A stretch of DNA of 32,000 nt from Buchnera aphidicola (Neophyllaphis podocarpi) (lineage in GTDB: Bacteria > Pseudomonadota > Gammaproteobacteria > Enterobacterales > Enterobacteriaceae), in assembly GCF_964059055.1 (NCBI RefSeq), contig NZ_OZ060386.1:480001-512000 (forward strand), read 5' to 3'. The notes beneath the pieces are model-generated. The model did no database searches, was not told the DNA's origin, and worked only from the letters and a program-made list of their open reading frames with translations. Of this stretch, positions 1 to 32,000 are shown piece after piece. The translations under genes and the position numbers were made by a program. The first letter of the stretch is position 1; every line of letters begins with the position of its first letter.

Positions 1-141
1 ACGAACTTTACCTCCAGTTCTAGATTTTTGACCTTTATGACCTCTACCAGAAGTTTTACCAAAACCAGAAGCAATACCTCTACCAACCCTTTTAATTTTT
101 TTTTTAGAACCAGGAGTTGGAGATAAAGTATTTAAATACAT
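1..141 (-). CDS. rplO: 50S ribosomal protein L15, 5' part only (the gene continues beyond the window start)
   Basis: My own translation of the reverse complement from the ATG at 139-141 gives [47 protein letters not shown]. This matches the E. coli L15 N-terminus (MRLNTLSP...[13 protein letters not shown]). It sits at the expected position after rpmD. Confidence 0.95.
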
Positions 142-142
142 T

Positions 143-328
143 TTATTTACATTCCTCAACTGTTAACATATAACTCACAGAATTTATCATACCACGTATA
201 GAAGGAGTATCTTTTAAATATACAACATGTCCTATATGACGTAAACCTAAACCTATTAAAGTAAGTTTATGCTTAGGAATACGTCCTATCGAACTTTTTA
301 TTTGTGTTAATTTAATTCTTTTTTTCAT
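143..328 (-). CDS. rpmD: 50S ribosomal protein L30
   Basis: The 61-aa ORF aligns over its full length with E. coli L30 (IGRxPKHKxTLxGLGLRxIGH...TPxIRGMIN). It is in spc operon order. Confidence 0.97.
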
Positions 329-833
329 CTATATTATCCATTATATCTTCAATAGATTTATTACGTTTTTCTGCTATCATTTTTGGTGACATCATACAAC
401 TTAATCCTTTCATAGTAGCTCTAACTACATTAATAGGATTAGTTGAACCATAAGTTTTTGCTAAAACATTATGTATACCGGAAACTTCTAAGACAGCACG
501 CATAGCTCCACCTGCAATAATTCCGGTACCTTTTGAAGCAGGTTTCATAAAAATATTAGATCCTGTATAAGAACCTTTGATTTCATGTTGCAAAGTACCA
601 TTCTTTAAAGGAATATTTATCATATGTTTCCGCGCTTTCTCCATAGCTTTTTGTATAGCAGCTGGAACTTCACGTGCTTTACCATAACCAAAACCGATTT
701 TACCATGACCATTACCTACTACTGTTAAAGCAGTAAAAGAAAAAACACGACCTCCTTTAACTGTCTTAGAAACACGATTAACAGAAATTAATTTTTCTTT
801 TAAATCATTAAATTGTTTTTCTATATTTGCCAT
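312..833 (-). CDS. rpsE: 30S ribosomal protein S5
   Basis: The 173-aa ORF is near-identical in blocks to E. coli S5 ([23 protein letters not shown], [38 protein letters not shown]). Its 3' end overlaps rpmD by 17 nt. Confidence 0.98.
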
Positions 834-844
834 ATTAAAATACC

Positions 845-1207
845 TTAAAAATTGAGACCAAAATCTCTTGCAGTTTGTGCTAAAGCTAAAATTCTACCAT
901 GATATTTAAAACCAGAACGATCAAAAGAAACCTTGTTTATTCCTTTTTCTAATGCACGTAATGCAATATATTTTCCAATAATAGATGCAGCATCTTTATT
1001 TCCAGTATATTTAATAAGATTAGAAATATCTTTTTCTAAAGTAGATGCAGAAACTAGCACATCAGAATTATTAGAAGAAATTATTTGAGCATAAATGTGA
1101 CGTGAAGTACGATGAACTACTAAACGTACAGAATGCAATTTTTTTAACTTACTTTTTGTTTTCATAGCTCTATGTAAACGATAACATTTTTTACTTCTAA
1201 ATTTCAT
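845..1207 (-). CDS. rplR: 50S ribosomal protein L18
   Basis: The ORF matches E. coli L18 (RLVVHRTxRHIYAQ, YTGNKDAA, FDRSGFxYHGR). I moved the start to the ATG at 1205-1207 (MKFRSKK...), which gives 120 aa. It lies just downstream of the rplF stop (1209-1211). The ORF-track start at 1246 lies inside rplF. Confidence 0.93.
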
Positions 1208-1208
1208 T

Positions 1209-1748
1209 TTACTTTTTTTTAGCCTCTTTAATACGTATAAATTCATCTGAATAACGAATACCTTTACCTTTATAAGATTCAGGAATACGATAAGAACGTA
1301 AATTAGCAGCTACTTGGCCTAATAATTGTTTATTAGAACTTTTTAATACAATTTCAGTTTGAGAAGGAACATTAGCAAATACACCATCAGGTAATTCATA
1401 ATTTATAGAATGAGAATAACCTAAAGACATGGTAAGCAAACTGTTTTTATTAGATAAAGATACCTTATATCCAACACCAGATAAAAATAATTTTTTTTCA
1501 AAATTAACTTTAATGCCTACAATCATAGAATTTATTATAGAACGAGCAGTTCCTACATGAGACCAAAAATTATCATAACCTAAATTAGTGCTAAAAGATA
1601 ATATGTTATTATTATAAACAATTTTAACTGATTTATGTAATTTATACTTTAATTCTTCACTTTTACTTTTAATAAGTACTAATTGTTTATTTATTTTTAT
1701 TTCTATATCAGTAGGAATAAAAATAGGTAATTTAGCAACACGAGACAT
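1209..1748 (-). CDS. rplF: 50S ribosomal protein L6
   Basis: From MSRVAKLPI... the ORF matches E. coli L6 (MSRVAKAPV...PEPYKGKGVRY...KEAKKK). The start is set at the ATG at 1746-1748. An AGGAGA Shine-Dalgarno complement lies at 1753-1758. Confidence 0.95.
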
Positions 1749-1759
1749 TTTTTCTCCTA

Positions 1760-2152
1760 TTAAGAAATATAACAAACAACTTCACCGCCAATACCTTGTT
1801 TTCTAGCTTCTCTATCAGTCATAACACCTCTAGAAGTAGAAATTACTGCTATACCCAAGCCTTCTAATACTTTAGGTAATTTATGTTTATTTCTATAAAC
1901 ACGTAAACTAGGACAACTTACACGATTAATATTTTCTATAACAGGTTTATCATTAAAATATTTTAAATATATTTGAATTGATGGTTTCTTTTCACTGGAT
2001 ATTTCGTAATTTTCAATATAACCTTCTGTTTTCAACAAAATGCTAATAGCTAGTTTAAATCTAGAAAAAGGTATGATAACTGAAATTTTATTAGCAAATT
2101 GAGCATTTCGAATACGTGTTAGCATATCAGATATAGGATCTTGCATACTCAT
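1760..2152 (-). CDS. rpsH: 30S ribosomal protein S8
   Basis: The 130-aa ORF starts [18 protein letters not shown], like E. coli S8 ([18 protein letters not shown]). The C-terminal [11 protein letters not shown] also matches. Confidence 0.98.
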
Positions 2153-2183
2153 AAAATATTACCTCTATATAATTAAAAAATGA

Positions 2184-2489
2184 TTACCAGCTAGCTTTTT
2201 TTAATCCTGGTATTTCTCCTTTCATTGCAGCCTCTCTAACTTTCAATCTACTTAATCCAAATTTTCTTAAAAAAGCATGAGGTCTACCTGTTTGTCTACA
2301 TCTATTTCTTTGACGAGAAGGACTTGAATCTCTAGGAAGTTTTTGCAATTGTAAAACTGCGTTCCACCTTATCTCTTTTGTTTTATTAATATCTAAAATT
2401 ATAGATTTTAATTTCATACGTTTATTAAAAAATTTATTAGATAATTTTACACGTTTTATTTCACGTGATTTCATAGACTGTTTTGCCAT
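2184..2489 (-). CDS. rpsN: 30S ribosomal protein S14
   Basis: From [13 protein letters not shown] the ORF is 101 aa and near-identical to E. coli S14 ([50 protein letters not shown]). The start is trimmed to the ATG at 2487-2489. Confidence 0.96.
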
Positions 2490-2511
2490 ATAATAATTTA
2501 CTCCTAAAATT

Positions 2512-3051
2512 TTAATTACGAAAAGGAAAACCAAATTCTTTTAACAATGTATAAGATTCTTTATATGAATTAGTAGTAGTAGTAATAGTAATATTCATAC
2601 CACGAATACGATCTATTTTATCATAATCTATCTCAGGAAAAATAATTTGTTCACGTATTCCTATACTATAATTACCATATAAATCGAATGATTTAGAAGA
2701 TAAACCTCTAAAATCTCTAATACGAGGTAAAGCTATTTTAATTAAACGATCAAGAAAATCCCATTTTCTTTTTCCTCTTAAAGTAACTTTACATCCTATA
2801 GGATATCCTTGACGTATTTTAAAACTAGCAATAGACTTTCTTGCTTTTGTAATTATAGGTTTTTGACCCGAAATTTTAGATAAATCAAGCATAGCCTTAT
2901 CTAAAACTTTTTTATCACTTGTAGGTAACCCAACACCCATATTTAATGTTACTTTTTCAATTGTAGGAACTTGCATAATAGAACTATAACTAAATTTAGA
3001 TACGAAATTTTTTATTACTGTAGATTTATAATAACTATAAAGATTTTCCAT
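2512..3051 (-). CDS. rplE: 50S ribosomal protein L5
   Basis: The 179-aa ORF matches E. coli L5 ([32 protein letters not shown], [15 protein letters not shown], [13 protein letters not shown]). Confidence 0.98.
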
Positions 3052-3066
3052 AAAAAATACTCTTTA

Positions 3067-3381
3067 TTATTTAATAATTTTATTATTAGATTTAAAAAAA
3101 CGAACTTTTTTACCGTTTTCAAATCTAAAACCTATACGATCAGACTTTTGTGATTCATCATTAAAAATTGCAACATTAGAAATATCTATACTAGCTTCTT
3201 TTATGAAAATTCCACCTTGTTTATTCTGTGAAGGATTAGATTTTTGATGCTTTTTAACTAAATTTATACCTTCAACAATAATTTTTTTAGAAGATAAAAT
3301 AACCTTAACAATACCAACCTTTTTTTTATCTTTTCCAGTTAAAATAATAACTTTATCATTACGACGAATTTTAAATGACAT
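3067..3381 (-). CDS. rplX: 50S ribosomal protein L24
   Basis: The 104-aa ORF matches E. coli L24 (KIRRxDxVIxLTGKDK, [19 protein letters not shown], [18 protein letters not shown]). Confidence 0.97.
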
Positions 3382-3398
3382 AATATATACCTTTACAT

Positions 3399-3770
3399 TT
3401 AAACTACTTCAGGAGCCAAGGAAATTATTTTCATAAATTTTTCTATTCTTAATTCTCTTGTAACAGGTCCAAAAATACGAGTTCCTATAGGTTGTTCATT
3501 AGTATTATTTAAGATTACACAAGCATTGCTGTCAAAACGTATCACAGATCCATCAGAACGACGTATACCTTTTCTAGTACGTACTATTACAGCTTTCAGT
3601 ACATCGCCTTTTTTTACTTTACCTCTAGGTATAGCTTCTTTAATAGCAACTTTTATAATATCTCCTATTCTAGCATAGCGACGTCTAGATCCACCTAAAA
3701 CTTTTATACACATTGCTTTACGAGCACCTGAATTATCAGCTATATATAAAATAGTCTGTTCTTGAATCAT
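3399..3770 (-). CDS. rplN: 50S ribosomal protein L14
   Basis: The 123-aa ORF begins MIQEQTxLxxADNSGAR and ends ...LAPEVV, the canonical L14 pattern. It is the first gene of the spc operon. Confidence 0.98.
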
Positions 3771-3807
3771 AAAATGAGCCTTAATAAAATTAAAATCGTT
3801 AAAATAA

Positions 3808-3865
3808 AATAAAAAATAAATAGAACAAACAATTAAAATATAAAAATAAATATTTGTTTGTTCTA
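3808..3865 (-). terminator. Putative rho-independent terminator at the end of the S10 operon
   Basis: There is a perfect 12-bp stem: tagaacaaacaa at 3821-3832 pairs with ttgtttgttcta at 3854-3865, around a 21-nt loop. It starts 9 nt downstream of the rpsQ stop. On the minus strand it is followed by a T-rich run (tttattttttattttatttt). The loop is long and the stem is AT-rich. Confidence 0.5.
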
Positions 3866-3873
3866 AAATATTT

Positions 3874-4128
3874 TTAAAAAATTGATTTTTCTAAAATTCG
3901 AACTAAAGTCCATGATTTAGTTTTAGAAATTGGTCGACATTCACAAATTTCAATTTTATCACCAATAGAACATTCATTATTTTTATCATGAATATGAATT
4001 TTAGTAGTTCTCTTTACAAATTTTTTATAAATTGGATGTTTAATAAAACGTAAAATAGAAACAACAGCTGATTTATGCATTTTATTACTAATAACTATTC
4101 CATTTAAAGTACGTTTATTTACAATCAT
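3874..4128 (-). CDS. rpsQ: 30S ribosomal protein S17
   Basis: From [10 protein letters not shown] the ORF is 84 aa and colinear with E. coli S17 (MTDKIRTLQG...KHPIYxKFxKRTTKxHxHDxNNEC...[14 protein letters not shown]). The ORF-track start at 4146 is a TTG inside rpmC, so the ATG at 4126-4128 is preferred. Confidence 0.93.
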
Positions 4129-4318
4129 TTTTAACGCCTTTTTCAACTAATATAGTCTTAACTCTTGCAATATTGCGCCTTACTTTTTTTAATAAATGAA
4201 ATTTTTGCAATTTACCAGATGAAAATTGTATATTCAAGTTAAATTGCTCTCTTAATAAACTAATTAATTCTTTAAATAAGTCTTCAATTTTACTTTCTCT
4301 CATTTCTTTTAGTAGCAT
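4115..4318 (-). CDS. rpmC: 50S ribosomal protein L29
   Basis: The 67-aa ORF matches E. coli L29 (LLREQFNL, HLLKxVRRxxARVKTxLxEK). Its 3' end overlaps rpsQ by 14 nt. Confidence 0.95.
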
Positions 4319-4324
4319 AATAAA

Positions 4325-4729
4325 TCACCATTTCTTTAAAAAAATAGTTTTAATAGGTAATTTAGAGGATGCTAGTTTGAAGGCTTCTTTGGATTCTTCT
4401 TCAGATACTCCATCTATTTCGTATAATATTTTACCTGGTTTAACCATGGCAACCCAATATTCAACATTACCCTTTCCTTTTCCCATTCTAACTTCTAAAG
4501 GTTTTTGAGTTATAGGCTTATCAGGAAATATACGAACCCATATTTTACCTTGTCTTTTAACAGCTCTAGCAATTACTCGTCTTGCTGATTCTATTTGACG
4601 AGCTGTAATACGACCTCTAGTAATAGCTTGAAGACCAAATGAACCAAAAACAAGCTCTGAATTAATAAAAATACCTCGATTACGACCCTTGTGCATTTTT
4701 CGATATTTAGTTTGTTTAGGTTGTAACAT
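4325..4729 (-). CDS. rplP: 50S ribosomal protein L16
   Basis: From [19 protein letters not shown] the ORF is 134 aa and matches E. coli L16 ([19 protein letters not shown]...[13 protein letters not shown]). The start is trimmed to the ATG at 4727-4729, directly after the rpsC stop at 4731-4733. Confidence 0.96.
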
Positions 4730-4730
4730 A

Positions 4731-5456
4731 TTAAGTATTCTCCTTCCTATATTTCCTATAATGCCTACGATTAGGTTTTTTAGGTTTAATAGCAAGTTTT
4801 TTTTCTGATTCTTTTACAGTAGTCATACCACCTAATATTTCACCTTTAAATATCCAAACTTTAACTCCTATAACTCCATAAGTAGTATGAGCTTCTGAAA
4901 AATTATATTCAATATCAGCCCTTAAAGTATGCAAAGGTACTCTACCTTCTCTATACCATTCTCTACGAGCTATTTCAGCTCCTCCTAAACGACCACTAAT
5001 TTCTACTTTTATTCCTTTTGCTCCTTGACGCATAGCATTTTGTACAGCTCTCTTCATTGCACGACGAAACATAATACGTCTTTCTAGTTGAGAAGTAATA
5101 TTATCAGCAACTAATTTAGCATCTAATTCAGGTTTTCTTATTTCTGAAATATTTACTTGAGCTGGAACTCCTGTAATACGAGAAATATTAATTCTTAATT
5201 TCTCTACATCTTCTCCTTTTTTACCAATAACAATACCTGGTCTAGCTGTATATATAGTAACTTTAATACTTTTTGAAGGTCTTTCAATTATAATACGAGA
5301 TATAGATGCTTTAAACAATTCTTTCATTAAAAAATTACGAACTCTAAAATCACTATCTAAATTATTAGCAAAATCTTTACTATTAGAAAACCAAATAGAA
5401 TTCCAAGATTTGATAATACCAAGTCTCATACCATTAGGATGAACTTTTTGACCCAT
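4731..5456 (-). CDS. rpsC: 30S ribosomal protein S3
   Basis: The 241-aa ORF starts [14 protein letters not shown]. Long blocks are identical to E. coli S3 ([50 protein letters not shown]). Confidence 0.98.
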
Positions 5457-5478
5457 TATTATTTATTCTCCATAATTA

Positions 5479-5811
5479 TTACGTATTAGAAACAAATATA
5501 GTAATATGACTAGTGCGTTTTAAAATACGATCTGATCTACCTTTAGCTCTTGGCATTGTACGTTTCATAACAGGACCTTCATCTATTAAAATTTTTGATA
5601 TTTTTAATAAGTCTGCATCTATACCATAATTATGTTCAGCATTAGCTATAGCAGATTCTAAAACTTTTTTTACAAATTTTGATGCTTTTTTATTTGTATA
5701 AGTCAAAATATCTAATGCACGTAATGCTTTTTTTCCTTTAATTAAATTAGCTACTAATCTAACTTTTTGAGCAGACGAACGTGCTCTACAATGTTGAGCA
5801 AAAGTTTCCAT
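5479..5811 (-). CDS. rplV: 50S ribosomal protein L22
   Basis: The [21 protein letters not shown]... ORF is colinear with E. coli L22 ([21 protein letters not shown]...). The ORF-track start at 5817 is a TTG two codons upstream, so the ATG at 5809-5811 is preferred. Confidence 0.95.
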
Positions 5812-5820
5812 ATTCAATTT

Positions 5821-6105
5821 TTACCTTACAATTTTTTTTACTTTTTTATCAGAAACATGACCTTTATATGTGCGTGTAGTTGCAAATTCACCTAATTTAT
5901 GACCAACCATTTCATCAGTAATAAATATTGGTATATGATGACGACCATTATGAACTAATATATTCAAACCTACCATATTAGGAAATATAGTTGATCTACG
6001 AGACCATGTTTTAATAGGTTTTTTATCTCTATTTTTTATAGATTTTAAAACTTTATTAAATAAACTAACATCAATAAAAGGACCTTTTTTAAGAGAACGA
6101 GGCAT
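5821..6105 (-). CDS. rpsS: 30S ribosomal protein S19
   Basis: The 94-aa ORF reads [12 protein letters not shown]...[15 protein letters not shown]...[17 protein letters not shown], as in E. coli S19. Confidence 0.98.
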
Positions 6106-6126
6106 ATTTTGATATCCTTAATAAAA

Positions 6127-6951
6127 TTATTTTACATTACGATGACGCAAGATAAATTTTTCAGTTCTCTTATTATTACGAGTTTTTTTACCTTTTGTCT
6201 GTAAGCCCCATGGAGTTACTGGATGTTTCCCAAAATTTCTACCTTCTCCACCACCATGAGGATGATCTACTGGATTCATAGCTGTTCCACGAACCGTAGG
6301 ACGAATACCCCTCCATCTAGAAGAGCCCGCTTTACCTAGAACTCTTAACATATGTTTGGAATTACCAACTTCTCCTATTGTAGCTCTACAATTAGATAGA
6401 ATCTTTCTCATTTCTCCAGAACGCAATCTAACAGTTGCATAAAAATTATCGCATGCAATAATTTGAACACTACTACCAGCAGAACGAGCAATTTGACCGC
6501 CTTTACCAGGCTTCATTTCAACATTATGGACTATTGTACCAACTGGAATAAATTTTATAGGCAAAGAATTACCTATTTTAATTGGAGAATTTATACCAGA
6601 TAAAATTTGAGATCCTATTTTTATATTTTTAGGAGCAAGAATATAACTACGTGATCCATCTTTATACAATAATAAAGCTATATTAGAAGATCTATTAGGA
6701 TCATATTCTAATCTCTCTACAATAGCACTAATATTATCCTTACAACGTTTAAAATCTATAATTCTATATTTTTTTTTATGACCACCACCAATATGTCTAG
6801 TAGTAATACGACCATTATTATTTCTACCACCAGTTTTATTGCATTTTTGTAAAAGATAAGAAATAGGTTTTCCTTTATAAAGATTTTTATTAACTAATTT
6901 AACTAAATGTCTACGACCAGGAGAAGTAGGTTTACATTTTACAATTGCCAT
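6127..6951 (-). CDS. rplB: 50S ribosomal protein L2
   Basis: The 274-aa ORF starts [15 protein letters not shown] and contains [17 protein letters not shown], the canonical L2 motif. Confidence 0.98.
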
Positions 6952-6975
6952 TATTAAATTCCTGTAATTTTACTA

Positions 6976-7275
6976 TCAAGAATTACCAATAAAATCTAAA
7001 TTTTGACCAATTTTTAAAGTAACATAAGCTTTTTTCCAATTACTTTTTTTTATATTACGATTACCTTGTTTTTTTATTTTTCCTTTAGATAAAATAGTAT
7101 TTACATTTTTTACATCTACATCAAATATCTTTTTAATTGCATGTTTTATTTGAACTTTTGTTGAATTTTTATTTACTTTTAGTACAAAAGTGTTTGAATT
7201 ATCTTTAATTGTAGATGTTTTTTCAGATATATGAGCACCTTTTAATACTTTTAATAATAGTTCTTCATAAATCAT
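6976..7275 (-). CDS. rplW: 50S ribosomal protein L23
   Basis: The 99-aa ORF is colinear with E. coli L23 (LLKVLxxxHxSEK, [16 protein letters not shown]). Its ATG overlaps the rplD TGA (ATGA at 7272-7275). Confidence 0.95.
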
Positions 7276-7877
7276 TCCAAAATCTCCTCTAAGCTTCTCA
7301 ATGCCTCAACAGTAATAATAATTTTTTTGCAAGAAATTAACATCAATGGATTAATTGAATTTACTTGACATATGTTTATATTATATAAATTACGAGAAGC
7401 AAGAAATATATTCCTATCATATTTATAAGTAATTATTAAAATTCTATTAAAAGATATTTTTTTTACCTTTTCTAATAATAATTTTGTTTTAGGATAATCT
7501 ATTTTAAAAGAGTTAAAAATTAATAATCTATTTTTACGAAGTAATTCAGAAAAGATACTTTTTAAAGAACCTTTATACATTTTTTTATTAACTTTTTGAC
7601 TATAATCTCTAGGTTTAGCAGCAAAAGTAACCCCTCCAGAACGCCATATAGGACTACTAAAAGATCCTGCACGAGCTCTTCCAGTACCTTTTTGCCTCCA
7701 GGGTTTTCTTCCTGATCCTTTCACTTCAGCACGATTTTTTTGAGCTTTACTACCCTGTCTAGATTTAGCTCGATACGCAACTGTTATTTGATGTATCAAT
7801 GATTTATTATATTCATAAGTAAAAATATCAGAAGAAATATGTATTAATTCTTTAGAATCATATAATTCTAATTCCAT
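7272..7877 (-). CDS. rplD: 50S ribosomal protein L4
   Basis: The 201-aa ORF contains the L4 motif block [19 protein letters not shown]...SPIWRxGGVTFA. It is in S10 operon order. Confidence 0.97.
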
Positions 7878-8518
7878 AAAACACCTCTTATATCTTTAAT
7901 AGCAGGTTTAATAATGACATTAGAACCAGAAAATCCAGGAACAGCACCTTTTATAAGAATTAAATTATTTGTTAGATCAATTTTTACAATTTTCAAATTT
8001 TGTACTGTTACACGAACATTACCTAAGTGACCAGCCATTTTTTTACCTTTAAAAACTCTGCCAGGAGTTTGATTTTGACCTATAGATCCTGGAACTCTAT
8101 GAGATAAAGAATTTCCATGAGTGGCATCTTGAGTATGAAAATTCCAACGTTTTACAGTACCAGCAAAACCTTTACCTTTAGAAGTACCAGTTACATCAAC
8201 TTTCTTAAAGTTAACAAAATTTTTTAAATTAATAACTTGTCCTAAAATAAACTTTTTACTATTAGAAATTCTAAATTCCCACAATCCTCTACCTGCAATT
8301 ACATTAGATTTAATAAAATGCCCAGAAATAGATTTATTTAAAGAACCAGGTTTACATGTTCCAGTTGTTACTTGAATAGCACAATAATTATCTGTTTCTA
8401 AGCGTTTTATTTGAGTAATACGATTCTCTGTAACTTCAATTACTGTTATTGGAATAGAATTACCTTCTTTAGTAAACATACGAGTCATACCGATTTTTTT
8501 ACCAACTAAACCAATCAT
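7868..8518 (-). CDS. rplC: 50S ribosomal protein L3
   Basis: The 216-aa ORF starts [16 protein letters not shown] and contains [49 protein letters not shown], as in E. coli L3. A short C-terminal extension overlaps rplD by 10 nt. Confidence 0.98.
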
Positions 8519-8562
8519 TTTGTTTTCATACCTTGTTATTTTATTACTTATATTAAAAATAA

Positions 8563-9296
<734 letters not shown>

Positions 9297-9341
9297 AATT
9301 GGTCATATAAATAGCAATAATAGCTATTTTATTGACCAATT
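9297..9341 (-). terminator. Putative rho-independent terminator of the str operon (downstream of tufA)
   Basis: An imperfect hairpin starts 28 nt past the tufA stop. The outer arms aattggtca (9297-9305) and tgaccaatt (9333-9341) pair. The inner arms aaatagc (9309-9315) and gctattt (9323-9329) also pair. On the minus strand it is followed by gTTTTaTT. Confidence 0.5.
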
Positions 9342-9368
9342 TTAATAATTTAAAAATTTTTTTTAATA

Positions 9369-10553
9369 CTAACTAAAAACTTTAATAACAACGCCAGCTC
9401 CAACTGTACGACCACCTTCTCTTATAGCAAAACGTAAACCATCTGCCATAGCAATAGGATGTATTAAATTTACAATCATTTTAATATTATCTCCAGGCAT
9501 TACCATTTCAATTCCTTCAGGTAATTCAACGGATCCAGTAACATCAGTAGTACGAAAATAAAATTGAGGTTTATATCCTTTAAAAAAAGGAGTGTGACGA
9601 CCACCTTCTTCTTTAGATAAAACATAAACTTCAGATTCAAATTTAGTATAAGGTGTAATAGTTCCAGGTTTAGCTAATACCTGTCCTCTTTCAATATCAT
9701 CTCTTTTAACACCTCGCAATAAAATACCAACATTTTCCCCTGCCCTTCCTTCATCTAAGAGTTTTCTAAACATCTCAACTCCTGTACAAATAGTTTTATT
9801 AGTAGGTTTAATACCAACTATTTCTACTTCTTCTCCTACTTTTATTACACCTTTTTCAACTCTTCCAGTAACTACCGTACCTCTACCAGATATAGAAAAT
9901 ACATCTTCTATAGGTAATAAAAAAGGTTTATCTATAGCACGTTTAGGTTCAGGAATATAATTATCTAAATGATTAGCTAAGTCAATAATTTTATCTTCCC
10001 ATTCTTTAACTCCTTCCAAGGCTTTTAGAGCAGATCCTCTAATGATAGGAGTTTCATCCCCAGGAAAATCATACTGAGTTAATAAATCTCTTACTTCCAT
10101 TTCAACTAATTCTAATAATTCTTCATCATCTACCATATCGCATTTATTTAAAAAAACTATAATAAAAGGAACTCCAACTTGACGGCCTAAAAGAATATGT
10201 TCTCTAGTTTGAGGCATAGGACCATCTGTTGCTGCTACAACTAAAATAGCACCATCCATTTGTGCAGCACCTGTAATCATATTTTTAATATAATCAGCAT
10301 GACCAGGACAATCAACATGAGCATAATGTCTATTACCTGTATCATACTCTACATGAGAAGTATTAATAGTAATTCCTCTAGATTTTTCTTCAGGAGCATT
10401 ATCTATCTGATCAAAAGCAAAAGCTGCACCTCCATATCTTTTTGATAAAACAGTTGTAATAGCAGATGTTAAAGTAGTTTTTCCATGATCTACATGACCA
10501 ATTGTTCCAACATTTATATGAGGTTTTAATCTATTAAATTTTTCTTTAGACAT
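9369..10553 (-). CDS. tufA: Elongation factor Tu
   Basis: The 394-aa ORF contains [18 protein letters not shown] and NKCD GTPase motifs. It is highly similar to E. coli EF-Tu throughout and follows fusA. Confidence 0.99.
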
Positions 10554-10620
10554 AATATATTATATCCTTTAAATTAGATAATTTATAAAATTATTGCAAA
10601 AACATAAAAAATTATAAAAT

Positions 10621-12729
10621 TCATTTACATCTTGATTCAGTAATAATCTTAGAAATATGATTTGGCGCTTCTAAATATTTTAAAAATTCCATGGAATATG
10701 ACGCTCTACCTTGAGTTTGAGAACGTAAATCAGTAGCATATCCAAACATTTCAGACAAAGGAACTCTAGCTTTAATAATTTTACCTAAAGAATTATCGAA
10801 CATACCTTCTATAATTCCTCTACGACGATTTAAATCACCTATAACTTCGCCCATATAATCTGAAGGAGTTTCGATTTCTACTTTCATAATAGGTTCTAAA
10901 ATAATAGGTTTTGCTTTTTTAAAACCACTTTTAAAAGCTATAGCTGCAGCCATTTTAAACGCAAGCTCAGAAGAATCAACATCATGGTAAGAACCAAAAT
11001 ACAAACGTACTCCTAAATTAACTACAGGATATCCTGCTAAAGGACCAGAATTTAACTGTTCTTTTATACCTTTTTCTATAGCAGGTATATACTCGCTGGG
11101 AATAGATCCTCCTTTTATATCATTTATAAAAGTATAGTTAGATTGATTATCTTTAATAGGAAATAAATCAATGAGTACATGACCATATTGACCTCGTCCA
11201 CCTGATTGTTTTATATACTTACCTTCTATTCCTTTTATATTTACACTAATAGTTTCTCTATATGCAACTTGAGGTTGTCCTATATTAGCTTCTACACTAA
11301 ATTCTCTTTTCATACGATCAACAATTATTTCAAGATGTAATTCACCCATTCCGGCTATAATAGTCTGATTAGACTCTTCATCAGTCCAAACTTTAAAAGA
11401 AGGATCTTCCTTAGCTAATCTTCCTAAGGCTAAACCCATTTTTTCTTGATCTATTTTAGTTTTAGGTTCTACAGCTATAGAGATTACAGGTTCAGGAAAT
11501 TCCATACGTTCCAAAATTATTAAATTATTTGGATCGCACAAAGTATCTCCAGTTGTTACATTTTTTAATCCTATAGCTGCAGCTATATCTCCAGCATATA
11601 CTTCTTTAATTTCTTCTCTTTTATTAGCATGCATTTGTACAATTCTACCAAAACGCTCTCTTTGAGATTTAGTAGCATTTATTACAGAATCTCCAGATTT
11701 AACAATTCCAGAATATACTCTAAAGAAAGTTAGATTTCCTACAAAAGAATCAGTTGCTATCTTAAAAGCTAATGCAGAAAATGGCTCTTTATCACTTGAC
11801 TTTCTAATTATAATAGAATCTTTATTATTTTTTAAAGTACCTTTTATAGATTCTACGTCAGAAGGAGAAGGTAAATATTCAACTATAGCATCTAATAAAG
11901 TTTGAACTCCTTTATTTTTAAAAGCTGAACCACATGTAACTAAAATAATTTCATTATTTAATGATCTTTTACGTAAAGATTCTTTAATTTCTATTTCTGA
12001 AAGTATATTAGTATTTAAATATTTTTCCATTAATTCTTCATTAGTTTCTGCTGCATATTCAATTAAATTATTATGCCATTTTTTAGATATTTCAATCATA
12101 TCATCTGGTATTGTTGTATAATTAAATGTAATACCTTTATCACTATCACACCAATTAATAGCTTTCATTTTAATTAGATCTATAACACCTACAAATTTTT
12201 CTTCTGAACCTATTGGTATCTGTAAGGGAACTGGAGTAATCATTAATCTTGTTTCTATCTGTTTTATTACCTTAAAAAAATCAGCTCCCATTCTATCCAT
12301 TTTATTAATAAAAGCAATTCTAGGCACTTTATATTTGTTAGCCTGACGCCATACAGTTTCAGATTGAGGTTGAACTCCTCCAACAGCACAATAAATCATC
12401 ACTACACCATCTAATACTCTCATAGATCTTTCAACTTCTATGGTAAAATCTACATGACCAGGAGTATCAATAATATTTATTTTATGAGGTAAAAATTGTT
12501 GAGCCATTCCAGACCAAAAAGCAGTAGTTGAAGCGGAAGTTATGGTAATTCCTCTTTCTTGTTCTTGTTCCATCCAATCCATAGTAGCAGTACCATCATG
12601 AACTTCACCAATTTTATGATTTATTCCTGTATAAAATAAAATTCTTTCAGTAGTAGTAGTTTTACCTGCATCTATATGAGCGCTAATTCCTATATTGCGA
12701 TATTGATTAATAGGTGTTGTTCTAGCCAT
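10621..12729 (-). CDS. fusA: Elongation factor G
   Basis: The 702-aa ORF contains [23 protein letters not shown] and NKMDR motifs. It is colinear with E. coli EF-G and in str operon order. Confidence 0.99.
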
Positions 12730-12850
12730 TATATTCCTTTTATTATTTATTAAACATTTAAAACAATTAAAAAACTATTTATCAAGAGCATAACTAGTAG
12801 AACAACTATAAAACTTTTTATAGTTAATAAATTCGCAAAATTATATTTTA

Positions 12851-13321
12851 TTACCAGCGATAATGAGCGAAAGCCTTATTAGCTTCTGCCATTTTATGAA
12901 TTTCTTCACGTTTTTTAACAGCTGCACCTTTATTGCTTAAAGCGTCAAATAATTCACCAGTAAGACGCAAAGACATAGACTTATCAGAACGTTTTCTCGC
13001 AGCATTAATAATCCATCTCATAGCCAAAGCATTACGTCTAATTGGACGTACTTCAACAGGAACTTGATATGTGGATCCTCCAACTCTTCTTGATTTTACT
13101 TCAACTGTTGGTTTAACATTATCTAGAGACATCTCAAAAGCAACAATTTCAGATTTTTTAGAAAGTTTAGATAATTGAAATAATGAAGAATATACTATTT
13201 CTTCAGCTATAGATTTTTTACCATCAATCATTAATATATTAATAAACTTAGCTAACAATTCTGATCCAAATTTAGGATCTGGTAATATTTTTCTATTACC
13301 AATAACTTTACGACGAGGCAT
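12851..13321 (-). CDS. rpsG: 30S ribosomal protein S7
   Basis: From [31 protein letters not shown] the ORF is 156 aa and ends [10 protein letters not shown], like E. coli S7. The start is trimmed to the ATG at 13319-13321. Confidence 0.96.
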
Positions 13322-13374
13322 ACCCTTATTCCTATAATTTAGAGCTTCAATTAAATATAATTTCAAATTTAAAT

Positions 13375-13749
13375 TTATGTTTTTTTATTTTTAACACCAT
13401 ATTTAGATCTAGATTTTTTTCTATTTTTTACTCCAGCACAATCTAATGATCCTCTAATTACATGATATCTAACTCCAGGCAAATCTTTTACTCTACCACC
13501 ACGAATTAAAACAACTGAATGTTCTTGAAGATTATGTCCTTCACCCCCAATATAAGCAGTAACTTCAAAACCATTAGTCAATCTAACTCTACAAACTTTA
13601 CGTAATGCTGAATTGGGTTTTTTTGGAGTTGTTGTATATACTCTGGTACATACACCTCTTTTTTGAGGACAATTATTCAAAGCAGGAACATTGCTTTTAA
13701 AAACTTTATTGATTCTAGGTTTACGAACTAACTGATTAACTGTAGACAT
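13375..13749 (-). CDS. rpsL: 30S ribosomal protein S12
   Basis: The 124-aa ORF reads [12 protein letters not shown]...[57 protein letters not shown], as in E. coli S12. Confidence 0.98.
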
Positions 13750-14924
13750 TATATTCCCTTAGTTTTATCTATCATATTTTTATATTTTTATAATTTAATT
13801 TTATTGTAATAAAATTATAATAGAAAATAAGCAAAGTAAAAATTTTAGATTACCAAAAATGATTTATATACTTATAATATAATTTTATGAATAAATATTA
13901 TTACAAAATAATTTAAGATCTGTTTTTAATTGTTAAAGAAACAAATAATTTATAACAAACTAATTTAAATTTGCTAGAAATATAATATAAAATACATATT
14001 TATTATAAATATTATTTAAAATATAAAAATTAAAAACTTAAAATGATTTGGTTTAAAAATATTTTTTAAAGAAATAATAATATAATCTTATATCAATAAT
14101 AAATTTATTATTTTTTACATACAAAATAAAATAATAGTTAAGTATCATTAATAGAAAGAGATTTCGTAAAATATTTTACATAAAATTCCAAAATTAAAAA
14201 ATAATAATATGATTGGAATTATGCATATTTTTCAATAATTTTATATTTAATATTTGTAAATAAAAACATTTTATAAAGATATATTTATTTTATAATTAAA
14301 ATATTTTTTATTTAAAATTTGTTTCAAATTAAATTTTTTAATTTATCAAAAAGTTAATACTTTAAAAAAAACACAATTACAAAAAAATTTTTTTTGAGTT
14401 ATAATTTTTGAATCAAATGAATAATACTACCATAATAAAAAAAGATGAATCAGATCTTATATTGAATAATACCATTATAAAATATATACTTTCTTTATTT
14501 TTCTATTGAGACATAAAACAAATTAGAAAATAATAGCTAAAAATTTTATAAATTATTAAAGTATTTATCAGAGAAACTTTTATGAATAATACATATTTTA
14601 ATCGAAGATGCAATATATATATTAAGTTTAAATTTAAATTTAATATGTAACTTTTTTATTAATTTATTAAATTAAAATGAATAAAATTTCTAAAAAATTT
14701 TACTAATATTAAAATTCAATAAAAAAACAAAAAATAATAAAAAATATAAATTAATAAAAAAAATAAATCTTTAAAAAACAATAATGAACTATTAGAATCT
14801 TAAACACTATATAGCAAACCAATAATAATTAACTTATATTTCATTGCAAAAATTTAAAAATATAAAATAATTTATTAAATTCTTTTTAATGATATTTATT
14901 TTATAATCTAAATGTTTTAAAATA
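13750..14924. other. ORF-free, extremely AT-rich 1.2-kb spacer. It probably contains the rpsL promoter and fully eroded remains of former genes.
   Basis: No ORF of 60 aa or more appears on either strand in the supplied track. By eye there are almost no G/C-containing runs and no tRNA-like or structured GC islands. It lies between rpsL and fkpA, where E. coli carries tusB-tusC-tusD-yheO. Confidence 0.6.
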
Positions 14925-15653
14925 CTATTTTATATTTAATAACTCTACATCAAATATCAATGTTGAATTTATTGGAATACCTGGTAATATATTTTTCCCA
15001 TAAGCAAGAGTTGGCGGTATGACTAATTTGATTATACCTCCTTTTTTAATTAATTTTATACCTTCTTGTAAACCATTAATTAAGTTTTTTAATAAAAAAT
15101 GTGCTGAATAGTCTTTTCTATAATAAGAACTATCAAATACAGATTTATCTATTAAAGTACCTATATATTTGATATATATTACTGAACTATCTATTGCAAA
15201 ATTTCCTTTTCCTATTTTTTTTATTAAATAAGCTAAACCGCTTTTAGTTTTTTTAACACCTTCTTTTTTACAAAATTTATTTATATAATTTTGGCCTCTA
15301 AAAAAATTATCTCTAGATTCTTCCTCTAAAACAACTTTATTAGCCTGTTTAAGTTTATTATCTAATAATAATAAAGAATGCGATATTTCTGAATCAGATA
15401 ATTTAACTTTATCAATAATAGAATCTTCTAATCCTAAAATTAAGTTTTTTTTATTCAAAAAAATACCCATTTTTTCTTGATCTTCAAAAAAATTTTTTAT
15501 ATAACGACCAAAAAAAACCCCTAATGAATAATCAGAAAAATATTTTTTTTTTAAATAAAAATTATCATCTTTTAAATTAACACCAAAAGATGATAAACAA
15601 AATATTCTTAAATAAATTAATATGATTATAATTACATAAAATGTAAATTTCAT
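14925..15653 (-). CDS. fkpA: FKBP-type peptidyl-prolyl cis-trans isomerase (periplasmic)
   Basis: The 242-aa ORF has a hydrophobic N-terminal signal-like segment. Its C-terminal FKBP domain is colinear with E. coli FkpA (GVKKTKSGLAYL, YIGTLIDKSVFDSSY, IKKGGIIKLVIPPTLAYGK...GIPxNSTLIFDVELL). Confidence 0.93.
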   Translation of the reverse strand: MKFTFYVIIIILIYLRIFCLSSFGVNLKDDNFYLKKKYFSDYSLGVFFGRYIKNFFEDQEKMGIFLNKKNLILGLEDSIIDKVKLSDSEISHSLLLLDNKLKQANKVVLEEESRDNFFRGQNYINKFCKKEGVKKTKSGLAYLIKKIGKGNFAIDSSVIYIKYIGTLIDKSVFDSSYYRKDYSAHFLLKNLINGLQEGIKLIKKGGIIKLVIPPTLAYGKNILPGIPINSTLIFDVELLNIK

Positions 15654-15983
15654 CTATTCTCCAGATAAAAATTTTATACAAGTAAAAAATTTTAACAAAT
15701 TAAAGTAATTATTGTTGGTCTATTCATATATAATTGATTTATTGAAATATAATTATTTTAAAATAAATTAATAAAAAATATGTTAATTATTATAAAAAAT
15801 TTTATATTAAAAGTATAATATAAAAAATTTTAATACAATTTAACAAAAAATAATAGCTAATTATGATTTTTACCAAATTTATTTTTATAAATAAAATATT
15901 AAAGATAATTTAAATTAAGAAAATCTTTATTAAGATAAATTTAAAAACTTAATTAATAAACATTTATTAAAAAGAGAAAGATA

Positions 15984-17156
15984 ATGAAAAACTATAACCG
16001 TATTGGTCTCACTTGGATTGGTTACTTTTCTTATGCATTAGCAGGAGCTCTAGTTGTCGTCACAGGTATGGTTATGGAAACAATAGCTAAAAATTTTAAT
16101 TTATCAATTATAAAAACAAGCAATATATTTACTTTTCTAAATGCAGGAATACTAGTTTCTATTTTAGTTAATAACTATTTAATAAAAATTATATCTATCA
16201 AAAAACAAATAATATATGGTTTTTTTTTAGTAATAATATCATTATTTTTAATAATTAAATTTAATAATATTTTTTTATTTTCATTAAGTATATTTATACT
16301 AGGTATAGTTAGCGGAATGACAATGTCAATTAGTACATATTTAATAACTTATTTATATGATGAAAAAAAAAGAGTATCAATATTATTGATAAGTGATTCA
16401 TTTTTTAGTATGTCGGGAATTTTATTTCCTTTTATTACAAGTTTATTATTATCAAATAAAATTTGCTGGTCATGGATATATGTAATAATAGAAATTATAT
16501 ATTTAGTTATTTTTTTAATTTCAATAACAATTAATTTTCCTAAAATAAATAAAATTAATAAAAAAAAATCATCAAATATTAACATATTTAATATAGAAGT
16601 TATAATATTATCATTATCAGCATTATTATATATTTTAGGTCAATTAAGTCTTGTTTCATGGATTCCAGAATATGCAATTAAATCATTAAAAATAGATATT
16701 AGTATAGCAGGAAAGTTAATAAGCAATTTTTGGACATTTTACATGATTGGTATGTGGTGTTTTAGTGCAATAATTAGATTTTTTGATTTAAAAAAAATTA
16801 TAATAATATTAACAGGAATTTCTGCAATATTAACTTTTATTATTACAAAAACTATGAATATAACAATATTTAAATATGCAATAACTGCTTTAGGGTTTTT
16901 CTCAAGCTCTATATATACTATAATAATAACATTAGGTTCAATGCAAACTAAAATATCATCCCCTAAAATTATTAATATAATATTAACATCAGGAACATTT
17001 GGTACTTTATTAACTTTTATTATTACGGGTCCTATTGTAGATATCAAGGGAATCAACATATCTTTAAGTATTTCTAATATATTATATACGTTTGTATTTA
17101 TTTTATATATAATATACTTTTTGTATAAAAATCAAAAAAAAAATACTAATAACTAA
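15984..17156 (+). CDS. tsgA: MFS-family membrane protein TsgA homologue
   Basis: The 390-aa polytopic ORF is colinear with E. coli TsgA (NRIxLTWIxxxSYALxGALVxVTGMVM, FTFLNAGIL, DSFFSMxGxxFP, YILGQLxxxSWxPEYA, LGFFSSxIYTxIITLGSxQTKxxSPK). Confidence 0.9.
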   Translation: MKNYNRIGLTWIGYFSYALAGALVVVTGMVMETIAKNFNLSIIKTSNIFTFLNAGILVSILVNNYLIKIISIKKQIIYGFFLVIISLFLIIKFNNIFLFSLSIFILGIVSGMTMSISTYLITYLYDEKKRVSILLISDSFFSMSGILFPFITSLLLSNKICWSWIYVIIEIIYLVIFLISITINFPKINKINKKKSSNINIFNIEVIILSLSALLYILGQLSLVSWIPEYAIKSLKIDISIAGKLISNFWTFYMIGMWCFSAIIRFFDLKKIIIILTGISAILTFIITKTMNITIFKYAITALGFFSSSIYTIIITLGSMQTKISSPKIINIILTSGTFGTLLTFIITGPIVDIKGINISLSISNILYTFVFILYIIYFLYKNQKKNTNN

Positions 17157-18148
17157 TTAATTGCATTAAAAACTTTAATTAAGGTTTTTTTAGCAATAAT
17201 TTTAGCTGCATTAGCGCCACTATTAATTATTTTTTTTAAATACTTTTCATTTCTGCGATAGAAATAAAATTTCTTTTGTAATTTATTTATTTTTGAAGTA
17301 ATTGCATTAATAAGTGATTTTTTAAAATAACAATAAGACTTGCCTTTAAAAATATTTTCTAAATAATTTATTTCTTTATCTGTTATACAAGAAAAAATTT
17401 CTAATAAATTTGAAATTCCAGGTTTAATAATTGGATTATATATAATTCTAGGAGGAAAATCCGAATCAGTAACAGCTTTATGTATTTTATTATGAATTAT
17501 TTTTATATCATCTAATAAGAAAATAACATTATTAACATTATTATCAGATTTTGACATTTTTTTATTAGGATTTAGTAAAGACATAATTCTAGAACCGCAA
17601 TTAGGTATTAAAAAATTAGGAATAGTAAAAACTTTACCATATATTTTATTGAATCTTTTTGCTATTCTTGAAACTAATTCTAAATGTTGTATTTGATCCT
17701 CTCCTATAGGTACAATATTAGATTGATATAATAAAATATCAGATGCCATTAAAATAGGATAGTTTAATAAACCAGCATTAATATTACTACTATTTTGCAT
17801 AGATTTATTTTTAAATTGAGTCATACGCATAAGTTCACCAAAATATGTATAACAATTTAATATCCATTGAAGTTCAGTGTGCTCTTTAACATAAGATTGA
17901 ACAAAAATAATGCTTTTATTAGGATCTATTCCGCAAGATAAATATAATGCCAAAGTATCAAATACTCTATTTTGTAAACTGCTAGAATAATTTCTAATAG
18001 TCATAGAATGCAAATCAGATATACAATATATACAATTATAACTATTTTGCATAGAAGACCATTTTGATAATGAACCTATATAATTTCCTAAAGTTAACTG
18101 ACTAGTAGGTTGTATACTACTAAATACAGTTTTTTTAAAGGAGTCCAT
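17153..18148 (-). CDS. trpS: Tryptophan--tRNA ligase
   Basis: The 331-aa ORF is colinear with E. coli TrpS (QPxxxLTxGNYxG, NCYTYFGELxRMTQFK, PxGEDQxQHLEL, KMSKSD). Its stop overlaps the tsgA stop. Confidence 0.97.
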   Translation of the reverse strand: MDSFKKTVFSSIQPTSQLTLGNYIGSLSKWSSMQNSYNCIYCISDLHSMTIRNYSSSLQNRVFDTLALYLSCGIDPNKSIIFVQSYVKEHTELQWILNCYTYFGELMRMTQFKNKSMQNSSNINAGLLNYPILMASDILLYQSNIVPIGEDQIQHLELVSRIAKRFNKIYGKVFTIPNFLIPNCGSRIMSLLNPNKKMSKSDNNVNNVIFLLDDIKIIHNKIHKAVTDSDFPPRIIYNPIIKPGISNLLEIFSCITDKEINYLENIFKGKSYCYFKKSLINAITSKINKLQKKFYFYRRNEKYLKKIINSGANAAKIIAKKTLIKVFNAIN

Positions 18149-18216
18149 ATAAAATTAATTCCTTAAAATTTAAGAATATTACTAACATAAATAAAATAAT
18201 TAATAACAAAAGATAT

Positions 18217-18903
18217 TTAATGGAAGGATTTAGAATTTAATTTATTTAATTTTAATCTGAATTTTTGTATTATATTTTTATAATTATCACAAGAAAAAAT
18301 AGCCGAACCAATTATAAACATATCAGCTCCAGAAAATGCAATATCATATATATTATTCAATTTAATACCACCATCAACAGCTAAAATAATATTTTTTTTA
18401 TTGATATTAAGTATATTTTTTACTTGTTTAATTTTATCTAACATTTTTAAAATAAAATCTTGATTAGATAAACCTGGGTTAACAGACATTATTAAAACTA
18501 AATCTAACTTGTCTAGAATATAATCTAAATAATTCAAAGATGTAGATGGATTAAATACTAATCCTGATTTACAACCATATCTTTTAATTAAATTTAATGT
18601 TTTATCTATATGATCAGTAGACTCTGGATGAAAAGTAATAAAATTGGCTCCTGCTTTTGCAAACATGGGAATAAGATTATCTACAGGTTTAGTCATTAAA
18701 TGAACATCTATAGGAACATTAATGTTATTATCGCGTAAAGATTTTAAAACCATAGGACCTAAAGTTATACTAGGCACATAATGATTATCCATAACATCAA
18801 AGTGAATAAGATCTCCACCTGCAGAAATAACTTTTAAAATTTCATCGCCTAGTTTAGCAAAATTAGCTGACAAAATTGATGGTGCTATTAAAAATTTTCT
18901 CAT
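18217..18903 (-). CDS. rpe: Ribulose-phosphate 3-epimerase
   Basis: The 228-aa ORF reads LIAPSILSAxFAxLG...HFDVMDNHYVPxxTxGPMVLKSLR...MSVNPG...VDGGxKxNN, as in E. coli Rpe. Confidence 0.97.
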   Translation of the reverse strand: MRKFLIAPSILSANFAKLGDEILKVISAGGDLIHFDVMDNHYVPSITLGPMVLKSLRDNNINVPIDVHLMTKPVDNLIPMFAKAGANFITFHPESTDHIDKTLNLIKRYGCKSGLVFNPSTSLNYLDYILDKLDLVLIMSVNPGLSNQDFILKMLDKIKQVKNILNINKKNIILAVDGGIKLNNIYDIAFSGADMFIIGSAIFSCDNYKNIIQKFRLKLNKLNSKSFH

Positions 18904-19029
18904 TTATAAAACCTAAAAATATTAAAATTAATATTGTATAATAAGTAACTTCTATAAAATGAACTTATAATTAAATACCAAACTATTTTAAATATAATCT
19001 AAAATTTAATAATTGAATAATATAAAAAA

Positions 19030-20133
19030 CTATTTAATAAAATAATTTTGGCATTTTTGTATAGACAAACATATAGTATTAATAGAAACAAAATCATTAA
19101 TAATAGCTTTTCCAATAGATACAGGTATAACTAGTCTAATTTTGTTAGAAACTATTTTTTTATCCCTTTTCATAATATTAATATAATTAGATTCATTCAT
19201 ACTGCTAGGTCCTTTAACAGGTAATCCAGTTTTTAATAATAAATTTAGAATACGTAAGGTATCATTATGTTTTAAAAATCCTAATAATTCGGATGCAAAT
19301 GATGCCATAGCAATTCCTACAGAAACAGCTTCTCCATGCAACCAAGAACTATACTTTGTATAACTTTCGATAGCATGCCCATAAGTATGACCTAAATTTA
19401 ATAATGATCTAGAATCAGTATCACGTTCATCAATCTCAACAATTTTAGATTTTAATTCACAACATTTATTAATACAATATAAAATAGATTTTTTATCTAA
19501 AGATATAAGATTATCAATATTTTTTTCTAACCATAAAAAAAATAATTTATCAAATATTATAGCATATTTAATTACTTCGGCTAAACCAGATATTAATTGT
19601 TTTAATGGTAATGTTACAAGAAAATCTATATCTATAATTACTGAAGAAGGATGCCAAAAGGAACCAATCATATTTTTACCTAAAACATGATTAACTCCAG
19701 TTTTACCTCCAATAGAAGCATCTACCTGAGATAATAAAGTTGTAGGTACTTGAATAAATTTAATTCCTCTTTGATATATAGAAGCAACAAAACCAGTTAA
19801 ATCACCAATTACTCCTCCACCTAATGCAATTAATAAAGTATTATTTCTATTATAACATTTAGTTATCAATTGAGTTATAATATACTCGGCTTGAATAAAT
19901 GTTTTGCTATTTTCCCCATCTGGAATTATTAAAATATCTAAATTTATATCATATTTGCTAAATAAGCTAATTTTTTTTTCTGACAAAATTTTATGTAAAA
20001 CATTATTAGTTATTAAAACAACTTTTTCTTTCTTTTTAAAAATTGAAAAAGTATATTTATCTTCTATTAAACCACCAGATGAAATCATGATAGAATAACT
20101 AAAATTTTTTAAATTAATATCTATCTTTTTCAT
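19030..20133 (-). CDS. aroB: 3-dehydroquinate synthase
   Basis: The ORF is colinear with E. coli AroB (LGGGVxGDLTGFxAxxYQRGxxFIQVPTTLLSQVDxSxGGKTxVNHxLGKNMIG, LNLGHTxGHAIE, WLHGEAV). The start is set at the ATG at 20131-20133 (MKKIDINL...). The ORF-track start at 20148 is a TTG five codons upstream. Confidence 0.95.
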   Translation of the reverse strand: MKKIDINLKNFSYSIMISSGGLIEDKYTFSIFKKKEKVVLITNNVLHKILSEKKISLFSKYDINLDILIIPDGENSKTFIQAEYIITQLITKCYNRNNTLLIALGGGVIGDLTGFVASIYQRGIKFIQVPTTLLSQVDASIGGKTGVNHVLGKNMIGSFWHPSSVIIDIDFLVTLPLKQLISGLAEVIKYAIIFDKLFFLWLEKNIDNLISLDKKSILYCINKCCELKSKIVEIDERDTDSRSLLNLGHTYGHAIESYTKYSSWLHGEAVSVGIAMASFASELLGFLKHNDTLRILNLLLKTGLPVKGPSSMNESNYINIMKRDKKIVSNKIRLVIPVSIGKAIINDFVSINTICLSIQKCQNYFIK

Positions 20134-20170
20134 TAAAATATACACCAACTGAATAATTTTTATATAAATT

Positions 20171-20695
20171 TTAATTATTTTTTTCTAATAAATTTATAAT
20201 TTTTATAGCGACAATTTTAGCGCTATGTTCATCAGTACGAAATGTAAAGTCAGCTATTTCTTTATATAAAGGATCACGTTCTGAGGATAAAGATCTTAAA
20301 ACATCGATAGCTGGAACATTGACTTGTAATAAAGGTCTTTTCTTATCTCGTTGAGTTCTATGTAATTGTTTTTCAATAGTTGTACATAGATATATAACTA
20401 AACCTCGAGAAGAAAGTCTATTTCGGGTAAGTTTAGATATCACAGAACCACCACCTGTAGCAAGAATAATACCGTTTAATTTAGTAAGCTCATTAATTAT
20501 ACGTTCTTCTCTAGCACGAAACCCTGATTCTCCTTCTAAATCGAAAACCCAGCTTATATCTGCTCCAGTACGTTTTTCAATTTCTTGATCAGAATCATAA
20601 AATTCCATATTTAACTGTTGAGATAACTGACGACCTATAGTACTTTTACCAGCACCCATAGGTCCTATTAAAAAAATATTACGTTTATCTGCCAT
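20171..20695 (-). CDS. aroK: Shikimate kinase I
   Basis: The 174-aa ORF reads [47 protein letters not shown], nearly identical to the E. coli AroK N-terminus, and is colinear to the end. Confidence 0.98.
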
Positions 20696-20965
20696 CTTTT
20701 AAATTACTAATTCAAAATTATTTAAAAAAATAACAACACTTATTAAATGAAAAATATTAAGTAGTTGAAGAGAATAAAAAATAAGATAAATCTTATTTGT
20801 ACTATTAATAAAAATTATTAATATCTAATAAAAGACTACTAATTTTAGAAAGAAAAATCAAGTATTATATAATTAATATTTGTTAATTATTAAAAATACT
20901 TGATTAATTTAAATTTAATCATTATAGTTATTAACTATTTTTAAATTTATATATAATATCAAAAA

Positions 20966-21050
20966 GGTGAGATGTCTGAGAGGCTTAAAGAGTACGCTTG
21001 GAAAGCGTATGTATGGAAACGTACCGAGGGTTCGAATCCCTCTCTCACCA
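20966..21050 (+). tRNA. tRNA-Ser (anticodon GGA), class II; 3' CCA not encoded
   Basis: Folded by hand. The acceptor ggtgaga pairs with tctcacc. The D stem is 3 bp (tct/aga). The anticodon stem tacgc/gcgta carries the loop ttGGAaa. The long variable arm is gtatg-gaaa-cgtac. The T arm is gaggg-ttcgaat-ccctc. It is very similar to E. coli tRNA-Ser(GGA). After discriminator A21050 the sequence is tat, not cca. Confidence 0.93.
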
Positions 21051-21095
21051 TATATTATAAAATAATTAAGAAAAATTTATTTTAACTAAAATAAC

Positions 21096-21806
21096 TCAAA
21101 ACAATAAAATTGATTCTAAAGCTAAATTGATCATTTTATTTAGTTTACTTTCTCTATCTATATAGTTTAAACTTTTAGACGTATTAATAATATCAGAGAC
21201 TGTACAAACAGAAATAGCTTGAACGTTTAATTCGGATGCAATACTATAAATTCCAGCTGTTTCCATATCAATACCAAGTATATTATAATTCTTAATTAAT
21301 TTAAAAAGGATAGGATCAATAGTATAAAAAAAATCTGTAGAAAATAAATTTCCTATATGAACTTTATAATTTAATTTTTTAGATGTTTCAAAAAATTTAT
21401 TAAGCATATCAAAATCAGCTATAGCAGCATAATCATAGTTGTTAAATCTTAATCTGTTAAATGAAGAATCTGTACAAGCACCCATACCAATAATTATATC
21501 TTTTAAATTTATACCTTTAATTATAGAACCACAAGTTCCTAATCTAATAATTTTTTTTACATTATAAAAAGTCAATAATTCTTTAATGTAAATAGCACTA
21601 GAAGGAATACCCATTCCATGACTCATAATAGAAACTTTAATATCCTTATACATACCAGTAAATCCTAACATAGAGCGCACATTACTAATTTCTACTACAT
21701 TTTTTAACCAATTAAAAGCAATATATTTGGTTCTAATTGGATCTCCTGTTAAAATAACAATATCAGAAAAATCTGTTTTATTAGCATTTATATGAGGTGT
21801 AATCAT
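21096..21806 (-). CDS. deoD: Purine nucleoside phosphorylase DeoD-type
   Basis: The 236-aa ORF reads MITPHINA...GDPxRxKYIA...MGHGMGIPSxxIYxKEL...GxGACTDS...MExAGIY...CTVSD, colinear with E. coli DeoD. Confidence 0.96.
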   Translation of the reverse strand: MITPHINANKTDFSDIVILTGDPIRTKYIAFNWLKNVVEISNVRSMLGFTGMYKDIKVSIMSHGMGIPSSAIYIKELLTFYNVKKIIRLGTCGSIIKGINLKDIIIGMGACTDSSFNRLRFNNYDYAAIADFDMLNKFFETSKKLNYKVHIGNLFSTDFFYTIDPILFKLIKNYNILGIDMETAGIYSIASELNVQAISVCTVSDIINTSKSLNYIDRESKLNKMINLALESILLF

Positions 21807-21842
21807 ATGTAATCCTTTAAATCATAAATAAAATTATTAAAA

Positions 21843-23072
21843 TTAAAATAAAATATTCTTACCGTATTTCATATCAGATAAATTAAAATAATGTGCCAAA
21901 GTTTGGGCAATATCTGAAAAAGTATTACTATATCCTAAATAGCTATTTTTTTTATGATTTGAATATATAAGTATAGGTATATATTCTCTAGTATGATTAA
22001 AACCTATCCAAGTAGGATCGCAACCGTGATCAGAAGTTATAATTAATAAATCATTATCTTTAATTAATGATAAAATTTTTGGAAGCAGGAGATCAAAATA
22101 TTCTAAATCTCTTGCATAACCAGCTACATTACGTCTATGACCCCATAAAGAATCAAAATCTACAAAATTAGCAAAAACAATAGAGTTGTTTGGAGCTATT
22201 TTAATTTCATTAATAGTTTTATTAAAAATATCATATATACCATCAGCTTTTACTGAATAAGTAATTCCATAATTATTATAAATATCTGAAATTTTTCCAA
22301 TACCAACAACTTGACCTTGTTTTTCAATCAAAAGTTTTTTCATTATAGTTATATCATGTGGCTTGACAGAAAAATCTTTACGATTCATAGAACTACGAAT
22401 GTAATTTTTATTATTTTTACCAGAAAAAGGCCTAGCTATTACACGAGCAACATTATATTTACTTTTATTAAGAATATTCCTAGAAACTTTACATAAAGAA
22501 TAAAGAGAATCTAAACCAAAATAATCTTCATGACAAGCTATTTGAAACACTGAATCAGAAGAAGTATAAAAAATTGGTTTTTTAGTTTTAATATGATCTT
22601 CACCTAAATCACTAATAATAGATGTACCAGATGAATGACAATTTCCTAAATAACCAGATAAACTATTTATATTAACTATTTCATTTAATATTTTATCAGG
22701 AAAACTATATTTTTTATCCTTAAAATAGTGCCAATCGTATAGTACTGGAACTCCTGCAATTTCCCAATGACCTGAAATTGTATCCTTACCAAAAGAAATT
22801 GGACTTGCATAACCATAATTAGCAATTATTTTAGTATTTTTATTAAGACCAAGAGGAAAATTTCCAGAAGCTGCTTCTGAAGCTAAACCAATTCCTAAAG
22901 ATGTCAAATTAGGAATAAATAAAGAACCTCTTCTTCCAAAATTAGCCTTTCCTTTATAACAAAACTCAGCTATATGATTAAGTGTATTAGAACCTTCATC
23001 ACAGAATAGGTGAGAATCTTTTGTATGACCTATTCCTAAAGAATCTAAAACTAATATAAACGCTCTTTTCAT
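21843..23072 (-). CDS. deoB: Phosphopentomutase
   Basis: The 409-aa ORF starts MKRAFILVLDSLGIG and contains GHWEIAG, NFVDFDSLWGHRRNVAGYA and SDHGCDPTW. These match the E. coli DeoB metal and active-site blocks. Confidence 0.96.
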   Translation of the reverse strand: MKRAFILVLDSLGIGHTKDSHLFCDEGSNTLNHIAEFCYKGKANFGRRGSLFIPNLTSLGIGLASEAASGNFPLGLNKNTKIIANYGYASPISFGKDTISGHWEIAGVPVLYDWHYFKDKKYSFPDKILNEIVNINSLSGYLGNCHSSGTSIISDLGEDHIKTKKPIFYTSSDSVFQIACHEDYFGLDSLYSLCKVSRNILNKSKYNVARVIARPFSGKNNKNYIRSSMNRKDFSVKPHDITIMKKLLIEKQGQVVGIGKISDIYNNYGITYSVKADGIYDIFNKTINEIKIAPNNSIVFANFVDFDSLWGHRRNVAGYARDLEYFDLLLPKILSLIKDNDLLIITSDHGCDPTWIGFNHTREYIPILIYSNHKKNSYLGYSNTFSDIAQTLAHYFNLSDMKYGKNILF

Positions 23073-23326
23073 TAAATTACCAAATACTAGTAAATTTATA
23101 AAAATATTTTAATAATAATGATTAATTATATCATTATTAGATAAAAGATTTAAATATCTAATGAGTTAAATGAAGAAAATAATTAAATTAATAAAATATA
23201 TTTCAGTAAATATATTGTTAATTTTCAATAAATAATAATATAAAGGATTAATTGATTTTATTTTAAAAAAAAGCTAAATTAACCAATAAAAATTAATCTT
23301 ATTATTTTAATAATATAAATATAAAA

Positions 23327-24349
23327 ATGAAAAAAAAATCGATATATATATCTTATACTGGCGGGACAATTGGTATGTTAAAAACAAAAAAAGGATATGT
23401 ACCAGAACCTGGAAATTTACAAAATAATATAATATATATGCAAGAATTTCTAAAAACGGAGATACCTAAATTTAAAATAAAAGAATATAACCCTTTAATT
23501 GATTCTTCTAATATGACTCCTCAATAATGGATAATAATAGCTAATGATATAAAAAAAAATTATAATAAATATGATGGATTTATAGTTTTACATGGTACTG
23601 ATACTATGTCTTACACAGCTTCTGCTCTGTCTTTTATTTTAGAAGATCTAAATAAACCAGTAATAATAACAGGATCACAACTTCCTATTTCAGAAATACG
23701 TTCAGATGGAAGAAATAATTTATTAAATTCATTAATAATTGCTGCAAAATATCCCATTAATGAAGTAACAATATTTTTTAATAATTGGCTATATAGAGGT
23801 AACAGAACGACAAAGATAAATGCTAATGGATTTCATGCTTTTGATTCACCAAATTTTCCACCTCTATTAGAGGCAGGAGTTAAGATACGTGAAATATATA
23901 ATAATAAAAAAAAATCAAAAAAAAATAAAAAAAAACAAATTAAAGTTAATAATATTTACCCGCAACCTATTGCTATAATTTCAATATACCCTGGAATATC
24001 TTACAAAATAATTAAAAATTTTCTACTAAAGCCTATTAAAGCATTAATATTATGCTCTTACGGTATAGGAAATGCACCACAAGATAAATATTTTTTGAAC
24101 TCATTAAAAAATGCAATTAAAAATCAAATAATTATATTAAATTTAACGCAATGTATCTCAGGTAAAGTAAATATGAATAGATATGCTTCTGGAAGCTCTT
24201 TAGCTGATATAGGAGTTATAAGCGGACATGACTTAACCATTGAAGCTGCATTGACTAAATTACATTTTTTATTTAGTCAAAATTTTTCTATTGAATTAAT
24301 AAAGAAAAAAATAGAAATTAACATTAGTGGGGAAATAACAACGTCTTAG
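23327..24349 (+). pseudogene. ansA: Cytoplasmic L-asparaginase I interrupted by a single in-frame TAA (codon 67)
   Basis: The two ORF-track pieces (23327-23527 and 23606-24349) are in the same frame. The sequence between them (23528-23605) is open and homologous (WIIIANDIKKNYNKYDGFIVLHGTDTM versus E. coli [27 protein letters not shown]). The only defect is the TAA at 23525-23527, where E. coli has MTPE-D-W. The catalytic blocks YTGGTIGM and HGTDTM are retained. Confidence 0.85.
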
Positions 24350-24418
24350 CATAAATATAAGTCAAAAATTTATATTTTAAAAAATAAATCAAATAAAATT
24401 TTAAATAAAAACTCAAAA

Positions 24419-24991
24419 TCACAAATAAGAATGTTTTCCATATCTATGATTAGTTATATCCTTGACTCCTTTTAATTCAGGAAAGCAAGATAACAATTTC
24501 TTTTCAATTCCTTCTTTGAGAGTTAAATTAATCATAGAACAACCATTGCATCCGCCAGTAAATTTTAAAAAAACATATCCTTCTTTAGTTAGATTAACTA
24601 AGAATACTTTACCTCCATGAGATAATAAATTAGGATTAATTTCCATATCTAAAAAGTTATTTATTTTATCTATTAAATTGTTGTTATTAAATGTTTTTTT
24701 TCTAGCATAAGGAGCTTTCATAGTCAATTGACTTGACAATTCATCTTCTACAATATCAATTTCTGAATCTTTTAAAAAATCACAACTATTAAAATCAACA
24801 TATACATAAAATTGTTTAAAATCTAACTTTATATCCGTAGTATCTACTTCATTTTGTAAACAATATGAAACGCCACATTCTGCGTTTTTTTCACCTGGAT
24901 TATTAACAAATACTCTAATTTGAGTTCCTTTTTTTTGTTTAGATAATAAATCTATAAAATGTTTTTGTGCATTTTTTGTAATTTTAATCAT
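24419..24991 (-). CDS. nfuA: Fe/S biogenesis protein NfuA
   Basis: The 190-aa ORF reads GTQIRVFVxNPGxxNAECGVSYC and GGCNGCSMxxxTLKEGIEKxLLxxFPELKGVxDxTxH, colinear with E. coli NfuA (YhgI). Confidence 0.95.
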   Translation of the reverse strand: MIKITKNAQKHFIDLLSKQKKGTQIRVFVNNPGEKNAECGVSYCLQNEVDTTDIKLDFKQFYVYVDFNSCDFLKDSEIDIVEDELSSQLTMKAPYARKKTFNNNNLIDKINNFLDMEINPNLLSHGGKVFLVNLTKEGYVFLKFTGGCNGCSMINLTLKEGIEKKLLSCFPELKGVKDITNHRYGKHSYL

Positions 24992-25099
24992 ATCTTATAT
25001 TTTATATAAATATTTTTTAAAATTATACTACAATTTTTAAAAAATATTAATAAAAAGATATTTTTTTGTTAAAATTTAATTTTTAAAAAATAAAATAAT

Positions 25100-25885
25100 A
25101 TGAAAAAATTACATTGGGAAACTATAGGTAATGGGAGTATAAATTTAATTTTATTGCACGGATGGGGTCTAAATAATAATGTATGGTTATTTATAATAAA
25201 AAAATTATCAAATCACTTCAAATTATATTTAGTTGATCTTCCTGGATTTGGTTATAGTAATGCATTAAATGATTGTTCATTTAATGAAATTTCAGAAATA
25301 TTATTCCAAAGTATGCCTAAAAAATCTATTTGGTTAGGATGGTCTATGGGAGGATTATTTGTAAACAATATAGGTTTAAATCATTCTAAACAAGTAATAG
25401 CTTTAATAAATATATGTTCTTCGCCTTGTTTTATATCTAAAAAAAACTGGCCAGGGATTAGTGATTCAAAACTAATGCGTATGTTTAACCAATTAAATAA
25501 AAATTATAAGAAAATTATATATTACTTTATAGAAATACAAAATCAACAAACAAAAGAAGAAAAATTAAGTATAGATTTTTTCAAAAAAATAATTTTTTCT
25601 AAACCAATACCAGAAATAAATACATTAAAAAACGGACTAAAAATTCTAAAAAACATCGATTTGAGAGAAAAAATGATTAAATTAAAAGTACCTCTATTAA
25701 GAATTTATGGAGAATTAGATAATTTAGTACCAATTGAAATTAATAATATTCTAAATGTTAAATGGCCTAATACATATTCTTATATAATAAAAAAATCAGG
25801 TCATGCTCCTTTTATTTCTAATCCAGAAATATTATGTAATATCTTAATAAAATTTAAAAAAAAAATAAAAATGAATCTCCAATAG
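25100..25885 (+). CDS. bioH: Pimeloyl-ACP methyl ester carboxylesterase BioH
   Basis: The 261-aa alpha/beta hydrolase is colinear with E. coli BioH. The nucleophile elbow GWSMGG, GELDNLVP and GHAPFIS (triad Ser/Asp/His positions) are all conserved. The last 22 nt (from 25864) belong to the inverted copy of the ssb 3' end. Confidence 0.9.
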   Translation: MKKLHWETIGNGSINLILLHGWGLNNNVWLFIIKKLSNHFKLYLVDLPGFGYSNALNDCSFNEISEILFQSMPKKSIWLGWSMGGLFVNNIGLNHSKQVIALINICSSPCFISKKNWPGISDSKLMRMFNQLNKNYKKIIYYFIEIQNQQTKEEKLSIDFFKKIIFSKPIPEINTLKNGLKILKNIDLREKMIKLKVPLLRIYGELDNLVPIEINNILNVKWPNTYSYIIKKSGHAPFISNPEILCNILIKFKKKIKMNLQ

Positions 25886-26027
25886 ATTTTGAGGATGATA
25901 TACCATTTTAAATCTATATTTTTGTAAATGTAAAAGCCTCATATTGCAATGAGGCTTTTACATTTACAAAAATATAGATTTAAAATGGTATATCATCCTC
26001 AAAATCTATTGGAGATTCATTTTTATT
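25864..26027. repeat. Perfect 164-bp palindrome: 79-bp inverted-repeat arms (25864-25942 and 25949-26027) around a 6-nt centre (attgca)
   Basis: I checked base by base. Every position i in 25864-25942 is complementary to position 51891-i. The first mismatches are the pair 25863/26028 and the central 6 nt. The right arm contains the last 15 codons and the stop of ssb plus its 3' UTR. The left arm overlaps the last 22 nt of bioH. Confidence 0.95.
25932..25959. terminator. Bidirectional rho-independent terminator core shared by the convergent bioH and ssb genes
   Basis: The core is aaaaGCCTCAT-attgca-ATGAGGCtttt. The 7-bp GC-containing stem is flanked by A4 and T4, so a U-tract follows the stem on either strand. 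It forms the centre of the larger palindrome. Confidence 0.7.
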
Positions 26028-26504
26028 AAAAGAATTTTCATTTAGATTTAAATCTGAAGACTTGTGATTTTTATTAATAATTTTATTATTAGATGAAGAA
26101 CTTAAGTTTTTAGATTTTGATGTAGAAACATTAGAATTACTAAAAATTCCAGAATTACGGTTACCTAACATTTGCATAGTACCGTTAATATTTACAACTA
26201 CTTCAGTAGTATAACGATCTTGACCATTCTGATCTTGCCACTTTCTAGTTTGTAAAGTACCTTCTATATAAACTTGAGAACCTTTGCGTAAATAATCACC
26301 AGCAATTTCAGCTAATTTACCAAATAAAACAACACGATGCCATTCTGTCCTTTCTTTACTTTCACCTGTATTTTTATCTTTCCAATTCTCAGAGGTTGCT
26401 AAAGTCATATTAGCAACAGCACCACCATTTGGCATATAACGAATTTCAGGATCTTGACCTAAATTACCTATTAATATTACTTTGTTAATTCCTCTGCTTG
26501 CCAT
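25980..26504 (-). CDS. ssb: Single-stranded DNA-binding protein
   Basis: The 174-aa ORF has an OB-fold N-terminus, [44 protein letters not shown]...[14 protein letters not shown], as in E. coli SSB. The linker is N/S/K-rich and the canonical acidic tip is DFEDDIPF. Confidence 0.97.
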
Positions 26505-26689
26505 ATTTAAATCTCTTAAAATTTAATTATCAAATTAAAATTGTAACATAATTTTTAAAAAAAATTAAAATTAAAAAATAAGAATAAGCAAAATTAAATT
26601 AAGTAGATAATAAATACCAAATAGATCATTAACTGAAAATTAGGTTATAATTATTTTATAAAATAATAAAATTAAAGAAAAAATTAAAT

Positions 26690-28096
26690 ATGAAAATAAA
26701 TAAAATAAAAAATAAAACAGATAAAATATATAAAAATAATGATATAAAAAAAATAAAAATACCTCCTCATTCTTTAGAAGCAGAACAGTCAGTTTTAGGC
26801 GGTTTAATGCTAGATAATGAAAGATGGGACTCGGTATCAGAAAGAATAACAGAAAATGATTTTTTCAGCAGAGCTCATAAATTAATATTTAGAGAAATGC
26901 AAAGTCTATTAGATTTAGGTAATCCCATTGATTTAATCACACTATCAGAATCACTAGAACAAAAAGGAGAATTGGATAATGTGGGAAGATTTGCATATTT
27001 AGCAGAACTATCAAAAAATACTCCTAGTACAGCAAATATAAAAGCATATGCTGATATAGTAAAGGAAAGATCAATAGTAAGGGAAATAATATTAGTTGCA
27101 AATAAAATTGCTAATGCAGGATATGATACAAAAGGACGTAAAAGTGAAGAATTACTTGATTATGCAGAATCAAGTGTATTTAAAATTTCAGAAAAAAGAT
27201 CAAATACAAATGGGGGACCAAAAAATATAGAAGAAATATTAGATTCTACAGTTGAAAACATAGAAAGGTTAATAAAAAACCCTCATGATGGAGTAACGGG
27301 AATAAACACAGGATACGCAGATTTAAATAAAGAAACCTCAGGTTTACAACATTCAGATTTAATAATTATAGCTGCAAGACCTTCAATGGGTAAGACTACA
27401 TTTGCAATGAACTTATGCGAAAATGCAGCAATGATATATGAAAAACCAGTATTAATTTTTAGTTTAGAAATGCCTGGAGAACAAATAATGATTAGAATGT
27501 TAGCTTCATTATCTAGAGTTAAACAAACTAAAATTAGGACAGGACAATTAAGCGATGAAGATTGGTCAAGAATCTCAGGAACTATAAACATTTTATTAAA
27601 AAAGAAAAACATATATATAGATGATTCATCAGGATTAACACCAAGCGAAGTTAGATCTAGAGCAAGAAAAATATACAGAGAAAATAACGGATTAAGTTTA
27701 ATAATGGTAGATTATCTACAACTTATGAGGGTTCCATCTTTATCTGATAATAGAACACTAGAAATAGCAGAAATTTCAAGAACTTTAAAAGCTTTAGCAA
27801 AAGAACTTAAAGTTCCTATTATAGCCTTATCGCAACTAAATAGATCTCTAGAGCAGAGAGCAGATAAGCGTCCAGTTAATTCAGATTTAAGAGAATCTGG
27901 TTCAATAGAACAAGACGCAGACTTAATAATGTTTATATATAGAGATGAAATATATCATGAAAATAGCGATCTAAAAGGTGTAGCGGAAATAATAATAGGA
28001 AAACAAAGAAATGGACCTATTGGAACTATTAAACTAACATTTAACGGTCACTGGTCAAGATTTGATAACTATGCAGGAACAAAATATGAAAAATAA
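26690..28096 (+). CDS. dnaB: Replicative DNA helicase DnaB
   Basis: The 468-aa ORF reads PPHSxEAEQSVLGGLMLDNERWD, ARPSMGKTTFAMNL, LSQLNRSLEQRADKRPVNSDLRESGSIEQDADLIMFIYRDE and IIGKQRNGPIGT, as in E. coli DnaB. Confidence 0.98.
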   Translation: MKINKIKNKTDKIYKNNDIKKIKIPPHSLEAEQSVLGGLMLDNERWDSVSERITENDFFSRAHKLIFREMQSLLDLGNPIDLITLSESLEQKGELDNVGRFAYLAELSKNTPSTANIKAYADIVKERSIVREIILVANKIANAGYDTKGRKSEELLDYAESSVFKISEKRSNTNGGPKNIEEILDSTVENIERLIKNPHDGVTGINTGYADLNKETSGLQHSDLIIIAARPSMGKTTFAMNLCENAAMIYEKPVLIFSLEMPGEQIMIRMLASLSRVKQTKIRTGQLSDEDWSRISGTINILLKKKNIYIDDSSGLTPSEVRSRARKIYRENNGLSLIMVDYLQLMRVPSLSDNRTLEIAEISRTLKALAKELKVPIIALSQLNRSLEQRADKRPVNSDLRESGSIEQDADLIMFIYRDEIYHENSDLKGVAEIIIGKQRNGPIGTIKLTFNGHWSRFDNYAGTKYEK

Positions 28097-28224
28097 ATTA
28101 AAATATTTAAAGCATTTTTTTGCATAAGATATATTTAAAAAATAGCAATTATTTAAATTAGATTTTAATTTTTAAATTAAATATGTAATAATTGATTAAT
28201 AAAATTTCAAAAAAAATAAGAAAT

Positions 28225-29190
28225 ATGAAAATAAAACTTGGTATTGTAATGGACTCTATAAAGCTTATAGACATAGATAAAGATTCAAGTTTTGCTATGT
28301 TAATAGAAGCGCAAAATAGAAAATATGAAATCTATTATATGGAAGAAAAAGACTTATTTTTAGAATCAGAAAACGCTTTTGCAAAAAGTAAAAAAATTAA
28401 GATAAAAAAAGATAAAAAAAAATGGTTCAATTTTATTGATAATAAAAAAATTAATTTATGTGAATTAGATGTAATCTTAATGAGAAAAGATCCTCCTGTA
28501 AATATGCAATTTATATATACTACATATATTTTAGAAAAAGCTGAGAAAAAAGGAACGATAATAATAAATAAACCAAAAAGTTTACGTAATTTTAATGAAA
28601 AAATATTTATATTCGATTTCAAAGAAATAATACCTAAAACTATAGTAACAAAAGATATAAAAATAATTAAAAATTTTATAGAAAAACAAAAAGAAATTGT
28701 ATTAAAACCACTAGATCTAATGGGAGGAAAATCTATTTTTAGAATAAAAAAAAATGATCCAAATTACTTATCAATTGTAGAATTAATGACTAACTATGAA
28801 AAAAAATACTGCATGGCTCAAGAATATATATCTGAAATTAACAACGGAGATAAAAGAATAATCGTAGTCAATGGAAAAATTATTCCTTGGTTGTTAAAAA
28901 GAATTCCAAAAAACGGAGAAACTAGAGCTAATATAATGAGTGGAGGTAAAGGAATAGTAGAAAAAATAAATGAAAAAGATTTAAAAATTGCTAAAATAAT
29001 AGCAAAAAAACTTAAGTTGAATAAAATATTTTTAGCTGGAATTGATATTATAGGAGATAAATTAACAGAAATAAATATTACAAGCCCAACATGTATTGTA
29101 GAAATACAAAAATTCTCAAAAGTGCCTATTTGTAAAATAATAATGAATGAAATAGAAAATCAAATTAAAATTAAAAAACAAAAAAGTTAA
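28225..29190 (+). CDS. gshB: Glutathione synthetase
   Basis: From MKIKLGIVMD the ORF is colinear with E. coli GshB (MIKLGIVMDP...KDSSFAMLxEAQ...DVILMRKDPP...KPLDxMGGxSIFR...YCMAQxY...GDKRxxVVxG...GETRxN...GLDIIGDxLTEINxTSPTC). The ORF-track start at 28192 is a TTG 11 codons upstream, so the ATG at 28225 is preferred. Confidence 0.94.
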   Translation: MKIKLGIVMDSIKLIDIDKDSSFAMLIEAQNRKYEIYYMEEKDLFLESENAFAKSKKIKIKKDKKKWFNFIDNKKINLCELDVILMRKDPPVNMQFIYTTYILEKAEKKGTIIINKPKSLRNFNEKIFIFDFKEIIPKTIVTKDIKIIKNFIEKQKEIVLKPLDLMGGKSIFRIKKNDPNYLSIVELMTNYEKKYCMAQEYISEINNGDKRIIVVNGKIIPWLLKRIPKNGETRANIMSGGKGIVEKINEKDLKIAKIIAKKLKLNKIFLAGIDIIGDKLTEINITSPTCIVEIQKFSKVPICKIIMNEIENQIKIKKQKS

Positions 29191-29197
29191 AATAAAA

Positions 29198-29614
29198 ATG
29201 TTTATTATTGCAATAGATTTTGGAACTAAAAGTATAGGAATAGCTATAGGGCAAAAAATAACTTATACAGCTAACCCATTAAAAACAATAAAATGTAAAA
29301 ATAAAATTATATTTTGGAAAAAAATAAAAAATATTTTAGAAAAATGGAAACCTATATTTATAATAGTAGGATTACCTTTAAACATTGATGGATCAATACA
29401 AAACATCACAAAAAAAGCAATAAAATTTTCGAAAGAAATTAAGTCAAAATTTAATATTGATGTAAAATTACAAGATGAAAGACTAACTACAATAGAAGCC
29501 AAATCTATTATATTTAAACAAAAAGGATTTAAGCATCTAAAAAAAAATAAAATAGATTCTATGTCTGCTGTAATAATATTAGAAAGTTGGTTAAATAAAC
29601 AAAGAAGAAAGTAA
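29198..29614 (+). CDS. ruvX: Putative pre-16S rRNA nuclease / Holliday-junction-resolvase-like protein YqgF
   Basis: The 138-aa ORF reads DFGTKSIGxAxGQxIT...IVGLPLNxDGxxQ...DERLxTxEA...xDSxSAVIILESW, colinear with E. coli YqgF. It lies 7 nt after gshB. Confidence 0.9.
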   Translation: MFIIAIDFGTKSIGIAIGQKITYTANPLKTIKCKNKIIFWKKIKNILEKWKPIFIIVGLPLNIDGSIQNITKKAIKFSKEIKSKFNIDVKLQDERLTTIEAKSIIFKQKGFKHLKKNKIDSMSAVIILESWLNKQRRK

Positions 29615-29649
29615 AAAATAATTTAAAAAATAAAAAAGTAATTTGAAAA

Positions 29650-30339
29650 ATGAATAATTCTATATCAAAAAATATAAAAAAAATAAAAATAAAAATACAA
29701 AAAACAGCAGAAAAATATAAAAAAGATAAAAAAAAAATAAGATTATTAGCGGTCAGTAAACAAAAATCGATCATAGAAATAGAAAAAGCAATAAATAGCA
29801 ATCAATTTGATTTTGCAGAAAACTATGCTCAAGAAGCAATAAAAAAAATAAAAATTTTAAATAAAAAGAAATATAAAATAATATGGCATTTTATTGGAAA
29901 AATACAAAGTAATAAAACTAAGATAATTGCTCAAAACTTCTCTTGGTGTCATAGTATATGTAATTCTAGAATAGCAATAAAATTAAATAATTATAGAACA
30001 AAAGAATTATTACCTTTAAACTCGTTAATACAAATTAATATAAAAAAAAACAATGAAATTGATGACAAAGAAATATATAATATTTCTGATATTATAAAAT
30101 CTTTGCCTAATTTAAAGTTAAGAGGAATAATGGCAATTCCTAATAAACTAAACAAAAACAAAGAAAAAGAAATAAAAGCAACATATAAAAAAATAGAAAA
30201 AATATATAATAAACTAAAAGAAAAATATTCATCAATAGATACTTTATCATTAGGAATGAGTAATGATATAAGAATAGCTATAAAAAATGGAAGTAATATG
30301 CTAAGAATAGGTAAATCAATATTTGGTAACAGAAAATAA
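29650..30339 (+). CDS. yggS: PLP-binding homeostasis protein YggS family
   Basis: The 229-aa ORF reads LLAVSKxK (PLP lysine), FxENYxQE, WHFIGxxQSNK, NxLIQINI, LRGxMAIP, DTLSLGMSxD and MxRIGxxIFG, as in E. coli YggS. Confidence 0.9.
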   Translation: MNNSISKNIKKIKIKIQKTAEKYKKDKKKIRLLAVSKQKSIIEIEKAINSNQFDFAENYAQEAIKKIKILNKKKYKIIWHFIGKIQSNKTKIIAQNFSWCHSICNSRIAIKLNNYRTKELLPLNSLIQINIKKNNEIDDKEIYNISDIIKSLPNLKLRGIMAIPNKLNKNKEKEIKATYKKIEKIYNKLKEKYSSIDTLSLGMSNDIRIAIKNGSNMLRIGKSIFGNRK

Positions 30340-30374
30340 CAAAATTTATTTATATAATATAACTAGAGAAATTT

Positions 30375-30935
30375 ATGCTAATATTAATTTTATTCAGTAA
30401 AAAAATAATTGACATATACATTATGATAATAATACTACGTATATGGATCAATTTATTAAATAATGATTTACATGATAATTTGTCTAAATTTATAATAAAA
30501 GCAACAGAACCTCTTATAAATTTAATTAATAAATTAAGTATAAGTAAAAATACTAATTACATAAATATATATTTAATATTGATATCTTTAGTAATAACAA
30601 CAATAAAAAATTCTATTATTATGTTCGTAAGTACCGGATATTTTTATATAAATCCAATAAACTTAATTGTAAATATAGCTTCATTATTAAAATTAATAGG
30701 TAATTTAATATTTTACTTAATAATAACACGTTCATTTATTAGTTTTATTAAACAAGAGTATAGTAGCATAAACTACTTATTAGTAAAGTTAACAGATCCT
30801 TTAATATTACCAATCAAAAGAATAATTCCAGATGTAGGTAATCTAGATTTTGCACCAACAATACTAATAATATTTCTATATTTATTAAATTTTTTAGGAA
30901 ATATAATTTTTTTTAAAATATGGAATTTTATATAA
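30375..30935 (+). CDS. yggT: YggT-family integral membrane protein
   Basis: The 186-aa hydrophobic ORF is colinear with E. coli YggT (...LRIWxxxxxxDxxNxxSxFxxKxTxPxxxPxxRxIP repeated in both halves: LTDPLILPIKRIIPDVGNLDF versus LADPLLRPIRRLLPAMGGIDF). It follows yggS, as in E. coli. Confidence 0.8.
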   Translation: MLILILFSKKIIDIYIMIIILRIWINLLNNDLHDNLSKFIIKATEPLINLINKLSISKNTNYINIYLILISLVITTIKNSIIMFVSTGYFYINPINLIVNIASLLKLIGNLIFYLIITRSFISFIKQEYSSINYLLVKLTDPLILPIKRIIPDVGNLDFAPTILIIFLYLLNFLGNIIFFKIWNFI

Positions 30936-30948
30936 TAAAAATATAAAA

Positions 30949-32000
30949 ATGATAAATTATCTACCTCCATTAAGCTTATATATACATATACCCTGGTGCT
31001 TAAAAAAATGTGATTACTGTGATTTTAATGTACATAAATATCAGAAAAAGATTGATCAGAATAATTACATAAAACACGTAATATTAGATTTAAGAAATAA
31101 TTTACCATTAATATTAAATAGAAATATTAAAACAGTATTTATTGGAGGTGGTAGTCCTGGATTAATTAAAATTGAAATCATAAAAAAACTAATAAACAAA
31201 ATAAAAGAAATACTAAAAATAAAAAATAAAATAGAAATAACAATAGAAATAAACCCAAACAAAAAAGAAATTTACAAAATAAATCAATTTGTTAAAGCAG
31301 GTATTAATCGTATATCAATAGGAATACAAACATTTAATAAAAAAAATATGGTTTTAATAGGAAGAAATCAAGAACTAAAAAATATAATGCGATCAGTAAA
31401 AATTGTTAAATCAACAAATTGTAAAAACTTTAACATAGATATAATATACGGATTGCCTAATCAAACTATAGAAGAAGCAATATATGATATAAAAAAAGCT
31501 ATTAAACTAAAACCGGATCATATATCATGGTATCAGTTAACAGTAGAAAAAAATACAATTCTTTATTATAAAAAACCTATTCTACCAAACGAAAATGTTT
31601 TATATAAAATAACAAAGTTAGGTAATAAAATACTTAAAAATAATGGATTTTACCAATATGAAATTTCTTCATATGCAAAAAAAAATAAAAAATGCAAACA
31701 TAACTTAAACTACTGGAGATTTGGTGATTACTTAGGAATAGGTTGTGGTGCTCATAGTAAAATAACTCAATCAAATAATAAAATATTAAGAATAATAAAA
31801 AATAAAAGACCAATAGATTTTATAAAAGGAAAATACATAAATAAAAAGTACGAAATCTTAAAAAAAGACAAAATAATAGAATATTTTATGAATTATTTTA
31901 GAATTTATGAAAAAGTATCAATAAAAAAATTTAGTAAATATACAAATATTAAAGAAAAAGATATTTTACCTAAAATTCAAAAAGCGATAAAACATGGATA
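30949..32000 (+). CDS. hemW: Radical-SAM heme chaperone HemW (YggW, HemN-like), 5' part; runs off the window end
   Basis: This gene is absent from the ORF track because no stop occurs inside the window. My own translation from the ATG at 30949 gives MINYLPPLSLYIHIPWCLKKCDYCDFN...TVFIGGGSPG...GINRISIGIQTF...NIDIIYGLPNQT...HISWYQLTVEKNT...YEISSYAK...CKHNLNYWRFGDYLGIGCGAHSK. This is colinear with E. coli HemW (LPPLSLYIHIPWCVQKCPYCDFN...). The CxxxCxxC radical-SAM motif is present. Confidence 0.9.
   Translation, partial: MINYLPPLSLYIHIPWCLKKCDYCDFNVHKYQKKIDQNNYIKHVILDLRNNLPLILNRNIKTVFIGGGSPGLIKIEIIKKLINKIKEILKIKNKIEITIEINPNKKEIYKINQFVKAGINRISIGIQTFNKKNMVLIGRNQELKNIMRSVKIVKSTNCKNFNIDIIYGLPNQTIEEAIYDIKKAIKLKPDHISWYQLTVEKNTILYYKKPILPNENVLYKITKLGNKILKNNGFYQYEISSYAKKNKKCKHNLNYWRFGDYLGIGCGAHSKITQSNNKILRIIKNKRPIDFIKGKYINKKYEILKKDKIIEYFMNYFRIYEKVSIKKFSKYTNIKEKDILPKIQKAIKHG

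Follow-up and report, generated by a model that had tools for sequence, protein, structure and literature searches.

A perfect palindrome of 164 bp (79 + 6 + 79) lies between the convergent genes bioH and ssb in the Buchnera associated with Neophyllaphis aphids, and is a real, vertically inherited feature of their chromosome. One of its arms corresponds to the 3' end of ssb, and the other is an inverted copy of that end. The best reading of the data, and one considered probable, is that a terminator hairpin was expanded by template switching (fold-back) and that the symmetry of the resulting structure has been kept by repeated re-copying. Perfect palindromes of great length are regarded as transient in bacterial chromosomes, and the one described here is base-perfect in lineages that differ by approximately 10% at silent sites, in a host which reportedly lacks SbcCD, the nuclease attacking hairpins of this kind, and RecA, the recombinase usually invoked to explain how repeats are homogenized. 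The process invoked is a known mutational one, of which the locus would constitute a large example. The locus provides a natural test case for the reach of template switching alone in making and maintaining inverted repeats, for the mutation of palindrome centres, and for the rewriting of a protein end (that of BioH) by a non-adaptive replication error.

The stretch of DNA analyzed (32,000 nucleotides, hereafter the window) was subjected to an inverted-repeat search, in which the two arms were found to be complementary at 79 of 79 positions with the six nucleotides ATTGCA between them, exactly as counted in the original prediction, and to be unique in the window. Outward pairing ends at positions 25863/26028, where an A stands opposite an A. 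The next-longest inverted repeats of the window measure only 22-39 nt and are 71-91% complementary, and the number of palindromes of such size expected from base composition (with a chance of complementarity of 0.316 for a single pair) is approximately 2e-34. When folded as RNA, the palindrome strand adopts a single hairpin of -122.6 kcal/mol (z = -23.8), and when folded as DNA, a single hairpin of -86.3 kcal/mol (z = -21.7). Nothing in Rfam 15 reached its gathering score on the palindrome (one match, for example, obtained 76.9 bits where the family requires 245), and the same scan of the entire window yielded one tRNA and nothing else. The sub-threshold matches on the palindrome are to generic, hairpin-shaped miRNA precursor models. 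Coordinates of all features are collected in the table.

Table. Features of the bioH-ssb junction (positions in the window; strand given for directional features)
Feature	Position	Strand	Basis or remark
bioH (pimeloyl-ACP methyl ester esterase), 261 aa	25100..25885	+	ORF; homologues named BioH; Pfam abhydrolase domains
A10 run across the outer edge of the left arm	25856..25865	+	sequence; interrupted in CP135039
Left arm, 79 nt	25864..25942		inverted copy of the ssb 3' end; 100% complementary to the right arm
BioH tail IKMNLQ*	25865..25885	+	copied ssb sequence, read in a different frame
Core hairpin AAAAGCCTCAT-N6-ATGAGGCTTTT	25932..25959		presumed ancestral bidirectional terminator and palindrome seed
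Spacer ATTGCA, 6-nt centre	25943..25948		all 6 columns variable among three genomes
Right arm, 79 nt, original sequence	25949..26027		complementarity; SSB-tail alignment
ssb (single-stranded DNA-binding protein), 174 aa	25980..26504	-	ORF; Pfam SSB on the L001 orthologue; alignment

Several other explanations for a symmetric structure at this position were considered and rejected. A mobile element (MITE-like, with terminal inverted repeats) is ruled out: the arms are single-copy, a 30-nt piece of the arm matching the two arm positions and nowhere else in the window, and the right arm is the end of the ssb gene; among the loci fetched from elsewhere, the arm sequence was found in L001 (CP135039) and L003 (CP135042). 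A replication origin or terminus, as might be read from a change in the sign of GC skew near 25-27 kb, is disfavoured, considering that the skew tracks the direction of the genes across the whole window and that approximately 50 kb separate the locus from the record's end. An outward promoter-like pair, TTTACA-18-TAAAAT, occurs symmetrically in each arm, and was given no weight in view of the numbers of promoter-like matches obtained with shuffled sequence (16 found versus 18 expected; 184 versus 191).

The assignment of the two genes, as originally made, is correct according to their ORFs, homologues and Pfam domains. Within the right arm, positions 25949-25979 are 3' UTR of ssb (31 nt), 25980-25982 its stop codon and 25983-26027 its final 15 codons (45 nt), and the 11 residues of the SSB C-terminus that the arm encodes align with the SSB tails of outgroup Buchnera, which bears out the claim that this arm represents the functional ssb 3' end. 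The left arm provides bioH with the third base of one Lys codon, the six codons IKMNLQ and the TAG (the C-terminus of BioH in the window being ...KFKKKIKMNLQ*), and additionally makes up most of the bioH-ssb spacer. In the BioH alignment the other BioH proteins stop at the column of I256, beyond which only KMNLQ remains, and the left arm shows no homology to the BioH tails of other Buchnera. BioH homology therefore ceases at very nearly the position where the arm starts, in agreement with the proposal that an inverted copy was laid over the BioH tail. Judged from these alignments, the right arm is the ancestral template and the left arm a derived inverted copy that replaced unrelated sequence; the derived state of the left arm is also indicated by the outgroups, which possess at most a short hairpin and nothing copied from the ssb coding sequence.

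CP135039 and CP135042 also carry this palindrome, between unchanged boundaries and with arms base-for-base identical to those of the window. The genomes compared thus comprise three assemblies from three aphid samples, all being Neophyllaphis-associated Buchnera. CP135039 and CP135042 originate from one laboratory and one pipeline, and were built from Illumina metagenomic libraries (MEGAHIT, NOVOPlasty, Pilon) involving PCR and with no MDA step described; the window was deposited by another submitter under an ENA-type accession. In addition, the Logan contig SRR29340286_4844 runs from bioH into the left arm for 30 nt and then ends, at a position where branching caused by an inverted repeat would be anticipated for a graph of k=31 (which we take to be the value used for Logan assemblies). 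The original prediction had named as its alternative an artefact of assembly or MDA, that is, an inverted chimera arising at the terminator hairpin during assembly, library preparation or amplification. PCR and MDA chimeras are known to form at hairpins, and two of the three genomes do share one pipeline and libraries with PCR. However, a chimera would be confined to one assembly, and the junction recurs in the others: arms and outer junctions are identical across assemblies from two submitters, the tail KIKMNLQ is annotated in all three genomes (with P0001 and P0122 ending identically), and the junction between bioH and the arm also occurs in the independent Logan assembly. Moreover, the three genomes carry three different spacers, a difference left unexplained if one and the same artefact had arisen independently in each. 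Because an identical palindrome was recovered in the assemblies of a second laboratory, and the bioH/arm junction in Logan, an artefact is very unlikely.

The convergent arrangement of bioH (+) and ssb (-) seen in the window is shared by nine of nine Buchnera genomes examined, six of these being outgroups. In four of the outgroups (L005, L008, L129 and L130) the bioH/ssb junction carries a G+C-rich hairpin of 5-7 bp, with the sequence AGCCCC(A)..(T)GGGGCT in L008, L129 and L130 and CCCCTAA..TTAGGG in L005, and neither a long palindrome nor copied ssb codons were found in any of the six (L006 and L007 included). The 79-nt arms of the three Neophyllaphis-associated genomes thus exceed the orthologous stems of the outgroups. 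The comparison with relatives, which the original prediction had proposed, accordingly supports its placement of the palindrome centre at a bioH-ssb hairpin, of which only the short form exists in four of the outgroups. In the window the core of this hairpin reads GCCTCAT-N6-ATGAGGC and is bordered by AAAA and TTTT, a 7-bp G+C-containing stem thus being followed by four T's, and the inner 18 bp of the palindrome, in which neighbouring pairs add to this stem, give a fold of about -24 kcal/mol whichever strand is taken. It is plausible that this core acts as a putative bidirectional terminator of bioH and ssb; a consensus terminator scan of positions 24900-26800 called no terminator. The core hairpin alone is generic, since the longer arm sequence is absent from those fetched metagenome loci that carry the core. 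In the underlying metagenome scan at least 120 stretches matched AAAAGCCTCAT-N6-ATGAGGCTTTT, and among the matches listed most belong to marine or other environmental metagenomes. A BioH search of genome contigs returned an unrelated Saprospiraceae locus (L002) and nothing else.

Pairwise divergence amounts to 5.35% between the window and L001, 5.2% between L001 and L003, and 0.84% between the window and L003, and the share of variable columns in the three-genome alignment is 9.9% for intergenic sequence and 10.3% for third codon positions. Since the carriers differ by 5.3% overall and by approximately 10% at silent sites, a very recent origin of the palindrome is excluded; the suggestion of a very recent event, made in the original prediction, is therefore not borne out by identical boundaries in genomes up to 5.35% apart. 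Of the 158 columns in the arms 0 are variable, as compared to 13 of the 158 columns in the 79 nt that flank the palindrome on each side (Fisher p = 1.9e-4). According to local rates, independent evolution of the arms should have produced approximately 12 changes, and the number of unpaired differences seen is 0; from these missing arm-arm mismatches we infer that the arms evolve in concert. The further suggestion of ongoing homogenization is thereby supported indirectly, namely by perfect arms next to diverging flanks in three genomes, whereas a paired substitution (one present in both arms) has not yet been seen among these genomes. Unbiased homogenization predicts approximately 3.5-5.5 paired changes, with a probability of none of approximately 0.004-0.03, and consequently some extra constraint or luck is needed.

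Luck or recency might be held to explain the symmetry entirely, in which case the palindrome would have formed once, shortly before the split of the three lineages, with neither homogenization nor selection acting thereafter. Invariant runs of 80-124 bp are indeed not rare between these genomes, and 1.4% of 79-nt windows in this region contain no variable site. Nevertheless, both arms would have had to remain unchanged on every branch, an outcome with a probability of approximately 5e-6 given the changes expected in 158 nt; the 8.8-kb alignment contains no invariant 158-nt window, and the variable sites of the flanks are located immediately next to the arms. This explanation is quite improbable.

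The extra constraint could alternatively be selection, the palindrome being a functional element whose perfection is preserved by selection rather than by mechanical re-copying. As such it could represent a very stable 3' hairpin shielding the two mRNAs against 3' exonucleases, a bidirectional terminator in strengthened form, or a site at which RNase III processes read-through transcripts. The complete absence of arm changes, which falls below even the prediction of unbiased homogenization, is in line with such a role, as are the extreme stability of the RNA fold, the location of the palindrome exactly at the position of the outgroup hairpin, and the presence of rnc in 46 of the 47 strains contained in the consulted part of a 90-strain Buchnera table. 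Purifying selection is weak in Buchnera. Selection of the strength required is hard to credit in such a symbiont, all the more because a 79-bp stem of -122 kcal/mol loses hardly any stability through a single mismatch. Furthermore, stems of 5-7 bp suffice in the outgroups, the distal arm would remain untranscribed if the core terminator works, and 0 Rfam families exceed their threshold. Selection for a functional element is therefore regarded as rather unlikely.

A different functional role is suggested by the A run at the outer edge of the left arm. With a single additional A in this run, the reading frame of bioH would continue into the 15 residues of the copied SSB tail with no intervening stop codon, and the copy could thus serve to add the C-terminal interaction tip of SSB to BioH by slippage, in the form of a 19-residue product. 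Transcriptional slippage on long A runs reportedly occurs in Buchnera. However, the slippery tract is not conserved, being A10 in the window and in CP135042 and AAAGAAAAAA in CP135039, and the annotated frame terminates with KIKMNLQ* in three of three genomes. Moreover, we know of no benefit that an SSB tip would confer on an esterase of the biotin pathway. A role of this kind is extremely improbable.

Fold-back expansion followed by re-copying, the preferred reading, retains the mechanism advanced in the original prediction (extension of the hairpin by fold-back or template switching), which is supported as the best one available. The ancestor would have possessed convergent bioH and ssb genes with a short G+C-rich hairpin between them, presumably terminating both transcripts. 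Probably in a single fold-back event, a nascent strand that had just copied the hairpin would have annealed either to its own sequence or to the sister strand, such that the ssb side templated approximately 68 further bases before synthesis switched back to the bioH side. In this way an inverted copy of the 3' UTR of ssb, together with its stop codon and its 15 terminal codons, would have replaced the original tail of bioH and the downstream spacer, and BioH would have acquired a new, harmless end of six residues. Template switching is documented to homogenize arms, to expand inverted repeats, to invert spacers and to rewrite codons (PMC13100816; PMC8604942; PMC5941160).

With respect to maintenance, a long perfect hairpin would promote the same fold-back again, so that mismatches arising later between the arms would be erased by re-copying. 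This would amount to concerted evolution without RecA, in which the ssb arm may be constrained by the conserved SSB tail and by the terminator. Buchnera lacks RecA and almost all homologous recombination proteins (PMC1193525; Rocha et al.). In the consulted part of the 90-strain table, which lies outside its Neophyllaphis columns, recA, sbcC and sbcD do not appear in the DNA-repair rows. The palindrome may persist because Buchnera is reportedly devoid of SbcCD and RecA, an explanation that rests partly on literature. It is tentatively proposed that the palindrome is self-renewing, fold-back re-copying being frequent enough to keep the 79-nt arms identical on an evolutionary timescale and each such event carrying the risk of scrambling or flipping the centre. 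If so, the locus would document, in a natural setting and over a long period, both RecA-independent concerted evolution and the centre-focused instability of a palindrome in a bacterial chromosome.

Comparable expansions are known from yeast, where the arms of an inverted repeat grew from 7 to 25 bp at ERT1 and from 9 to 24 bp at GRE2, in accordance with the template-switch model of Ripley 1982 (PMC13100816), and template-switch changes also occur within coding sequence (PMC8604942). As in these cases, a short perfect inverted repeat in relatives corresponds to a much longer perfect one, and one arm served as template, the other overwriting unrelated sequence including codons; the yeast cases also include spacers that invert and clustered multi-base changes from one event. 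The Buchnera locus differs in that its arms of 79 bp are about three times as long as the longest yeast arms, in that its seed is a terminator hairpin between convergent bacterial genes, and in that the host is a RecA-less obligate symbiont in which the perfect state has lasted across lineages 5% apart.

In E. coli, quasipalindrome-associated template-switch mutation is RecA-independent and converts imperfect into perfect inverted repeats (PMC7202029), and across related genomes of Proteobacteria perfect inverted repeats are conserved above expectation (PMC5941160), as is the case for the palindrome described here. Catalogued non-coding inverted repeats of E. coli MG1655 all have arms of <20 bp (PMC5941160), in contrast to arms of 79 bp which extend into two genes. 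With regard to stability, a 246-bp interrupted palindrome in E. coli lacZ is cleaved by SbcCD and an 85-bp one is not, and when both SbcCD and RecA are missing, long palindromes persist and seed fold-back inverted duplications (PMC3315005). The Buchnera palindrome is similarly long and may fold into a hairpin when replication leaves the DNA single-stranded, and the reported absence of SbcCD and RecA from Buchnera resembles the permissive E. coli background. In contrast to the lacZ constructs it is natural, its length of 164 bp falls between 85 and 246 bp, and its spacer measures 6 nt as opposed to 24 bp; a large inverted duplication as in E. coli is not seen at this locus.

The hypervariability of the 6-nt centre was overlooked in the original prediction. 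The window, CP135039 and CP135042 carry the spacers ATTGCA, TGGAAT and TATGAT, respectively, so that six of six columns are variable. Between the window and CP135042 four of six positions differ (three of six if one spacer is flipped) on a background divergence of 0.84%, the probability of at least three differences being approximately 2e-5 to 7e-5. The spacer of the window matches that of CP135039 at five of six positions as a reverse complement and at none of six directly, although the spacer orientation of a perfect palindrome in short-read assemblies may depend on the assembler. A simple flip does not fit the spacer of CP135042 (three of six at best in either orientation), which reads as a TATGA-TATGA tandem. 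The spacers were also considered as per-base mosaics of one spacer in both orientations, as could result from a polishing artefact in a flip-flopping population. This reading is uninformative, since both other spacers fit it at five of six positions, yet approximately 11% of random hexamers would do so.

Small hairpin-associated inversions of plastid genomes provide a parallel, in which loops enclosed by short inverted repeats close to the 3' ends of genes flip repeatedly, even between close relatives, and the stems (typically about 10-30 bp) remain intact. The Buchnera centre likewise changes between close relatives with intact stems, but unlike the plastid inversions a simple flip fits only one of the three spacer comparisons. 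The change of the centre is observed; as to its cause, the six nucleotides are unpaired and would hence be unprotected by re-copying, and may change rapidly when the spacer inverts or when several bases are replaced in a short templated event. Since the centre may flip, and is not the same even in genomes that are nearly identical, it is unsuitable as an ordinary phylogenetic signal.

A combined sequence reading and self-complement search of the window demonstrated that the two arms located between bioH and ssb are complementary at 79 of 79 positions (100%), that they are separated by the 6-nt spacer ATTGCA, and that pairing stops at 25863/26028, where an A is positioned opposite an A. The perfect arms, the 6-nt centre and the convergent bioH/ssb layout set out in the original prediction were confirmed. 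The next-best inverted repeats in the 32-kb window are 22-39 nt long at 71-91%, none of them comparable to the 79-nt arms, while a 30-nt arm piece matches the window at the two arm positions only. Using a complementary-pair probability of 0.316 (window composition), the chance expectation for such palindromes is approximately 2e-34. When folded as a single hairpin, the strand is predicted to reach -122.6 kcal/mol as RNA (z = -23.8) and -86.3 kcal/mol as DNA.

Features of the bioH-ssb region in the window, and hairpins at the corresponding site in other Buchnera
Feature	Position	Strand	Remark
bioH	25100-25885	+	protein end KFKKKIKMNLQ*
A10 run	25856-25865		spans the outer boundary of the left arm
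Left arm	25864-25942		
Core	25932-25959		putative terminator
Right arm	25949-26027		
Promoter-like pair, right arm	25957-25986	+	TTTACA-18-TAAAAT
Promoter-like pair, left arm	25934-25905	-	TTTACA-18-TAAAAT
ssb	25980-26504	-	SSB C-terminal tail codons within the right arm
dnaB	26690		beyond ssb
Hairpin, L008	after bioH		AGCCCC-N8-GGGGCT
Hairpin, L129 and L130	after bioH		AGCCCCA-N7/8-TGGGGCT
Hairpin, L005	after bioH		CCCCTAA..TTAGGG

The window BioH and SSB are represented in the protein collection by CAL4325552.1 and CAL4325560.1 (ENA-type accessions, on a 559,180-bp contig), and the same 90% clusters contain proteins from CP135039 (N. podocarpi, 559,476 bp) and CP135042 (N. varicolor, 559,524 bp). 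The host aphids of the latter two were obtained from Guangzhou and Fuzhou, and their Illumina 2x150 metagenomic libraries, for which a whole-genome amplification step is not described, were assembled with MEGAHIT, NOVOPlasty and Geneious, followed by Pilon (PMC11193766). The window itself may stem from the work described in a French preprint that covers N. podocarpus and presents twelve new Buchnera genomes, assembled with a previous protocol of the group (SPAdes is described there for the mitogenome reads). At the orthologous site of both genomes the arms are again 79 nt long, pair at 100% of positions and enclose 6 nt, and in the three-genome alignment they are base-for-base the same as those of the window, with coinciding outer boundaries. 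Furthermore, a Logan assembly of run SRR29340286 includes an 11.8-kb contig with bioH that ends 8 nt past the bioH stop codon, i.e. 30 nt inside the left arm; since this contig crosses into the arm, the bioH/arm junction is present in the reads. The contig ends at the point where a Logan graph of k=31 should fork, having reached sequence that recurs as its reverse complement. The agreement of three samples from two submitters, together with this additional assembly, leaves little room for a chimera, rendering the assembly or amplification artefact considered earlier very unlikely and indicating that the palindrome is inherited.

Pairwise differences across the 8.8-kb alignment amount to 5.35% between the window and CP135039, 0.84% between the window and CP135042, and 5.2% between CP135039 and CP135042; among the three genomes, 9.9% of intergenic sites vary, as do 10.3% of third codon positions. 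Being common to all three, the palindrome is older than a split since which about one tenth of silent sites have changed, and the proposal of a very recent event is thus incorrect. The SSB entry of the window is labelled as Buchnera of Neophyllaphis podocarpi (the BioH label reads as far as 'Neophyllaphis'), whereas across 21101-29882 the window is closer to the N. varicolor genome (CP135042) than to the N. podocarpi genome (CP135039), a conflict which suggests a misidentified host or a cryptic species.

Despite this divergence, none of the 158 arm columns is variable among the three genomes, as opposed to 6 and 7 sites in the two 79-nt flanks (Fisher p = 1.9e-4), and no invariant 158-nt window was found anywhere in the three-genome alignment. 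From local class-specific rates, the right arm is predicted to have accumulated ≈5.5 changes and the left arm ≈6.8, the probability of no change being ≈5e-6 if the arms evolve independently, and independent evolution is rejected on these estimates. If the arms are treated as one unit, ≈3.5-5.5 changes are expected and the probability of none (≈0.004-0.03) is still somewhat low, 1.4% of 79-nt windows being invariant anyway. The data fit homogenisation, plus a mild unexplained excess of conservation, and the ongoing homogenisation offered as the alternative to recency represents the best available reading.

The ancestral arrangement was approached through six more distant Buchnera, being a JGI metagenome bin (L005), Hormaphis cornu (L006), Baizongia pistaciae (L007), a Hyadaphis-type Logan contig (L008) and two further Logan contigs (L129 and L130). 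In all six, bioH and ssb are convergent (spacers of 27-829 nt), with neither a long palindrome nor copied ssb codons between them; in four a short G+C-rich hairpin is located directly past bioH. The window core, AAAAGCCTCAT-N6-ATGAGGCTTTT, matches these hairpins in position and may be orthologous to them. The SSB tail encoded by the right arm aligns with outgroup SSB tails, while BioH of other Buchnera and of Citrobacter terminates at the column of window I256, leaving KMNLQ as the only window extra. Because the SSB tail is conserved and BioH homology ends at I256, the left arm is the copy, and it took the place of the former BioH end and of the spacer beyond it, as originally proposed; these comparisons indicate that the palindrome is derived and that the ssb arm is the original. 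In H. cornu (CP051840), the called SSB (4107-4571, 154 aa) is without the C-terminal D-D-I-P-F tip of other Buchnera, and the bioH-ssb spacer (3278-4106) measures 829 nt versus 27-94 nt in the others.

The centre of the palindrome is hypervariable, which was missed in the original prediction. The spacer is 6 nt long in all three genomes, yet all six columns vary (TGGAAT in CP135039 and TATGAT in CP135042). The window spacer matches that of CP135039 at none of six positions directly and at five of six as its reverse complement, so that a flip plus one substitution accounts for this pair, the orientation being read from assemblies, where fixed and population flip-flop states look alike. Compared with CP135042, four of six positions differ, or three if flipped, against a background of 0.84% (probability of at least three ≈2e-5 to 7e-5). 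The CP135042 centre forms a TATGA-TATGA tandem (L003, the CP135042 locus, 4844-4853), suggestive of a short templated event. The window spacer and the next two bases, ATTGCAAT (25943-25950), constitute an 8-nt palindrome with its axis offset by one base; either this or the TATGA tandem may have been left by a templated change there.

Template switching at inverted repeats is known to make arms perfect, to lengthen them in one step (in yeast from 7 to 25 bp and from 9 to 24 bp), to flip spacers and to rewrite several adjacent codons (PMC13100816; PMC8604942), and the retention of more perfect inverted repeats than expected in Proteobacteria has been attributed to it (PMC5941160). Since the anatomy of the palindrome agrees with these outcomes, we infer that the presumed terminator hairpin underwent a single fold-back event in the ancestor shared by the three symbionts, which would have copied ≈68 more bases from the ssb side, with similar later events removing arm mismatches; in a variant of the same idea, the fold-back would have followed a nearby double-strand break. 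The anatomy and mechanism originally suggested are largely right, and the palindrome would represent an unusually large, long-lived natural case of a known mutational process. In E. coli, palindromes of 85 bp and 246 bp become the centres of inverted duplications specifically in the joint absence of SbcCD and RecA (PMC3315005). Buchnera reportedly has no RecA and hardly any homologous recombination proteins (PMC1193525). In a Buchnera gene table of 90 strains, read for the columns ahead of the Neophyllaphis ones, the DNA-repair section lists endA, mutH/L/S/T/Y, nfo, nth, phrB, polA, recB/C/D, sbcB and ung, with recA, sbcC and sbcD absent from it. Such reported absences would fit tolerance of a 164-bp palindrome and RecA-independent upkeep of its symmetry.

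Its position, the outgroup hairpins and the A4/T4 flanks point to the core as a putative bidirectional terminator; a consensus terminator scan did not call it, and reported just two terminator-like sites over 20 kb of this genome. If transcription stops at the core, the long stem would exist in DNA only, while read-through would place a 79-bp duplex on both mRNAs. With one additional A in the A10 run, the bioH frame would continue into the copy of the SSB tail. This run is intact in CP135042 and interrupted (AAAGAAAAAA) in CP135039, for which reason a BioH-SSB-tail fusion was rejected as the purpose of the copy and any fusion product is regarded as its by-product. Each arm also contains a promoter-like pair (10 of 12 matches), the two pairs being mirror images directed outward, antisense to ssb and to bioH; the frequency of such matches is at chance level in this A+T-rich genome.

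Elsewhere in the window, an ansA-like asparaginase gene (23327-24349) contains TAA at 23525-23527 in place of the GAA of CP135039 and CP135042, where the gene is intact (340 aa); this would be either a base error or a nonsense mutation confined to the window. The ≈1.2 kb at 13750-14925 (12% G+C, without an ORF of at least 80 aa), situated between ORFs 13375-13749 and 14925-15653, may be a decayed gene region. Finally, an nfuA-like gene carries, near 24678, a 3-nt insertion present in the window only when compared to CP135039 and CP135042.
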